Shown here: positions 1 to 56,927 of the stretch, piece by piece | How positions within the stretch are numbered: the first letter of the stretch is position 1 | Layout: every line of letters begins with the position of its first letter | NCBI GenBank assembly: GCA_028276365.1 | Contig: JAPYWL010000005.1 | Span: 1-56,927 of the forward strand | Reading direction: 5' to 3' | DNA length: 56,927 bases | From: Deltaproteobacteria bacterium | GTDB taxonomy: Bacteria > DRYD01 | Program-made: the position numbers and the translations under genes | Notes under the pieces: model-generated | Databases searched by the model: none | Told to the model about the DNA's origin: nothing | Seen by the model: only the letters and a program-made list of their open reading frames with translations

Positions 1-1027
1 CTCCCTTCCTATGCATAACTAATTTATACTTCTTAGAATTATAAGAATATTCTTCAATAGTAGCCATATTATGACTTATATCATACACTATTTCTACTTC
101 TTTAGTATTTAATAACTTTTTAAAAACCTTTCTAACTTTATAAGTAATTATTTGTCGATTAATAAAAGCAAAATTAGCAGCTAAATTCATTGAATAAATA
201 TACTTCTTACCTTCTTCACTATTAGCAGGAACACAAGCTAATTGCTTATCCTCTACCTTTATTTTATATTTATTCTCCATAACTTTTAGCATCAAGTTTA
301 TAAAATCAGTAGCAATTTGATGTCCAAATCCTCGGGACCCGGTATGTATCATTAAAACCACTTGACCCTTAAACAAATTAAGTTTTTTAGCTGCTTTCTC
401 ATCATAGATTTCATCTACTATTTGTAGTTCTAAAAAATGGTTACCACTTCCCAAAGTCCCTAACTGATTTTTCCCTCTTTCTATTGCTTCCTCACTTATA
501 TAATCAAAACTACTTTCTCTTTTATATCCATTATCTTCTATGAAATTTAGATCATCCTTATTAGCATATCCTTCCTCTAAAGCCCATTTTACCCCCTTTA
601 TTATAGATTTTTTAAACTCACTTTTAGATAATCTAATATCACTTTCACCTGATAACCCCGCTGGTACTTCTTTGAATAATTCATCCAATATTTTTTCTTT
701 ATATTTTTGAATTTCATTATACTCTAAATTAGTTCTTAATAATCTAACGCCACAGTTAATATCAAATCCTATCCCCCCTGGAGATATTACACCATTTTCA
801 TCATAATTAGTACAAGCTACACAACCAATTGGAAAACCATATCCCCAATGAATATCAGGCATGGCAATAGCATCCCCTACTAAACCTGGTAATTTTGAAA
901 CATTTAGTAATTGCTTAAGGCTTTCAGGTTCTACGTTATTTATATCATCTATATAAATAACAGCATTATTATTTATATGTTTAAATTTATAATCTTTTAT
1001 TTTAACAAAATCTTCTAATTTTATCAT
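1..1027 (-). CDS. rtcB: RNA-splicing ligase RtcB (N-terminal ~342 codons; C-terminus lies outside the window)
   Basis: Own translation of the minus strand from the ATG at 1027-1025 gives MIKLEDFVKIKDYKF...PDIHWGYGFPIG...GSGNHFLELQ...HTGSRGFGHQ, which are hallmark RtcB motifs. The frame stays open to the window edge. This ORF is not in the supplied track because it is truncated. Confidence 0.9.
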   Translation of the reverse strand, partial: MIKLEDFVKIKDYKFKHINNNAVIYIDDINNVEPESLKQLLNVSKLPGLVGDAIAMPDIHWGYGFPIGCVACTNYDENGVISPGGIGFDINCGVRLLRTNLEYNEIQKYKEKILDELFKEVPAGLSGESDIRLSKSEFKKSIIKGVKWALEEGYANKDDLNFIEDNGYKRESSFDYISEEAIERGKNQLGTLGSGNHFLELQIVDEIYDEKAAKKLNLFKGQVVLMIHTGSRGFGHQIATDFINLMLKVMENKYKIKVEDKQLACVPANSEEGKKYIYSMNLAANFAFINRQIITYKVRKVFKKLLNTKEVEIVYDISHNMATIEEYSYNSKKYKLVMHRKG

Positions 1028-1080
1028 ATCCAAATCTCCCCTCTTTATTTTACAATCATTATCCTAAAATGTAAAAAATT

Positions 1081-2757
1081 TTATTTAATTACATATTTTC
1101 CAAGATAAATTTTAACTTTGCCTTCAATAAGAAGATATTCTTTATTACAATATGAACACTTGGAATAATCATTTTCAAATATTAATTTATTTCCGCATTG
1201 ACAAACCCATCCTATTTGCCTAGCAGGTACTCCTACAACTAAAGCGTAATCGGGGACATCCTTAGTAACCACTGCCCCTGCTCCAATAAAAGCATACTCT
1301 CCAATAGTTACCCCACAAACAATAGTAGCATTAGCACCAATAGTTGCTCCTCTTTTTACCAAAGTATTCCTAAATTCATGTTTTCTTTCAATAAAAGCTC
1401 TTGGATTATATACATTAGTAAATACGCAAGAGGGACCACAAAATACATCATCCTCTAATATAACTCCTTTATAAACTGAAACATTATTTTGGATTTTACA
1501 GTTATTTCCAATAGTTACATCAGGACCTATCATAACATTTTGCCCTATTATAACATTAGATCCTATTTTGGTATTTTTTAAGATATGAGAGAAATGCCAA
1601 ATCTTAGTCCCCGAACCTATCTCCACATTCTCATCTATATAACTACTTTCATGTACAAAAACCTCTTTTAACTCACTTTTTACTTTCTTATTAATATCAA
1701 TTTTATTAACATCAACATAACTATTAAAAAAGTTATTAAAATTAGTGTTATGAGTTTGTGAATCTAATTGTTTTTGAGCTAATTCTAATACTTTTAAAAC
1801 TCTAAGTGATTCCTCTGAATCTGTTAAAGGTTTTTTATTATTTAAAATACAATCAATAAAATGAATTAATTCATTTTTAAGAGGCTCAGATTTTTCAGTT
1901 TCAATTATTTTAAATTCTGCTTTATTAACTACAGGAATCTTTCCATCAATCCAAGTAGTCTTATGAGGATATAGAAATACCTTTTCTTGAGTTAAATCAT
2001 CAAAAACGATCATTCCCTCACTACCAACAAAAATCATTTTCTGTTCTTTAAAAGGATGTAACCAGCTAAGAAAAATATGTCCCTTAACTCCATTATCAAA
2101 TTCCAAAATAGTAGTAGTAGTATCAAAAATCCCCTTATTAAGGTAATCCCCACCAAAAGAAAAAACCTTAATTGGTTCCTTATTTAATAAATATAGAATA
2201 ACAGAGATGTCATGAGGAGCAAATGACCATAAAATATTCTCTTCTACCCTAATTTTCCCTATATTTAGCCTATTAGAATAAAAATAAAACAGTTTTCCAA
2301 TAGTGCCTTGATTAATTAATTCTTTAATTTTAGATATAGCGGGATGATAAAGTAAAATATGTCCAACCATTAAAATCTTATTATTTTGATTAGCTAAATT
2401 ATGTAATTCTAAAGCTTGATTATAATTTAGAGCTAAAGGTTTTTCAACAAATACGTGCTTATTGTTAAGCAAAGCTAATTTAGTTAATTCATAATGAGTA
2501 GCAGCAGGCGTAGATATTAATACAGCATCCAAATCCTGATCATTTATTACCTCATTTAAATCACTTTTTATTATTACTTTATTTAAAATCTCATTAGCAT
2601 TTTCTTTAAAGTTATTATGAATAAAATCTAAAATATTTTCTTTATTTTTATCTACAATATACTTTAGTTGAAATTTTTTTGTTTCTTGTTCTAAGATAAA
2701 CAGATTTCTTAAAATATTCTTTCCCCAATATCCGACCCCTATATGAGCTATCTTCAT
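1081..2757 (-). CDS. Fusion protein: N-terminal Gfo/Idh/MocA oxidoreductase (WlbA/WbpB-like UDP-sugar 3-dehydrogenase) plus C-terminal left-handed beta-helix N-acetyltransferase (WlbB/WbpD-like) with a terminal Cys4 motif
   Basis: The N-terminus has the Rossmann motif [15 protein letters not shown] and an EKPLA motif. The C-terminal half has hexapeptide repeats and the stretch [22 protein letters not shown]...[48 protein letters not shown], typical of WlbB/WbpD. It ends in CQCGNKL...CSYCNKEY. Confidence 0.8.
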
Positions 2758-2940
2758 AAATCCTCCTTGTTTAGTTTATTTCCAAACTTATCATCCGTTA
2801 ATTTATTATATATAAAAAACTTCCTAATGGTATTTTTCAACATCATTCTAATTTTTTCCTATATTTTTCTATCCTTAAAATAAGTTATTAAGAATTGAAA
2901 AAAGAAGGTTAAAATAGTATTTAGGTAGAATAATAAAAAT

Positions 2941-4530
2941 GTGGCAAGAGTAAGGAAAATAACAGTAGGCATATTAGGCTTATCAAAAAGTGGATTAGCA
3001 GCTGCTAAACTTTACAAAGCAAAAGGCTTTGAAGTCGTAGGTTTTGACGATAATCCTGATATAAGATTACCTCAAGAATATAATCATATTTTCAAAGATC
3101 TATACTTAGGGAAACAGCCTAACTATGTTTTTAATGAAATAAAAAACTATAAATTACTAATAGTAAGCCCAGGTATTCCATTTGATCATGAAGTTATAAG
3201 AATTTCAAAATCTTTTAAAGTACCAGTTATCTCTGAAATAGAGGCAGCTTATAAATTCTTACCAGAACCTAAAAACATAATATCCATTACAGGTACTAAT
3301 GGTAAAAGTACCACAACTTATTTAGTATATCAAATCCTAAAAAAACATAATGTTAATAGCTTCTTAGGAGGAAATATTGGAATACCATTTTCAGAAGTAG
3401 TACTTAATATTACAAATGAAAATATACAAAATCCAATAATAGTTTTAGAAGTTAGTTCATTCCAACTAAAATTTACTAACAATTTTAGAAGTAAAATATC
3501 AGTTATAACTAATATAAAATCAGATCATTTAGATAGACACTCTTCTTTTGAAGATTATGTCAATTCTAAGTTAAAATTATTTAAATTTCAAGCTAAAAAA
3601 GATTTCTCTTTTATTAACCTAAATGATAAAATCATAAGTTGTAATTTAGATAAAGTAAATTCCAATGTATTATTATATACTAATAATGATCTAAGTGAGC
3701 TATATTTACCTAATATCCCAAAAAAAGCTTACCTACTTAAATTTAAAAATAACATTATTCAAATTTATTTTTCATCATTTAATACTCAAAATTCAATAAA
3801 AATAGATAAATTTTCTCTATGTTTTGAATTCGATATATCAACTTTAAAAAAATATCAGACTCTATTAACAAATGGATTTTATAGGGAAAACATATTGATA
3901 TCTACTCTAATTTCATATGTTTGGCTTGAAAATTACGAAAAAATTAAACTAAATAAAGAAATCTTAAAAGAGGTACTAAATAATTTCGAACCATTATCTT
4001 ATAGATTAGATAACTTCGTACAAATCGATAGAATCCTATTTTTTAATGATAGTAAAGCTACCAATTTCCATGCACTAATTAGTAGCTTGAAAACTGCTAT
4101 TGAATATATGGATAAATTAAAAATAGATTATAAATTAATTTTGTTAAGCGGTGGATATCTAAAATATCAAAAAGAAGAGGAAGCCATACAAGATCTATTA
4201 AATAACATTAATGAAATAAAAGAACATAAGGATAAGTTTATTGGAGTGATAGGTTTTGGTAAAGGAGCAAATTGTATTATCTCAGCCTTTGCTAAATCTA
4301 ATAGTGACTTTGGTTATCTATATTCACTTAGTAGTGTAGAATATGCTTTTGAAAAAGCTATTAATGTAGCTAAAGACTATCTTAACTATAACCCAGATTC
4401 TAAAGTGGCCATTTTATTTATCCCAGGTGCAGCAAGTTTTGATCAATTCAAATCAGCAGAAGAACGCGGAAAATTCTTCGATAATCTCGTTAATAATTTT
4501 AAAAACCATTTTTTAGCTAAAATTAAATAA
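2941..4530 (+). CDS. murD: UDP-N-acetylmuramoylalanine--D-glutamate ligase (long form, GTG start)
   Basis: Has the Mur ligase P-loop ITGTNGKSTTT, an N-terminal Rossmann motif GILGLSKSG, and NDSKATN in the C-terminal domain. At 529 aa it is about 80 aa longer than typical MurD. Confidence 0.85.
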   Translation: MARVRKITVGILGLSKSGLAAAKLYKAKGFEVVGFDDNPDIRLPQEYNHIFKDLYLGKQPNYVFNEIKNYKLLIVSPGIPFDHEVIRISKSFKVPVISEIEAAYKFLPEPKNIISITGTNGKSTTTYLVYQILKKHNVNSFLGGNIGIPFSEVVLNITNENIQNPIIVLEVSSFQLKFTNNFRSKISVITNIKSDHLDRHSSFEDYVNSKLKLFKFQAKKDFSFINLNDKIISCNLDKVNSNVLLYTNNDLSELYLPNIPKKAYLLKFKNNIIQIYFSSFNTQNSIKIDKFSLCFEFDISTLKKYQTLLTNGFYRENILISTLISYVWLENYEKIKLNKEILKEVLNNFEPLSYRLDNFVQIDRILFFNDSKATNFHALISSLKTAIEYMDKLKIDYKLILLSGGYLKYQKEEEAIQDLLNNINEIKEHKDKFIGVIGFGKGANCIISAFAKSNSDFGYLYSLSSVEYAFEKAINVAKDYLNYNPDSKVAILFIPGAASFDQFKSAEERGKFFDNLVNNFKNHFLAKIK

Positions 4531-4553
4531 ATATTAATAAATATTAGATAAAA

Positions 4554-4847
4554 GTGATCGTAGCTGCTCTCAAATTTAAATTATACTTATCTAATAAACC
4601 CTCTAATCTTAAAGAAAAAAGAATAATAATTAATTCCATTAAAGACAAACTTTCAAAAAAATTCAATGTATCAGTAGCAGAAGTAGATAATCAGTCCTCT
4701 TTACACTTATCAACTATAGGTGTCTCTATTGTTTCAAATGAAATTGAGTTCCTAAACAAAGTTTCGAATAAAATATATGATTTTTTCCTAAACTATAAAG
4801 ACATATCTATTATTGATTACTACTGCGATTACTTAACAGGTTTATAA
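4554..4847 (+). CDS. DUF503 (YlxP-like) small protein
   Basis: 97 aa with a GTG start. The pattern ...KFKLYL...NLKEKR...FNVSVAEVDNQ... matches the conserved SLKEKR / vsvaEv signature of DUF503. Confidence 0.65.
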   Translation: MIVAALKFKLYLSNKPSNLKEKRIIINSIKDKLSKKFNVSVAEVDNQSSLHLSTIGVSIVSNEIEFLNKVSNKIYDFFLNYKDISIIDYYCDYLTGL

Positions 4848-4908
4848 TTTAACAAAAACGATATATCTAAAAGCAAATAAGGTAATTTTCAGAATCTACT
4901 ATTCTATA

Positions 4909-6573
4909 TTACCCATTTTCATCTATTAAAGCTACCTTCTTAATATATTCATAAAAATCAAAATCAGTTTTAACTTCTAATTCTTTATCCCTTAAATTTG
5001 TTAAAATTAAAGAAACTAAAATATTATATAAATTAACTAAATTTGGATTATCCTTTATTTTTTGATTCAAAAATTCTAAAACAAATTTTATCTTCTCAGG
5101 ATACTTAATAATAAAATTAGAAATATTGTAAAAAACAAAAACATAATTCCCTATAACCAAATTAATAAAAAATAAGACTTCTAAATCTTGTAAATCTGAT
5201 AAACTATACTTATTTAATATAACTAACTCCTTAGCTAATTTTTTGATATTTTCAAAATCATTATAAAATATTAAAAACTTTATAAGTACAACCAACAAAT
5301 CTTTATTTAAAATAATGTCTTTATAAAGATTATTTAAAAAATAATAAACTATCTCTTTGATTTGTTCTAAATTATCTTGATTTAGTAAATTTTTAAGTAT
5401 ATCTAAAGATCTATCCTTGATAATTGATAAATCTAAAATTTTATAATTATTCATAAAGATAGTATATATTACTTCATTTGATTTTAAGTTTAGAATACAA
5501 TTATTAAGTAGAATTTTTTGCTCTTCTGAATCTAAAAATACTAATAATTCTTTAATTAAAGTATAACTCAATTCAATATCATTTATTTTATTCAAATTAT
5601 TAACGATATTTTTTGATAATTCATAAATATCTATTAAATTTTTAGATTTAGCTAATTCTAAAATAATTACATAATTTTTTATTACTTCTAATTTTTTATT
5701 ATGTTCAATATCTTGAAAATTTTCAAATATCTTAGAATAAATTCTTAATATTAAAGATAAATTTTTTTTATTTTCTATTAATAGTTTAATAGATGGGAGA
5801 ATTTCAATTATCTTAGAAATTATTTTAGTTAAATTATCAGCTTTAGCAATAGCTTTATCAATAACTCCTAAAGCATCTACCCAAATAATATTAAAATCCC
5901 TTTGTATTAATAAACCAGTTAATAATTCAATTATTTTTTCTATTTTATCTTTTTTATTTAGTAATACAGCATATTTATCTACTATCCAAACTACCCTATA
6001 ATACTTTATGGCTTTAGATAAAAGAGTTTCCAACTCATCTAATCTTGAATTAATTTCTAAAAAATTAACCAATTTCTTAACATAATATATACCAGCATTA
6101 ATTTTGGACAATTTTTCTAAAAATAAATCACATATTTTTTCAAATACTACATTACTGACATTTTTTTCAACAAGATTTATTATAAAATCGTATAATCTAT
6201 CATAATTTTCTTCTTCTTTAAAAACTAATTCAATATAACTAATTAAATCTTCTCTTTTTAATATTCCCTCTAATCCATTATTAAATATAAATAATAAGTA
6301 ATGATAAACTATATCTATATCTTTAGAAAAATTAGAAAAATAATTTAAAACAACTTCATTTACTTTAAGTAAAACTTCTTTATCCAGATTATTCTGATTT
6401 AATAAAATTAATAAATATATTTTAGCAAAAGCATTTTTCTTATTTATTTGCTCATTAATAATATCTACAACTTTTAAAGGATTTTTTGAAAGTAATATAT
6501 TTATATTTATTTCATCTATTATATCTTTTTCTACTAAATTATCTACATTATTATCCATAATTTTCATAAGCAA
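4909..6573 (-). CDS. Hypothetical all-alpha (helical-repeat-like) protein, 554 aa
   Basis: Long uninterrupted ORF with a strong SD (AAAGGGGAG) 7 nt upstream of the ATG. No recognisable motif. Leu/Ile/Asn/Lys-rich. Confidence 0.5.
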   Translation of the reverse strand: MLMKIMDNNVDNLVEKDIIDEININILLSKNPLKVVDIINEQINKKNAFAKIYLLILLNQNNLDKEVLLKVNEVVLNYFSNFSKDIDIVYHYLLFIFNNGLEGILKREDLISYIELVFKEEENYDRLYDFIINLVEKNVSNVVFEKICDLFLEKLSKINAGIYYVKKLVNFLEINSRLDELETLLSKAIKYYRVVWIVDKYAVLLNKKDKIEKIIELLTGLLIQRDFNIIWVDALGVIDKAIAKADNLTKIISKIIEILPSIKLLIENKKNLSLILRIYSKIFENFQDIEHNKKLEVIKNYVIILELAKSKNLIDIYELSKNIVNNLNKINDIELSYTLIKELLVFLDSEEQKILLNNCILNLKSNEVIYTIFMNNYKILDLSIIKDRSLDILKNLLNQDNLEQIKEIVYYFLNNLYKDIILNKDLLVVLIKFLIFYNDFENIKKLAKELVILNKYSLSDLQDLEVLFFINLVIGNYVFVFYNISNFIIKYPEKIKFVLEFLNQKIKDNPNLVNLYNILVSLILTNLRDKELEVKTDFDFYEYIKKVALIDENG

Positions 6574-6577
6574 TATA

Positions 6578-6598
6578 CTCCCCTTTATAGAAGGGGAG
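6578..6598 (-). promoter_or_regulatory. 8-bp G/C-containing hairpin (CTCCCCTT-TATAG-AAGGGGAG) that contains the Shine-Dalgarno of the 4909..6573 ORF
   Basis: Perfect inverted repeat read directly from the sequence. On the minus strand the AAGGGGAG arm is the only SD-like sequence before the ATG at 6573. Confidence 0.4.
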
Positions 6599-6682
6599 CT
6601 TTTGTACTTTTACATAAGCATAGCTTTTTAGGTATCAGTAATACAACATAAAGCTTTTTAATAGCTTAACTTTAAAACACTC
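6591..6682 (+). repeat. Dispersed intergenic element, copy 1 (partner: 33972..34086 on the minus strand)
   Basis: 6607-6644 (CTTTTACATAAGCATAGCTTTTTAGGTATCAGTAATAC) matches the reverse complement of 34021-34058 at 32/38 positions by hand alignment. Weaker similarity continues on both sides (AAGGGGA; GCTTT..GCTTA..TTTAAA). Confidence 0.6.
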
Positions 6683-6762
6683 TAAATAAATTTATTGGTG
6701 CCTAATTTTCTATATGTCATAAACTTAATACCTATTAAGCCTTTACCGAGCCATACCTAAAG

Positions 6763-7773
6763 CTAAACTTTAACAAAAGAGTGAATCATAAAATTAAGTA
6801 AATCAGCAACACGAGTAGCATACCCCATTTCATTATCATACCAAGCTAAAACTTTAACAAAATTACCATTTAAAACTTGAGTAGATAAGCCATCAACAAT
6901 AGAAGAATGAGTATTACCTTTAAAATCCATAGAAACTAAAGGTTCTTCAGTATATTGTAATATACCTTTTAAGTAAGTTTCACTTGCTTCTTTTAAAGCA
7001 TTATTAACCTCTTCAACTGTAACATTCTTTTCTAAAATAGCTACAAAATCAACTAAAGAAACAGTAGGAGTAGGTACTCTTAAAGAAATTCCACTAAACT
7101 TACCCTTAAGTTCAGGAATAACTTTCTCAACTGCTTTAGCAGCACCAGTAGTAGTAGGTATTATATTTAATGCTGCAGCCCTTGCCCTTCTTAAATCCTT
7201 ATGAGCTATATCTAATATCCTCTGATCATTAGTATAAGCGTGTACAGTAGTCATATGCCCACTAATTATTCCAAATTTTTCAAATAATACTTTAGCTACA
7301 GGTGCCAAACAATTAGTAGTACATGAAGCATTTGATATTATATGGTGTTTCTCAGGATTATATTGTTTTTCATTTACTCCAAGTACGACGGTTATGTCTT
7401 CCCCTTTAGCAGGAGCAGTTATAACTACTTTTTTAGCCCCAGCTTGTATATGTTTCTGAGCATCCTCTCTGTTAGTAAATTTTCCACTTGATTCTACTAC
7501 TATATCTACACCCAAATCTTTCCAAGGTAATTTAGAAGGATCTGCTTCTTGTAACACCTTTATTTTTCTTGAATTTATTTCTATATAATCTGAACCATGA
7601 TTAACTTCACCTTCAAATACTCCATAAGTACTATCATATTTAAATAAGAAAGCATTAGTTTTTGGATCAACTAAATCATTAACAGCAACCACTTCTATAT
7701 CAGGATATTTATTTAATATACTCTTTAATACTAATCTCCCTATTCTTCCAAATCCATTTATTCCTACTTTCAT
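6763..7773 (-). CDS. gap: Type I glyceraldehyde-3-phosphate dehydrogenase
   Basis: [13 protein letters not shown] at the N-terminus, active-site [12 protein letters not shown], and WYDNEMGY near the C-terminus. Confidence 0.97.
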
Positions 7774-7957
7774 TATACCTTTAACACCCCCTTTTAAATA
7801 AAATTAACTTTATTCCCCAATAATAACTTATTTTTAACTAATCTTTTATTCTAATATAAAATTAACAAAAAAAAAATAAAATCCTTTTTATTTTTAATTT
7901 TAAATTACCTTCAAAAAATAAAGGGAAAAACAGGATTTATATAAAAATATTGAATAA

Positions 7958-8296
7958 ATGGTAATAATAATTCTATTCTTATGGTATTTTTATATTAACT
8001 TACTAATAATAAATCACTTTACTTTTTTATATAATTTTAATTTTATTTTAATAATACATTTGCTATTTTTAGCATTGTTTTTTATAATTTATCCCAAAAT
8101 CGATTTGTTTAGATTAATAGGATTTTATATATTAACAATTCCTTTAGTATTATTTAAATATTATATTCTTTTGATACCTTTATTTTTAGTAATAACACTT
8201 ATATTAAAACCAATAGACGAAAAAAATCCCATTTATTTATTATTCTTTGCACTCTTATATTTATTTACTATAAACCTAATAAAGCTATTTATTTAA
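7958..8296 (+). CDS. Possible small polytopic membrane protein (hypothetical)
   Basis: 112-aa ORF that is extremely Phe/Leu/Ile-rich. It could be an artefact of T-rich DNA. No clear RBS. Confidence 0.25.
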   Translation: MVIIILFLWYFYINLLIINHFTFLYNFNFILIIHLLFLALFFIIYPKIDLFRLIGFYILTIPLVLFKYYILLIPLFLVITLILKPIDEKNPIYLLFFALLYLFTINLIKLFI

Positions 8297-8428
8297 AATT
8301 TAATACTCTATTTTTTAAAATTGGAACTTCTCGATTAAATATAAGTATGGATTTTTGGGCTTTAGTTACTTAATAAAATACTTCTTAATAAACTTTAGTT
8401 TAAACAGATTTAAATTAAATTTTACAGA

Positions 8429-9148
8429 TTATTTTTTAGATATATGAACACAAGCCATCCCAAACATTAATTTATAGTATTCTACTTCCTTAAAACCTAT
8501 ACTTAACAATATTTCCTTAAGTGTTTTAGCATCAGGAAATTTCATTATTGTTTTAAAATACTCCCTATTATAATGCCTAAAAAATAAACTACCCAAAATT
8601 ATTATTATAAAGTACAAATACAAATAATATAAAAATTTTATAACAGGGTTATAAGGTTGTGAAGTTTCTAAATTAACATAATACTTACAAGTCCTTAAAA
8701 TTTCCTTTAAATAAACCTCAAAGTTTTTTTCACCTTCATATAAGCTCCTTGCTCCAAATGACATAGTAGCTAAAGAAATAGAATCATTTTTTAAAGGTAA
8801 CTTAGAAATATCTGCTACTATAGGGATTATATTGTTATATCCAAGTTTTTTATACTTTTCTATTAGTTTTCTTAACATTCCTACAGATACATCTAAGGCT
8901 AATATAATATCATTTTTATCAATCCTTTTAGCTAAATTAATAGCAATATCTCCTGTACCACTGCATAAATCCAATATATAAACTTTTTTTTCCGTATTCT
9001 GACTTTTAATTATATTATAAACATTTAAGGAATGTCTTATTAATTGTTTTCTCCAGTATATAGTTACTCCAAAACTCATAGAATAACTAACTAAGTCATA
9101 TATATTAGACAGCTTATCAAAAGCCCAAGCAATTTCTTTTAAATTCAT
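8429..9148 (-). CDS. ubiE: Class I SAM-dependent methyltransferase, UbiE/MenG (demethylmenaquinone methyltransferase) family
   Basis: SAM motif ILDLCSGTGD, plus FDKLSNIYD and MSFG..IYWRK typical of UbiE/COQ5. I prefer the ATG at 9148, which has the SD AAAGGGGA 6-7 nt upstream, over the GTG at 9166 used by the ORF track. Confidence 0.7.
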   Translation of the reverse strand: MNLKEIAWAFDKLSNIYDLVSYSMSFGVTIYWRKQLIRHSLNVYNIIKSQNTEKKVYILDLCSGTGDIAINLAKRIDKNDIILALDVSVGMLRKLIEKYKKLGYNNIIPIVADISKLPLKNDSISLATMSFGARSLYEGEKNFEVYLKEILRTCKYYVNLETSQPYNPVIKFLYYLYLYFIIIILGSLFFRHYNREYFKTIMKFPDAKTLKEILLSIGFKEVEYYKLMFGMACVHISKK

Positions 9149-9411
9149 AAATAATCCCCTTTCCACTTAGTAAATATAAAAAATAACAAAATAGCTTTTT
9201 TTATAATTCTCCAAAAAAATAAATTCCCCTTAAAAATTTTTCTTACCATAAAAAAAATTATCATAAATTAATATACACCCTACTTGATTAAAAAATTTCC
9301 TTATATCTTATAGATTAAAAAATCCAGATTTTCGTCATCTTCTGTAAATTCTATTTACACTTTCAAATAATAAATAAAAAGAAAGTATTTACAAAAATTG
9401 AATAATTAAGT

Positions 9412-10551
9412 ATGGATACTAAAATTATATTTTTAAGCAATGGTTATGGAGAAGATACCATAAGCACATACATAATAAGAGAGCTTAAGAATAAGATAAA
9501 CAATATTGATATATCAGCATTTCCGTTAGTAAATAATGGAGAAAAATATAAACAAAATAATATAAAAGTAATAGGACCTACAAAGATTTTAAAAAGCTCA
9601 GGCATAAGCGGATTCCTAAATATTAAAAACTTCATCATTGATATAAAAGATGGGCTACTAAACTTAATCCTTGAACAATTAAACTTTTTAAAAGAATATA
9701 AAAATAAAAAAAATATATACTTAGTAGCAGTAGGAGATATATATCCGTTATTCTTAAGTGTTTTTGAAAATAAATTATCTAAAACCAATGTAATATTTAT
9801 CCCAACTGCTAAATCCTATAAAACCGAACCATTTAATTTTATCGAAATATATCTTATGTCTTTAGTTAATGCTAATTTTGTTAGAGATGAAATAACTTAT
9901 CTAAAACTAAAGAACAAATTAAATAATGTTTATTTTGTAGGTAATCCAGTCTTAGATATAGAATATCTACAGCTTAGTGAAAATATAAATCTTATAAATA
10001 ATATTATAATTTTACCTGGTAGAAAACAAAACTGTTTAAATAATCTATTTTACTTTATTAAAGCAATTAATTTAATACTAAATAAAATAAAAGCAGAAAA
10101 TATTTTAAATTTTTTGCCAACTTTTAGCATAATAGTTCCAGATTTTTACCCAATAAATGAAATAAAAAATCTAATAGAAAGTGAAATAAATCAGGAAAAC
10201 AAAGAAAAAGTATATTTATTAAGTGATAAATATTATAGGTATGTATTAGAAAATAGTTATTTAGTATGGGGTCAAGGGGGAAGTGCCAATGAACAAGCAG
10301 CTGGATATAAATTACCTATTATCTCTTTTAATGAAAATAACTGGTATAGAAAAAGGCAAAAAAAACTATTAAACAATTGCTTAACATTAGTAAAACAATA
10401 CGATATAGATTCTTTAGTAAGTGAAACTATTAATTTATTTAAAGATAAAAGTAAATATGATTTTTTAAGAAAAGAATGCTATAAAGAAATGGGTCCCTTA
10501 AACGGAGCAATCAATATCGCTAATTATATTTTCAACTTAATTACTAAATAA
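9412..10551 (+). CDS. Lipid-A-disaccharide-synthase-related glycosyltransferase-like protein (uncharacterised family)
   Basis: The N-terminus IFLSNGYGEDTIS resembles the LSNGHGED start of the LpxB-related uncharacterised family. The C-terminus GGSANEQAAGYKLPII is GT-B-like. The family assignment is from memory. Confidence 0.5.
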   Translation: MDTKIIFLSNGYGEDTISTYIIRELKNKINNIDISAFPLVNNGEKYKQNNIKVIGPTKILKSSGISGFLNIKNFIIDIKDGLLNLILEQLNFLKEYKNKKNIYLVAVGDIYPLFLSVFENKLSKTNVIFIPTAKSYKTEPFNFIEIYLMSLVNANFVRDEITYLKLKNKLNNVYFVGNPVLDIEYLQLSENINLINNIIILPGRKQNCLNNLFYFIKAINLILNKIKAENILNFLPTFSIIVPDFYPINEIKNLIESEINQENKEKVYLLSDKYYRYVLENSYLVWGQGGSANEQAAGYKLPIISFNENNWYRKRQKKLLNNCLTLVKQYDIDSLVSETINLFKDKSKYDFLRKECYKEMGPLNGAINIANYIFNLITK

Positions 10552-10568
10552 AATTTCTTAATAAATAT

Positions 10569-11585
10569 TTACCTCTTCATCAATTTTTTATTTTTATATT
10601 CTAAAAACATAAATACCAATATAGTAAAAATAATCCAAAAAGAAAATAATACAAAATAAGTACTTGGTAATTTGTATAAATCCATTAAATTCTTAATAAC
10701 ATACTCCCCAAATATTAAATGAACAACATAAATAAATAATGAATTCCTACCTAATACAGATAAAACATGAAATAAGTAATTATCTATATTTTTACTATTT
10801 AAAAAAATAAAAAATGAAAATAATAGATTAATAAAACTAAGGGACCAATAAATAAAAGATAAAGTAGGGGGGTAGAATAATTCAGCATAACCTTCCCTTA
10901 CATATGAACTACCGCTAATCTTATATAAGATAAAACTTAAAATGACAAAAACAATAAAATTAATAAAAATAAAGAATTTATTAAGAAATATATCTTTCTT
11001 ATTTGTATATAACCAAAAATAAAATAATCCCATTAAGGCAATACCTTCAAATGGAAAAATAGGAAACCAACCATCTATAAAAAACTGCTTAATAGTATAA
11101 TTAAATAAAACCTCTTTAAATTCTTGAAAATTAAATAATAAAACTTCCTTAGGTATATCAATATATCCAAAAACAGATTGGAAATAATAAGTTAAAACAA
11201 AAATAATATTAGCCATTATTAAAATAACAAAGTTATTTATCTTAATTAATAAGCTATTTAAAATTGTACTAAATCCTATTAAATATAGAACATCAAAAGA
11301 AGTAAATGGAAAAATTTTATATACAACAATATCAATAAACACAGCCCAAAAAATTAAATATAATCCTCTCTTTAAGTAATAATCATAATTATATTTTTTT
11401 ATGTAGTAATTATAAGCTATCATAAAGTTAGATAGTAAAATAAAAATAGGAGCCGCAATGGAGTATATAAATCTTAAACTAAAATGTGGATTATCTACAA
11501 CATAAGGACTAAAATTAGCTAAAATCATAAAAACAATAGCCAACCCCCTTAAAATATCTATAACCCTATCTCTTTTATTTAACAT
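10569..11585 (-). CDS. Integral membrane acyltransferase-like protein (DUF1624 / heparan-alpha-glucosaminide N-acetyltransferase-like)
   Basis: N-terminal RVIDILRGLAIVFMILAN motif followed by about 9 hydrophobic segments. Confidence 0.5.
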   Translation of the reverse strand: MLNKRDRVIDILRGLAIVFMILANFSPYVVDNPHFSLRFIYSIAAPIFILLSNFMIAYNYYIKKYNYDYYLKRGLYLIFWAVFIDIVVYKIFPFTSFDVLYLIGFSTILNSLLIKINNFVILIMANIIFVLTYYFQSVFGYIDIPKEVLLFNFQEFKEVLFNYTIKQFFIDGWFPIFPFEGIALMGLFYFWLYTNKKDIFLNKFFIFINFIVFVILSFILYKISGSSYVREGYAELFYPPTLSFIYWSLSFINLLFSFFIFLNSKNIDNYLFHVLSVLGRNSLFIYVVHLIFGEYVIKNLMDLYKLPSTYFVLFSFWIIFTILVFMFLEYKNKKLMKR

Positions 11586-11760
11586 CCTGAAATTAAAGTA
11601 AATTATAAAATTATTGTTTACATGTATAGTGTTTTTTTAGATTATTTGTTAAAACAGGAATAAATTAATTCTATTCTGAAAACCTATCAATTTTTCTTTA
11701 GTAATTACAAAGCCAGAAAAACTACCCTATTTCACATTAACAGTTTTTTTTTACTATGAA

Positions 11761-11848
11761 GGATTTTTTTATTTTTTTTACCTAATTATTATATTGGAGT
11801 AAATATACATCCTTCCTTAGTTTAGCTTACACATAGGGGAATTGAAAG
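11761..11848 (+). repeat. Leader-like T-rich block (11761-11807) plus a solitary 29-nt CRISPR-type repeat GTTTAGCTTACACATAGGGGAATTGAAAG (11820-11848)
   Basis: Near-identical copy on the minus strand at 19902-19819. Similarity ends exactly after ATTGAAAG. The repeat length and 3' ATTGAAAG are typical of Cas6-type repeats. No second repeat follows downstream. Confidence 0.65.
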
Positions 11849-11869
11849 TTTTAAAATCTTAAAACTTTC
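11844..11869. other. Perfect 11-bp hairpin (GAAAGTTTTAA-AATC-TTAAAACTTTC) spanning the repeat 3' end and the stop and last codons of 11851..13416
   Basis: Base pairing checked position by position (11844-11854 with 11869-11859). The plus strand follows with CCGTTTCTATTT. Confidence 0.5.
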
Positions 11870-13416
11870 CCGTTTCTATTTAGAATCTGATTATCTTTTA
11901 GAGTTAATTTTCCATTAACAAAAACGTATTTAATTCCATCAGGGTATTTATGAGGATCTAAGTAAGTTGAATTATCTTTTAATTCATTTAAATCAAAGAT
12001 AACAATATCAGCAAAATAATTTTTTTCAATACTTCCTCTTTTATAGATATTAAATTTTTTAGCAGGGAATTCAGATAACTTATATATAGCTTCCTTTAGA
12101 GATAAAACTTGCTTTTGTTTAACGTATTTATTTATAAATTTAACAAAGGTTCCATAAGTTCTAGGGTGAGGCCAAGACAAAGAATTAGGACATCTTATTG
12201 CACTATCACTAGCAACCATTACATAAGGCTTAGTCGCTATATAATCCACTTCTTCTTCATCCATTAAGAAATAAATAGCTCCTAAATCATAACCCTCTGT
12301 TTTTAATAGATAAATAACAGTTTTAGCAGGGGTTAATCCTAAATCCTTAGAAATTTGATCTATAGTTAATCCAACATATTTTAATAATTTAGGGTTATAA
12401 GCTTCAGATATAATAATTTTATCCCAAGGGGTGTGATAATTATTTTCTATATCTATTTCTACTTGTTCCTCATTTTCAGAAATATTAGCTATAATATCTT
12501 CAATAGATCCTTCTAAGTATTTATCAGGTAATACTTGAGATAATCCAGTATTAGAAGCTTCATAGGGATATTGATCAGCATCAATATTAATCCCTTCTTT
12601 TTTAGCATTTTCAATTAAATAACAAGCATCCCTTGCTTTACCTTTTGCTGAAGAAGCTGCTTTTAAATGAGAAATCTCAAAATTAACACCGCTCTCTCTT
12701 GAAATAGTTATGCTCTCTTGAATAGCTTCAAGTAATTTAGAGCTTTCAGAACGCATATGATTAGTTAAAATTTTACCCTTAGATTTAACTACTTTTGCTA
12801 ATTCTATTAACTCTTTAGTATCAGAAAATTTTCCAGGTATATAAATTAATCCTAAAGATAATCCAATAGCACCATCATCTAATACTTTTGATAACTCATT
12901 TTTAAAAAGCTCAATATCATTTTCACTAAGTTTAATATTATTATACCCAAATAATCCTCCTCTAATTTGTCCATGTCCCGCTAAATATCCATAATTAATA
13001 GCTATATCTAAAGATTCAATATAATCTAAATATTCCTTTAAAGATCCCCATTTTAATTCATTGATATTGTAGCTTTGTGCTTCAGTTTTTATTGAATTTA
13101 AAGTATTAGGATATAAAGGACTCACAGCGAACCCACAATTACCCGAAATAATAGTAGTAACCCCTTGATACAAAGCACTACAAGCATCAGGATTAGCTAT
13201 TATAGTTAAATCACTATGACTATGGACATCTATAAACCCAGGTGATACATATAAATTATTAGCATCTATAACTTCAAAGCCATTTACTCTTAAATTATCT
13301 ATATCTTCTTGATTTAGATTATCATAATTTATTTCAGCTATAACCTCATTATCTATAAATATATTTCCCTTTTTCTCCTTTTGAATTATATAACCATTTA
13401 TTATAGCATATTTCAT
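11851..13416 (-). CDS. N-acyl-D-amino-acid deacylase (D-aminoacylase), amidohydrolase superfamily
   Basis: Metal-binding motif PGFIDVHSHSD near the N-terminus. Length and C-terminal beta-sandwich-like end match the D-aminoacylase family. Confidence 0.8.
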   Translation of the reverse strand: MKYAIINGYIIQKEKKGNIFIDNEVIAEINYDNLNQEDIDNLRVNGFEVIDANNLYVSPGFIDVHSHSDLTIIANPDACSALYQGVTTIISGNCGFAVSPLYPNTLNSIKTEAQSYNINELKWGSLKEYLDYIESLDIAINYGYLAGHGQIRGGLFGYNNIKLSENDIELFKNELSKVLDDGAIGLSLGLIYIPGKFSDTKELIELAKVVKSKGKILTNHMRSESSKLLEAIQESITISRESGVNFEISHLKAASSAKGKARDACYLIENAKKEGINIDADQYPYEASNTGLSQVLPDKYLEGSIEDIIANISENEEQVEIDIENNYHTPWDKIIISEAYNPKLLKYVGLTIDQISKDLGLTPAKTVIYLLKTEGYDLGAIYFLMDEEEVDYIATKPYVMVASDSAIRCPNSLSWPHPRTYGTFVKFINKYVKQKQVLSLKEAIYKLSEFPAKKFNIYKRGSIEKNYFADIVIFDLNELKDNSTYLDPHKYPDGIKYVFVNGKLTLKDNQILNRNGKVLRF

Positions 13417-13728
13417 TTACTTCATTTTTCTCCTTTCTATTAATTTAAGAATTAATTTTTCTATTTCTTGTTTAGCAGTGTATCTTCTTAAATAAAATAT
13501 AACTGAATGATTAGAATAATTAGATACATTTAGGAAATACTTTTTATTATCTTTAGAAAAATTATTATAGAGCATAACTAAAGAAGGCTTTCCTTCAAAA
13601 TTACTAAAAGATAATTCAACTCTCTTCTTTCCATTATTTTTTATAATAGGTTTTAAATTCTGAATTTTTAATACCTTTATTAAGTAATAAAAAAACCTTT
13701 CATTACAATATTTTAACATATATTTCAC
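13417..13728 (-). CDS. Hypothetical 103-aa basic protein, abutting the D-aminoacylase start
   Basis: ORF only. Its stop codon is directly adjacent to the start of the downstream gene (13417/13416). Confidence 0.35.
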   Translation of the reverse strand: MKYMLKYCNERFFYYLIKVLKIQNLKPIIKNNGKKRVELSFSNFEGKPSLVMLYNNFSKDNKKYFLNVSNYSNHSVIFYLRRYTAKQEIEKLILKLIERRKMK

Positions 13729-13967
13729 TACTTAAAATTTTAATATCTAAAAATAAAAAATCTTCCTATTTATTTATTATTTATTATTTTTATAAATTCC
13801 TTTTAAGCTCTAAGATTTACTCTTAAAAATACACTCTTATATGCTTTTATGAAATTTGCTAAGGTAATATTTAACATTTATTTTATTACAGAACTGAATA
13901 GCTGTCAAGTTTCTTTTTTTAATTTATTTTCACCTTCTAAAAAATTGAAATTTCTTACAACCCTTTG

Positions 13968-15602
13968 TTAAACTAATAATCTTTTAAGGATTTTACCTGC
14001 CTGATTCTTAGGTAAATTATCTACAAATTGGATTTCTCTAGGTATTTTATATTGAGATAATTTATTTTTACATTCTCTTATTATATCGTTTTCAGTTAAA
14101 CTGGGATCGTTTTTAACAATAAAAGCCTTAACTATTTGTCCTTTAGAAGGATGATTAACCCCAACTACTGCAGCTTCTACAACTCCTTTAATAGAATATA
14201 ACACTTCTTCTACTTCCTTAGGAAATACTTTAAAACCACTTATTATTATCATTTCTTTTTTTCTATCTACTATTTTAAAATATCCATCTTGATCCATTTT
14301 AACGATATCTCCTGTATAAAGGTAACCATTTTTTATTGAGTTATTAGTTTCTTTTTGATTTTTATAATATCCTAACATTATTTGGGGACCTTTTATAATC
14401 AGCTCCCCTTCTTCATTTATTGACAATTCTTTACCAGATTCTATATCAATTACTTTAGCATCGGTATCGGGAATAGGTAATCCTATAGTACCTATTCTAT
14501 TTTCTCCATCAAAAATTGGGTTAATATGGGTTACAGGAGAAGCTTCTGAAAGCCCATACCCTTCTACTAATTTAGCATTAGTTAATTCAGTAAATCTTTT
14601 ATAGATTTCATAATTTAATGGAGCAGCACCTGAAATACACACCTTTATACTACTTATATCTACCTTTGATTTCTTAGCATATAAACTTATTGAATTATAT
14701 ATAGCAGGTACAGCAGGAAAAAAATCTATTTTATATTTACTTATCAACCTAAGCATTTGCTCTATAGAAAATTGAGGTAAAAGAACCATTGAATTAGCTA
14801 ATCTTACACTAACATTCATCCCAACTGTCATACCATAAGCATGAAATAAAGGTATTACATTTAAAGTTTTATGATTATTTTCAGGTTTAAACTCAAATAC
14901 CCAAGAAACTATTTGCTTAGAATTAGCTACTAAATTAAAGTGAGATAACATAGCAGCTTTTATTACTCCCGTTGTACCACCAGTATATTGTAAAACCGCT
15001 AACTTCTTTTTAACATTCATATTCTCATTTATATTCTTTATTTCTTTTTCAGCAATACTATATTTTATTAACTCAGATAATAAAACTATTTTATCTTGTA
15101 TTATTTTATTATCGATATTAAAATTTGGTTTAAAATATATATCATCAACAATGATTTTTTCAATATTATCAAGTATTTCAGGGATCTCAAAGAGTTTATT
15201 TAGAATCAAAGGAAAGGTTATAATATATTTACTATCAGAATCAAGGATATATTTTTTTATTTCAAATGCTGTTAGCTCAGGATTAATATTAACTACTACT
15301 GCTTTAGTAGCTAAAACTGAATAATACATAAAGATATAGCTAGGGACATTAGGTAAAAGAAAAGAGAATTTATCATCAATATTTACTCCTATATTAATTA
15401 AAGCTGATGCTATTTTTAAAACTATTTCATATAATTCTTTATATTTCAATATCTGATTAAATTCATCATATATTATAGCAATATTTTCAGGATAATTTAA
15501 AGCAGTTTTTTTAAGTAGCTCAAATAAGCTTATCTCTTCGTAATCAAGATGATATGGAACTTCTTTAGGATAACTTTTATACCATACTTTTTCCATAAAC
15601 AA
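13968..15602 (-). CDS. fadD: Long-chain-fatty-acid--CoA ligase (AMP-binding enzyme)
   Basis: AMP-binding signature LQYTGGTTGVIKAAMLSH, plus YGLSEASP, GDIV..D.DGYF.IVDRKKEMII, and a C-terminal GKILKR. Confidence 0.9.
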   Translation of the reverse strand: MFMEKVWYKSYPKEVPYHLDYEEISLFELLKKTALNYPENIAIIYDEFNQILKYKELYEIVLKIASALINIGVNIDDKFSFLLPNVPSYIFMYYSVLATKAVVVNINPELTAFEIKKYILDSDSKYIITFPLILNKLFEIPEILDNIEKIIVDDIYFKPNFNIDNKIIQDKIVLLSELIKYSIAEKEIKNINENMNVKKKLAVLQYTGGTTGVIKAAMLSHFNLVANSKQIVSWVFEFKPENNHKTLNVIPLFHAYGMTVGMNVSVRLANSMVLLPQFSIEQMLRLISKYKIDFFPAVPAIYNSISLYAKKSKVDISSIKVCISGAAPLNYEIYKRFTELTNAKLVEGYGLSEASPVTHINPIFDGENRIGTIGLPIPDTDAKVIDIESGKELSINEEGELIIKGPQIMLGYYKNQKETNNSIKNGYLYTGDIVKMDQDGYFKIVDRKKEMIIISGFKVFPKEVEEVLYSIKGVVEAAVVGVNHPSKGQIVKAFIVKNDPSLTENDIIRECKNKLSQYKIPREIQFVDNLPKNQAGKILKRLLV

Positions 15603-15795
15603 ATTTCCTCCACATTAATTACTTATATTATTTATTATCCTTTTTATATTCTATTCCTAATTTTTCAGATCCTTTTTTAGCAATTAAATCAATTTTGAAA
15701 CTAAAAAATAGTTTTTTAGAGGTAGAGATTTGAAATATGTAGAATAATATATCAAAATACCAATAATTTATTAAATAAAAAAAGGGGGATAATCA

Positions 15796-16158
15796 ATGAT
15801 AAAAAAAATTAGTAGAAATACATTAAGAAAAATTAGACATAAGAGAATAAGAAAGAAAATAAAGGGTACACCTGAAAGACCAAGGTGTAGCATATTTAAA
15901 AGCAATAAACACATTTACTTACAAGTAATAGATGACACGAAGGGAATTACATTAACTTACGCTAATTCCTTAGAAAAAGATATAAGAGAAAAAAAATTAA
16001 AATTTAAGCAATTAGTAGAGGAAGTAGTCAATAGATTAGTTTCAAGATGTAAAGATAAAAATATAAAAAAATTAGTATTTGATAGAAGTGGATATAAATA
16101 TCATGGGAATGTTAAAAAAGTAGCAGATATTTTAAGAAAAAATGGATTAGAACTATAA
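15796..16158 (+). CDS. rplR: 50S ribosomal protein L18
   Basis: RHKRIRKKIKGTPERPRCSIFKSNKHIYLQVIDD and FDRSGYKYHG. Strong SD AAAGGGGG. Confidence 0.95.
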   Translation: MIKKISRNTLRKIRHKRIRKKIKGTPERPRCSIFKSNKHIYLQVIDDTKGITLTYANSLEKDIREKKLKFKQLVEEVVNRLVSRCKDKNIKKLVFDRSGYKYHGNVKKVADILRKNGLEL

Positions 16159-16212
16159 AAAAAATTATAAAAAAGATAAATTAAATAAAATAAAAGGGGG
16201 TTAAAAAAAGGA

Positions 16213-16962
16213 ATGACTTTATTAGAAAAAGGTGGATATGACAGTATATTAGTTTCTTTAAGAAGAGTAACAAGAGTAATGAAAGGTGGTAAAAGGTTTA
16301 GGTTTAGTGCATTAGTAGTAGTAGGAGACGGTAATGGTAGAGTAGGAGCTGCATTAGCTAAGGCACCTGAAGCTATGTTAGCTATTAGAAAAGCAGAAGA
16401 AAAAGCTAAAAAAAATATGTTTAATGTCCCAATTGTTAATGAAACAATACCTCATGAAACAATTGGAATAAATACAACTTCAAAAGTATTATTAAAACCA
16501 GCAGGTTCAGGGACAGGTATAATAGCTTCTATGCCAGTTAGAAGTGTCTTAGAAAAAGCAGGGTATAAAAATATCTTAACCAAATCCTTAGGTAGTAATA
16601 ATCATATAAATTTAGTATGGGCTACTTTGGATGCTCTTAAAAAACTTAAAACCAAAGAACAACAATTAGAAATCTTACAATCCCAAGAATCAAAAGATCA
16701 ATTTGAAAAATATTTAAAAACTACTGAAATCAAAGAACAACCTAAAGAAAATAAAGTAAAAAATCAGCAAATAAATACAGAAATTCAAAAAAATTCTGAA
16801 AATAAATTAAAATATGAACAACAACAAAAAAATTATGATAAATCAAGTTTTAAACAAAAAGATAATTTCAAAAGGCCTCCCAATAAACCAAATTATAAAA
16901 AATTTAATAAAACCTATAAAGAATCTACATCAGAAAATCATGAGAATAAAAATCAAGAATAA
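16213..16962 (+). CDS. rpsE: 30S ribosomal protein S5 with a ~100-aa Lys/Gln/Asn/Glu-rich C-terminal extension
   Basis: Core [29 protein letters not shown]...[10 protein letters not shown]. The tail begins at about nt 16663. Confidence 0.95.
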
Positions 16963-17020
16963 AAAATTAAATTTAATAAAAAATTAAATTTAAATTCTTT
17001 TATAAAGAGGTGTATTATTT

Positions 17021-17533
17021 ATGTATTTACAGGAATTAAAACCATATCCAAATAGTAAGAAAAAAAGGAAGAGAATAGGAAGAGGTTTAGGTAGTGGTCA
17101 TGGAGTAACTGCTACAAGAGGTACTAAAGGGCAAAAAGCAAGAAGTGGAGGAGCTAAGTCCCCATTTTTTGAAGGTGGTCAAAATCCATTATATCTTAGA
17201 GTCCCTTCTAAAGGTTTTACTAATATCTTTAAAAAAGAATATCATATCGTAAAACTTGAAGACTTAAATATATTTGATAATCATACAGTTGTTACACCTG
17301 ATTTACTAAATAAAGTAGGATTAATAAAATATAAAGATAAATTAGATAAAGAAATAAAGATTTTAGGTAATGGAGAACTTAATAAAACCTTAGAAATTCA
17401 CGCTCATAAAATAACCAAAAAAGCATTAAAAAAATTAGAAAAAACTAATTCTAAATTTTTAAAACTTCCACCTCTTAAAAATAAATTCAAAAAAACTAAA
17501 AAAACTCAAAAAATACAAAAAACTGCTACCTAA
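17021..17533 (+). CDS. rplO: 50S ribosomal protein L15 (Lys-rich tail)
   Basis: LKPYPNSKKKRKRIGRGLGSGHGVTATRGTKGQKARSG. Confidence 0.95.
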   Translation: MYLQELKPYPNSKKKRKRIGRGLGSGHGVTATRGTKGQKARSGGAKSPFFEGGQNPLYLRVPSKGFTNIFKKEYHIVKLEDLNIFDNHTVVTPDLLNKVGLIKYKDKLDKEIKILGNGELNKTLEIHAHKITKKALKKLEKTNSKFLKLPPLKNKFKKTKKTQKIQKTAT

Positions 17534-17606
17534 AAAATAAAAAATAGTAAATTAAAATAAAAATACTGTAATTAAAAAATATTATAATTAAAAATAGTTA
17601 AAATTA

Positions 17607-18533
17607 GTGCTAAAAATAGAAGAAAGCTATATTTTGTTATTTAAACGAGATTTAAATTTATCGAGTTTAACTACCTATAAAATAGGTGGAAAAAGTTTAG
17701 GGGTATTTATTTTTAATAATTCCTTTGATTTAATAAGATCCTTAGTATATTTTTCAAAAAGAGGAATCCCTTATAAAATAATTGGGAAAGGAAGTAATTT
17801 ATTAGTTACCGATGAAGAGTTAATAGAAAAAGTTTTTATAATAAATAAAGAGAGATATTTTTTTAATTATGAAAATAAAGTATTAGTTAATTCAGGGTTA
17901 GAATTACAGTATTTTATAAAAAAATTAATAGAATTAAATTTTGATTCATATCAAGAGTTAGCGGGCATCCCAGCAAGTGTAGGTGGGAGTGTATTCAATA
18001 ACGCTGGAATCCCTTCTATAGAAATATCTCAATATATTACTAAAATTTACTCTTTTAACAGAAAAAAAAGAAAAATTGAAGTAATAGAAATTAATAACAA
18101 AAACAAATCTAATTTTTTTAGTTATAGAAATTCATTTTTTAAAGAAGAAGCATTTAATAATAATTTTTATGATATACTGTATATAGAGTTTGAATTTAAT
18201 AATAAGAAACCCAAAGAAGAATTATTAAGGATTTATAATAAAACGTGGGAAAAGAGGATATTAACTCAGCCTTTAAATGTTCCGTCTTGTGGAAGTGTAT
18301 TTAAAAATGTTTTGTTAAATAATAATATTTTAAGGGCTTGGGAGATAATTGATAAATTGGGTTTTAGAGGATATACTTTTAATGGTGCTAAAGTCTCAGA
18401 AAAACATCCCAATTTTATCGTTAATTTTAATAATGCTAAATTTAAAGACGTTTATAGTATCATCCAAAAAATTAAAAATACCGCTAAATTAAATAACTAT
18501 AACTTAGATTTAGAAGTAGAAATAATAAAATAA
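17607..18533 (+). CDS. murB: UDP-N-acetylenolpyruvoylglucosamine reductase
   Basis: LTTYKIGG, IGKGSNLLV, PSCGSVFKN and VSEKHPNFIVN motifs. GTG start. Confidence 0.9.
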   Translation: MLKIEESYILLFKRDLNLSSLTTYKIGGKSLGVFIFNNSFDLIRSLVYFSKRGIPYKIIGKGSNLLVTDEELIEKVFIINKERYFFNYENKVLVNSGLELQYFIKKLIELNFDSYQELAGIPASVGGSVFNNAGIPSIEISQYITKIYSFNRKKRKIEVIEINNKNKSNFFSYRNSFFKEEAFNNNFYDILYIEFEFNNKKPKEELLRIYNKTWEKRILTQPLNVPSCGSVFKNVLLNNNILRAWEIIDKLGFRGYTFNGAKVSEKHPNFIVNFNNAKFKDVYSIIQKIKNTAKLNNYNLDLEVEIIK

Positions 18534-18566
18534 AATAAAGAATCTAAAACTAAAGGGAGGTTGAAA

Positions 18567-19802
18567 ATGAATAACTTATTAAGTGAATTAGATCTAAAAT
18601 TAAAATTCTACTCACTAAATGATTTAGTTTATGTAATACCAGATAATTCAATACCTACTACTTATTTAAGTATTTACTTTTTAAGTGGAAGTTACTTAGA
18701 AAGTCTTGGTAAATTGGGATTAAATTATTTAGTGTTTAAGACTTTAATTAGATCTACTAAAAAATTCAAATATGAAGATTTAAATTACTATTTAGAAAAA
18801 TATTCTATAAGTGTAAGTAGTTTTGCAGGATATTTTAATAGTGGAATTTCATTATCTTTTCCGTTTTATAATTATAAAGAAGCTTTATATGCTCTAAATT
18901 CTATAATATACGATTATATTTTTAGAAATTCCGATTTAGAAGAGGTAAAAAGAGATTCAATTAATAGTATAAAAATTTTAAAAGATGACATATATTCATA
19001 TTTAACTGCTTATGCAGATAAAGCTTTCTATAGTTCATTTTTAGCTAACGATGTTAAAGGAAATATAAAGAATATAAAAAAATTTACAAGAAAAGACTTA
19101 ATTAATTGGTATGAGAATTTAATTAATTCAAAAGATATAAAAAAAATAATAATAATTTCAGGATATACTACTCCTAGTTTTGAGCAACAAGTATTTAGAA
19201 ATTTTAAAAAGATTTTAAATAAAGATAACAATTATATTAGTAAAATGAGTGATTTTGATATAGTTCCTAAGAGAATAACTCATAGATTAAATAAAGTAGA
19301 AACAGGAATAGCTATAATTTATCCTGCTCCTACTTATAATTTAGATTTCTTTAGCTATAAAGTTATTTCATCTATATTAGGTTCTATGTCAGGTAGATTA
19401 TTTGTAAATATAAGAGAAAAACAAGAATTAGCTTATGCTATTAGCTCATATTATGAACCTCTACCTATAAAAGCTGGTAGCATTAAATTCACAATGCTAA
19501 CCTCAAAAGAAAATAAAAATAAAGCCTTAAATGCCTTATTAAATGAAGTTAATGATATAATAAAAAACGGTTTTAAAGAAGATGAAATAATTACCGCTAA
19601 AAATTATATTATAGGTAATTACATTGATAGCTTTATAAAACGATCATTTAAAGCTTCTTTATTAGCTAAATCTATTTTATTCAATATACCTTTAGAATTT
19701 ACAAATAACTACATAAATTATATAAACTCAGTTAGTAAAGATACTATAAATAGTAAATTAGATTATTTTAAAAATAAACCAGGTATTTTTATCGTCTTTT
19801 AA
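18567..19802 (+). CDS. M16 (insulinase/pitrilysin) family protein, probably non-catalytic
   Basis: The fold-level pattern of M16 is present, but the HxxEH zinc motif is replaced (GLNYLVFKTL). I prefer the ATG at 18567, which has GGGAGG 6 nt upstream, over the TTG at 18561. Confidence 0.65.
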   Translation: MNNLLSELDLKLKFYSLNDLVYVIPDNSIPTTYLSIYFLSGSYLESLGKLGLNYLVFKTLIRSTKKFKYEDLNYYLEKYSISVSSFAGYFNSGISLSFPFYNYKEALYALNSIIYDYIFRNSDLEEVKRDSINSIKILKDDIYSYLTAYADKAFYSSFLANDVKGNIKNIKKFTRKDLINWYENLINSKDIKKIIIISGYTTPSFEQQVFRNFKKILNKDNNYISKMSDFDIVPKRITHRLNKVETGIAIIYPAPTYNLDFFSYKVISSILGSMSGRLFVNIREKQELAYAISSYYEPLPIKAGSIKFTMLTSKENKNKALNALLNEVNDIIKNGFKEDEIITAKNYIIGNYIDSFIKRSFKASLLAKSILFNIPLEFTNNYINYINSVSKDTINSKLDYFKNKPGIFIVF

Positions 19803-19818
19803 TTCCCCTACTTTCTTT

Positions 19819-19902
19819 CTTTCAATTCCTCTATAGGTAAGCTAAATAGTTATGCTATATATTTACTTCAATATAACAATTAGGTAAAAAAATAAAAAAT
19901 CC
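19819..19902 (-). repeat. Second copy of the leader-like block plus a solitary CRISPR-type repeat ATTTAGCTTACCTATAGAGGAATTGAAAG (19847-19819, minus strand)
   Basis: The reverse complement aligns with 11761-11848. Block 1 has 2 substitutions and two 1-nt T-run indels. The repeat has 3-4 substitutions. An 11-13 nt variable linker separates them. The repeat ends 16 nt from the stop of 18567..19802. Confidence 0.65.
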
Positions 19903-19937
19903 TTTATATAAATTTTTAATAAAAAAAACCACTTGAT

Positions 19938-20728
19938 GTGAAAGCTTTAATTCAAATTAAAATGAATGATTTTTATAATTTTTATAGTTTTAAAATTTAT
20001 TCAAGTAATATATACGATTTAAACCAAAAGGAAATAATAAATAGAATTAAATTAGTTAAAAGCAAATTTAACAAACTAAACGTAATATTACCAATTCAAA
20101 AACATACCAATAAAATACTAAAATTATCTCAATTATTAAAAATTCGAAATTTAGATGAAGGTTTTGATGGGATATATTTTGATAATAAAGATATTTATTT
20201 ATTAAAGCATTTTGCTTTAGGGGTTTTAACTGCAGACTGCTTGCCTATTGTTATATTAATCTTTAAAGAATCTTTACGAAATATGAACAATTTAGCTAAC
20301 TTAGAAAATTCATCATTGGTAGCATATTACATGCAGGTTGGAAAGGAATCTTTAATAATATAATTTACAATTTCTTTAATATAGTAAATAATTATTTGAA
20401 AAATGAAAGTAATATTAAAGTAATTGCGTATATAGGTCCTTGTATAAGAGATTGTTGTTATGAAGTTAAAGAAGATTTTATTAAAAAACTAAATATTAAC
20501 TCTAATTTTTACTATTTTAAAGATAAAAAAATATATTTAAATTTACCATTTATTGTTAAATATCAAATAAAGCAGTATTTTTTAAACCTTAAAAATACAA
20601 TAAAATTGGAAAATACAATAGAATTGGATTTAATAGATGTTAATAAATGTACATACTGTAGTAATAATTATTTTTCATATAGAAAAGGTAATAAAGAAGA
20701 AAGAAATATAACCATTTTATCAATTTAA
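19938..20728 (+). pseudogene. pgeF: Peptidoglycan editing factor PgeF / YfiH (DUF152) interrupted by a frameshift
   Basis: Frame 1 (19938-20363) carries QKHTNKI...GVLTADCLPIV. The conserved HAGWKG and IGPCIRDCCYEV motifs lie in another frame that is open from 20300 and continues into the 20396..20728 ORF. The junction is near the A4 run at 20305-20308. Confidence 0.75.
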
Positions 20729-20806
20729 TTTTATTCTATTTTAATTTGTTATATTATAAAGGATAGCAGATTAAAATATATAACAAAATAATTATAGAGT
20801 ATAGGT

Positions 20807-22624
20807 ATGTATGTAGTAGTAGGTTCAAAAGGAAGTATTTTGACTTCAATAGATGGTAAAAATTGGAGCTTTCAAAACACAAATTTAAATTTAACTGATA
20901 TATATTTTAAAAATGACACTTTAATAGCAGTTAGTCAAAATTCAAAAATATTAGTATCAAATGATACAATAAATTGGGAATTAAAAGAGCTGGGATATAA
21001 TTACTGGCTAAAATCTATAGCAGCAAGTGAGGATTTATGGGTAATTGTTGGATGGGAAGGTATTATATTAACTTCTAAAGACTTTAATTTATGGGAAAAA
21101 CAAAAATCTAATACATCATCTATTCTAACATCTGTTACTTTTGGAAATAATTTATTCATCGCAGTAGGATATAATGGGAAAATTTTAATTTCAAATGATG
21201 GAATAAATTGGAATATACTAAATTTATCGTCTAATTTATCATTTGAAAACATAAGTTATGTCAATAATAAATTTGTAGCCTTAGGAAAAGATGGTAAAAT
21301 CTTAGTTTCAGAAAACGGCATCAATTGGTTTTTAAAAAATTCTAAAACTACTTCTTCTTTAAATGGTTGCGCTTATAAAAAAGATGAATTCAATAAAGAT
21401 ATATATATCATAGTAGGTAAAAATGGAAAAATTTTAATATCTTACGACTTAGAAAATTTTGAAGATATTGAATTAAATTTTAAACAAGATATTTTTAAAA
21501 TAATATATGAAAATAATTTATTTGTAGCAACTTGTGCTAAAGGAAACATATTAATTTCTAAGGATGGAATAAATTGGGACATAATACAAACTAATATTAA
21601 TGAAGATTTAACATCTATTACATACGCTAACTTTAAAGATCACCCTATTTTAAAAACAACTAAAAATAAAAAAGATAAGAAAAACATAAGTACTATAGGA
21701 ATACATTCTGAAAAAAAACAAAAAACAAACTTAGAGAAATGGATTCTAAACAAAACACCCTCTAAAAATGATTTACTTGATATAACCTTTAAAAGTGACA
21801 CTTTTATATCGCTAGGTAAAAATGGAGATATTTTAATATCTCATCCTTTAAAAGAATTGGAAAATAATAAAAAAAATGATGAATACTTGATTCCTTGGGA
21901 ACTAATTAATTTAAATATTAGGAATCATTTAAGGAGTATTGCTTTTAATGAAAATAATATAGTAATTGTGGGAGATAATGGTATAATTTTAAAAAATAAT
22001 ATTTCTTCTAGTATTGATATTTTTGATCCTTTAAAATGGGAAAAATTAGTTATTAATAATATTTCTTTTAGTTCAGTAGCATTTGGCAATGATATATGGG
22101 TAGCTGTTGGATTAAATGGGAAAATATTAATTTCACAAGACCTAAATAATTGGGAAATTTTTGCTCATGATTTTGTAGCACATTTTACAAGTATTATCCC
22201 ATTTAACGACTATTTTGTAATTACTGGATTAGTTGGAACTATTTTAATATTAGACCAAGATATAGGGTTATATAAATCTAATACAGATACTCAAAGTAAT
22301 ATATATAGTTTAGCTTGCTCTAAGGATTTAGTAATAGCAGTAGGAGCTAACGGAACTATTTTAAAAAGTTATGATTTAAAAAAATGGTATAATATAAAAT
22401 CTCCCGTTAATGAAGATCTATTAAAAGTAGTATTCTTTAAGGATATATTTATAGCAGTAGGAGAAAAAGGGAGCTTAATAATTTCAGAAGACGGGAATAG
22501 TTGGTATAAAAAAAGTACTCCTACTAATAAAACATTATACTCTATTGCCTTAGGGACATTTGATTTTGGAGATTTAGCTATAGCAGTATCTGAAAAAGGA
22601 ACTATAATTCATAACAAAATATAA
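20807..22624 (+). CDS. Beta-propeller repeat protein (Ycf48/BNR-like SxDGxNW repeats, two propeller-sized halves)
   Basis: More than 12 repeats of the pattern [IV]AVG.[NK]G.IL.S.DG.NW. Confidence 0.6.
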   Translation: MYVVVGSKGSILTSIDGKNWSFQNTNLNLTDIYFKNDTLIAVSQNSKILVSNDTINWELKELGYNYWLKSIAASEDLWVIVGWEGIILTSKDFNLWEKQKSNTSSILTSVTFGNNLFIAVGYNGKILISNDGINWNILNLSSNLSFENISYVNNKFVALGKDGKILVSENGINWFLKNSKTTSSLNGCAYKKDEFNKDIYIIVGKNGKILISYDLENFEDIELNFKQDIFKIIYENNLFVATCAKGNILISKDGINWDIIQTNINEDLTSITYANFKDHPILKTTKNKKDKKNISTIGIHSEKKQKTNLEKWILNKTPSKNDLLDITFKSDTFISLGKNGDILISHPLKELENNKKNDEYLIPWELINLNIRNHLRSIAFNENNIVIVGDNGIILKNNISSSIDIFDPLKWEKLVINNISFSSVAFGNDIWVAVGLNGKILISQDLNNWEIFAHDFVAHFTSIIPFNDYFVITGLVGTILILDQDIGLYKSNTDTQSNIYSLACSKDLVIAVGANGTILKSYDLKKWYNIKSPVNEDLLKVVFFKDIFIAVGEKGSLIISEDGNSWYKKSTPTNKTLYSIALGTFDFGDLAIAVSEKGTIIHNKI

Positions 22625-22649
22625 CTAATTTACTAATTAACTCAACATT

Positions 22650-23558
22650 TTAATAAAAAATTCTCCTAATTTGAGAAAAATTAATTAAATCTATTTGATT
22701 AATTTGATCAATATTTTTTTTCACTATTTTAAATATAAGGTATTTATAATCAGGAATTATTCTTTCTACTGTTTCTTGAACTTCCTCATTAAAATTAGCA
22801 TCTGCTATTTTTATATACTTTATTTTTATATTTCTTAAGTAAGGTGTGTAATCAAAAGCATATAGATAATTCATTACCTTCTCAAATAATTCATCATCTA
22901 AATTTAATAGATAAAAAATAACAAAATTAAATATAAAAGTGCTTAAATTATTTATTAATTTTGTATCAAATTTAAAAAAAGTATTAATATCATTTAGATT
23001 TTTTTTTAATATAAATTCTTTTAAAGATATGGGAAAGTGATCAAAAGAATCTTTATTTTGGATAAAATAACTCTCTATTTCGTTAAAAATATTAATTCCT
23101 ATTCCTATTATTAAATTATCTTTAAAATTTTCAATTAAGATTCCACCTAATTTATATATCTTGTTATCATCAAGTAAAACTAAATCATTAGGGAAAATAA
23201 TTCTCAAATTTTTTTTTAATATATCATAAAAATTAATATAAAAATTTTTAAAAAATCGCAAAAAAGAAAATATAACAATAGTTCCAACAATAATTGATAT
23301 TAGATTAAAATATTTTTTTTGTAGTTTCAGTTTAAAAAAAGGGATATTAAAAGATAAATACAAACCGCCTTTTAGTGATATCCAGTGTCTATTATTACTT
23401 CCTCTTCCCTTTAATTGTTCATAAGCTATTACTACTTTTATATTTTTTAAATTATTTTTATTTTCTTGATTAAATTTATCATCCAGAATAATTTGTTTCA
23501 AATAATTTTGAGTAGAATCGATTTGTTCTAATTGAATTTTTTTTATTCTAAAATCCAT
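22650..23558 (-). CDS. birA: Biotin--[acetyl-CoA-carboxylase] ligase-like protein
   Basis: IDSTQNYLK, EQLKGRGSNNRHWISLKGGLYLSF (GRGRxGRxW-type motif) and KLGGILIEN. Confidence 0.7.
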   Translation of the reverse strand: MDFRIKKIQLEQIDSTQNYLKQIILDDKFNQENKNNLKNIKVVIAYEQLKGRGSNNRHWISLKGGLYLSFNIPFFKLKLQKKYFNLISIIVGTIVIFSFLRFFKNFYINFYDILKKNLRIIFPNDLVLLDDNKIYKLGGILIENFKDNLIIGIGINIFNEIESYFIQNKDSFDHFPISLKEFILKKNLNDINTFFKFDTKLINNLSTFIFNFVIFYLLNLDDELFEKVMNYLYAFDYTPYLRNIKIKYIKIADANFNEEVQETVERIIPDYKYLIFKIVKKNIDQINQIDLINFSQIRRIFY

Positions 23559-23642
23559 GTGTAAAAACTATAAGAAATAAAATTATAGAAATAAAAATGT
23601 TTATAAATAAAAATATAAAATATAAAAAAGAGAAGATAAAAA

Positions 23643-24575
23643 TTACTTTAAAGCGTTTTCGAATTGATTAGAAAGGATATTTTGTAAATTAAGTTTAATA
23701 CTAACTGCTCTATGATCACTTGCAATAGGAGCTAAAGGGTTGTCATATTTACCTATTACATCAAAGCTTCCTTGAACAACATTTAATTTTTCTTTAGCTT
23801 TATCATTTAGAAAAATGTAATCTATTATAGCTGGATCATACCTAGGATTATTACTATAATGAGTGTAGTTATTAATTTCCTTAGATAAACTATCTAACTG
23901 TCTTGTATCAGTGAATTTATTATTTTTGATAATAGAGATTGCATTAGAATCGGGGGTATCGTTAAAGTCTCCCATTAAAATAGTAGGAATATCATCTTTT
24001 TTAGCGTATTCTATTAATTTAGCTGCTTCTTTTTGGCGTTGGACATCAGATTCCATTCCACCTCTTTTAGACTTTAAATGTACTGAAAAGATTTTAACAT
24101 TAAATCCTGGAGCTAATTCCACTATAGCTTCAACAGGAGGTCTTTTAAAAGTAGTATCATCTTGATGAATATCTACTTTCTTTATAGAGAATTTTTTATT
24201 TATTAATAAAGCAGTAGCTATTCCCCTATTATCACTCTTACCAACAATAACATTATATTTATCTTTTAAACCAGCTAAACTCAATAATTCTTCTAATACC
24301 TCTTTATTTTCAACCTCTTGTAGAGCAACAATATCACTATTATTTTGTTTTAATATTTGAGCAACTGCTTTTAATGACTTTTCATCTTTAGGAGGACCAT
24401 CCTCTTTATTAGGATCATCTATTTTATCAAATAAATTCTCAACATTATAAGTAGTTAATTTTACTTCTGTATTATTAGTATCTATTTTTTTATTTACAAA
24501 CTGTGTATTATTTTTATTTACAAACTGTGTATTAGTTCCTACCCCTAAACTACTAAAATTAATCATAAAAATCAC
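23643..24575 (-). CDS. Endonuclease/exonuclease/phosphatase (EEP) family protein, probably secreted
   Basis: TYNVENLFD, DIVALQEVEN, GDFND and SDHRAV motifs. The N-terminus contains a 24-nt tandem duplication (NNTQFVNK x2, about 24490-24534). Confidence 0.8.
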   Translation of the reverse strand: MIFMINFSSLGVGTNTQFVNKNNTQFVNKKIDTNNTEVKLTTYNVENLFDKIDDPNKEDGPPKDEKSLKAVAQILKQNNSDIVALQEVENKEVLEELLSLAGLKDKYNVIVGKSDNRGIATALLINKKFSIKKVDIHQDDTTFKRPPVEAIVELAPGFNVKIFSVHLKSKRGGMESDVQRQKEAAKLIEYAKKDDIPTILMGDFNDTPDSNAISIIKNNKFTDTRQLDSLSKEINNYTHYSNNPRYDPAIIDYIFLNDKAKEKLNVVQGSFDVIGKYDNPLAPIASDHRAVSIKLNLQNILSNQFENALK

Positions 24576-24775
24576 CTTTCTAAAAGATTTCTATTTATAT
24601 TATAATAATCATTTTTTAAAAAAGTAAAATAAAAAATAATAAAAATTAACACTTTTGTTACATTATTTCAATTGTAAATACCATAAAATTTATAAAAATT
24701 TTAATAATTTAAAAGGATAATTGGCAATAACATTTGAAATAAAAAATAGAGTTAATAAAAAGGGGGTAGATATAA

Positions 24776-25888
24776 ATGTCAATAAATCCAATTGAACCTA
24801 ATAATATAAAACCTGTAACAGATACCAAAAGTGTACCTGAAACTAAAAATATCACAAATATCCAAAGCCAAAATATTTCAACTTCTGTATCAAATCCAAC
24901 AGATCAAATAACTACAAATCAAAATATTAGTTCAGAAGTTTCAAATAATAATCCTCAAGCTAATGCTGAAGTAATTCAAGAGCCACCTTTAGAAGTTAAA
25001 TTACAGCAAACTTTAACCGATAATAACCTACCTCTTGAAGAAAAAATTAAACTAATAGATAAATTAATAGATCAAAAGAAACAAGAAATACAAAATATAG
25101 ATAATGAAATAAATAATTTAAAATCTAATCAAACAAATAGATTAAATGATCCTATAGGTCAAAACATTTTAAATATATCTAATCAAAATAAGATCTTAGC
25201 TTTAGAAAGTCAAAAAAGTGCTATAAATAATCAAATCTCAATGTTAGAAGCTACAAAAAATAATTTAGTAAATCTAAATAACGAATCAAGAAATCTCACA
25301 TCTCAATTAGAGAGTATCAACTCAGTTTATGATACAAGTCTTAATCATCTTAGAATGTTAAAAGAACAGCTTGAAAGATACCATCAATCTATGGCAGATA
25401 ATTACAATAAACAAATAGAAACTTTATATAATCAAATTAATCAATTAGAAAAAGAAATCCAGGATTTATTAAATACTCATCCTTCAAATCCAGATGAAGC
25501 AAACCAAATAGCTCAACAAATAGCTCAAAAAAGATCCCTACAAGACGTCCTAAGAAACCAATTAGAAAGCACAAAACAACAACTATTTACACTAAATCAA
25601 AATGTACAACAACAAATAAAAGATTTAGATGATCAAATAGCTAATACTTTAAAGGAAAAACAATTAAATTACTATCAAAAATGGGCACTCGATCAATCCA
25701 TAAGAAGGGAAATAGAAAACATAGTATGGGGTGAAATGTTAAATGAAAAAAATCATGTACTTAGTATGTGGAAAATGTACTATGACTATACCCAAAAAGT
25801 TAGACAAATGTGGCAAGATATATATACTAAACAATTAGCTAATGAAAGCTCATTCATCGCCGCATGGTCTAAAGCATTAGGTGCTTAA
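24776..25888 (+). CDS. Hypothetical Gln/Asn-rich coiled-coil protein
   Basis: Good SD (AAAGGGGG). Long heptad-like Q/N/E/L-rich central region. Trp-rich C-terminal ~70 aa. No recognisable family. Confidence 0.5.
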   Translation: MSINPIEPNNIKPVTDTKSVPETKNITNIQSQNISTSVSNPTDQITTNQNISSEVSNNNPQANAEVIQEPPLEVKLQQTLTDNNLPLEEKIKLIDKLIDQKKQEIQNIDNEINNLKSNQTNRLNDPIGQNILNISNQNKILALESQKSAINNQISMLEATKNNLVNLNNESRNLTSQLESINSVYDTSLNHLRMLKEQLERYHQSMADNYNKQIETLYNQINQLEKEIQDLLNTHPSNPDEANQIAQQIAQKRSLQDVLRNQLESTKQQLFTLNQNVQQQIKDLDDQIANTLKEKQLNYYQKWALDQSIRREIENIVWGEMLNEKNHVLSMWKMYYDYTQKVRQMWQDIYTKQLANESSFIAAWSKALGA

Positions 25889-26241
25889 AAATAATAAAAA
25901 AAAATAACAAAATTAATTAATCCCTAAAATATTTTTTTTAAATTATATGTGTTTATTTTATTAAAATGAGATTTTTAAAAATATTTGCTATATTTTTAAT
26001 ATTTTTTTAGCTACTAAATATACAAAAATAATATATCATAAATGATCATCAGATACTAATTGTGAATGTTCAAATTGTAAAGTCATAGGTATTAATTATA
26101 ACTTAAATTATGATTGTTGTAAAAAATGTGTTTGTTACACTAAAAAAACTTTTGAAAATAATTTAGATTATATAAACATTAACCAAAATCAATTAAAAAA
26201 TTTAATTATATTAAAATTCAATAAATATCTTTCTTTTTTAA

Positions 26242-26484
26242 CCGCCTCAGCAAGAAGAGAAGTATTTGGGTTATAATTTAAAGAATAAAATTTTTGAGGG
26301 GGCTGTAAAAAGAGTTAGACCAAAATTAATGACAGGAATAGTTATAGTTAGTTCTTTATTACCTATATTACATAGCCAAGAAATGGGGAGTGAAATAATA
26401 TCTAAAATAGTTGCTCCAATGATAGGAGGTACAATCTCTTCTTTAATCACTGCTTTACTATTTATACCCCTATATATTTATTAA
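26242..26484 (+). pseudogene. C-terminal relic (~80 codons) of a CusA/CzcA-type heavy-metal RND efflux pump
   Basis: ...EGAVKRVRPKLMT..LLPIL...GSEIISKIVAPMIGGTISS... matches the conserved last transmembrane region of CusA/CzcA (~1040 aa proteins). The frame opens only at 26242, after a stop. Confidence 0.7.
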
Positions 26485-26653
26485 TTTACAAAATTAAAAA
26501 TATAAAAAGTGTCTTAATTATTAAAAAATAGTAACAAATATGTTAATAAAATGTAAATAGGTAGTAAAAATTCCCAATTTTGGAAACAATTTTGTAACAA
26601 TTTTTCTTAAAAAATTATTATAATATATATTGAAAAAAAGGAGGTGATTAAAA

Positions 26654-27676
26654 ATGAATAGGATAATTATAGCTCTTATTATAGGGATAATAACTATATC
26701 TATAGCATTAGCAGGTATTAAAAAAGGGGATATAAACAAAGATTTCCACTATGATAATACAATTACCAAAAATATTAATATAAATAAATTAATCTCAGAA
26801 TACTATGGACATTACGATGGAACAAATACATGGTCTGAAGAATTTAAAAATGGAATGAAACAAAGAGCATTAGAATTATTAAATGATCAAAATATTAATG
26901 CTATAGTATCTCAAGAAATATTTGCTGCCTTAGGAGTTAATGGTTTTACATTTAGCTTAAATCCATCACAACCACAATATGATCAATTTTACTTCCCTGG
27001 TAGAGAAGCAGTAGGTTATGTTTTAGCATCAAGAGATACAAACGGTAGCTACTTTATGGATATTTCTGAAGGTGATGTAAGTATAAGAATAGAAGGTCAA
27101 ATAAGCGGCGAAGTTCAAGCAAAAGTATGGGCTACTCATAATATAAGTCCTTTAGTAATAGATCTTGATAAAAACAATATAATTGATACTTATAACAAAA
27201 GCAACTTCTCTAAACCAGTAATGTCAAAAGAAGACATTCAAAAAAGAAACTGGATGAGTATGGATATTGTAGGAGATGGAATCATTAGAATAGTTGAAAA
27301 ATTAGGACCAAATGATGGAATATTATTTACTACCAATGATTTAAACTCAATAATAAAAAGAGGTTATTTAACAGGTAAAGAATTATTTGGACAATCAGAT
27401 GGATTTAAAAACGGATTTGAAAAAATGAAACTATTAGATCTAGATAATAATAATAAAATAGAAGGTCAAGAATTAAATAATGTGTATATATGGCAAGATA
27501 AAAATCAAGATGGAAAAGTACAAAAAGATGAAATCTTAAGTTCCAAAGATATTAATTTAACTCAAGTAAATCTAAATTATAATTTCCAAATGATAAGTAC
27601 AGCTATAATTAATGGGAAAACAGTTACAGTATGGGATTGGTATCCTGCTACCTTAGATGTAAAATTCTCTAAATAA
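26654..27676 (+). CDS. Hypothetical membrane-anchored or secreted protein with Ca-binding-like (EF-hand/dockerin-like) motifs
   Basis: N-terminal TM/signal anchor IIIALIIGIITISIALAG. SPLVIDLDKNNIID and DLDNNNKIEGQEL...DKNQDGKVQKDEI resemble Asp/Asn-rich calcium loops. SD AAAGGAGGTG. Confidence 0.5.
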   Translation: MNRIIIALIIGIITISIALAGIKKGDINKDFHYDNTITKNININKLISEYYGHYDGTNTWSEEFKNGMKQRALELLNDQNINAIVSQEIFAALGVNGFTFSLNPSQPQYDQFYFPGREAVGYVLASRDTNGSYFMDISEGDVSIRIEGQISGEVQAKVWATHNISPLVIDLDKNNIIDTYNKSNFSKPVMSKEDIQKRNWMSMDIVGDGIIRIVEKLGPNDGILFTTNDLNSIIKRGYLTGKELFGQSDGFKNGFEKMKLLDLDNNNKIEGQELNNVYIWQDKNQDGKVQKDEILSSKDINLTQVNLNYNFQMISTAIINGKTVTVWDWYPATLDVKFSK

Positions 27677-27720
27677 TTATTTTTCAATAAATGAAAATAG
27701 AAAAAAAAGTAAAAAAATAA

Positions 27721-27754
27721 AAGGAGGGAAAAAATTTCCCTCCTTCTCTTTTTT
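27721..27754 (+). terminator. Rho-independent terminator after 26654..27676
   Basis: AAGGAGGGAAA-AAA-TTTCCCTCCTT (11-bp perfect stem) followed by CTCTTTTTT. Confidence 0.8.
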
Positions 27755-27797
27755 ATAAAAAATTAATATAAAACCATTACAAAAAGGAGGTATAAAT

Positions 27798-28901
27798 ATG
27801 AACAATAATAGAAAAATAATCAATTATTTTTTTATTGCTTTATTTTTAGTAGTATTTTACATATTTAATTATAAGCAAGCAATTAGTAGTGATATTGAGA
27901 ATATATTTACAATAGATAAACATTCCATAATAAATAATGAAATAGATGAAAGAAAATTTTATATAGCAGGGTTTGATGATAAATCCCAAAAAATATTAGC
28001 TATGGCTCCTATATCTGATATTAATCTAAAAAAACAAAACAAAAATTATAGGCTGTACTTTATTAATATATCTAATAATCCAAATATAACTACCTTAGAT
28101 ATCCCGCTTTTTAATATTCAACAATATTTAATTAACAATGATAAATTATATATAATAGGTAATAATTTAACTACCCTTGCTTTGATAAATTTAAATAATT
28201 TTAATTTTAATGTTTTAACGCAAGTGGAAATAGGGAAACCTTCTTTTAGGTATTTTGGATTAATCTGGTTAGAAAATAATTCTATATTTGCTCCAGGTTA
28301 TGAAATGGATGAAAAACAATTTTCCAAGGACACTTATATATACAAATTAAATATAACTGAAAATAAAGTTAATTTTATAAATACCTCATTTAATATAACA
28401 AAAATAGAAAAAGAACAAAAACCTATAGAATTAGTAATACTTAATTCCGAAAAAATAGCAATGCTAAAACAAAATATGAAAAATAAAAAACTTGAGTTAA
28501 TAACGATTGATAAAAATTACAAAACCACAAAAATAGAAGAAGGTGATACCTTTGGAGGTTTAGCCTTTTCTTATGATTATCTCCTTTATTCCTTTAAATT
28601 AAATAAAAATATATACTATTCTTTATACGATTTTAATAAGGAAAAAGTTTTTATAAAAGAAAAGTTTGATGTACCTTTAATGTATCCTTTTATTTCTAAA
28701 AACTCTAACACAATTATTTTAACTAATTATAATCCCAAACTAAATAAAATGGATATATACTTAGGTAAAAAAGATGAAAATTATAAATTAAATAAAGTAA
28801 TAGAACAAACAGATTCGGCATACCTAAAAATATCCAAGGACGGAAAATATTTTTTAATGTTTAATATAAAAGGATATCTAAATCTCTATAAAATTAATTA
28901 A
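27798..28901 (+). CDS. Hypothetical secreted protein (N-terminal signal/anchor; possibly beta-propeller-like)
   Basis: SD AAAGGAGG, hydrophobic N-terminus INYFFIALFLVVFYIF. No diagnostic motif. Confidence 0.45.
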   Translation: MNNNRKIINYFFIALFLVVFYIFNYKQAISSDIENIFTIDKHSIINNEIDERKFYIAGFDDKSQKILAMAPISDINLKKQNKNYRLYFINISNNPNITTLDIPLFNIQQYLINNDKLYIIGNNLTTLALINLNNFNFNVLTQVEIGKPSFRYFGLIWLENNSIFAPGYEMDEKQFSKDTYIYKLNITENKVNFINTSFNITKIEKEQKPIELVILNSEKIAMLKQNMKNKKLELITIDKNYKTTKIEEGDTFGGLAFSYDYLLYSFKLNKNIYYSLYDFNKEKVFIKEKFDVPLMYPFISKNSNTIILTNYNPKLNKMDIYLGKKDENYKLNKVIEQTDSAYLKISKDGKYFLMFNIKGYLNLYKIN

Positions 28902-29004
28902 AAAATACATATAATTACATCATTAATTAATATCTTAATATCAAGTTCTAGCTTAATATCAATTCTAAAGGATTTTGTTTTTTTTAATCTAATTTTTAAA
29001 CTAA

Positions 29005-30195
29005 ATGAATAAATCCAATTTATTAAATTTATTAAAATATAAAATAGAAGCTTTTGCAAAATCAGATATTATAACGATCCTAAAAAATTCAATGCTTAAT
29101 ATTATCCCTATTATTATATCAGGTAGCTTCTTTTTATTGATTTTTAGTTTCTTTAATATTCCAATTTTTAAAAATTTCTATATCTTAACAATGGGTCTTA
29201 TTAGCATATTCTTAAGTGTATCAATAGGTTATAATTTTGCTTTACATTATAATAAAGATAAAATCATCTATTCTTTACTTAGTTTATCCTCTTTTTTAAT
29301 ATTAACTAATATAACTGAAATAGAAAAAAACAGATTTATATTAATAAAAGAATTATCAGCAGATAATATGTTTTTAAGCATAATAGTTAGCTTAGTTAGT
29401 TGCTACGTTTTTAGTTATGTTTATAAATTATCAGGTAATATCTTTAAAGCTAAGGAGATTCCTGATTACGTTAAAACTAGTTTAAACTCCATTTTCCCTT
29501 TCTTTTTTACCTTAATTATTATCATATTATTTTTTAATAAATTTAATTTAAAAGGAATTTTAATAGAGATATTAAAACCAATAGATAAATATGGGGATAC
29601 ATTAATAACGGTAGTTTTAGCTAATTTATTTTTACATATAATGAATTTCTTTGGAATTCATGGAATTTCTATTATAAATAGTATATTATTAGCCTTATGG
29701 CAAAAATATTTAGCACTAAATGCGCAAGCCTTTGCTAATCATGCTACCTTAGAATATATAACAGCATATCCATTCTTCCAATGGTTTATATGGATAGGAG
29801 GTGCAGGATCCACTTTAGGATTAAATATTTTATTATTATTTAATAAAAATGAATACTTAAAAAATATAGGGAAATCCTCTATAACTTTTTCTATATTTAA
29901 TATAAATGAGCCTTTATTATTTGGATTACCTATTATATTTAATCCCTATTTTTTAATTCCATTTATATTAGTTCCTATAGTTAATGGAATTATTTCGTAT
30001 TTAGCTTTTTATTTTAATTTAGTTAATAAAGTTTATATAGAAGTCCCCTGGATGCTACCCTTCTTTATTGGTTCTTACTTATCTACTAATGATTATAAAG
30101 CTATTATTCTTTCCTTGATAAATTTAGTTATCTCTATTGTAATATATTATCCGTTTTTAAAAGCTTACCAAAAACACCTACAAAATACCAAATAA
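29005..30195 (+). CDS. PTS sugar transporter subunit EIIC (lactose/cellobiose family)
   Basis: Polytopic membrane protein with FGIHG and NEPLLFGLPIIFNP motifs typical of Lac/Cel-family EIIC. No EIIA or EIIB genes nearby. Confidence 0.75.
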   Translation: MNKSNLLNLLKYKIEAFAKSDIITILKNSMLNIIPIIISGSFFLLIFSFFNIPIFKNFYILTMGLISIFLSVSIGYNFALHYNKDKIIYSLLSLSSFLILTNITEIEKNRFILIKELSADNMFLSIIVSLVSCYVFSYVYKLSGNIFKAKEIPDYVKTSLNSIFPFFFTLIIIILFFNKFNLKGILIEILKPIDKYGDTLITVVLANLFLHIMNFFGIHGISIINSILLALWQKYLALNAQAFANHATLEYITAYPFFQWFIWIGGAGSTLGLNILLLFNKNEYLKNIGKSSITFSIFNINEPLLFGLPIIFNPYFLIPFILVPIVNGIISYLAFYFNLVNKVYIEVPWMLPFFIGSYLSTNDYKAIILSLINLVISIVIYYPFLKAYQKHLQNTK

Positions 30196-30259
30196 AATCC
30201 TTAAACTATTTAAACATCATAGCCATAAAACATTTTTTAATATATTCACTTAAAAAAAA

Positions 30260-31345
30260 TTAATTTTCTTGGTTAAAGTATGTATGAGTAAATATATTAA
30301 TTAGTTTAACTTGATCTTGGATTAGAATATATCTTCTTTTTCTATCAGGAGGTATAAAAATAAAATTCCCATTTGGAGTTCTTATAGTAATATTAGGAGC
30401 ATTATATTTAGGATCCCTTTTATCACTTGCTATAACTATATAATAACTTAAAGATGAGACAAATTTATTAGGATGGATATATATTTGATTATTTAAATCT
30501 GGAAAAGTTGAAACCGAAAAAACATTATCTATAGAATTACTTGCTAAGTCCAAATACCTATATCCAATTTTAAAAGCTTTTATATTATTTAAAATTACCT
30601 TATTATCTATAACTAAGTTTCCATTACTTTCTCTTATAATAATAGCAGGAATTACACCACTACAAGATAAAGTACCTATTCTAGTATAATTAGAAAAAGC
30701 AGGAAAAGGTGAATTTATATTACCCTGTAAAATAATCCCTGAAACCGTAGATCCTACAACATTATTAATTATACCTACTGCTTTAACAATAGCAAAATCT
30801 TGCCAATTATTATTATTAGCTTTATAATAATCTATAAAAATAATTCCTTTATTTCTTTTAAAGCCATCAAAATTAAGTCCATAGGTTTGGCTTGCTGAAA
30901 TATCTCTTTCCATAACTCCACTTAAATCAAGATTAAACGTAATTCCACTTTGATTAACACTAGATAAACCAAAATATAATCCTCTAGAAATGACATTAAC
31001 ATTTGGATTAAAAGCAGTATAATCAGCTAAAAATAAAGTATCAAAATATGTATTATTATTATTACTATTATCTATAGTATTTCCATTAGTTCCTGTAGCT
31101 ACTACAGCTAAACTACAGCCTACAGGAAACCCATATCCCGCATTAGTTATAGCGGTGTTTATATTAGGTAATAATGCTTTTACACGATTATATACAGCAT
31201 TCAAATCCTCATTTTGATTATACATTTTATAAACTATATCAAAAATATAATAAGTTATTAAGATTAGCATTAAAGTTAAAGCTGAAGCTATTAAAGTTTC
31301 TACTAACGATAACCCTTTATACTTTTTTATTTTTTTTACTTTCAT
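30260..31345 (-). CDS. Prepilin-type N-terminal cleavage/methylation domain protein (PilW-like minor pilin/pseudopilin)
   Basis: N-terminus KKYKGLSLVETLIASALTLMLILI fits the G|(F/L)xxxE prepilin signature plus a hydrophobic helix. Confidence 0.65.
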   Translation of the reverse strand: MKVKKIKKYKGLSLVETLIASALTLMLILITYYIFDIVYKMYNQNEDLNAVYNRVKALLPNINTAITNAGYGFPVGCSLAVVATGTNGNTIDNSNNNNTYFDTLFLADYTAFNPNVNVISRGLYFGLSSVNQSGITFNLDLSGVMERDISASQTYGLNFDGFKRNKGIIFIDYYKANNNNWQDFAIVKAVGIINNVVGSTVSGIILQGNINSPFPAFSNYTRIGTLSCSGVIPAIIIRESNGNLVIDNKVILNNIKAFKIGYRYLDLASNSIDNVFSVSTFPDLNNQIYIHPNKFVSSLSYYIVIASDKRDPKYNAPNITIRTPNGNFIFIPPDRKRRYILIQDQVKLINIFTHTYFNQEN

Positions 31346-31425
31346 TTATTATCCCCCTTACTCACTTATTGACTCCCTATTAAATACAATTCATCTAACT
31401 AAATTAACATTCTAAATTGACATTA

Positions 31426-31848
31426 CTATCTAACATTTTCATATTTATACTTCATAACCCATAATCTTATATTGCTAATATTTTTTCCCTTATCATTATA
31501 CCTTGTATTAATTACTATTTCTTTTAAAATCACTTCATTAGATCGTCTTATATCAGTTATATTATAAATAATGGTTATATTTTGTATAACTTGGCTTTTA
31601 GAACCTGGACTTAATACAGGATCATTAAAACTTCTTGATAATAAGTTATTTAGAAAATCATTAGAGATAGTATAAGCTTTTATTCGCGCTTGAATAGATT
31701 GATTCAAATTAGAATAAATTAGCAAAAAATTTATTATAGCGAATATAGCTATAACAACTATTGTAAATGATAACAAAACCTCTATTAAAGTTAAACCCTT
31801 TTCTTTATTTTTTTTATGATATCCAAATTCTTTTGAAAATACGTTCAT
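31426..31848 (-). CDS. Prepilin-type minor pilin/pseudopilin (PilV/GspI-like)
   Basis: KEKGLTLIEVLLSFTIVVIAIFAI prepilin signature. 140 aa. Confidence 0.7.
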   Translation of the reverse strand: MNVFSKEFGYHKKNKEKGLTLIEVLLSFTIVVIAIFAIINFLLIYSNLNQSIQARIKAYTISNDFLNNLLSRSFNDPVLSPGSKSQVIQNITIIYNITDIRRSNEVILKEIVINTRYNDKGKNISNIRLWVMKYKYENVR

Positions 31849-31876
31849 TTCATTTTCCTCCCAAAATTTTTATTAT

Positions 31877-33523
31877 CTATCTTTGATTACTAATAAAAAT
31901 ATGCAAAACCTTAGGTAAAAAGTCAGCATTACTAAATGAAGCAGAAGTCATTAAAGAAGTATCATATTTAAATTGACTACTATTACCATTAACTTGAAGA
32001 TCACCGTCTATAGGATCACTTGTCCAAGCTGCACCATATAATGTAGGATTACCGTTGAAAACTAAGTCAGGAGCGCATAAAATAGCATTAACTACAGGAG
32101 TCCCACTAGAAGTAGCTGCTTGGGTACTGGCATATATCCTAAAAGCTCCTGGCTTAGATAACAAAGTATTATTATTAGTATTAGTAGTTCTTCCATCTGT
32201 ATCTACATTATTAACAGTTACATTACCACCTACAGAAAAACTGCCGTTTATATATAAATTAACTCCTGGTCTATTACCTAAAAACCTAAAATTAGTAACA
32301 TTATTACCTACAATATCAAAACTTGTTCTAAAATAAAAATCAGGATTCAAAACTGTTGTTGTTCCACTATTTCCTAAGTTCATATCAGATTTATTGGCTT
32401 GTATAAAAAGGGGTTGAGCATAAGAAGGAGCAGAAGCAGGATCTGTATAAATATTTCCAAAATAATCAAACTTAGCAGTTAATCCATAAGTATTTTGAAT
32501 ATAGTTATAAACAGCAAGGTAATCATTATAAGTACCTTCCCCAGATTTAGGTAACCTAACTTGAAAAACTAAACTATTATCCGTTTTACTAAAATCTCCT
32601 GATAAATAATAATTTCCTGGCTTTGTTAAGTAAATAGTACTACTATTATTAGAAGTATAAACTACGTTAGGCGAAAGTATTCTATTAACAGGCATGCTAA
32701 CTGCAGAATTACTACTATAAAAATCAGTAGGGAAAGGATCTACATAATCTCTTAAGTACTCAGGAGGTGGAGTATTAGAGATAATCTTATCGTTATTATT
32801 ATTAACCTTATTTCTTATAGTAGATGATAAGGAATTACTATATATAACAGCATCTGCAGAGCCACTACCTGTTATACTTTTAGCCCAAACCAAACTTAAA
32901 GCTTTATTTTTAATTATATTTAATAAATCTAAGTTTTTAGCTTGAACAGAATTATTTTGTTTATCAACATCCCAATTCAAAGTATTAAGTGAAACAACTT
33001 TTGGCATTATATTAGGATCATCTGTACCAAAAAATCCTGCATTATTATTTACTCCCACATTAATAGAATCAGTAGCAAAAAATAGGAAATCATTTAACCT
33101 CCATTCCCACACTTTAACAACAGATTTAAGAGAAACTATATTATTCCCCCTACTAACTGTTATACTAACATTCCTTAATCCCTTAACATTTCTATTAGGA
33201 ATTGGAGTAACCATAATAGATACATTTACATTATTCAAAGGAGAAAAGTTTTCACCAGTATAACTAGGGTTTAAATATAACTCAGCTAAGGTTTTATTAA
33301 AAGCACTCTTAGCAACATTAACTAATATATAATTTCTTTGAAAGCTTTGGGCCCCTAAATTACCATTATACCCTCTAAGTGCTAATAACAAAATCATAAA
33401 CAAAATAGTAAGAAAAATTAACACTATAATTAAAACAATAGCCTTCTGATATTTAATGTTTACACCTCTTACTTTTATCTCCTTTTTATTTATTTCCATA
33501 ATATTCCCCCTAACTTTAGACAT
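31877..33523 (-). CDS. Large PilX-N-like pilus-associated protein (hypothetical)
   Basis: Single N-terminal hydrophobic helix AIVLIIVLIFLTILFMILLLA followed by NKTLAELYLN, similar to PilX N-terminal domains. Asn/Ser/Thr-rich beta-rich remainder. First gene of a three-gene pilin operon. Confidence 0.45.
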   Translation of the reverse strand: MSKVRGNIMEINKKEIKVRGVNIKYQKAIVLIIVLIFLTILFMILLLALRGYNGNLGAQSFQRNYILVNVAKSAFNKTLAELYLNPSYTGENFSPLNNVNVSIMVTPIPNRNVKGLRNVSITVSRGNNIVSLKSVVKVWEWRLNDFLFFATDSINVGVNNNAGFFGTDDPNIMPKVVSLNTLNWDVDKQNNSVQAKNLDLLNIIKNKALSLVWAKSITGSGSADAVIYSNSLSSTIRNKVNNNNDKIISNTPPPEYLRDYVDPFPTDFYSSNSAVSMPVNRILSPNVVYTSNNSSTIYLTKPGNYYLSGDFSKTDNSLVFQVRLPKSGEGTYNDYLAVYNYIQNTYGLTAKFDYFGNIYTDPASAPSYAQPLFIQANKSDMNLGNSGTTTVLNPDFYFRTSFDIVGNNVTNFRFLGNRPGVNLYINGSFSVGGNVTVNNVDTDGRTTNTNNNTLLSKPGAFRIYASTQAATSSGTPVVNAILCAPDLVFNGNPTLYGAAWTSDPIDGDLQVNGNSSQFKYDTSLMTSASFSNADFLPKVLHIFISNQR

Positions 33524-33971
33524 TTTATTACTACCCTATATATAATTATAATTTTTTTTTTCAAAAAAACAAGCGTTTTAAATAGCTTTTATTGTAAAAT
33601 TTTTGTAAATTTTATTAACATAAATTTAAAATCTTACTTTTATATTAAAAACCCTAAAAAGAGTTTATTTTTTTTAGTTAATTTTTAAATTACAGCAAAT
33701 ATAATATACTAGTTTAACAAAAAGCCGCAAAAAGTATCGATTTTCTATAAAGTGGAGATGAATTGCTAAAAACTTAATAGATATTTGGAACAGAATAAAT
33801 ACTATAGAGCATAGAGAATTAGATAGTAATAAGCAGTCTGTTGTTTTATCACCTTTATTAAACTATAGGAATAGAAAATAAAAGAAAGGATTTCAATAGG
33901 ATTTTGACTTGTATTGTGTATGGGAGAGTTTATAAAAGGGATGAAAATATAAACTTATACTAAGTAAGGTT

Positions 33972-34086
33972 GGGTACGCTTTAAAACTAAGCCTTTAAAG
34001 CATGGTCTGATGGCTGGACCGTATTCCTTATACCTAAAAAGCTAAACTTATGTAAAGCTCACTTATCCCCTTAGGAGAATTAAAAG
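33972..34086 (-). repeat. Dispersed intergenic element, copy 2 (partner 6591..6682). On the plus strand it includes a degenerate CRISPR-repeat-like segment (34052-34086)
   Basis: See 6591..6682. The plus-strand sequence GTAAAGCTCACTTA[TCCCCT]TAGGAGAATTAAAAG matches the 11820-11848 repeat at about 22/29 positions if a 6-nt insertion is allowed. Confidence 0.5.
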
Positions 34087-34132
34087 CTAAAAATATAAAT
34101 TGAAATATAAAGATTAAGAAAAACAATAAAAA

Positions 34133-34531
34133 CTAATTAAAAAAAACAATAATAATAGAATTAGCAACAGTGATTTTTTTTTCATGAGAAATACTTACTT
34201 TAATTATAAAATCTTTTACTGATTTATTAAGCAAAATAGATAACTTATTTAAAACAGAATTACTATTAATAAAATGTATTTCGTTATTAGATATAGAAAT
34301 TAAATTAAAATTGACTTTAAATGAGATAGCTTTAGTAATAGCTTCTTTAGCAGCAAACCTACCTGCTAAAAACTCTACCTTCCTTCCATAATTAGATATT
34401 TCATTATATTTATTAATCTCATAATCACTTAAAATCCTTTTGATAAATTTCTGATTATAAATATGCTTAGAAATCCTGTTGTTATAGACTATATCTATTC
34501 CTGTATTGATAAAAATTTTATCATAAGACAT
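34133..34531 (-). CDS. acpS: Holo-[acyl-carrier-protein] synthase
   Basis: GIDIV near the N-terminus, FAAKEAITKA, and SISHEK near the C-terminus. Confidence 0.8.
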   Translation of the reverse strand: MSYDKIFINTGIDIVYNNRISKHIYNQKFIKRILSDYEINKYNEISNYGRKVEFLAGRFAAKEAITKAISFKVNFNLISISNNEIHFINSNSVLNKLSILLNKSVKDFIIKVSISHEKKITVANSIIIVFFN

Positions 34532-34611
34532 AATAAAAATTTAATAATTTAATAATAAAATAGGTTTAACTTAATTGTTTGTTATCTACTCATATATTGT
34601 TATTCTATTTA

Positions 34612-36240
34612 TTATTTATTTTCGTCTATCCAAGTTTTTTTAAGGATTTCAGCGATTTCATTGGGATTAGATTTAGCTATTTGTTCTACTTCAGTAACAA
34701 GTGTTTTAAATTCAGTATTTTCTGATACTGTCTCAGATTTATTACCTAATTTATCAGTAGTTAAATCAACAACGGTATTAGTAGCAACTTCTTTTTTTTG
34801 AGAATAATTAGGAGCTACATTAATAGCCATCCTATCATAACTAAGTTTATTTTGCTTAAATAAAAATATCCCCAGTATTCCCAACGCTCCTACAGTAAGC
34901 ACAGAAGCCAAAAATATAACTACTGATTGAATAGGGAAAGAATTATTTTTAACAGGTACAACAGGAGGAGCAGCTACTACAGGATTAGATAAAGGAGTAG
35001 AATTATTAGCGAAAAACGGTAAATTAACAACAGCTATACTATCTCCTCTCTCTTCTTTTAATCCAATAGCATTTTTGATATATTGCTGAACCTGAGCCTT
35101 AGTAGAATCAGAAACATTATTTAAAGCTACTGCTACACTTATTCTCTTAATAGAAGATCCCGGATTCTTTACCACTTCAGTAACTACCTGATCTACTTTC
35201 TGATTAACAATAGTTTGTTGTTGAATTTCACTAGCATTTTCTTTATTTTTATCTAAAGCTCCACCCTCATATTGCTTAGTTTTCTTAGTCTCTTGCTTAG
35301 ATAAAACTTTAGAAGAAGGATCATCTGGTAGTCCGTATTGTTCTCTGTATATCTTTATTTTATCCCAATCTAATTCCACATCAACAGTAACAGTATAATT
35401 CCCTACACCTAATATTTGATCTAACGATTGAGTTAATTTAGAAACATACATATTCTCTACTTTTTGTTTAATTCCAAAAGTATCTTCTACAGGATTAACA
35501 GCATTTGGATTTAATATTCTACCATTAACTACTAAGGATATATTATTAGTATCTAATCCTTCTACAGAGTTAGCAACGGTTTGAATAATAGCAGTTGCTT
35601 CTTCGTTAGATATAGATTTTCCTGGAAAAGTGCTTAAAATAATAGAAGCTTTAACAGGTTCCTTATTTTCAGAAAGAGGATCATTTTTAGGGATAGCTAA
35701 AGATATATTAACATTACTAATTTTATCAGGATAAAATTCCTTTATTTTAGTAGAAAGAGCATATTCAGTAGATTGTTTAATATAATTTTCCCAAGCTTCT
35801 TTAGTAGTACCCGGAGGAGGAGCCTTTAATTCAGGGGCTACATTAGGTTTTATAAACCCCTGCTTTATAACCTCAGTATAAACTCTATTATGATATTTAG
35901 GGTGAATATAAACTTGTCCTAATGCATCATCTATCTTATATTCTTTTATCCCATTGTTTTCTAAATAATTTTTTACATTAGCCAATTGAGCTTTATCTAA
36001 TTTACCACCAGGATAAAGAGGAATATATTCATTAGATTTAGAATATAAAAATATCGTAATCCCAATAGCAATGATCAAAATAACAACAACTGCAATAATA
36101 GCTTTTTGAGTGTTATTAAGGTTTTTTAAAGTTTCAAGAAACTGCGTAGGAGAAGCTGAAGCAGGAGCCCCAGCTTGAGTTAATCTGGTATTAGCAGCAG
36201 TAGGTCGTGTAGGTCTAGTAGAACCTGGTCTAACAGTCAC
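34612..36240 (-). CDS. fliF: Flagellar M-ring protein FliF (GTG start, Pro/Thr/Ala/Arg-rich N-terminal extension)
   Basis: N-terminal TM, then YIPLYPG.LD...A..V...L...GI.Y pattern. A second TM lies near residue 440 and there is an acidic C-terminus. The strong SD AAAGGGGGG sits 7 nt upstream of the GTG. Confidence 0.8.
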   Translation of the reverse strand: MTVRPGSTRPTRPTAANTRLTQAGAPASASPTQFLETLKNLNNTQKAIIAVVVILIIAIGITIFLYSKSNEYIPLYPGGKLDKAQLANVKNYLENNGIKEYKIDDALGQVYIHPKYHNRVYTEVIKQGFIKPNVAPELKAPPPGTTKEAWENYIKQSTEYALSTKIKEFYPDKISNVNISLAIPKNDPLSENKEPVKASIILSTFPGKSISNEEATAIIQTVANSVEGLDTNNISLVVNGRILNPNAVNPVEDTFGIKQKVENMYVSKLTQSLDQILGVGNYTVTVDVELDWDKIKIYREQYGLPDDPSSKVLSKQETKKTKQYEGGALDKNKENASEIQQQTIVNQKVDQVVTEVVKNPGSSIKRISVAVALNNVSDSTKAQVQQYIKNAIGLKEERGDSIAVVNLPFFANNSTPLSNPVVAAPPVVPVKNNSFPIQSVVIFLASVLTVGALGILGIFLFKQNKLSYDRMAINVAPNYSQKKEVATNTVVDLTTDKLGNKSETVSENTEFKTLVTEVEQIAKSNPNEIAEILKKTWIDENK

Positions 36241-36519
36241 TAATTATCCCCCCTTTAACTTATCCCTATTATATATTTTAAACAAAAATTAAAAAATCCC
36301 CTAAAATATAAAAAAAATTAACACTTTTTTTACATACTAATAAATGTGCTTACTATATTATTTTACAGCTTACAATAATTACGAATTCATCCACTATCCC
36401 CTCTTTAAAAACTTAACTTCAGAATCCCATTCCAACCCTAGATCCCTTTATTACCTGGGCTAAACATAACTACAGCCAAAATAATTTTTGTTAAAACAAT
36501 AATTATACAGTAATTGGTT

Positions 36520-37713
36520 TTATTCTTGAACAGTAGCTAAATCAGTTTTAATTTTACTTTCATCAAAAATCTCAGATAACCTAAAATTAAAATAACTAGA
36601 ATATTTATCCAATTCATTTAATACATATTCTTTAGCAAGAGAATCTATCTTATCCCTAATAGAAACATCTAAATTATAAATTTCATTTATTAAAAAAGCT
36701 TTAATACCTTTATTTTGAAAATAATCTTCTAAAACTTTTAAAGCTTTATTAGTAGAAACTAAAATAATAGCATAAGGCTTATAAGAGGAATAATATATAT
36801 CTAAAAAGAAAACATCGTGAATCTTAAAATCATCATCAAGAAAAGATATAACAATAGGTTTAGATAACTCATTATAAATTAAATTTTTACAAACTTCAAC
36901 TACATCCAAATATAACTCAGAAAATAAATTTTCTTTCAATTTTTTATAAACATATTCAGCAAAAACAATATTATTAGATAAAATATAATTAGTATTTTGA
37001 GTTAATGTTAAAACTTCTTCCATCCTTTCTTCTTTTATATTTTTTCCACAATGAAAACACTTAACACCTATATTTTGATTAAGTATATCAAGATTAGAAG
37101 CTTGAATAATTTGCCTTCCTGTTTCTTTACATATAAAAACATATTCGTTAGATAAAAATTTCTTAGATAATAAACTATTTAACTCTTCTTCATTAGCATT
37201 TATTAATTTAATTAAATCACTTTTAAATAATGAAGTTCCTACTTCTTTTATTTTCTTTAAAAGTAAATAAGTATCAGTATCTAAAAGAGAAACAAAACTC
37301 ATTACTTCCTCATTCATAGAGATCTCATTAACAGGATTAAAGAAACTAACTTTAGTTTTTAAAAGCTTAAACTCAAATTCAATATTTTTATTACTACAAA
37401 ACTTCTCAAAAACCTTTTTATAAGCTTCAAATATTTTCATTTCATCAGATTCATTATATATAAATAATAAATAAACTTTAGTTAATTTAGAGAAATCTAT
37501 TAACAAAGCTGTTTTTTCTTTAACAAAAATCTCTACATCTTGCATAAAAATCATGCCTTTTTCTTTATTTTCATTAGATAAAGAAAATAATTTATATAAA
37601 TTAACCTTAGTAGAATTAATAACAGGATTCCCTAATTTAGAAAAATAACTGATAATATCAGCTTTATAATTGAATTCTTGATTTAAAGTAAAAACAGCCT
37701 CTATATATTTCAT
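36520..37713 (-). CDS. Hypothetical 397-aa protein, directly abutting the aspS stop
   Basis: ORF only. It contains one CxxC (CFHCGKNI). The start at 37713 is immediately adjacent to the end of aspS (37714). Confidence 0.45.
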   Translation of the reverse strand: MKYIEAVFTLNQEFNYKADIISYFSKLGNPVINSTKVNLYKLFSLSNENKEKGMIFMQDVEIFVKEKTALLIDFSKLTKVYLLFIYNESDEMKIFEAYKKVFEKFCSNKNIEFEFKLLKTKVSFFNPVNEISMNEEVMSFVSLLDTDTYLLLKKIKEVGTSLFKSDLIKLINANEEELNSLLSKKFLSNEYVFICKETGRQIIQASNLDILNQNIGVKCFHCGKNIKEERMEEVLTLTQNTNYILSNNIVFAEYVYKKLKENLFSELYLDVVEVCKNLIYNELSKPIVISFLDDDFKIHDVFFLDIYYSSYKPYAIILVSTNKALKVLEDYFQNKGIKAFLINEIYNLDVSIRDKIDSLAKEYVLNELDKYSSYFNFRLSEIFDESKIKTDLATVQE

Positions 37714-39564
37714 CTAATTCACCTCCATTAATTTTATACCCAATTCTTTTAATTGGCTAAGATCAACTTCAGAAGGAGCTTTAGTAAGTAAACAAGTACC
37801 ACTTTGGGTCTTAGGAAATGCAATAACTTCCCTTATACTATTATAACCTAAAAGTAAAGCAATAATTCTATCAATCCCAAGAGCTATTCCCCCATGAGGA
37901 GGAACCCCATATTTAAAAGCTTCTAATAAAAACCCAAACTTCCTATTAGCATCCTCTTCATTTATACCTATTATTTCAAATATTATCTTTTGGAACTTAA
38001 TATCAGTTATTCTTATACTACCACTAGCAATCTCTACCCCATTTAATACTAAATCATAAGCTAAAGATCTAATAGATAAAACTTCTTTAACAAATTCATC
38101 ATCATAAATTATATTAGGATTTTTCTTTAATTTTTCATATATCATATATACCTTATCTTTGTCCTCTTCTAATACATTAGTAAATGGGTGATGTTCAGGA
38201 GATATTTTCCTTATTAATTTATTTCCTACTTTTTCTTCCTCTACTTTAAAAAGTGGAAAATTATCAACCCAAAGAAAATAAAAATCCTTAACCGGTTTCA
38301 ATACCTTATTCTCTATTAAATAATTCTTTATTAAAATTAACTCATTTAAATAATTTTTAGAAGAAATAACAAAAACTATATAATCCCCATTATAAAACTG
38401 ATTTTCATTTCTTAAATAATTATCTACTTCATTTATATCAACAAACTTAACTAAGCTTCCCTTAAAAAAGGATTCTCCAGAATTACTAGAAATTAAATAT
38501 AAAAATTTTAAATTATTTTGCCTTAAAAATTCATTTAATTTATCTAATTCTTTACGAGTTAAAACCAAATTTTTAAAAAATATATAATAAGCTTGATTAA
38601 TATCAAAATCTTCATCATTCAAATTTATCTTTATTGAATTGTTCCATTTTTTTACAGGATAATTAAATCTCAAATCAGGTTTATCTGAATTAAAATGTTT
38701 TATAGCATAATTATAATCAATAACTTCAAAAGGAATACTAATTTCAATCCCTAAATTATTAAGTACATAATCTAAAAGATTTTCAATTAACAAGAAAATA
38801 TCTTTTTTAGAAATAAAAGACATTTCAATATCAACTTGAGTAAACTCTGGTTGTCTATCAGCTCTTAAATCTTCATCTCTTAAACATTTTGCTATTTGAA
38901 AATACCTATCTATACCAGCTACCATTAAAATTTGCTTAAAAAGCTGAGGAGACTGCGGTAAAGCATAAAACTTACCTGGCTGTAACCTAGAAGGTACTAA
39001 AAAATCCCGAGCACCCTCAGGAGTAGGTTTAGCTAATAATGGAGTCTCTATTTCTAAAAAATCCTCATTATCCATAAAATCCCTTATATATTTTATTATC
39101 TTATGTCTAAAATACATATTTTTAAACATCTGTAATCTTCTTAAATCTAAATACCTATACTTTAATCTAGTAGCCTCATCAATTTTTAAATCCCTAATAT
39201 CTTTATAATCCTCATTAATCATAAAAGGTAAAGCTTCACTTTTAGAAAGAATCTTAATCTCCTTAGCAATAACCTCAAAATTTCCCGTAGCTATATTAGG
39301 ATTAATATTTTCAATTGGTCTTTCCTTAACAATACCCACAACTTCTAAAACATCCTCTAAAGATAATTTATTTATCTTTAATTCACTAGACATCACTACT
39401 TGTACTATTCCCGTTCTATCCCTTAAATCTACAAATAAAATCCCTCCCATATCTCTAAATCTATGAACCCAACCATAAATTTTTACTTCCTTATTAACAT
39501 ATTTTTCATTTATCTTACCACACCATACCCTATCTTTATAAGTATAATCAATTTGATTAATCAT
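37714..39564 (-). CDS. aspS: Aspartate--tRNA ligase (bacterial type)
   Basis: RDRTGIVQVV, class II motifs FYALPQSPQLFKQ, DRQPEFTQVD and GGIALGIDRI. Confidence 0.97.
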   Translation of the reverse strand: MINQIDYTYKDRVWCGKINEKYVNKEVKIYGWVHRFRDMGGILFVDLRDRTGIVQVVMSSELKINKLSLEDVLEVVGIVKERPIENINPNIATGNFEVIAKEIKILSKSEALPFMINEDYKDIRDLKIDEATRLKYRYLDLRRLQMFKNMYFRHKIIKYIRDFMDNEDFLEIETPLLAKPTPEGARDFLVPSRLQPGKFYALPQSPQLFKQILMVAGIDRYFQIAKCLRDEDLRADRQPEFTQVDIEMSFISKKDIFLLIENLLDYVLNNLGIEISIPFEVIDYNYAIKHFNSDKPDLRFNYPVKKWNNSIKINLNDEDFDINQAYYIFFKNLVLTRKELDKLNEFLRQNNLKFLYLISSNSGESFFKGSLVKFVDINEVDNYLRNENQFYNGDYIVFVISSKNYLNELILIKNYLIENKVLKPVKDFYFLWVDNFPLFKVEEEKVGNKLIRKISPEHHPFTNVLEEDKDKVYMIYEKLKKNPNIIYDDEFVKEVLSIRSLAYDLVLNGVEIASGSIRITDIKFQKIIFEIIGINEEDANRKFGFLLEAFKYGVPPHGGIALGIDRIIALLLGYNSIREVIAFPKTQSGTCLLTKAPSEVDLSQLKELGIKLMEVN

Positions 39565-39596
39565 AATTCTAACACTCTCCTTTAGTATAAAAAATT

Positions 39597-40112
39597 TTAG
39601 GATATTATTTTTTTTAAATTTTGATATAGATCATAATAAGTTTGCTCTAAAGAAAAACTAATAATCCTAACATCAGATATAGTAGTCATAAAATTATGGT
39701 CTCCTAAAAATCTAGGTAATATATGAAAATGTAAATGATTATCAATTCCTGCTCCTGCAGCCTTCCCTACATTAGAACCTATATTATATCCATCCATATT
39801 ATAAGTAATACTCAATATTTTTTTAGACAAAATTAATAATTCAAAGATATCTTCTTTCTCTTCCTTAGTTAATAACTCTATATCATCAATATGCCTATAA
39901 GGTATAACCATTAAATGCCCATTTATATAAGGATATTTATTTAACATAATAAATGAATAGGAAGATTTATATAATATTAAACTATCAAAAGAAGGTTCCA
40001 TTTCCTTTATCTTAATATCATTATAATAACAAAATATACATTTATCAGGTTTAGTATAATTCATTAAGTATTTTCCCCTCCAAGGAGCATATAATATCTT
40101 TAATTCCTTCAT
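39597..40112 (-). CDS. HIT family protein (Ap4A phosphorylase/GalT-like branch)
   Basis: APWRGKY near the N-terminus and the histidine triad NHLHFHILPR. The ATG at 40112 (MKELKILYAPW) is preferred over the TTG at 40136 in the ORF track. Confidence 0.8.
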   Translation of the reverse strand: MKELKILYAPWRGKYLMNYTKPDKCIFCYYNDIKIKEMEPSFDSLILYKSSYSFIMLNKYPYINGHLMVIPYRHIDDIELLTKEEKEDIFELLILSKKILSITYNMDGYNIGSNVGKAAGAGIDNHLHFHILPRFLGDHNFMTTISDVRIISFSLEQTYYDLYQNLKKIIS

Positions 40113-40137
40113 TTCATTATTTAAATTAAAACACAAG

Positions 40138-41031
40138 TTATTTACTTTTTTTATATTCAGGTGGAATAAAAATATCTTCTGGTGGCTTTTTCTCTCTTAC
40201 AGAGCTATCAAACAAATCATCAGATACTCCAACATTAATTGAAACATTTTTTAAATATAAAACCCAAGCTAACTTCTTATTATTGGGATTATCATAAGAA
40301 AAATTATAAATAAGCACTTTAGTAGGGAAAGGTCTACCATCATTAATATAACTTATTCCCTTATAAATAACCTCTATTCCCATTTGCTCCTTAGAAAAAG
40401 GATAGAAAATGACCTTAGAAGGTAAATAATTACTAACATCTAAATACATTCTATATCTTTCATACATCTTAGAAGTATCAATAAAGCTAATAACAACTAA
40501 ATTTTTTCCTTTATCTTGACCAACTCCTACAGTTTCATAACCTACTACTACAGGATACAAAATTTTTTCCATTTCAGGATATCTTAAGAGAGGAAAAAAT
40601 GGGAAATTAACAACTAAAGGATACCTATTATCCTTAGAAATATTAAGTGGATAAGGAGCATCATTTTTAAAAATAGTAGTATATTGACCATCTTTAATAG
40701 TAATTAAAGTAACACCTTCTAAAGAAGAATGATAAACAAATTCCGTTTCTATTCTTAAAAAATAAGGTTCTTTATAAAAAATTTTTCCCCTCCCAATTAA
40801 AGGTATATCATCTTCCTTAGCAGCTACTTTCTTAGAATCCTTAGAAACATCTTGTGCTCTGAATTCATATTCTATTACCATATCCCTTATTTTAGTATAT
40901 TTACCAACATAGACTTTATCAACATAATCAAAAGCAGCATTATATGAAAAAATATTTAATTTAAAAATAAATAAGCTAACAAAAAATAATAAAACTAAAG
41001 TTCCAAAAAATTTAAAAATTTTTTCTTCCAT
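40138..41031 (-). CDS. Hypothetical membrane-anchored or exported protein (possibly LolA-fold-like)
   Basis: N-terminal hydrophobic anchor FGTLVLLFFVSLFIF. The beta-rich remainder is not diagnostic. Confidence 0.35.
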   Translation of the reverse strand: MEEKIFKFFGTLVLLFFVSLFIFKLNIFSYNAAFDYVDKVYVGKYTKIRDMVIEYEFRAQDVSKDSKKVAAKEDDIPLIGRGKIFYKEPYFLRIETEFVYHSSLEGVTLITIKDGQYTTIFKNDAPYPLNISKDNRYPLVVNFPFFPLLRYPEMEKILYPVVVGYETVGVGQDKGKNLVVISFIDTSKMYERYRMYLDVSNYLPSKVIFYPFSKEQMGIEVIYKGISYINDGRPFPTKVLIYNFSYDNPNNKKLAWVLYLKNVSINVGVSDDLFDSSVREKKPPEDIFIPPEYKKSK

Positions 41032-41052
41032 AACCCATTCCTTTAATTTTAT

Positions 41053-41778
41053 TTAAATTCTATTAATAATAAAAGAAGATACACTAAATATAGCTTGATC
41101 TATTTCATACCAATCATATAAAGTTAAAAATTCTTCATTATATTCAAAATACCTATCTCTAGGAGTTCTAACAGCATTAGAACTCATTAAACATTTATCC
41201 TTAAAAAATAATTTTACTTTATAAACTCTATCCGCTACCCCAACAGGGATGTACATATTCCCTACTAACAAAGAACTTTCCATTATCATATGAAGTAATT
41301 CATTACCATCAGTTACATCAAATACCTTTAAAACTAATTTATCAAAATTCTCTAAATTCTCTAAATTCTCTAAATTATTGACTTCCCAATAAGCAAATAT
41401 CCAATAAGGATCAATAGGCAATAAATAAATATAATCTTTATTATATTTAGAAGGTAAATCTTGAATAAAATCTATTCTTACTTTATCAAATTTAGGAACA
41501 ATATTATCTTCAAAACTACTTTTTAAAGCGTCTCTAAAAGAATAAGTAAAATCCAAATTAATTTTATTTTCATTAAAAAAGATATTATTAGTATCCAATT
41601 TTAAGAACTCCTCATTTATATTATCTGTATCTCGTTCTTCTAAAACCTTAAACCACCTATAAATAGTACTTTTTGAAATCTTATATTCTTCAGAAATTCT
41701 CTTTATACTCCAATTATCTACTTTAAACCTATACCATAATATTTTGGCTAATTCTGGTAAATCTTTTTTTTTCCTCAT
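41053..41778 (-). CDS. HTH domain plus DUF4912 domain protein
   Basis: N-terminal WSIKRISEEYKISKSTIYRWFK (HTH). LLPIDPYWIFAYWEV matches the DUF4912 signature. Contains an internal NLENLENLENF 9-nt repeat. Confidence 0.6.
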   Translation of the reverse strand: MRKKKDLPELAKILWYRFKVDNWSIKRISEEYKISKSTIYRWFKVLEERDTDNINEEFLKLDTNNIFFNENKINLDFTYSFRDALKSSFEDNIVPKFDKVRIDFIQDLPSKYNKDYIYLLPIDPYWIFAYWEVNNLENLENLENFDKLVLKVFDVTDGNELLHMIMESSLLVGNMYIPVGVADRVYKVKLFFKDKCLMSSNAVRTPRDRYFEYNEEFLTLYDWYEIDQAIFSVSSFIINRI

Positions 41779-41820
41779 TTAATTGCCCTCCCTAAGTACC
41801 TATTTAATCTATTTTTTAAT

Positions 41821-44800
41821 CTATTTTAATCTTTCATTAATAGTATTTAACTTTGCTTTAACAATACCTATCATTAATCCCTCCTTCCCATAAATTACAA
41901 CCACATTATCCTTAAAAACCCAACTAAAAATAATCCCCTTTCCTAATTCTTCATAATAATTATTTATATCCTTCATAAAACTAAATAACTCAGATATATA
42001 TTTTAAATTCAATTCTTTAAATATACTATTACTAACAAAATAGCTACCCATATTATTTTCTTTAATAATAGATATTCCATCAATCTTAGGATTATTTATA
42101 ATATCAAAAATTTCTTTTGAAATATTACTTAAATTTTCATCTACATTAAATTTTATTAACTCATTTTGTTCAGAAACTAATTCCCCCTGTTTAATACTTT
42201 TATTTAACTCACTCTTTTCTAATTCTTGTATATCGGTAACTGCAGCTTCCTGTGTTAAATTTTCTTCTATTAAGAATTCCTGAACCCAATTCATCTCACT
42301 TATTTCTTTAAATTCATTAGTTTCAATTTTTAATTCTTCTGCCTTTATTTCCTTTTGATCCTTATTATCCAAACTATCTAAATTTATGTCATCCAAATTA
42401 ATACTATCTAAATTTATATCATCTAAATTTATATCATCTAAATTAATATTATCTAAATTTATACTATCTAAATTAATATTATCCAAATTTATATTATCTA
42501 AATCTAAAGAACTAATATCAAGATTAAGATTTATATCAACATCAACTTTTTGAACTTCCTCAAAAATTAATTCATCCCTTATTTTTAAAACTTCTTTATC
42601 CTTTTCACTTTCTAATCTCTCTTTCTCAAATAAATCATCTTCTTTATAATCTAACTTTACTTCCTCTGATTTAATCTCTTTTTCTTCTTTCTTAAATAAA
42701 CCACTATCACTACTACTAATATTTAATTCATTAATATTTAATTCTATTTGTTTATCTACATTTTCTAAACTTTCTAAATTATTTAAACTATCTTTCAATT
42801 CTATTTCTTTATCATTTAAATATTTTGAATCATTAATTTCTACTAATTGTAATTCATTTTGTAATTGATTTTCTAAATCACTACTTAAAAAAGTATCTAA
42901 TTTTTTTTGTGATTCTTGTTTAATGCTTTCTTCTAATAAATCCTTATTCAAATTCTCAAAAACTTCATTACTTTCTTTTGAATCCTTAACCACTTCTTCT
43001 TTATTTACAATTTCAGTGTTATTAATTAGATCTTCTAATTCTAAATTTACCTCAATATTCTCAATAGCTTTTAAATTGTCCAAAGGAGATAAGTTATCTA
43101 TAGAAGATAAATTATCTAAAGAAGATAAGTTATCCAAAATAGGTAAATTATCTAAAGAAGGAAAACTATTTAACAATTCTAAATCTTCTTTCTTTTCTGC
43201 TAAATCTCTATTTTCAAATATATTTTCTAAATTACTACTAATAAAACTCCTATCTTCTAAATTTTCTACTAATTGTCCTTGAGTAATAAAATCTTTTTCT
43301 AAATCAATCTCTCTTTGAAAATCGGTATTACCTAAATTTTCTTGAATTTCATTTTCTTTTAAAGCACCTATTTCATTATCTAAAATACTTTTATTTTCTA
43401 ATAATTCCTTATTATCAATATCATAAGAGCTATCAAAAATAGATACTTTATTAAAATCATTTAATTCTTTCATCTCTAATTCCCTAGTTTCTAGTTCTTT
43501 TAATAAATCAATTTCTTTAAAAGAATCAGCCTCAATAATAACTTCCTGCTTGATATCAAAATTTTTAGTAATATTAATGCCAAGATCTATATTATCTACT
43601 TTTTGAACTATATCAGATTCCTTTTCTAATTCATTAATTAGACTAAAATCTATATCTATCGGAAGTTTTACCCCAAGACGTTCCTCTTTTGTCTTAGTTT
43701 GTTCCTCTTTTACTTCAATTGCTTCTTCTTTTGTTTCTATTTGTTCCTCTTTTACTTCAATTGCTTCTTCTTTTATTTCTATTTGCTCCTCTTTTACTTC
43801 TATTGGTTCTTCTTTTATTTCTATTTGTTCCTCTTTTACTTCAATTGCTTCTTCTTTTGTTTCTATTTGTTCCTCTTTTACTTCAATTGCTTCTTCTTTT
43901 ATTTCTATTTGTTCCTCTTTTACTTCAATTGCTTCTTCTTTTATTTCTATTTGTTCCTCTTTTATTTCAATTTGTTCTTCTTTTGCTTCAATTTGTTCCT
44001 CTTTTATTTCAATTTGTTCTTCTTTTGCTTCAATTTGTTCCTCTTTTATTTCAATTTGTTCCTCTTTTACTTCTATTGGTTCTTCTTTTGTTTCTATTTG
44101 TTCCTCTTTTACCTCTATTGGTTCTTCTTTTGCTTGTACTTGTTCTTCTTTTATTTCTTTTGGCAATACTTCTGCAATTTGGATCTCAGATATTTCTTGC
44201 TTTACTTCAGTATAAATCTTAGTTAATAAATCTTTCACTTTTTCAATAAAAACATTGAAATTAAGCAATTCATCATAAATAAAATTAATAAGAATATAAT
44301 TATTAAAGACATCCAGATTATTATTATTAAAAACCAGTTGTTTAAAATGAGAATCTAAAGAAGCAAAAATTTTCTCATATATTCTTTTTACTTTATTAAT
44401 TTTTTTAGGATCCTCAATATAGTATTTTTTCTCTTTAAAATGATTAATTATATCCTTAGGATTATCCAAAACAAGCTCAATTTGATTTTTCTTCTTATCA
44501 TCTTCAAAAGGGATTAATTCATTAACATTAGATAATAACCTTTCTTTCAGTTCATTTTTAGTTTTAACCAATTGCTCTATATCTTTATTTATATTTTCTA
44601 AAATATAATTTATATCCTGAAGATCTATTAGCTTCAATAAATTAAGTTCTTGTTCATTTAAATTATAAAAAAACGATTCTTTATTTAGATTATATTTTTT
44701 ATAAAGTTCTAAAAGATTTTTAAATTTAGATAAATTATTACTAAATAATTCCAACTGATTTTCATTAAATATAGCATAAGATACATCATTAATAAAACTA

Positions 44801-44910
44801 ATAAATTCGTAGTCAATAAGAGAATTAAATAGAAAAGGGAAAGAAAATAAATTAGGTAGCTCCAAAATTTTTTGATTATAAAAAATTTCATTATCAATAG
44901 TAATATTCAC
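41821..44910 (-). CDS. 1029-aa highly acidic tandem-repeat protein with a possible Roadblock/LC7-like C-terminal domain
   Basis: Uninterrupted ORF containing three internal repeat arrays. The C-terminal ~100 aa (IDGISIIKENNMGSYFVSN...GKGIIFSWVFKDNVVVIYGKEGLMIGIV) resembles the Roadblock/LC7 fold pattern. This is an inference. Confidence 0.6.
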   Translation of the reverse strand: MNITIDNEIFYNQKILELPNLFSFPFLFNSLIDYEFISFINDVSYAIFNENQLELFSNNLSKFKNLLELYKKYNLNKESFFYNLNEQELNLLKLIDLQDINYILENINKDIEQLVKTKNELKERLLSNVNELIPFEDDKKKNQIELVLDNPKDIINHFKEKKYYIEDPKKINKVKRIYEKIFASLDSHFKQLVFNNNNLDVFNNYILINFIYDELLNFNVFIEKVKDLLTKIYTEVKQEISEIQIAEVLPKEIKEEQVQAKEEPIEVKEEQIETKEEPIEVKEEQIEIKEEQIEAKEEQIEIKEEQIEAKEEQIEIKEEQIEIKEEAIEVKEEQIEIKEEAIEVKEEQIETKEEAIEVKEEQIEIKEEPIEVKEEQIEIKEEAIEVKEEQIETKEEAIEVKEEQTKTKEERLGVKLPIDIDFSLINELEKESDIVQKVDNIDLGINITKNFDIKQEVIIEADSFKEIDLLKELETRELEMKELNDFNKVSIFDSSYDIDNKELLENKSILDNEIGALKENEIQENLGNTDFQREIDLEKDFITQGQLVENLEDRSFISSNLENIFENRDLAEKKEDLELLNSFPSLDNLPILDNLSSLDNLSSIDNLSPLDNLKAIENIEVNLELEDLINNTEIVNKEEVVKDSKESNEVFENLNKDLLEESIKQESQKKLDTFLSSDLENQLQNELQLVEINDSKYLNDKEIELKDSLNNLESLENVDKQIELNINELNISSSDSGLFKKEEKEIKSEEVKLDYKEDDLFEKERLESEKDKEVLKIRDELIFEEVQKVDVDINLNLDISSLDLDNINLDNINLDSINLDNINLDDINLDDINLDSINLDDINLDSLDNKDQKEIKAEELKIETNEFKEISEMNWVQEFLIEENLTQEAAVTDIQELEKSELNKSIKQGELVSEQNELIKFNVDENLSNISKEIFDIINNPKIDGISIIKENNMGSYFVSNSIFKELNLKYISELFSFMKDINNYYEELGKGIIFSWVFKDNVVVIYGKEGLMIGIVKAKLNTINERLK
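42365..42505 (-). repeat. 15-nt (5-aa INLD[DNS]) tandem repeat, about 9 units, inside 41821..44910
   Basis: Visible in the DNA (ATCTAAATTTATATC-type units) and in the protein (NINLDNINLDSINLDNINLDDINLDD...). Confidence 0.85.
43075..43175 (-). repeat. 18-nt (6-aa LDNLxx) tandem repeat, about 5-6 units, inside 41821..44910
   Basis: Protein SLDNLPILDNLSSLDNLSSIDNLSPLDNL. DNA GATAAGTTATCTATAGAA-type units. Confidence 0.8.
43690..44155 (-). repeat. 21-nt (7-aa KEE[QPA]IE[IVTA]) tandem repeat, about 22 units, inside 41821..44910
   Basis: Protein KEEQIEIKEEAIEVKEEQIET.... The DNA shows a 21/42-nt periodicity. This array generates the spurious poly-Leu/Phe ORFs on the opposite strand. Confidence 0.9.
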
Positions 44911-44979
44911 AAATCATCCCCTATATAATCTTATAATATTTTTCTAATTTATCCTTCTTAATTTATTATATAACTTTTA

Positions 44980-46446
44980 TTATATATAAGATAGAAGTTG
45001 CTTATAAACCTCAAAATATTTTTTGCTACTATTATTCCAACTAAAATCAAGTTTCATTATTTTTTTTCTAAGATTAAATAAGAAATCCTTATTTTTATAG
45101 AGTTCATGAGCTTTTTTAAGAGCAGTAAATAATAAAACAGGATCAGCTTTATCAATTAATATACCAGTTCCGTTAATGCTATCCTCAAATATATCAATAA
45201 TAGTATCCTTAAGTCCCCCAGTTTTAGTAGCTATAGGAATAGTACCATATCTATAAGAAATCATTTGCGATAATCCACAAGGTTCAAATCTTGAAGGTAT
45301 TAAAAAGAAATCAGAAGCAGCATAAATTTTCCTAGCTAAATCCTCCGAAAACTTTATATTAACACTAAAATAATTAGGATACTCCACCCCTAATTGCTCA
45401 ATTTTTTTCTGAATATCCACATTACCTGTACCTAAAACCACTAAATAAGCAACTATATTACTATCTAACAATTTTTTAAAGCTATCATAAAGTATATCAA
45501 ATCCTTTTTGATAATCTAATCGTGCAACTACACCAAATAAAGGAATATCATTATTAAAATTATTTTTATCATTTAATAACTTAAGCTCAAAAAGTAGCTT
45601 TAGTTTATTTTCCTCTTTACCTTCATTAACATTATTAATATCATAATTTTTATATAAACTACTATCAGTTAAAGGATTCCATAAATCATAATCAATTCCA
45701 TTAAGTATTCCAATAAGTTTATGAGAATTCATTTTAAGGATATTCTCTAACCCCATACCAAATTCAGAAGAATTCATAATCTCATTAGCATAATTGGGAC
45801 TAACTGTAGAAACAATATCACTTAACAAAATAGCACCCTTCATTAAATTTATTTTAGAATAATATTCACAATGATTTATAATAAATTCCCTAAAATTAAG
45901 ATCAATATCTTTAAGCATTTCTTTTTCAAAAACCCCCTGATATGCTATATTATGAATAGTAAAAACAGTTTTATTACTTAAATTGAGATACTTAAGATAA
46001 AGTATAGTAAAAGCAGAATGCCAATCATGACAATGTATAATATCATAATTATTCTGTTTAATAAAATTAACAACAGCTAAATTAAATACTAAATACCTAA
46101 AAAATTCATCTTCAAAAGGTTTCCCATTTTTATCTAAATAAATTCCTTCTCTTTCAAATAATTTCTCATTCTTAAATAAATATACCTTAACATCTGTATT
46201 ATAATTCTGAACCTCATAAATTTCATAATCGATATTTAATATTTTATCTTCTAAAATTTTATTCATCTTTAGATCTTGGTTTTGAAATTTTTTAAATAAA
46301 TTATCAGTTAATGAGCCATAATAAGGTAAAATAACATCTACTTTAGAATATTTAGCTAATTCCTTAGGTAAAGATCCAATTACATCAGCTAATCCCCCTA
46401 CCTTAGCAAAAGGTACCATCTCCATACTAACCATTAAAACTCTCAT
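44980..46446 (-). CDS. glgA: Glycogen synthase (ADP-glucose type)
   Basis: MRVLMVSMEMVPFAKVGGLADV N-terminus, HCHDWHS, and PSRFEPCGLSQM. Confidence 0.95.
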   Translation of the reverse strand: MRVLMVSMEMVPFAKVGGLADVIGSLPKELAKYSKVDVILPYYGSLTDNLFKKFQNQDLKMNKILEDKILNIDYEIYEVQNYNTDVKVYLFKNEKLFEREGIYLDKNGKPFEDEFFRYLVFNLAVVNFIKQNNYDIIHCHDWHSAFTILYLKYLNLSNKTVFTIHNIAYQGVFEKEMLKDIDLNFREFIINHCEYYSKINLMKGAILLSDIVSTVSPNYANEIMNSSEFGMGLENILKMNSHKLIGILNGIDYDLWNPLTDSSLYKNYDINNVNEGKEENKLKLLFELKLLNDKNNFNNDIPLFGVVARLDYQKGFDILYDSFKKLLDSNIVAYLVVLGTGNVDIQKKIEQLGVEYPNYFSVNIKFSEDLARKIYAASDFFLIPSRFEPCGLSQMISYRYGTIPIATKTGGLKDTIIDIFEDSINGTGILIDKADPVLLFTALKKAHELYKNKDFLFNLRKKIMKLDFSWNNSSKKYFEVYKQLLSYI

Positions 46447-46675
46447 AATTACCCCCTTCTTATATTTAATTCCCTAATTTTCATTATATAAATTTATACA
46501 TTTATAATATAATAATTTAACAATAAAAAATAATATCCCTTTTTATTGCTTATCTAAATGTTAAAAAATCACTATATGCAGTAAAATTATATTCTTAAAA
46601 GGAAGAATAATAATTTTTATCAAAATAAAAATTAGAAACAATTTAAAATTAATTAAAAATCCAAGGAGGCAATAA

Positions 46676-47974
46676 ATGATAAATACAAAAATAAATGAAC
46701 TAATTCAAGAAATAGAAGAAATAGAAAATAGTAAAAATATAGAAGAAATCCTAGAAATTTATTACAATAATATTAATCCAACATTAACAAAAATAATAAA
46801 GCTAGCAGGATACGCTAAGATAGAAAAAAAAGGCCAAGATTACAAAATTATTGCTTATGACATTAATAACCAAGAAAAAGAGTTTTACGATTTTCTGGGA
46901 ATGTACGGAGTTCTAAACTTAGGACATTGTAATCAATATATAGTAAATAAAATAAAAGAACAAATGAATGAATTATGTATGACCTCTAAAGTATTTTTAA
47001 ACAGTAAATACGCAGCATTAGCCAAATTACTAGCAAATTTAACAGGCTTAAAATATCTATTTTTAGTTAATTCAGGAGCAGAGGCAGTAGAAGCAGCTAT
47101 TAAATTGTCCTTAGCATCCACTAAAAAGAAAAAAATAATCTCTACATATAACTCGTATCACGGCAAAACCTTAGGAGCATTAAGTATAAGCGGTAGAGAT
47201 GTCTATAAAAAATACCTTACTTTACTACCAAATGTAATTTTTATAGAATATAATAATATAGATCAACTACAAAAAGTAATAGATAATGATACAGCAGCAA
47301 TTATAGTAGAACCCATTCAAGGAGAAGGTGGAATAATAATTCCTAACGATAACTATTTAACTACTTTAAGAGAAATATGTGATAAAAATGCTTGTCTATT
47401 AATACTAGATGAAATCCAAACAGGCTTAGGTAGAACAGGTTATTTATTTGAATACCAAAGATATAACATAAAACCAGATATACTATTATTAGCAAAAGCA
47501 TTAAGTGGAGGAGTTATCCCAATAGGAGCAATCTTAGCAAATGAAAAAGCTTGGGAAATTTTTAATGAAAATCCCTTATATCATACTTCAACATTTGGCG
47601 GAAATTCCTTGGCAATAACCGCAGCATTAGAAACTATAAAATATACATTATCCAATGATCTACCTAAACAAGCTCAAGAAAAAGGAGAATATTTTATAAA
47701 AAAATTAACCCAAATTTCAATAAACTATAAAGACATAGTGAAAGAAGTAAGAGGAAAAGGATTAATGATAGGGATAGAACTAATTAGCGAAGAATATGCT
47801 GCCTCTATTTTCTCTTATTTAATTCAAAACGGAATAATAACAGCTTATACTCTAAATCAACCCAAAGTAATAAGGATAGAACCCCCTTTAACAATCCCTT
47901 ACTCAATAATTGATTTATTTATAAATACTTTTGAAGAATCACTAAAACATACAAAGCAATTATTTGAATTATAA
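46676..47974 (+). CDS. Class-III pyridoxal-phosphate aminotransferase (ArgD/PatA/GabT-like)
   Basis: NSGAEAVEAAIKL, DEIQTGLGRTG and LLAKALSGG (Lys for PLP), and TFGGN. Confidence 0.85.
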   Translation: MINTKINELIQEIEEIENSKNIEEILEIYYNNINPTLTKIIKLAGYAKIEKKGQDYKIIAYDINNQEKEFYDFLGMYGVLNLGHCNQYIVNKIKEQMNELCMTSKVFLNSKYAALAKLLANLTGLKYLFLVNSGAEAVEAAIKLSLASTKKKKIISTYNSYHGKTLGALSISGRDVYKKYLTLLPNVIFIEYNNIDQLQKVIDNDTAAIIVEPIQGEGGIIIPNDNYLTTLREICDKNACLLILDEIQTGLGRTGYLFEYQRYNIKPDILLLAKALSGGVIPIGAILANEKAWEIFNENPLYHTSTFGGNSLAITAALETIKYTLSNDLPKQAQEKGEYFIKKLTQISINYKDIVKEVRGKGLMIGIELISEEYAASIFSYLIQNGIITAYTLNQPKVIRIEPPLTIPYSIIDLFINTFEESLKHTKQLFEL

Positions 47975-48121
47975 ATAATTAACCCATAAAAAAGGAGATA
48001 AACTAAAATTATATAAATATAATAATGGAATATAACTAAAACAAAAATTAATAGCATAAAATAAAAAAACAAAAGAAATAAAGAATAAAATAAAAAGCAA
48101 AGCAAAAGGAGGGATATGAAA

Positions 48122-48388
48122 ATGGAAGTATTAAAAGTATCTTCAAAATCAAAACCACAATCAGTAGCAGCTGCTTTAGCAGCAGTAATTAAACAAGGAA
48201 ATAAAGCAGAGATTCAAGCAATAGGAGCAGGAGCTATTAACCAAGCAGTAAAGGCAATAGCAATAGCAAGAGGTTATATAGCACCATTAGGTTATGAATT
48301 AGTTACTATCCCTGCTTTTACTGAAGTCCAAATAAATGGAGAAGTAAGAACTGCTATCAAGTTTATTATTAAAACAATAACCCCTTAA
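48122..48388 (+). CDS. spoVS: Stage V sporulation protein S family protein
   Basis: MEVLKVSSKSKPQSVAAALAAVI...IQAIGAGAINQAVKAIAIARGY. The ATG at 48122 lies 8 nt after GGAGGG. The track start at 48116 is only 2 nt after it. Confidence 0.9.
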   Translation: MEVLKVSSKSKPQSVAAALAAVIKQGNKAEIQAIGAGAINQAVKAIAIARGYIAPLGYELVTIPAFTEVQINGEVRTAIKFIIKTITP

Positions 48389-48456
48389 TTAGATTCTTTT
48401 AGATAGTTTATATAATAATAAATTAATAAGGAAGGGGAGAAGAACAAAATTAAGAA

Positions 48457-48541
48457 GCGGGTGTGGCGGAACTGGCAGACGCGCTATCTTGAGGGGGTAG
48501 TGCCCTTTAAGGGCGTGTGGGTTCAAGTCCCACCACCCGCA
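48457..48541 (+). tRNA. tRNA-Leu (anticodon GAG), class II with a long variable arm; no encoded CCA
   Basis: Folded by hand. Acceptor GCGGGTG/CACCCGC, anticodon stem CTATC/GGTAG with loop TTGAGGG, variable stem-loop GCCC-TTTAA-GGGC, and T-arm GTGGG-TTCAAGT-CCCAC. Confidence 0.95.
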
Positions 48542-48551
48542 TAAACATTTT

Positions 48552-49835
48552 ATGACTCTAATAAATAAAAACCAACAGTTTTATGAAAAAGCTTCTAAAT
48601 TATTAGTGGGAGGAGTTAATGCTCCTATAAGAGCTTTCTCTTTAATAGGAATAACACCTATTTACATCAGTTCATCAGTCGGGCCTTATTTAACCAATAT
48701 AGATAATAAAACCTATATAAGTTTTTTATCAGGTTGGGGATCTATAATCTTAGGAGACGCTTATCCAGAAATCGTTAATAATCTAAAAAAACAAATTGAA
48801 AAAGGAATATATTATGGCTTATCAAATGAATACGAATACCTACTATCAGAATTAATACTAGAAGCTTTTAACTTTCACGATATGATAAGATATACTAACA
48901 GTGGTACAGAAGCAAATATGCTAGCAATAAGGTTAGCTAAAGCTATAACAGGTAGAAACAAGATAATTAAATTCGATGGAGGATATCATGGAAGTATTGA
49001 TTATTTATTAATAGAAAATGGAAGTAAAGAATTTGGAGAACAAATCCCATCATCTGCTGGAGTTTCAAAAAGATTAATAAAAGATACGGTTAGCCTACCT
49101 TATAATGACATAGAAGTATTAACTGAATTCTTAAATAAATATGGGCAAGAAATAGCAGCAATAATTATAGAACCCATCCAAACTTCTAATATGTTAATAA
49201 AAGCTACAGAAGAATTTTTATTAAAACTAAGAGAATTAACCCAAAAATACTCTATTATTCTGATATTTGATGAAGTATCAACTGCATTTAGAATAAGATA
49301 TGGTAGTTGTACTAATATAAAGCCAGATATAACAGTAATAGGAAAAGTTATAGGTGGTGGTTTCCCTATTGCTGCTATCCTATCTAAAAAAGAATTTATG
49401 GAAGTTATGGCACCAATTGGTAGTATGTATCATAGCGGAATATTTACAGGGCACCCTATATCCACTTTTACTGGATATCACGTATTAAATATTATCAAAT
49501 CAATTGATAATTTCTATCAAAAATTAGAAAAACAAACCCTATATTTTGTTAATATTATTAATCAATTAAAAGAAAAATTACCAACATTAAACATAAATTA
49601 TGCTAATTCAATGTTTAGTTTATATTTTGCTAATAAAAAAGTAGAATCTATAGAAGATATAAACGAATTAGATATAATGACATTTATTGATTTTTATAAA
49701 TTAGCATTAGAAGAAGGTATATTATTTGCTCCACATCCTACTGAAACTAATTACCTAAATTTTTCTCATGACAATAAAATATTAGATTTAATATCAGAAA
49801 AATTAAATAAGCTTGCTAATAATTTAACTTTTTAG
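48552..49835 (+). CDS. hemL: Glutamate-1-semialdehyde 2,1-aminomutase
   Basis: GGVNAPIRAF, SGWGSIILG, NSGTEANM, and GKVIGGGFPIAA (PLP lysine). Confidence 0.85.
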   Translation: MTLINKNQQFYEKASKLLVGGVNAPIRAFSLIGITPIYISSSVGPYLTNIDNKTYISFLSGWGSIILGDAYPEIVNNLKKQIEKGIYYGLSNEYEYLLSELILEAFNFHDMIRYTNSGTEANMLAIRLAKAITGRNKIIKFDGGYHGSIDYLLIENGSKEFGEQIPSSAGVSKRLIKDTVSLPYNDIEVLTEFLNKYGQEIAAIIIEPIQTSNMLIKATEEFLLKLRELTQKYSIILIFDEVSTAFRIRYGSCTNIKPDITVIGKVIGGGFPIAAILSKKEFMEVMAPIGSMYHSGIFTGHPISTFTGYHVLNIIKSIDNFYQKLEKQTLYFVNIINQLKEKLPTLNINYANSMFSLYFANKKVESIEDINELDIMTFIDFYKLALEEGILFAPHPTETNYLNFSHDNKILDLISEKLNKLANNLTF

Positions 49836-49877
49836 TTTGTCAAAAAAATGAATACTATTTAAATATTTTATTTTTTA

Positions 49878-51080
49878 ATGGTTGATGATATTTTTCAAGA
49901 TAATTTTAGCTATATTTCAAGTAATTATGAATTAATTGATAAGGTTTTAAAAGAAAATAAAGCATTAGGTTTTTTAGTTATAGAGATATCAAATTCAAAT
50001 AAAATCAAAGAATTATATACCAAAGAGTTTTATAACAAAATTTTTCATTTTATTACTAATCTTTTTTTTAATTTAAAAGGGAAGGTATATAGGAATCAAG
50101 ATTTAGTTTTTATAAATGACTTTAAAGATAATCAGTTAGTACTATTATTAGTTTCCAAGCCAAGAAATAAAGAAGAATTAGATATGTATAATCTTAAATT
50201 AGCTGCTATTAGGATAATATCCGAAATAAAATCTCAATTATTTAGCATAAAAGAATTTGAAGATATTAAAGAGATTATAAAAGAAATTGCAGATTCCCTA
50301 AATTATGGATATTGTATCATAAAATATGATGAATTAAAAGATATAAGAGATATAATTTTTGATGCTTTTAGAGAATCATATATAAGGCAAAAATTTGATG
50401 AATTAAGTGATAAAATAATATCTATGGTTTCTCATGAATTAAAAACTCCATTAACCTCTATTAAAGGATTTGCAGAAACTATCATCCAAGAAGATCTAAG
50501 TAAATCAGAAATAATTAAATTTGCTAGTATAATATGTAACGAAGCAGATAGACTAAATAGATTAGTTAATTCCCTTTTAAATTTATCCCGCTTAGAATCT
50601 GCTAAAGTTAATTTTAACATAAAAAAATTAGATATCAAAGAAATAGTAGAAAATGTCATAGAATTAATGTATCCCAAAATTAAAAATAGTAATATAAAAT
50701 TAAATAGGGAATATGAAGATGAAGTAATTTATGAAGCTTTAGCAGATGAAGATAAAATCGAACAAATTATTATTAACTTAATAGATAATGCAATTAAATA
50801 CACACCTACTGGAGGGATAATAACAATAGGTATAAAAAATAAGGAATCTGAAGTTTTAGTTTATGTAAAAGATACAGGAATTGGGATTCCGGAAAATGAA
50901 AAACATAAAATTTTTGAGAAATTTTATAGAACAACTATATCAAGCTCTATTTCTCAAGGAATAGGGTTAGGATTAGTTATAACTAAGTACTTAGTAGAAG
51001 GTCAAGGTGGAAAAATCTGGTTCGAAAGTCAAGAAAATGTAGGTACTACTTTCTATTTTACCTTACCTAAAAATATATAA
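49878..51080 (+). CDS. Cytoplasmic sensor histidine kinase (HisKA plus HATPase_c) with a degenerate GGDEF-like N-terminal domain
   Basis: H-box SHELKTPLTSIKGF, N-box LIDNAIKYT, and G-boxes DTGIGI / GIGLGL. No TM segment and no adjacent response regulator. Confidence 0.85.
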   Translation: MVDDIFQDNFSYISSNYELIDKVLKENKALGFLVIEISNSNKIKELYTKEFYNKIFHFITNLFFNLKGKVYRNQDLVFINDFKDNQLVLLLVSKPRNKEELDMYNLKLAAIRIISEIKSQLFSIKEFEDIKEIIKEIADSLNYGYCIIKYDELKDIRDIIFDAFRESYIRQKFDELSDKIISMVSHELKTPLTSIKGFAETIIQEDLSKSEIIKFASIICNEADRLNRLVNSLLNLSRLESAKVNFNIKKLDIKEIVENVIELMYPKIKNSNIKLNREYEDEVIYEALADEDKIEQIIINLIDNAIKYTPTGGIITIGIKNKESEVLVYVKDTGIGIPENEKHKIFEKFYRTTISSSISQGIGLGLVITKYLVEGQGGKIWFESQENVGTTFYFTLPKNI

Positions 51081-51108
51081 ATAAAAAACTATCTAAAGGG
51101 GGTAAAAA

Positions 51109-53034
51109 ATGAAAATAACAAAAATTAATATAGAAACCTTAAAAGAGATCTCTAAAGTAGTAAGAAGAGATATTTTAATTAGTACATATTTAGCAGGTAG
51201 CGGTCATCCTACCACTTGCTTATCAGCTGTAGAATTACTTGTTAGTCTATTTTTTAATTACCTAGTTTTTGATAATGATAATTATGGAAGTATATATCAA
51301 GATGAGTTTATATTATCAAAGGGTCATGCTGCTCCTTTATTATACTCTATTTATAAACATACAAAAATAATAGATGAGGATTTAAGTACTTTAAGAAAAT
51401 ATAATTCATTACTTGAGGGTCATCCATCTACTAAATTAAAAGGTGTTAAATATGCTACAGGGTCTTTAGGGCAAGGTTTATCTATAGCTTTAGGAGCAAG
51501 TTGGGCTAGAAAATATAAAAAACTACCTTCTAAAGTGTATGTATTAGTTGGAGACGGAGAATTAGCCGAAGGCAGTATATATGAATCAGCTAATTTAGCT
51601 TCTTATTATAATTTATCTAATTTATGTATAATAGCAGATATTAATAGAATAGGACAAAGTGGGCCTACTATGTTTGAACATAACCTTAGTGAATATCAAA
51701 AAAGATTTGAGGCTTTTGGATTTAATGTTATTACATTAGAAGATGGGCATAACTTTGAACTAATTAATCAAGCATTTGAATTATTTATAAATCAATATTC
51801 TAATACTAATAAACCTACAATAATATTAGCTAAAACATTAAAAGGGAAGGGAGTTTCTTTTTTAGAAGATAAATTAGATTGGCACGGAAAACCTATAACC
51901 AAAAAAGAAGATTTAGAATTAGCCTTAACTGAAATCGGAGAATCTAAAATTAATCCTTCTGATTTTATTACTTATAAAAGTTACTCAATTTCAAATAATA
52001 TTCCTTCAATACAAATAAAAATAGATGAAATAGAAAATAAACTAAATAATTTTGTTAAAGATTTTTATCTAAAAAATAAGGATAAGAAAATAGCAACAAG
52101 AGAAGCTTTTGGAATTGGTTTAGCTTTCTTAGGCTCATTAATAGATAATTTAGTAGTAATAGATGGAGATGTTAAAAATTCTACTTATACTCTATATTTT
52201 GAGAAAGAATATAAAGATAGATTTATAGAGAGTTACATAGCAGAACAAAGTATGATAGGATTTATGTTAGGGTTATCTAAGAACGGTTTTATTCCAGTAG
52301 CTTCTACCTTTGGAGCTTTTTTAACAAGAGCTTATGATTTTATTAGGATGATGAATTATTCTAGACCAGATTTAGCTATAATATGTGGTACTCATTCAGG
52401 AGTTTCAATAGGAGAAGACGGACCATCTCAAATGGCTTTAGAAGATATAGCTGCTTTCAAAGCCCTATTTAATACTACTGTTTTATACCCTTCAGATGCT
52501 ATATCAACCATAAAATTATTGTTCAATGTTTTTATAGAATATCTAAAAGGTAATCTAAAAGGTATTGTTTATTTTAGAACATCTAGGCCAAGTAGTAATA
52601 TAATTTATGACTATAATTCAGATTTTGAAATAGGGGAAAATAAAATAATAAAAGAAAATAATATTGATAATAGTTTAAATAATACAAAAATAGGGATAAT
52701 TTCAGCGGGAGTTATATTACATGAAGCTCTTAAAGCTTGTAATAAATTAGATAATATCCCCTTTAAATTAATTGATTTTTACTCTATAAAACCTATTAAG
52801 AATATAGATAAAATCTTAAAAGATGTTAAACAGATATTAGTTTTTGAGGAGCATAGTAAAGACGGAGGTATAGGGGAAACAGTTGCTCCTTATCTAGTTA
52901 ATAAAGTTAATCATTTTGAGATAGTAGCAATAGATGATATTCCTGTTAGTGGGAGTCCTGATGATCTACTTAAGCATTTTAAATTAGATTCCGAATCTAT
53001 TTACCTTAAAATAAAATCCTTAATATACCAATGA
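51109..53034 (+). CDS. tkt: Transketolase (single-polypeptide short form)
   Basis: GSGHPTTCLS, SKGHAAP, GSLGQGLS and GDGELAEGS in the N-terminal half. GEDGPSQMALEDIA in the pyrimidine-binding half. Confidence 0.9.
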   Translation: MKITKINIETLKEISKVVRRDILISTYLAGSGHPTTCLSAVELLVSLFFNYLVFDNDNYGSIYQDEFILSKGHAAPLLYSIYKHTKIIDEDLSTLRKYNSLLEGHPSTKLKGVKYATGSLGQGLSIALGASWARKYKKLPSKVYVLVGDGELAEGSIYESANLASYYNLSNLCIIADINRIGQSGPTMFEHNLSEYQKRFEAFGFNVITLEDGHNFELINQAFELFINQYSNTNKPTIILAKTLKGKGVSFLEDKLDWHGKPITKKEDLELALTEIGESKINPSDFITYKSYSISNNIPSIQIKIDEIENKLNNFVKDFYLKNKDKKIATREAFGIGLAFLGSLIDNLVVIDGDVKNSTYTLYFEKEYKDRFIESYIAEQSMIGFMLGLSKNGFIPVASTFGAFLTRAYDFIRMMNYSRPDLAIICGTHSGVSIGEDGPSQMALEDIAAFKALFNTTVLYPSDAISTIKLLFNVFIEYLKGNLKGIVYFRTSRPSSNIIYDYNSDFEIGENKIIKENNIDNSLNNTKIGIISAGVILHEALKACNKLDNIPFKLIDFYSIKPIKNIDKILKDVKQILVFEEHSKDGGIGETVAPYLVNKVNHFEIVAIDDIPVSGSPDDLLKHFKLDSESIYLKIKSLIYQ

Positions 53035-53043
53035 TAAGATAAA

Positions 53044-53775
53044 ATGATAAATAAAATGATAAACCAGAATACACATCAAAATATATCAGAAAAAACTAAT
53101 AAAAATCAAATAATAGTTTTAAAAAATGTTAGCAAATATTATAAAACAGAAGGAGAAAAATTATTAGCTTTAAGTAATGTTAATTTAACAATAGAAGAGG
53201 GAGATTTCATAGGAATAATGGGGCCAAGTGGAGCAGGTAAAAGCACTTTATTATTAATAATAGCTACTATAGAATCTCCTTCATTTGGAGAAGTATATAT
53301 AGATTCTATTCCAATTAGTCAAATGTTAGATAGTGATTTACAATTAATAAGATTAAATAAAATAGGGATGGTATTTCAGGATTATTATTTGATTTTATCA
53401 CTTAGTGCGTTAGAAAATGTTTTATTACCTCTTGAAATAAGTAGAAAATTTAATAATCCGATTGCCAAAGCTAAAGAATTACTAAAAATGGTAGGGATAA
53501 AAGAAAACAGATTTAATGATAATGTTAATAAGTTTTCAGGTGGAGAAAAACAGCGAATAGCAATAGCACGAGCTTTAGCAAACGATCCCGACATAATCAT
53601 AGCTGATGAACCCACTGCTAACTTAGATACTAAAAATTCTAAAATTATTATGGATATATTTACTAACATAAATAAACAACTAAAAAAAACCATCATAATA
53701 GCTACTCACGATCCTAAAGTATTAGCATTTACTGAAAAGGTATATTTTATTAATGATGGAAAAATATCTACTTAA
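53044..53775 (+). CDS. ABC transporter ATP-binding protein (LolD/MacB/FtsE-like), no permease gene adjacent
   Basis: Walker A GPSGAGKST, signature FSGGEKQRIAIARA, and Walker B IIIADEPT. Confidence 0.9.
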   Translation: MINKMINQNTHQNISEKTNKNQIIVLKNVSKYYKTEGEKLLALSNVNLTIEEGDFIGIMGPSGAGKSTLLLIIATIESPSFGEVYIDSIPISQMLDSDLQLIRLNKIGMVFQDYYLILSLSALENVLLPLEISRKFNNPIAKAKELLKMVGIKENRFNDNVNKFSGGEKQRIAIARALANDPDIIIADEPTANLDTKNSKIIMDIFTNINKQLKKTIIIATHDPKVLAFTEKVYFINDGKIST

Positions 53776-53796
53776 ATAAAAACATTTTTATTAAAT

Positions 53797-55340
53797 ATGA
53801 ATGTTTTAAAAAAATATTCAAAAAAAGATTTTAAAATAAATAACGAAGTAATTAAAATAATCTATGATACCATACATAGTTATTCAATGGTTTCAGAAAA
53901 TGATAGAGTTTTATTAATGTGCTCAGGAGGTCCAGATAGTACTTTTTTATTGTTTTTTTTTACTTATTCTTAAAAGATAAGTATAACTTAGTTTTAGGGA
54001 TATTTCATTTAGACCATTCAATAAGAAAAGATTCCTATAAAGAATTTGAATTATTAAATACTTTTGCAAAGCAATTCAATTTATGTATTTATAATTTTAA
54101 AGAAGATGTAAAAGAATATGCTAAGAAAAATAAATTAAATTTAGAAGAAGCAGGAAGGACCCTAAGATATCTCAAAGCTTTAGAAATTTCTAAAAAATTC
54201 AATTACAATAAAATAGCTACAGCTCATAATCTAAATGACTTAATCTCTTCTTTTTTTATTAACTTTATTAAATCAAATCATTATATAAATTTATTTAATT
54301 TAAATCCTACATTTAATTTTGAGAATATTGTATTAATAAGGCCCTTATTATTCATCCCTAAACAAGAAATAGTAAAAACCTTAGAAAACAATAACATAAG
54401 TTATATAATAGATAAAACTAATTTAAGTTCAAAATATTTAAGAAACTATATAAACCTTAATTTTACTAATAATTTTATTAACACTTTATTAAGTAAAACA
54501 ACGGTCTTAAAAAATTATCTTTTTTTAAAAAACACAATTGATTTTATTCAAAACTATAAAAATTCTATCTCAAACCTTTCAAATATAAAACATTTATTAA
54601 ATATATTCTTTATAGAATTTAAAGGTATTACAGATGATTTTTTAATTTTAGAATCACTTTTTTTTAATCTAAAAAAAATCTTGTTAAATTTTTATAGCAA
54701 TTTAAAAACACTTAACATAAAATATAATAACCTTCGTCTTTTAGTTAATGACAAAAACTGCTATAAAATTAATATAATCAAAGATTGGTTTTTAATTAAA
54801 GAAGAAGAAACCAAAAAAGCTAATAAAATTTTTATCCTTTATAAATCTAATTTTAGCTTTTATTTTAAAATAGATTTATCAGAATTTAATGAAAATTATA
54901 TAGAAATTTCCAATTTAGTGATAAAGATAAATGTAGTTAAAAAGATTTTTGATTTAGAAAAATTTTTAAAAGAAAATATAGAATCTTTAAAAGAGAAATT
55001 AAGGGATAAAAATTATTGTTTTGGATTTTGTTTTGATAATATAGTTATAAGAAGTTGGAAAAACGGAGATTACTTTATCCCTTATGGATTAAAAGGTAAA
55101 AAACAAAAACTAAAAAAATTCTTCATAAATAATAAGTTTAAGGAGTATGAAAAAAATAGGACATTTATTTTTGAAGATGAAGCAGGAATATTTTTAGTTT
55201 TTAATTACCTTAATAATATAAAAAGAGGTAGAGAATTACTAAATAATGCTAAATTCTTAAAAATCTTTAAAGAAAAAAAAGAAGTTAATTTAATAGAGAT
55301 ATATATAACCAAAAATTTAACACAATATCATGAAAAATAG
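53797..55340 (+). pseudogene. tilS: tRNA(Ile)-lysidine synthase interrupted by a single frameshift in a T9 run (53953-53961)
   Basis: The frame from the ATG at 53797 carries the PP-loop LLMCSGGPDS and stops at 53971. A second frame is open from 53940 to 55340 with no in-frame start before 54681. It continues with ...GIFHLDHSIRK...ATAHNLND... One extra T would fuse the two frames. Confidence 0.8.
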
Positions 55341-56103
55341 GATAAAAACTAATAAAGCTAATAAAGCTAATAAAATTAATAAAATACAAATAGAAGTAGG
55401 GTTAGACGAAGTAGGAAGAGGGTCATTATTTGGGCCCCTCTTAGTAGCCTCATTTTTAATAATTAAAATAAATGATTTTAATCCCTATAATACTCTAAAA
55501 CTAAAAGATAGTAAAAAATTAACAGAAAATCAAAGAATAACTATATTTAATGAAATAATAAATATCTTGAGAAAATATAGAAACATTTCTAAATTAAACT
55601 TTTATTTTATTTCAAATGAACTTATAGATAAAATCAATATATTAAACGCAAATCTTTTAGGATTTGAAAAATTAATTATTATTAATTTAGAAAATATCTT
55701 AAAAAATAAAGAAATTATTGATAATTTAGATAAAATAGAGTATATAAATTTTTATCTTGATGGGGATAAAAAGCCTTACAATATAGAATCAAAAATCCAA
55801 GAATTTTTAAAAACTAATTTTAATTACCATGAATTATTAAAGAAAATAAATATTCTAAATTATGTAAAAGGAGATAGTAACATAAGGGTAATACAATTAG
55901 CGGCAATTTCAGCAAAAGTAACCAGAGATAAATATATCCAATTTTTAGCTCAAAAATTCCCGCAATATAACTTATATTACAACCTGTATAATAATAAAGG
56001 ATATTATGAAGAAATACATATAAAAGGAATAAGAGATTACGGGATAACTAAATATCACAGGAAATCTTTTTTAAAGAAATACTTCCAAAAAACCCTATTT
56101 TAA
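55330..56103 (+). CDS. rnhB: Ribonuclease HII
   Basis: VGLDEVGRGSLFGPLLVASF (DEVGRG active-site motif) and GDSNIRVIQLAAISAKVTRD. Overlaps the tilS end by 11 nt. The N-terminus contains a 9-nt repeat (KANKANKINK). Confidence 0.8.
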   Translation: MKNRIKTNKANKANKINKIQIEVGLDEVGRGSLFGPLLVASFLIIKINDFNPYNTLKLKDSKKLTENQRITIFNEIINILRKYRNISKLNFYFISNELIDKINILNANLLGFEKLIIINLENILKNKEIIDNLDKIEYINFYLDGDKKPYNIESKIQEFLKTNFNYHELLKKINILNYVKGDSNIRVIQLAAISAKVTRDKYIQFLAQKFPQYNLYYNLYNNKGYYEEIHIKGIRDYGITKYHRKSFLKKYFQKTLF

Positions 56104-56135
56104 ATTTGTAAAATATATGATAAAAGTATAAAAAC

Positions 56136-56636
56136 CTAATTTTTAAATAAATTTCTTTGATAAATAAATTTTAAAATATTTTCATAGATATCAAGCAAAA
56201 TATTAACATTTTCAATTAGTTTATTTAATTCTTCTACTAATAGTAATTGATTTAGTTCATATTCATGGACTATAACATTTCTAAGCTTCCTTAATTCTAA
56301 ATATTTTTCAGTAGAAGGTATTATGTTTAACTTTTCCATTTTATTTAAAATATCGATAAAAGCCAAATTATCAGTATCTTCTCCTAATATTTGTAATAGG
56401 GTATAAAATATTTTAGCTAATCTGTCTTGTAATTTAGAAAATCTAAAAATAAGAGAGTCAATTATAGCTTTTTCATTTAAATCAATATACTTAATTTTAT
56501 CTTCTGTTATAGGAATTTCTATCTTATTAAGTAAATACTTTAGCATTTCCTTATGTTTATCACATTCTGTTAAAATCTTTTTTAGGATTTTAATTTTCTT
56601 ATCAAACATTCCAAACATTTCAAACATTCTAATCAA
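56136..56636 (-). CDS. hepT: HepT-like (DUF86) toxin of a HepT/MntA type VII toxin-antitoxin pair
   Basis: RNVIVHEY fits the Rx4HxY catalytic motif of HEPN/DUF86 toxins. Lies immediately downstream of a minimal nucleotidyltransferase gene. Confidence 0.75.
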   Translation of the reverse strand: MIRMFEMFGMFDKKIKILKKILTECDKHKEMLKYLLNKIEIPITEDKIKYIDLNEKAIIDSLIFRFSKLQDRLAKIFYTLLQILGEDTDNLAFIDILNKMEKLNIIPSTEKYLELRKLRNVIVHEYELNQLLLVEELNKLIENVNILLDIYENILKFIYQRNLFKN

Positions 56637-56668
56637 TAGTTTTAATTAATGGTTTTATTTATTTTATT

Positions 56669-56927
56669 TTATTTTATTCTAATTCCCTCTTGTTTAGCTA
56701 TTTTGTGAATTAAATCTTCTTCCATTAAGTTAGGATTAAATACTACTAAATCTATTTTTTGTTCTCCTATATTTTTTTCTAACTCAACTAAAAATAGGAG
56801 TTTATTATTAACTATATTTTTTAAATCAAGAGAAGTTTCAATATATAAATCAATATCTCCGCCTTTTTTAGAATCGTCTATTCTAGAGCCAAAAACAAAA
56901 ACCTTACTATCAACTCCAAAATATTTA
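56669..56927 (-). CDS. mntA: MntA-like minimal nucleotidyltransferase antitoxin (C-terminal part; N-terminus outside the window)
   Basis: Own translation: ...VFVFGSRIDDSKKGGDIDLYIE...KIDLVVFNP...AKQEGIRIK*. This shows the GSxx...DxD NTase signature. The stop is at 56671-56669. Confidence 0.75.
   Translation of the reverse strand, partial: KYFGVDSKVFVFGSRIDDSKKGGDIDLYIETSLDLKNIVNNKLLFLVELEKNIGEQKIDLVVFNPNLMEEDLIHKIAKQEGIRIK

Follow-up and report, generated by a model that had tools for sequence, protein, structure and literature searches.

The window, i.e. the whole stretch of 56,927 nucleotides analysed here, is bacterial DNA of 24% G+C in which murB, rplR-rpsE-rplO, gap, fliF and aspS are present. 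Two modules of the same kind lie in it, each composed of a CRISPR leader segment of ~100-107 nt and of a single 29-nt repeat. According to the list of open reading frames, each module is placed in antisense orientation between co-directional genes, as the initial annotation had proposed, and the sequence blocks it described are found exactly where it had placed them at both loci. The features are distributed as follows:

11707/11713-11848, plus strand: module of locus 1, 136-142 nt, from the profile alignment
11713..11819, plus strand: truncated CRISPR leader of locus 1 (proximal part), starting with CCAGAAAAACTACCC TATTTCACAT
11820..11848, plus strand: single CRISPR repeat of locus 1, GTTTAGCTTACACATAGGGGAATTGAAAG, identical to the array consensus at 28/29 positions (C12A)
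11845..11870, plus strand: perfect 11-bp hairpin GAAAGTTTTAA/TTAAAACTTTC, from a fold of 11812-11890
11851..13416, minus strand: amidohydrolase (D-aminoacylase-like) gene (Pfam Amidohydro_3/Amidohydro_1), whose 3' end faces the repeat
18561..19802, plus strand: M16-family peptidase gene (Pfam Peptidase_M16_C), cut short at its 3' end by the insertion and given a new stop
19796..19818, minus strand: remnants of two tandem 15-nt partial repeats (repeat positions 15-29), from an alignment with L042 and with the empty sites of L062, L064, L066, L054 and L055
19819..19847, minus strand: single CRISPR repeat of locus 2, ATTTAGCTTACCTATAGAGGAATTGAAAG, identical to the consensus at 26/29 positions
19848..19946, minus strand: truncated CRISPR leader of locus 2, subfamily T2, starting within the TTTCACAT segment and ending in the TAGCATAACT linker
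19944-19819, minus strand: module of locus 2, ~126 nt, from the profile alignment

L-numbers are the labels of the stretches of relatives' DNA used in the comparisons.

A distance of 2 nt, already reported and confirmed here, separates the end of the locus 1 repeat from the stop codon of the amidohydrolase gene (ORF 11851-13416, minus strand); the locus 2 repeat ends beside the stop codon of the M16-family peptidase gene. The hairpin of locus 1 consists of the last 4 nt of the repeat and of the native 3' end of the amidohydrolase gene, with the stop codon inside. The flank TTTTAAAATCTTAAAACTTT is native, as it is also found in the empty site of L064. The leader of locus 1 carries the 10-nt deletion of subfamily T1, and its 3' end is the linker CATCCTTCCTTA. 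For the leader of locus 2, the left junction was set by comparison with the empty sites in L062 and L064; the ortholog of the locus 2 repeat in L042 is a perfect consensus. In the window this full repeat is followed by the partial-repeat remnants, one being TAGGGGAATTAAAAG (19810-19796) and the preceding one being shortened by a 7-nt deletion, and the inserted DNA is therefore 19796-19946. Tandem 15-nt partial repeats corresponding to repeat positions 15-29 are seen after the terminal repeat at several loci, locus 2 included. When folded, the repeat has a weak structure, and the substitution at locus 1 abolishes even its weak hairpin.

The two 29-mers, reported to differ by 3-4 substitutions, differ by 4, and for this reason a search allowing 3 mismatches matched the locus 1 29-mer alone. 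Two copies of a 30-nt core of the upstream block (block 1) are found in the window (0 and 2 mismatches), against 0 matches in 100 shuffles. The similarity between the two loci is thus real, but its extent had been given too short: in a pairwise alignment it reaches further upstream, over TTTCACATyAA...TTTTTTTTA.

That the window contains neither an array nor a cas gene was verified by an array search and by comparing the ORFs of at least 100 aa with cas families. A CRISPR array is made of at least two direct repeats with unique spacers; there is one full repeat per locus, and both window repeats are solitary repeat units. No second repeat-like sequence is present 20-60 nt downstream on the module strand at either locus, and in the window as a whole no further match of at least 17/29 rises above the shuffled background, nor is there any tandem array of 60-70 nt period. 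A possible third module at 33640-33716 / 34058-34086 was discarded (nhmmer E=0.03-0.11 with a high compositional bias; ungapped match of 18/29, equal to background). A distal leader hidden in 11586-11712 was discarded as well: this segment has no profile match, and its sole other copy is the L062 ortholog. The leader segment AGAAAAATTAGCCTATTTCACATTGACAG was considered as a degenerate repeat, in which case the unit would be a two-repeat mini-array; it agrees with the repeat at 14/29 positions, not above chance, and the deletions observed lack the hybrid junction expected from recombination between two such repeats. With Rfam, only a tRNA was found in the window; the module has no CRISPR-DR match at E<=10, and the consensus repeat reaches 20.8 bits with CRISPR-DR2, below the gathering threshold of 37. 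The TTACCT/TAAATA promoter suggested in the initial annotation was not picked up by a sigma-70 consensus scan. A terminator scan found none in either locus, the window ORFs show no sign of a phage context, and a literature search did not find the repeat sequence in any paper.

CRISPR arrays and cas genes of the relatives

A scan of a species-representative genome collection with the repeat pattern gave no match. In metagenome contigs the degenerate repeat pattern was found in 51 stretches. Chance matches in G+C-richer contigs were set aside, and the remaining contigs (21-34% G+C, mostly 21-27%) carry GTTTAGCTTACCCATAGGGGAATTGAAAG as a single copy or repeated in regular arrays. Such arrays contain 46 (L022), 23 (L059), 19 (L030), 15 (L016) and 11 (L015) repeats with a period of ~66 nt, and the array consensus repeat was taken from these five. 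The 29-mer of the window, suspected from the start to be a CRISPR repeat, is a genuine one, near-identical to the repeat which forms arrays of 2-46 units in the relatives. The same holds for block 1 as a leader: it heads arrays of 3-23 repeats in related contigs, and forms the final portion of a ~255-nt conserved leader located upstream of the first array repeat.

Two profiles were built from the metagenomic relatives, the window sequences being left out of both. With nhmmer, the profile of 27 modules gave E=6e-35 for 11707-11848 and E=4.2e-30 for 19944-19819, and the profile of 12 full leaders gave E=1.4e-25 for 11713-11848 and 5e-25 for 19942-19819. The full-leader profile was matched over model positions 163/181-304 only, the distal 160 positions being absent from the window units, which therefore contain only the repeat-proximal 100-107 nt of the leader. 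On these homologies both blocks of the window modules are CRISPR-derived. Arrays headed by the same leader also adjoin murC, ilvE, a Fur/PerR gene and rpsB, and dispersed arrays are thus normal in this lineage; leaderless arrays are found among the relatives too (L005/L026, L041/L048).

One of the relatives' arrays is flanked by cas6 upstream of the leader (139.6 bits for a cut-off of 58.65) and by cmr1, cmr3, cmr4 and cmr5 downstream. A Cmr system devoid of Cas10, suspected from short contigs, was discarded: in longer contigs the operon resumes past an inserted gene pair (DUF6036 and AAA-ATPase/PD-(D/E)XK) with cmr6, csx3/crn3, csx1 (CARF-HEPN) and cas10/cmr2 (374 bits). As read from the sequence, these genes make up a complete type III-B effector-and-signalling set. 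The initial annotation had guessed from the tag ATTGAAAG a repeat of the Cas6-processed type I/III kind, and this guess agrees well with arrays adjoining cas6 and a type III-B set. The tag itself is a putative product of Cas6 cleavage, as suggested by the similarity of the 3' end of the repeat. No cas1 or cas2 gene was found in any of the relatives' DNA examined, including the 10 kb around the cmr operon. Cas genes and arrays were all seen in contigs of relatives, the coverage of the window's own genome being the 57-kb window. Over the genes compared, the window is 95-98% identical to the 97.8-kb contig Ga0079997_116833, with which it is collinear; this contig carries a 4-repeat array (L005) together with further solo units (L012). 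The window's own species very probably has arrays, because this collinear contig has one.

Insertion sites, classes and divergence of the units

Syntenic DNA of the relatives was retrieved via ribosomal protein S5 (77-90% identical) and the M16 peptidase. The window shares the unit of locus 1 with L062/L063 (S5 90% identical), and L064 (S5 88%) lacks it, having 30 nt between the two genes; the flank shared with L064 resumes directly after 11848, the last base of the repeat. The unit of locus 2 is shared with L042 (94% DNA identity) and missing from L062, L064, L066-68, L054 and L055, in which the gap is 15-90 nt. At this locus the M16 gene lost its last codon and its stop codon to the insertion, and the partial repeat supplied replacements, with a TAA at 19800-19802; the C-terminus reads ...IVF* in the window and ...IVD* in the relatives. 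Judged by these comparisons, both window units are recent insertions.

Further independent filled/empty pairs were obtained (L019 vs L037, L050 vs L047), in which a unit of ~150 nt stands in place of 9-105 nt of native DNA. The right boundary of the insert is always 0-3 nt from ...ATTGAAAG, and its left end is ragged over ~8-15 nt, clustered around CCAGAAAAA. The idea of an IS or MITE terminus, raised at the outset, found no backing: at the four filled/empty comparisons there was no target-site duplication, no terminal inverted repeat and no transposase, the sole inverted similarity being the weak dyad of the repeat itself. The multicopy AAA-ATPase/PD-(D/E)XK gene was considered as a mobilising enzyme and discarded; it is often nearby but not consistently so, and has no transposase signature. 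Among the options which the initial annotation left side by side (relics of deleted arrays, a mobile leader-repeat module, solo-repeat regulators), the mobile module fares best, given the filled and empty orthologous sites and the subfamilies with derived characters.

The units can be divided according to their leader. Full-leader units head arrays, and are also found solo where another strain has an array (L028 versus the 19-repeat array L030, L009 versus the cmr-adjacent array of L004). The truncated-leader class, to which both window units belong, occupies ~12 unique sites among the relatives, all of them solo: a truncated leader is found at 12/15 solo sites and at 0/4 array sites with a proximal leader (Fisher p=0.009). 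Subfamily T1, which includes window locus 1, occupies at least 7 sites, and its 10-nt deletion and CATCCTCCTTA linker are common to the full-leader solo unit L012/L026. Since these derived characters are shared across sites, an already variant unit appears to have been copied, as opposed to many arrays decaying independently. Orthologous sites can also harbour different module variants (L029 vs L047, L025b vs L051), which indicates that copies exchange sequence. Leader deletions are recurrent (L006, L017/L038, L060); their right end is always the leader-repeat junction and their left end is variable.

The copies were then compared to their surroundings. At locus 1 (window vs L062), identity is 83% in the repeat, 95% in the leader and 95-98% in the flanks, the repeat having 5 differences for 1.0 expected (P=0.003). 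At locus 2 (window vs L042), it is 90% in the repeat, 91% in the leader and 97.5-98% in the flanks, with 12 differences in the module for 2.9 expected (P=5e-5). On these counts the modules diverge faster than their flanks, which is the opposite of what is expected from a conserved regulator. The many near-perfect solo repeats of the relatives could mark a function, as opposed to youth or gene conversion.

The orientation of the units is strongly biased. At 17 of the 19 unique solo sites the downstream gene is convergent (binomial p=7e-4), and its stop codon is mostly located -26 to +41 nt from the end of the repeat; this nearness is largely forced, because the native gaps span just 15-90 nt. 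A replication-strand bias of the IS200/IS605 type was discarded: the GC skew of the window follows gene strand, and the two modules, separated by 8 kb, have opposite orientations. As each of them is nevertheless antisense to its local genes, the bias tracks transcription and not replication. It would be best explained by selection against the T-runs of the leader and an outward promoter in the sense direction inside operons, and could instead mark a function.

Origin of the units and related systems

We consider it likely that the window units are orphan, spacer-less units of the lineage's type III-B (Cas6/Cmr) system, dispersed by duplicative copying and not conserved. The truncated-leader class was copied by a duplicative process at the DNA level, and its new sites are the very short gaps that follow housekeeping genes, each insertion replacing from a few to ~100 nt of native DNA and having one of its ends exactly at the 3' end of the repeat. 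Close strains differ in whether they have the inserted copies, whose sequence changes more quickly than that of the flanking DNA and is exchanged between copies. Transcription in the direction of the repeat is probably still driven by the leader segment and, with Cas6/Cmr in the cell, this would yield an RNA that bears the tag and is antisense to the neighbouring gene at its 3' end; such an RNA would be a by-product and not a selected regulator. The window units are probably unable to acquire spacers, and would stay at one repeat, because the distal half of the leader, found in every real array, is missing.

Possibly, though we hold this as doubtful, a type III-B leader-repeat junction turned into a non-autonomous, MITE-like element copying itself into new chromosomal sites. 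During spacer integration the Cas1-Cas2 integrase cuts the leader-repeat junction and the 3' end of the repeat, and it is because the ends of the insertions and of the leader deletions coincide with these cut sites that self-copying comes into consideration. If it were true, mis-directed integrase chemistry, or the repair of its nicks, could seed new CRISPR loci genome-wide.

Copying of solo units has to be weighed against the decay of arrays once present at these very sites, which would have collapsed by repeat-repeat recombination and lost their distal leader later. The full-leader solo units which occupy array sites of other strains and the recurrent leader deletions are in favour of such relics. 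We nevertheless find this unlikely, at least for the truncated-leader class, which is never seen heading an array: derived characters common to truncated sites point to the copying of a unit already solo and already variant, and the left ends cluster at CCAGAAAAA where independent decay would scatter them. A regulatory role appears improbable too. A leader-promoted RNA would be cut by Cas6 8 nt from the end of the repeat, the tag and its antisense guide would direct Cmr to cleave the 3' end of the convergent mRNA, and Cas10 would stay silent because a read-through mRNA pairs with the tag. The cognate system indeed combines Cas6 and a type III-B set with Cmr4, Cas10, Csx1 and Csx3, nearly all solo units aim into the 3' end of a convergent gene, and many solo repeats of the relatives match the consensus perfectly. 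However, the units are missing from close relatives at the two window loci as well as at two further sites, they evolve faster than flanking coding and non-coding DNA (83-91% identity in the modules versus 95-98% in the flanks), the window repeats depart from the consensus at 1 and 3 positions, the weak hairpin being abolished by one of these changes, and the closeness to stop codons follows largely from the short native gaps. In a systematic survey, moreover, the mini-arrays located near type III loci had neither conserved positions nor detectable targets, and were regarded as probably degraded (PMC10120712).

The units might also be empty but competent arrays, i.e. landing pads awaiting spacers via Cas1-Cas2. 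A leader and a single repeat are enough for adaptation in E. coli, and growing arrays elsewhere in the lineage start with the proximal leader and repeat that the units have. We hold this for very improbable: the arrays with a proximal leader all possess the distal 125 nt which the window units lack, cas1 and cas2 are absent from all the relatives' DNA examined, and the window repeats are mutated. It is hardly conceivable, finally, that the units are not CRISPR-derived and represent the end of an IS or MITE family or a chance resemblance. They do behave as dispersed insertions, the window copy has no Rfam match and the consensus falls below the CRISPR-DR2 threshold, but the two repeats agree at 28/29 and 26/29 positions with that of arrays of 46, 23 and 19 units beside cas6/cmr, the leader homology reaches E<=1e-25, and terminal inverted repeats, target-site duplication and transposase were not found.

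By its published description, the closest precedent for orphan units of this kind is the truncated long repeat followed by a single short repeat in Methanocaldococcus jannaschii. According to the passage in which Haft et al. 2005 (PMC1282333) relate the observations of Bult et al. 1996, this archaeal genome has 18 loci made of a 'long repeat' leader and of 'short repeats'; most leaders head arrays, two are truncated and followed by just one repeat each, and one of the repeat clusters lacks a leader. In both cases one leader family and one repeat family are spread over many chromosomal loci, and leaderless arrays occur too. Compared to M. jannaschii, the host is here a bacterium with a type III-B system, ~12 truncated-leader solo sites outnumber the 4 classifiable leader-headed array sites, and filled and empty orthologous sites, subfamilies and orientation bias are documented. 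The spread of CRISPR leaders and repeats to new sites has been an open point since these 18 dispersed loci. It is caught here at nucleotide resolution, in the comparison of filled with empty sites from strains of 92-98% identity; the breakpoint fixed at the 3' end of the repeat, the copy-from-copy subfamilies and the spacer-less truncated-leader class are further evidence of it. Points which can be tested are the part of the leader needed for adaptation and integrase chemistry as a source of ectopic loci. For annotation, the warning is that a perfect leader with a repeat need not mean an array or a regulator; in the window itself, the units amount to two decaying non-coding inserts beside housekeeping genes.

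Solitary repeat units, or ectopic repeats, occur in viruses and in cas loci (PMC10120712, PMC8616872), and their dynamic gain and loss has been reported for genomes with an active system (Faure et al. 2019; Shmakov et al. 2023, PMC10120712). Like them, each window unit has a single repeat, near-identical to that of the relatives' arrays, outside any array. Unlike these bare repeats of viruses and of regions in or near cas loci, the window units carry a leader of 100-107 nt and sit in housekeeping operons far from cas genes.

CreA/CreTA, CreR, scaRNA and tracr-L RNAs contain 20-60 nt of spacer-like sequence, which is partially complementary to a promoter and is in most cases delimited by a second degenerate repeat; they are conserved and work with type I, II or V effectors. 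The window units resemble them in being repeat-derived, in lying outside arrays and in that they could yield a tag-bearing RNA. They differ from CreA, CreR and scaRNA in having no second repeat at spacer distance and in not being conserved, and their full complementarity to the adjacent gene is purely geometric. Nor do they have the make-up of a regulatory mini-array: locus 2 has abutting 15-nt partial repeats, locus 1 has none, and close relatives lack the units. Compared to MITE or REP-like elements, one end of the window units is set by the boundary of a CRISPR repeat, and no cognate transposase was found. They are similar to such elements in being short non-coding intergenic units present at many sites, polymorphic among strains, divided into subfamilies and tolerated in operons.

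Leader deletions and repeat remnants in relatives

Among the metagenomic contigs of relatives, which carry the same leader and repeat or syntenic DNA, we observed that the proximal part of the leader has been deleted recurrently (L006 6750-6792, L017 2100-2143, L038 2120-2166 and L060 7320-7372). In all these deletions the right end lies at most 2 nt from the leader-repeat junction; the left end is variable and falls inside the AGAAAAATTACCCTACTGCACATCG segment. Some arrays have no leader at all, unrelated sequence abutting their first repeat: those of L005 and L026 contain 3-4 repeats, and those of L041 and L048 contain 6. At the Fur/PerR-adjacent array site, the full leader is present in other strains (L008, L014 and L046).

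At the opposite end of the arrays and solo units, the repeat's final 15 nt (TAGGGGAATTGAAAG) are found in one to three tandem copies immediately 3' of the terminal full repeat, without spacer. These partial repeats are distributed as follows:
L042 4027-3990, minus strand
trailer ends of L009, L051, L008 and L026
window 19818-19796

A solo repeat without leader is present in L037 (12740-12830, in module orientation), with a 22-nt direct repeat, TTATTTAATCnnnGCTAAACTA, on either side; this direct repeat includes the reverse complement of the first 7 nt of the CRISPR repeat. The motif AGCTAAACT is over-represented in the window, with six matches vs 1.04 expected. Two of the six, at 6761 and 34040, are intergenic, and the regions around them have in common a 36-nt inverted repeat (6609-6644 and 34021-34056, 89%).

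A multicopy gene of the relatives

A gene of about 509 aa with Pfam domains AAA-ATPase_like and PDDEXK_9 is multicopy in the relatives, its copies being 70-90% identical:
L008 380-1903
L014 1842-3368
L059 12209-13735
further copies in L012, L025, L029, L033, L038, L047 and L051

This gene is often found beside a leader or a solo unit. In L059-L061 it interrupts the cmr operon (type III-B effector genes) at the cmr5/cmr6 gap, where a DUF6036 gene has been inserted with it.

Other features of the window

Just downstream of module 2 (leader and single repeat, 19946-19819, minus strand) lies the following gene:
19962-20728, plus strand, Cu-oxidase_4 (YfiH/PgeF-like) gene

It is broken by a 4-nt deletion causing a frameshift and by the in-frame loss of about 12 codons. 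The gene is intact in L042, where the module is also present, and in L062. Either the gene is a pseudogene in the window, or the assembly contains an error here.

Two weak resemblances to the leader and repeat, neither statistically significant, were observed 340 nt apart:
33640-33716, plus strand, leader-like stretch, 3' end ...ATATACTAGTTTA (nhmmer E=0.03-0.11)
34058-34086, plus strand, repeat-like 29-mer CTCACTTATCCCCTTAGGAGAATTAAAAG (18/29)

The stretch between them is non-coding and G+C-richer, and has no Rfam match. The pair faces the ACPS gene (34133-34531), which is convergent with it, at its 3' end. These resemblances could reflect a third locus that has decayed, or else an unknown RNA.

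The source of the window is an uncultured, unclassified, very AT-rich lineage (21-25% G+C). Two further genes were noted:
16213-16962, plus strand, ribosomal protein S5 gene, 249 aa
41821-44910, minus strand, ORF of 1029 aa without Pfam match

About 85 aa at the C-terminus of S5 form an extension that is common to this lineage only. The ORF contains a 42-nt tandem repeat (43681-44162; 11.5 copies, 91% matches), and coding repeats with units of 15 nt and 18 nt are also present at 42375-42503 and 43072-43160.

Follow-up and report, generated by a model that had tools for sequence, protein, structure and literature searches.

The stretch of DNA that was analysed (56,927 nucleotides, hereafter the window) comes from a very AT-rich lineage; its G+C content is about 24%, and the nearest named relatives of its proteins are found in Candidatus Calescibacterium MAGs, at 49–57% identity. 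In surroundings made up of ribosomal-protein, murB, M16 and pgeF genes, the gap between an M16-like peptidase gene and pgeF holds a short module (copy 2) that has a counterpart (copy 1) elsewhere in the window. The features of the two sites are as follows.

18567..19802, plus strand: M16-like peptidase gene (Pfam Peptidase_M16_C, homologs and alignment of the junction)
19796..19818, minus strand: degenerate tandem copies of the 3′ part of the repeat, AAAGAAAG and TAGGGGAATTAAAAG
19819..19847, minus strand: solo CRISPR repeat of copy 2, ATTTAGCTTACCTATAGAGGAATTGAAAG, with three substitutions relative to the family consensus GTTTAGCTTACCCATAGGGGAATTGAAAG
19848..19944, minus strand: proximal leader segment of copy 2, 97 nt (alignment with 30 leaders; nhmmer)
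19944..19819, minus strand: copy 2 cassette as a whole, a 97-nt CRISPR leader segment and one 29-nt repeat with no spacer
19945..19961, plus strand: 17-nt remnant between the 5′ edge of copy 2 and the pgeF ATG
19962..20728, plus strand: pgeF pseudogene (Cu-oxidase_4 family), downstream of the copy 2 module and on the strand opposite to it
11714..11848, plus strand: copy 1 cassette, subtype A, with a 106-nt proximal leader that starts with CAGAAAAACTACC and is followed by the repeat GTTTAGCTTACACATAGGGGAATTGAAAG

Read on the minus strand, copy 2 consists of TTTCACATCAAGTGG, a run of eight T, ATTAAAAATTTATAT (a stretch that is characteristic of subtype B, see below), AAGGA-T6-A-T7, ACCTAATTGTTATATTGAAGTAAATATA, TAGCATAACT and the 29-mer ATTTAGCTTACCTATAGAGGAATTGAAAG; the letters from 19902 to 19819 are those given in the preliminary description of this DNA. 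Block 1 of the module, GGATTTTTTATTTTTTTACCTAATTGTTATATTGAAGTAAATATA, contains the nearly invariant TTATATTG with a −10-like TATATT and is separated from the repeat by the linker TAGCATAACT, which is indeed present but measures 10 nt and not the 11–12 nt reported at first. Likewise, the weak similarity to copy 1 that had been noticed upstream of block 1 is there but reaches farther than was thought, to 19944, and takes in TTTCACATCAAGTGG and the T8 run. The leader is truncated at its 5′ end in comparison with the full short module, which starts with CAGAAAAATTAGCC. The nhmmer family profile matches the entire module at 19944–19819 (E = 2.9e-28).

The repeat ends at 19819, 16 nt from the TAA of the M16-like gene (19800–19802), the distance originally given. 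Beyond this point the two copies were said to diverge, which is true of the downstream flanks, as these are unrelated, but the partial repeats at 19818..19796, which are derived from the module and include the M16 stop, had been overlooked. Of these fragments, TAGGGGAATTAAAAG spans 19810..19796 and sets the outer edge at 19796; the last codon (TTT) and the stop (TAA) of the M16-like gene are provided by the reverse complement of the degenerate repeat fragments, and the C-terminus of the protein has been changed by the insertion from ...IVD (stop) in relatives to ...IVF (stop) in the window. On the other side of the module, the 17-nt remnant reads TTTAATTTGAATTAAAG on the module strand, and its end, GAATTAAAG, resembles both the 3′ end of the repeat and the module's own 3′ terminus. 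The start of pgeF is most likely the ATG at 19962, judging from homology with two related loci (L044 and L056), and not the GTG at 19938. Two ORF pieces of this gene match PF02578, and the frameshifted state ascribed to it is borne out by the alignment with the intact L044 ortholog, relative to which pgeF is broken by deletions of 4 nt and 36 nt. The sigma-70 and terminator consensus scan found no site inside the copy 2 module (on either strand for terminators); a plus-strand promoter-like site at 19951–19979 lies outside the module and overlaps the start of pgeF.

Copy 1 ends 2 nt from the stop of a convergent amidohydrolase gene (11851..13416, minus strand). Both copies sit between two genes of the opposite strand, and at about 16 kb, in the interval that separates them, gene direction and GC skew reverse along with their orientation. 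A degenerate 27-nt repeat pattern occurs at exactly two sites in the window, 11822–11848 (plus strand) and 19819–19845 (minus strand), and is absent from all 100 dinucleotide-preserving shuffles; the family profile returns the same two sites (E = 3e-30 and 3e-28). In a pairwise alignment the two copies match from about 135 nt upstream of the 29-mer through its last base and are unrelated beyond it. Searches of the whole window with TRF revealed no tandem array, Rfam at the gathering threshold reported only tRNA, with a single sub-threshold CRISPR-DR2 match near the copy 2 repeat (19.2 bits, E = 0.53), and PADLOC detected no cas gene among the 47 ORFs. An exact look-up of the window's M16 protein returned no record. 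A third, marginal leader-like stretch was picked up by the family profile at 33641–33715.

Scanning metagenome contigs for the 3′ 24 nt of the repeat, we identified 43 loci (designated here by L numbers), among which there are arrays of 46, 19, 15, 11 and fewer repeats, down to 3. The repeat unit of these related arrays is GTTTAGCTTACCCATAGGGGAATTGAAAG, 29 nt long, and their spacers measure 36–38 nt. The copy 2 repeat agrees with the array consensus at 26 of 29 positions, and its ortholog in L044 does so at all 29. A conserved leader of at least 220 nt precedes the arrays L013, L017, L021, L022, L030, L039 and L048, which are all the arrays with spacers for which 220 nt or more of upstream flank can be read, and positions 19848–19944 of copy 2 align with the proximal part of this leader, which holds block 1, the T-runs, AAGGATTTT and the linker. 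The proposal that leader and solo repeat form a recurring unit is thereby upheld, as the same leader and repeat are found in true arrays and at about 20 solo loci. The 3′ end of the repeat is ATTGAAAG, which we take to be the 8-nt crRNA tag of Cas6-processed type I-B or type III repeats; an 8-nt 5′ tag left by Cas6 is typical of repeats of both types.

Genes for CRISPR-associated proteins are encoded on the related contigs. Bulk ORF scans with PADLOC over these contigs yielded matches to Cas6/Cas6b, Cas10/Cmr2, Cmr1, Cmr3, a Csm3-like protein, Csx1 (CARF-HEPN) and Cas1b, of which only Cmr3 and Cmr1 were placed, next to an array in L032. On the related contigs, housekeeping genes surround the majority of the arrays and every solo repeat, and no cas gene was detected among the ORFs examined beside particular arrays and solo repeats, L032 excepted. 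A collection of genomes of species representatives, which does not include the window organism, contained no match to the leader core, and the loose repeat pattern gave 11 chance single matches and one unrelated true array in this collection, that of Marinicrinis sediminis, which shares the 3′ 20 nt of the repeat. Viral contigs had no match to the repeat pattern and 12 matches to the leader core, all of them without leader context.

A CRISPR array has at least two repeats with unique spacers, and copy 2 has one full repeat only. Its repeat is near-identical to that of the bona fide arrays of the lineage, and the AT-rich leader that adjoins it is common to other arrays. Judged by its letters, then, copy 2 is a real CRISPR leader fragment with one genuine repeat and zero spacers.

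Comparison with related contigs was informative for both sites of the window. L044 is syntenic with positions 15766–21579 at 94% identity and carries the module in the same place, with a perfect consensus repeat. In L056 and L057, whose M16 proteins are 84% identical to that of the window, the M16 gene ends in ...GTA GAT TAA, just 15 nt separate it from the pgeF ATG, and the module is missing, as it also is from L058 and L055 (M16 80–81% identical), where the gap between M16 and pgeF measures 59 and 119 nt, respectively. The nucleotide homology to the relatives with an empty site ends exactly at 19795 and restarts near 19977. These comparisons show copy 2 to be a recent insertion, made in an ancestor shared by the window strain and the relatives with M16 at least 96% identical; it landed in the former 15-nt gap of the M16–pgeF pair, antisense to both genes. 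A 9-nt similarity between its 5′ flank (GAATTAAAG) and its 3′ end (AATTAAAAG) could stem either from duplication of a short segment or from microhomology with the end of the repeat itself.

Copy 1 is missing from L062, which is 97.3% identical to the window at the nucleotide level across the amidohydrolase gene, as well as from two 84% relatives, L061 and L059. Homology to L062 starts at 11849, the first base after the copy 1 repeat, and in L062 the amidohydrolase stop is followed by a shorter spacer and then by the same acyltransferase gene. The segment gained is 11714–11848, from CAGAAAAACTACC to GAATTGAAAG, 135 nt; no target duplication was found at its junctions, where an A/T run is merely shortened from 8 to 4. 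The same kind of alignment shows copy 1 to be an independent insertion that is even younger than copy 2. Contigs of close strains stop inside the module, as would be expected if it is a repeated element.

About 20 distinct loci with a single repeat, found by a near-perfect repeat pattern and with orthologous loci merged by eye, lie among housekeeping genes, as do the two copies of the window. The full short unit is about 135 nt long, starts with CAGAAAAATTAGCC, finishes with the final base of the repeat and comprises about 106 nt of proximal leader plus the repeat. Two forms of the leader can be distinguished: long-leader loci retain a distal segment of about 110 nt at 92–99% identity, whereas short-leader loci consist of the proximal 106 nt or so only, with a common start point at (C)AGAAAAATTAGCCTATTTCACAT. 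Both window copies have the short form, without the distal leader. Spacers were present at 0 of 15 distinct short-leader loci versus 9 of 12 long-leader loci (Fisher p = 5e-5). Independently of length, subtype A, represented by copy 1, lacks ATTAAAAATTTATAT and has the linker CATCCTCCTTA; copy 2 and the array leaders exemplify subtype B. At one locus the subtype differs between strains, B in one and A in the other (L034 versus L049), which indicates sequence exchange between copies.

The placement of the solo loci follows a pattern. The nearest downstream ORF is convergent at about 16 of 18 distinct loci (binomial p = 0.0013), so the antisense geometry that had been pointed out for the 3′ end of the M16-like gene is not only correct but the rule for the family. 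In most cases this gene has its stop between −27 and +40 nt relative to the end of the repeat, and in several cases 1–4 nt beyond it. The reverse complement of the repeat has stop codons in two of three frames, so that a gene interrupted near its end is closed quickly. The bias in orientation and towards stop codons could come from function, rather than from insertion preference or from purifying selection elsewhere, and the orientation bias could follow transcription, replication or selection. Stuttered fragments of the 3′ part of the repeat, like those at 19818..19796, also follow the last repeat at other solo loci and in arrays.

At the copy 2 locus itself, three alleles can be compared. 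L044 and the window have 89.7% identity in the repeat, 90.6% in the leader and 85% over the intergenic stretch as a whole (indels counted), and 91–96% at the third codon positions of the flanking genes; all three repeat changes, as well as the change in the −10-like element (TATATTGGAG to TATATTGAAG), fall on the window side. In the third allele, that of L063 and L064 (M16 96% identical), a single repeat ending in ...GGAATTAAAAG is fused directly to M16 codons, and the leader is cut to about 57 nt, with the pgeF ATG 5 nt away. The M16 stop of L063 lies inside the repeat itself, and there are no extra 15-mers in this strain, as compared with two full extra 15-nt copies of the repeat's 3′ part in L044 and one copy plus a fragment (about 1.5) in the window. 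The truncation of the leader differs between strains as well. These figures show copy 2 substitutions accumulating at or above the synonymous rate, in what looks like neutral drift. Two of the three repeat substitutions compensate each other (CCC/GGG to CCT/AGG), so that a stem of 3 bp is kept, which could hint at constraint; the predicted fold of the repeat is no more stable than that of shuffled sequence, for which reason we attach little weight to the pair, and copy 1 breaks the stem by a C-to-A change.

Taken together, we consider copy 2 to be a dispersed zero-spacer leader–repeat cassette that has no visible selected function and persists as a by-product of dispersal, a reading to which we give a probability of roughly 0.6. 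If the strain retains the Cas6 and type III-B machinery of its relatives, block 1 would serve as the array promoter, with its invariant TATATT behind a T-rich tract (the consensus scan does not call it), and transcription of the minus strand would begin about 25 nt upstream of the repeat. Cas6 would then cut between 19827 and 19826, 8 nt from the repeat end, and the predicted product, beginning with the 8-nt tag ATTGAAAG at 19826, would resemble a crRNA and lie antisense to the 3′ end of the M16 mRNA. Such an RNA would be read as 'self', because a target from the same locus pairs with the 8-nt tag too. The alleles of this locus gave no sign that RNA from copy 2 is under selection.

The dispersal process appears to combine precise ends, no clear target duplication and a strong bias in orientation and towards stop codons. 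Single-strand (HUH-type) transposition would fit, as it is compatible with the absent duplication and the orientation bias; hairpin-ended IS200/IS605 derivatives insert without target duplication. No terminal hairpin pair was identified at the cassette ends. Two other routes were considered and rejected. Off-target spacer integration by Cas1–Cas2 would be expected to leave a repeat-length target duplication on both sides, which is absent, and retro-insertion of a processed leader transcript does not account for a unit in which both the promoter and the entire repeat are present, with the portion past the predicted Cas6 cut as well.

A stronger form of the mobile reading, in which the short cassette is an actively mobile non-autonomous element that may be mobilised by the adaptation machinery or by an HUH-type transposase and homes antisense to stop-codon regions, with each landing yielding a type III-B guide and a potential array seed, seems to us rather improbable. 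Slightly less probable still is that the cassette is the relic of a collapsed array, whose former spacers were lost by repeat–repeat recombination. Recombination between repeats and between leader and repeat clearly occurs in this lineage: L015 has lost its proximal leader between two TTAGCTTA motifs, and in L024 and L040 the distal leader is joined directly to the repeat. Relics consisting of a leader and one repeat are also known from E. coli strains that have no cas genes. However, the single repeat is shared by all three alleles of the copy 2 locus, and one repeat is found at 15 of 15 short-leader loci, whereas long-leader loci mostly have spacers. Moreover, copy 1 is a clean gain of 135 nt relative to a strain that is 97% identical, and at the copy 2 site an array would first have had to be inserted into the 15-nt gap anyway.

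An only marginally weaker candidate is a function of the cassette as an antisense type III guide. From its leader promoter and its one repeat it would produce a crRNA-like RNA consisting of the tag AUUGAAAG and about 37 nt complementary to the final codons of the convergent gene, with which Cmr (type III-B) would cleave or mask the 3′ end of a host mRNA; Cas10 would be left untriggered because read-through mRNA also pairs with the tag. The RNA-targeting Cmr genes, Cas6 and Csx1 of the relatives are in line with this proposal, and so is the position of the solo loci, about 16 of 18 of which face a convergent gene whose stop lies within about 40 nt or inside the repeat. The short-leader copies have no spacers, as would be the case for a fixed 'guide', the compensatory pair in the copy 2 repeat preserves its small stem, and the trimming of type III crRNAs at the 3′ end needs no downstream repeat. 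The target genes, however, are mutually unrelated (M16 peptidase, amidohydrolase and others), and the insertions are young and strain-specific, being absent at 97% nucleotide identity in the case of copy 1 and at 84% amino acid identity in the case of copy 2. The divergence of the module at or above the synonymous rate also speaks against a guide. At copy 2, the guide would start with degenerate repeat fragments and its sequence is not conserved, because these fragments differ in number between strains. It had been suggested that the pseudo-spacers be compared with the genome for other matches; in the window and all fetched loci, the 40 nt after each repeat match their own locus only.

Somewhat more doubtful is the possibility that the cassette is a seed array, that is, a minimal adaptation-ready locus whose dispersal multiplies the sites at which Cas1–Cas2 can start arrays. 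A leader-proximal segment and one repeat make up the minimal integration substrate in several systems, as described for P. furiosus Cas1–Cas2 acting on a minimal locus (PMC6698737), and the arrays of the related contigs are many, small and scattered among housekeeping genes. Yet none of the 15 short-leader loci has spacers, these loci lack the distal leader of about 110 nt that is kept (92–99%) by every spacer-bearing array with a readable upstream flank, and the window copies have substitutions in the repeat and the −10 region.

A role as a host regulatory cassette, either as a plus-strand terminator for the M16-like gene or as a promoter or UP element for pgeF, is very unlikely. The module fills the M16–pgeF gap, so that the signals of pgeF must overlap with it, the pgeF ATG of L063 is just 5 nt from the truncated leader, and the plus-strand promoter-like site at 19951–19979 could be added to this list, though it lies outside the module. 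The earlier suggestion that block 1 serves the sense gene as a promoter or UP element nevertheless finds little favour, as the relatives keep the two genes 15 nt apart with no module. Furthermore, a terminator-like site is absent from either strand, the same cassette heads real CRISPR arrays, and pgeF has decayed to a pseudogene in the window. Finally, chance similarity of the two window sites or a local segmental duplication that includes the flanks, which the preliminary description had named as grounds for refutation, would agree with there being only two copies visible in the window itself but can be practically dismissed, given the 0 of 100 shuffles that match, the unrelated flanks, the dozens of copies elsewhere and the independence of the two insertions, each with an empty site in relatives.

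The dispersed cassette can be set against several known systems. With a canonical leader–repeat junction, or minimal CRISPR locus, it shares the repeat, the proximal leader and the ATTGAAAG end, but it differs in having neither a spacer nor a second repeat, in the absence of the distal leader of about 110 nt and in its location inside a pair of housekeeping genes; copy 2 is, in addition, not near cas genes within the 57-kb window, and the short copies apparently never acquire spacers. The leader-plus-single-repeat relics of E. coli are similar to it in their one repeat with a leader, the lack of spacers and the drifting sequence. These relics occupy the ancestral position of an array, whereas the cassettes are at new sites, absent from close relatives, and come in many copies with a defined 5′ end. 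Multi-copy loci composed of a 'long repeat' and short repeats, with spacers behind a leader of about 400 nt, were reportedly described in Methanocaldococcus jannaschii by Bult and colleagues in 1996. Like the cassettes, these loci comprise many conserved leader-like segments with one to many repeats and are scattered around the chromosome of a thermophile, and by analogy they may be regarded as the nearest precedent for the multiplicity of the cassette. We know of no description, for the M. jannaschii loci, of recent insertion at stop codons, of a truncated mobile sub-unit or of antisense bias.

Standalone repeats with the potential to give a crRNA-like RNA acting on the host's own genes are a property that the cassette has in common with CreA of CreTA, the crlRNAs, and the mini-arrays and single repeat units of Shmakov et al. 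2023 (10.1101/2023.03.03.530964; PMC9458426; 10.1101/2024.12.27.630466). They are found within cas loci or next to them and are conserved between relatives; they show partial complementarity to promoters and mostly serve DNA-binding effectors of type I or V. In contrast, the cassettes are far from cas genes, numerous and young, and they are fully complementary to the 3′ ends of genes because they are located there. Copy 2 has neither the cas-locus location nor the conservation of such regulators, being absent from relatives at 80–84% amino acid identity, and no partial complementarity to a separate target was detected in the window and all fetched loci. [quoted passage not shown] (10.1101/2023.03.03.530964), which makes a lineage littered with cassettes unusual. 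The solitary repeat units of phages and other mobile elements, Racrs, resemble the cassette in having a single CRISPR repeat with its own promoter, but they are encoded by viruses and plasmids (PMC10651486), whereas copy 2 is chromosomal, between a peptidase gene and pgeF. MITEs and IS200/IS605 derivatives are alike in size (about 135 nt), multi-copy occurrence, insertion polymorphism between close strains, defined ends, intergenic or gene-end sites and the assembly breaks they cause. The cassette differs from MITEs in its lack of terminal inverted repeats, there being none at its ends beyond CCCTAT/ATAGGG, in the absence of a clear target-site duplication and in its sequence, which is that of a CRISPR leader and repeat.

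The literature that we surveyed contained no description of dispersed leader–repeat cassettes or of a truncated leader–repeat unit as an insertion element, and its treatment of CRISPR in Calescibacteria was limited to passing mentions. Most known standalone CRISPR repeats are either regulators within cas loci or anti-CRISPRs of phages; CRISPR parts scattered in the manner of a small mobile element are unusual. On the practical side, the cassettes break metagenome assemblies and run the risk of being mis-called as tiny CRISPR arrays or missed altogether. If the dispersal is active, it would show how arrays and leaders multiply within genomes that have dozens of small arrays, and it would provide natural cases of self-directed type III guides. 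Should the mobile-element reading be true, the cassettes would allow arrays to spread within a genome and would supply endogenous guides that target RNA.

Relative to the related strain L062 (DNA identity 97.3%), copy 1 of the dispersed module, which consists of the proximal part of a CRISPR leader followed by a single 29-nt repeat with no spacers, represents a clean gain of 135 nt at 11714-11848 on the forward strand. The end of its repeat lies 2 nt away from the stop codon of a convergent amidohydrolase gene. Copy 1 belongs to subtype A, one of the two sequence forms of the module, and block 1 of the subtype A modules is bracketed by a 7-bp inverted repeat, GAAGGAT...ATCCTTC. Two further features lie elsewhere in the window:

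13968..15602, gene for an AMP-binding enzyme
41821-44910, reverse strand, 1029-aa ORF with tandem repeats, especially at 43681-44162 and 42375-42503

The amidohydrolase operon of a relative that is 81% identical adjoins the L18/S5/L15/murB cluster (L059 2441-3001, compared with ~13800-15770 of the window), so the AMP-binding enzyme gene is a lineage-specific difference in gene order. Near 16 kb, both the cumulative GC skew and the gene direction switch. The 1029-aa ORF contains a 42-nt tandem repeat (11.5 copies, 91% matches) as well as blocks of 15-, 18- and 45-nt repeats, and probably encodes a repetitive surface protein or one of low complexity.

Beside copy 2 of the module, pgeF (Cu-oxidase_4 family, 19962-20728, forward strand) is a pseudogene. 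Compared with the intact 272-aa ortholog in the syntenic contig L044, it has lost 36 nt in frame near 20137 and, near 20309, another 4 nt, which causes a frameshift. A segment of 117 nt (19944-20060) is 99% identical to L044, far above the identity of the flanking sequence.

A leader-like sequence also occurs in a region devoid of genes:

33524-34132, forward strand, gene-free stretch of 600 nt

The leader-like segment lies at its start (33660-33720, nhmmer E 0.054) and the stretch terminates in CCCCTTAGGAGAATTAAAAG (34067-34086), which resembles the 3' part of the repeat. The GC-richer region between these ends is conserved with L018:8830-9400 (72%) and includes a ~75-nt motif, GGyTGGG...TTTAAAGCATG...CCTAAAAAGC, that is found in two copies in L018. 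Rfam gave no match at E<=1; the region may specify an unknown structured RNA under a leader-type promoter.

Comparison of L015 (6764-6792) with L037 (501-529) and L041 (3378-3406) revealed a precise deletion of the proximal leader in L015, bounded by two TTAGCTTA motifs, one at the 5' edge of the module and the other at the 5' end of the repeat. The distal leader is fused straight to a repeat in L024 (2115-2209) and L040 (2138-2166), and the arrays of L050/L043 and L031 have no leader at all. The distal part of the long leaders (e.g. L030 11229-11338, L048 423-532) contains the palindrome TTGAC-AAAA-GTCAA. In addition, it carries an inverted repeat of 10 bp, ATCTGTCGAT...ATCGACAGAT, with a T-run after it. 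This second element, located directly upstream of where the short cassettes start, looks like a terminator or attenuator.

Arrays L014 12-239 and L039 2901-3266 share the leader-proximal spacer and differ in the second one, the reverse of the usual polarity, in which spacers are gained at the leader end. Finally, at a single chromosomal site with flanks about 95% identical (L034 8244-8380 and L049 12548-12700), one strain has a module of subtype B and the other a module of subtype A, and L049 has 22 additional nt (AATTTTGTATATTCTTTTTTCA) directly 3' of the repeat. This sequence difference suggests that copies have undergone gene conversion with one another or that the site has been used repeatedly.

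Follow-up and report, generated by a model that had tools for sequence, protein, structure and literature searches.

A probable nested mobile-element scar between acpS and a pilin-like gene: a gene-less IS200/IS605-type element within an orphan CRISPR leader-repeat cassette

We have analyzed the 610-nt gap that separates acpS from a pilin-like gene in a window of 56,927 nt, which is the whole stretch of DNA studied here (positions 1 to 56,927 of contig JAPYWL010000005.1, assembly GCA_028276365.1, from a bacterium classified among the Deltaproteobacteria). The gap is probably a nested mobile-element scar, in which a small gene-less insertion sequence (mini-IS) sits inside an orphan CRISPR leader-repeat cassette, the two together having enlarged a small ancestral gap. 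Both nested elements are of known kinds, and there is no evidence that the gap regulates the pilin operon. The gap runs from 33524 to 34132, between the start of the pilin-like gene and the acpS stop, and the boundaries that a preliminary description had given to it were verified. That description had offered three explanations: a decayed CRISPR array, a structured 5' leader or an ncRNA by which the pilin operon would be controlled, and the scar of a mobile element. The last is the one that the present results bear out, with 33719-34062 being a decayed mini IS200/IS605-type element and its flanks a stray cassette. The features are summarized in Table 1.

Table 1. Features of the acpS-pilin gap in order of position, and near-intact copies of the mini-IS elsewhere in the same genome
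Feature	Position	Strand	Evidence
Pilin-like gene, 548 aa	ATG at 33523	minus	
Ancestral part of the gap, probably with the pilin-operon promoter	33538..33618	minus	Sole block of the gap aligning with same-genus G001 and G002
CRISPR leader-like block	33650..33711	plus	Similarity to 11768-11807; also in metagenome strain
GTTTAAC, first 7 nt of split repeat (consensus GTTTAGC)	33712..33718	plus	Correct distance past leader block
Target-adjacent motif TTTAAC	33713-33718	plus	
Mini-IS left end: 16-nt leader, degenerate hairpin (33736-33757), conserved GAGATGAATTGC	33719..33766	plus	
Mini-IS interior, older diverged subfamily type	33767..33943	plus	Blocks in common with C124, C85, C6 and C33
Omega-RNA scaffold remnant (the G+C-richer island), right-end hairpin deleted	33944..34062	plus	nhmmer, blastn, CM
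Split repeat, 3' 24 nt, TTATCCCCTTAGGAGAATTAAAAG; solo-repeat variant TTACCCCTAAGGGAATTAAAAG	34063..34086	plus	
A-rich spacer up to acpS stop	34087..34132	.	Sequence read and metagenome comparison
acpS	stop at 34133	minus	
Near-intact mini-IS copies (about 250 nt, n=4)	C16:31403-31655; C28:3620-3866; C58:15834-16061; C73:6991-7238		

The genome from which the window comes (G000; 1.59 Mb in 124 contigs, 87% complete) has a mean G+C content of 24%. A G+C-enriched island had been reported within the gap, and it is real: the G+C content is 35-36% at 33950-34099, versus 12-21% at 33550-33749 and 17-20% at 34050-34249. This island is the remainder of a stem-rich scaffold in a 24% G+C genome. As had also been reported, it shares a repeat with the element at 6591-6682 (36 nt at 6609-6644, 89% complementary, blastn E 1e-6), and the small stem described on the minus strand is present at 34002-34022, though not conserved in other copies of the element. 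The statement that no ORF exceeds about 12 codons was inexact, as the gap holds one start-codon ORF of at least 30 aa (a 30-aa TTG frame at 34034-34126 on the minus strand) and its longest stop-to-stop frames reach 62 aa, but its substance stands: no frame in the gap shows gene-like signs and none is TnpB-like. Rfam searches at gathering thresholds gave a tRNA, outside the gap, as the sole match in the window; with the limit raised to E 10 there were still zero matches over 33400-34250, and eight other copies of the element gave tRNA alone. The island folds no better than shuffled sequences on either strand (z -0.74 plus, -0.78 minus).

The mini-IS was delimited with an nhmmer profile built from the four near-intact copies and searched against the whole genome. 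In the window this profile matches 33965-34044 (E 3.8e-8 genome-wide), 33726-33780 (E 0.0077 genome-wide), 6567-6684 and 36403-36460. At the left end of the copy in the gap, TTCTATAAAGTGGAGATGAATTGC at 33743-33766 is identical to the left-end core of the intact copies at 22 of 24 positions; the left hairpin is matched by the CM at 33737-33756 with 5.5 bits, and its 5' arm is mutated (5 mismatches in 22). The interior contains a promoter-like pair, TTGACT ... TATAAA, with an over-long spacer of 20-21 nt, and a promoter scan reported no site there. No start-codon ORF of at least 30 aa lies wholly within 33719-34062, and tblastn with TnpB gave at best E 0.14, with no TnpB-like coding remnant in the interior. 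The scaffold is 81% identical to that of copy C33 over 116 nt (blastn E 2e-22). With filters off, a CM built from the intact copies matches 33944-34062 at 11.2 bits (E 0.011, a rough value owing to the short calibration); the match ends exactly at 34062, where 10 nt replace 36 model positions that include the right-end hairpin. The default filters of the CM search left the island undetected, since most of the score comes from the hairpin, which is absent here. Most of the scaffold pairing is also lost. From the mutated left hairpin, the missing right hairpin, the eroded stems and the spoiled promoter spacing we infer that this copy is dead, having lost both its mobility and a working guide RNA. 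A further CM match in the window, at 37879-38008 on the minus strand (20.8 bits, E 0.008), was rejected as a false positive inside a coding region resembling a class II aminoacyl-tRNA synthetase.

The family is represented by about 19 loci in the 1.6-Mb genome, 15 of them found by nhmmer at E<0.01 and 4 by blastn only. The more diverged copies C33, C6, C85 and C124 have additional interior blocks in common with the window copy; when the window element was used as a single-sequence nhmmer query, only 4 other matches were found, on three contigs. Intact copies start with a 22-nt palindrome, CTCCACCTTCTATAAGGT(T/G)GAG, followed by ATGAATTGC, and end with the same palindrome followed by TAGTTCAC. 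The palindrome is found at both ends in C16 and C58, and its right-end version is perfect in C16, C28 and C4. Subterminal hairpins are present at the left and right ends of the family and terminal inverted repeats are absent. TTTAAC or TTAAAC is found 16-17 nt 5' of the left hairpin in the window copy, in C16, C4 and C124, and in seven copies from a distant complete genome, G019. The flanks past the right end (...GTAGTTCAC) are unrelated among copies, and there is no target-site duplication. Copies occupy unrelated sites and are found in several phyla.

The intact copies look functional on three counts: their promoters, their pairing stems and the folding scores of two copies. The promoter of C58, TTGACA-17-TATAGT, matches the consensus at 11 of 12 positions. 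An exact-pattern scan for the right end revealed gene-less copies, each about 200 nt long, in Hydrogenobacter sp. RSW1 and an Aquificaceae MAG and, in a Thermocrinis sp., this right end at the edge of a contig; at the same position as in G000, the Hydrogenobacter copy has TTGACA-17-TATAGT (11/12) and the Aquificaceae copy TTGACG-17-TATACT (10/12). Compared by eye in 9 sequences from 4 lineages, the stems P1 and P2 and the right-end hairpin appear to keep their pairing through double changes: GUCCC/GGGAC versus GCUUAGC/GCUAAGC in P1; GGGUUG/CGACCC versus GGGCUG/CGGCCC and GGGUAG/CUACCC in P2 (U-A to C-G, U-G to A-U); and ACC/GGU versus CAC/GUG in the terminal hairpin. Against shuffled sequences the fold z-scores are -2.4 for C16 and -5.0 for the Aquificaceae copy, whereas the Hydrogenobacter copy (-0.8) is not better than its shuffles.

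Several other members of the family were noted in passing. The window itself holds a decayed copy at 6570-6696 on the minus strand (CM 28.9 bits, nhmmer E 5.9e-6), whose right-end hairpin, CTCCCCTTCTATAAAGGGGAG, provides a Shine-Dalgarno-like AAGGGGAG just 5' of the gene starting at 6573; C16:5907-6035 is arranged almost identically and likewise has ATGAAAATTATGG downstream. A third window copy, at 36346-36468 on the minus strand, is more eroded (nhmmer E 8.6e-5, CM 17.8 bits); it retains a promoter-like TTAACA...TGTAGT, stem P2 and TTAAG...TTTAAAG, and sits in the gap 5' of a FliF-like gene. The intact C16 element (L003 1360-1612) lies between a gene for an ImmA/IrrE-like HTH-peptidase and a 173-aa gene, and the arm of its right-end hairpin, AAGGTGGAG, is 12 nt 5' of the ATG of the latter, so that the mini-IS may supply the ribosome-binding site of this gene. 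The intact C58 element (L009 1381-1608) is immediately 5' of a 266-aa ORF that resembles only the C-terminal part of HypF; truncation or splitting of this gene is possible. At C4:4421-4470 (minus strand) and in G019 (L047, about 1495-1540) there are minimal elements, about 47 nt long, in which TTTAAC and the 16-nt left leader are joined by a single hairpin and the tail of the right end, TAGTT(T/C)AC; they appear to be the smallest unit that is still potentially movable.

The relationship to tnpB-bearing elements is provided by G019, which has nine copies of the right-end hairpin. Eight of these are downstream of tnpB, and at the two loci inspected the tnpB ORFs are 381 and 392 aa long. The hairpin starts about 80 nt past the tnpB stop and the element ends 109 nt past it. 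An inspected tnpB product matches OrfB_IS605 (4.9e-26), the Cas12f1-like TNB domain (6.4e-24) and HTH_OrfB_IS605 (1.1e-17). The left ends of the G019 elements consist of TTTAAC, AATATCTAGCAAGAAG, a hairpin and GGGGATGAATTGC, and in two copies fragments of Y1 TnpA (Y1_Tnp; 28 and 25 bits) are present between the left end and tnpB. Since the same ends surround tnpB and these Y1 fragments, the family is of the IS605 type. The only intact Y1 TnpA of G019 has no family ends within 1.5 kb of it. The omega RNA is the guide of TnpB, and the gene-less scaffold can be aligned with the 109 nt that lead from the tnpB stop to the right end in G019, sharing with this region stem P2 (GGGTTGGAACGACCC vs GGGTAGGGACTACCC) and the terminal hairpin. 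Neither TnpA (PF01797) nor TnpB was found in the 87% complete assembly of G000, where a weak TNB match on C124 (19.7 bits) is under the cut-off. Multi-copy IS elements often remain unassembled. The TnpB loci of the same-family genomes G001, G003 and G009 have neither of the family ends.

PATE-like elements, which are gene-less IS200/IS605 elements encoding omega RNAs, have been described in Geobacillus stearothermophilus (PMC10055086). Judged from its sequences, the present family is a PATE-like gene-less IS200/IS605 element that encodes a putative TnpB omega RNA. It has no protein gene, its subterminal hairpins match the ends of tnpB-bearing elements, a conserved motif (TTTAAC) precedes its left end, there is no target duplication, an omega-RNA scaffold lies at its right end and there are many copies per genome. 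It differs in that intact copies have their own near-consensus promoter, that the assembly yielded neither a cognate TnpA nor a cognate TnpB, and that the family spans the 24% G+C lineage, the Aquificales and G019; the window copy differs further in being dead, with its left hairpin mutated and its right hairpin deleted. To IS605/IS1341-type elements with tnpB, such as ISDra2 and IS608, the likeness lies in ends homologous to those around the G019 tnpB with its OrfB_IS605 and TNB domains, in the Y1 TnpA remnants of G019 copies and in the target-adjacent motif at the left junction. In contrast to these elements the 344-nt window element has no tnpA, no tnpB and no coding remnant.

The sequences on either side of the mini-IS belong to a different kind of element. 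The genome has real CRISPR arrays with the repeat GTTTAGCTTACCCATAGGGGAATTGAAAG. Solo leader-plus-repeat cassettes occur in addition, numbering about 25, and the variant ...CCCCTAAGGGAATTAAAAG is found in some of them. Positions 33664-33703 are 83% identical to the leader block at 11768-11807 (family D20). In the GTTTAAC that follows, the last six bases, TTTAAC, double as target-adjacent motif for the mini-IS. The unit already pointed out in the preliminary description, which resembles the repeat and ends at 34086, does beat shuffled sequences: against the CRISPR repeat variants of the genome it attains semiglobal scores of 10-16, which 0-1.3% of 300 dinucleotide shuffles reach, and for the solo-repeat variant none of 300 does so. 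Compared with the last 22 nt (3' end) of the repeat variant, the 34063..34086 segment scores 16, again reached by 0/300 shuffles. The look-alikes said to end at about 33878 and 33947 do not hold up. Their scores of 4-8 and 1-3 fall inside the range of the shuffles (mean 5-6, 95th percentile 8-9), so there is neither a periodicity of about 69 nt nor an array.

A loose regular expression for the leader core was abandoned because it gave about 75 chance matches genome-wide, and it was replaced by an HMM of the cassette. On the plus strand of the gap as it is, this HMM matches the leader at 33663-33703 (9.6 bits, E 0.83) and the repeat part at 34066-34089 (6.7 bits, E 6.8); the two hits are co-linear and neither is individually significant genome-wide. 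When 33719-34062 is removed in silico they merge into a single match over HMM positions 28-110 with 28.7 bits and E 2.1e-6 at genome scale, in a splice test that was devised after the similarity had been seen. The best of 308 junction variants reaches 31.7 bits. Matches to non-cassette sequence elsewhere in the genome do not exceed 13 bits, and the two clean cassettes in the window score about 88 bits versus the 28.7 bits of the rejoined one. Since the rejoined flanks make up one cassette, the mini-IS appears to have entered an orphan repeat on the 3' side of TTTAAC. Reconstructed in this way, the repeat reads GTTTAAC|TTATCCCCTTAGGAGAATTAAAAG; its agreement with the variant is 25 of 29 positions, with two insertions of one base each. 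Where precisely the junction lies is open to argument, because GTAAAGCT, just before 34063, also resembles the repeat start at 6 of 8 positions; the GTAAAG before the junction is found as well in mini-IS copies far from any repeat. Like the other orphan cassettes, the one in the gap has a leader-like block and, at the proper distance from it, a repeat-like unit of 29 nt, has no spacer, and lies just past a gene stop, pointing back into the gene; unlike them it is interrupted by a transposon, and it is more diverged. None of the other mini-IS copies in the genome is flanked by cassette-like sequence, so that no general association of the two elements is seen.

Comparison with relatives shows how little of the gap is conserved. 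In two genomes of the same genus the acpS-to-pilin gap is 173 nt (G002) and 390 nt, the latter with unrelated filler (G001), and the ancestral part given in Table 1 is all that the gaps have in common, with 27-39 of 28-44 positions identical per block; it aligns with the metagenome strain too. On its minus strand there is a promoter-like site, TTAATA-16-TACAAT at 33618-33591, which is a consensus match only. Beyond the conserved block a global alignment with G001 was uninformative. The filler of G001 comprises about 230 nt (L064, about 1660-1890), and its being different from the insert of the window implies that this intergenic site was struck independently.

The leader-like block is retained in a metagenome contig that is 95-96% identical to the window along the 1.8 kb to either side. 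This contig does not have 33713-34070, that is TTTAAC, the mini-IS and TTATCCCC, nor a further 46 nt, and what remains, TTAGGATAATAAAAAAC, directly adjoins the acpS stop codon. The island is thus apparently dispensable within a species-level population. The first 15 nt of the repeat are gone in this allele as well and it is not a clean empty site, which is most simply explained by a secondary deletion; possibly it represents an older state. The 46-nt difference is aligned at 34081-34126, between the direct repeats AAAAGCTAA and AAAAACTAA, and beside the acpS stop it looks like a slippage-type deletion or duplication.

These observations suggest the following history. An ancestral intergenic region of about 170-200 nt, holding the pilin promoter, would have been widened by two nested insertions. 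A spacer-less cassette, consisting of the leader and one repeat, would have landed just past the acpS stop, pointing back into acpS. A gene-less mini-IS would then have entered immediately 3' of TTTAAC inside the repeat, which may have read GTTTAACTTATCCCC...AAAAG (GTTTAACTTATCCCCTTAGGAGAATTAAAAG) before the insertion and would have been split into GTTTAAC (33712-33718) and TTATCCCC...AAAAG (34063-34086). Intact copies of the element are built from a hairpin at the left end, a sigma-70 promoter of their own, a structured scaffold (about 150 nt, with homology to the post-tnpB region, or omega RNA, of full-length relatives) and a hairpin at the right end. By analogy with the mechanism of the IS200/IS605 family, copying of the element would require a Y1 TnpA acting in trans on both hairpins. 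The remnant in the gap is probably inert.

Other readings of the gap can be weighed against this one. It is rather unlikely that the mini-IS lies there alone, with 34063-34086 as its mutated right-end hairpin and the leader-like block as a chance match of AT-rich DNA. The segment does occupy the position expected for that hairpin, the shortened right end of C85, CCTTATAGGGTAGTTTGC, resembles CCTTAGGAGAATTAAAAG, and the leader block taken by itself (E 0.83), like the loose motif for it, is within the reach of chance. However, the joined flanks far outscore any non-cassette match elsewhere, GTTTAAC is at the right distance from the leader block, the segment resembles the 3' end of the repeat variant more closely than any of its shuffles, and the CM ends the element at 34062; the other diverged copies, C85 excepted, diverge right past GTAAAG and have no such unit. 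That the gap is a decayed CRISPR array of several units deserves almost no credence, even though active-looking arrays with the same repeat are present in the genome. One repeat-derived unit, together with a leader-like block, is genuine and split by the insertion, and to this extent the earlier suggestion was sound. The gap does not hold the two or more regularly spaced repeats with unique spacers by which an array is defined: the other two proposed units score within the range of shuffled sequences, nhmmer at E up to 10 found no further repeat in the gap, and what lies between the two halves of the repeat has its homologues in a transposon family, not among spacers.

Two readings would give the gap a function as RNA. 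Domestication as a plus-strand sRNA, either antisense to the 3' end of acpS or acting in trans as an orphan omega RNA for a TnpB encoded elsewhere, is very unlikely. The promoters of intact family members are strong, the hairpin at 34002-34022 is retained, trans-acting PATE omega RNAs have been proposed (PMC10055086) and a TnpB may have been missed in the incomplete genome; these points are set against a promoter with a 20-21 nt spacer that the promoter scan did not report, the loss of the long-range stem and of the right-end hairpin, the plus-strand fold score of -0.74, the absence of the segment from a 95-96% identical strain and the failure to find any TnpB in G000. A long structured 5' leader or riboswitch-like control of the pilin operon is highly improbable, although the gap is directly 5' of the pilin-like operon and unusually long for a compact genome. 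The island is missing from all three relatives examined, and the conserved block with the promoter (33538-33618) separates it from the gene; the element itself faces away from the operon, the minus-strand fold of the island (z -0.78) is unremarkable, and even at E up to 10 there is no Rfam match. The preliminary idea of a functional RNA thus finds no Rfam family, no conservation of the island and, in two of three cases, repeat-like units that score no better than shuffled controls. As both elements are missing from close relatives, the nested insertion is better seen as an ordinary scar than as a new regulator of pilin genes, and it probably has no effect on the pilin operon.

The insertion of the mini-IS into a CRISPR repeat may not have been accidental. 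The target motif TTTAAC is one base off the CRISPR repeat start GTTTAGC, and in an omega RNA made from such a copy the remainder of the repeat would serve as guide, so the mini-IS/TnpB family could home to CRISPR repeats or cleave them. We regard this as a long shot; if true, repeat homing would be an interaction of transposon versus CRISPR. The nesting in an orphan repeat is a curiosity, which would give the order of arrival of two small elements. For the annotation of the window, the result removes a candidate novel regulatory RNA and a decayed CRISPR array from consideration, and explains the oddities at 33950-34090, 6570-6696 and 36346-36468 as copies of one transposon family. The family, recognizable by its TTTAAC motif, its pair of hairpins, its internal promoter and its scaffold, is common to this low-G+C lineage and the Aquificales, and its definition should aid the annotation of these genomes. 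With it comes a further TnpB/omega-RNA system, compact and probably thermophilic, that has a candidate target-adjacent motif.
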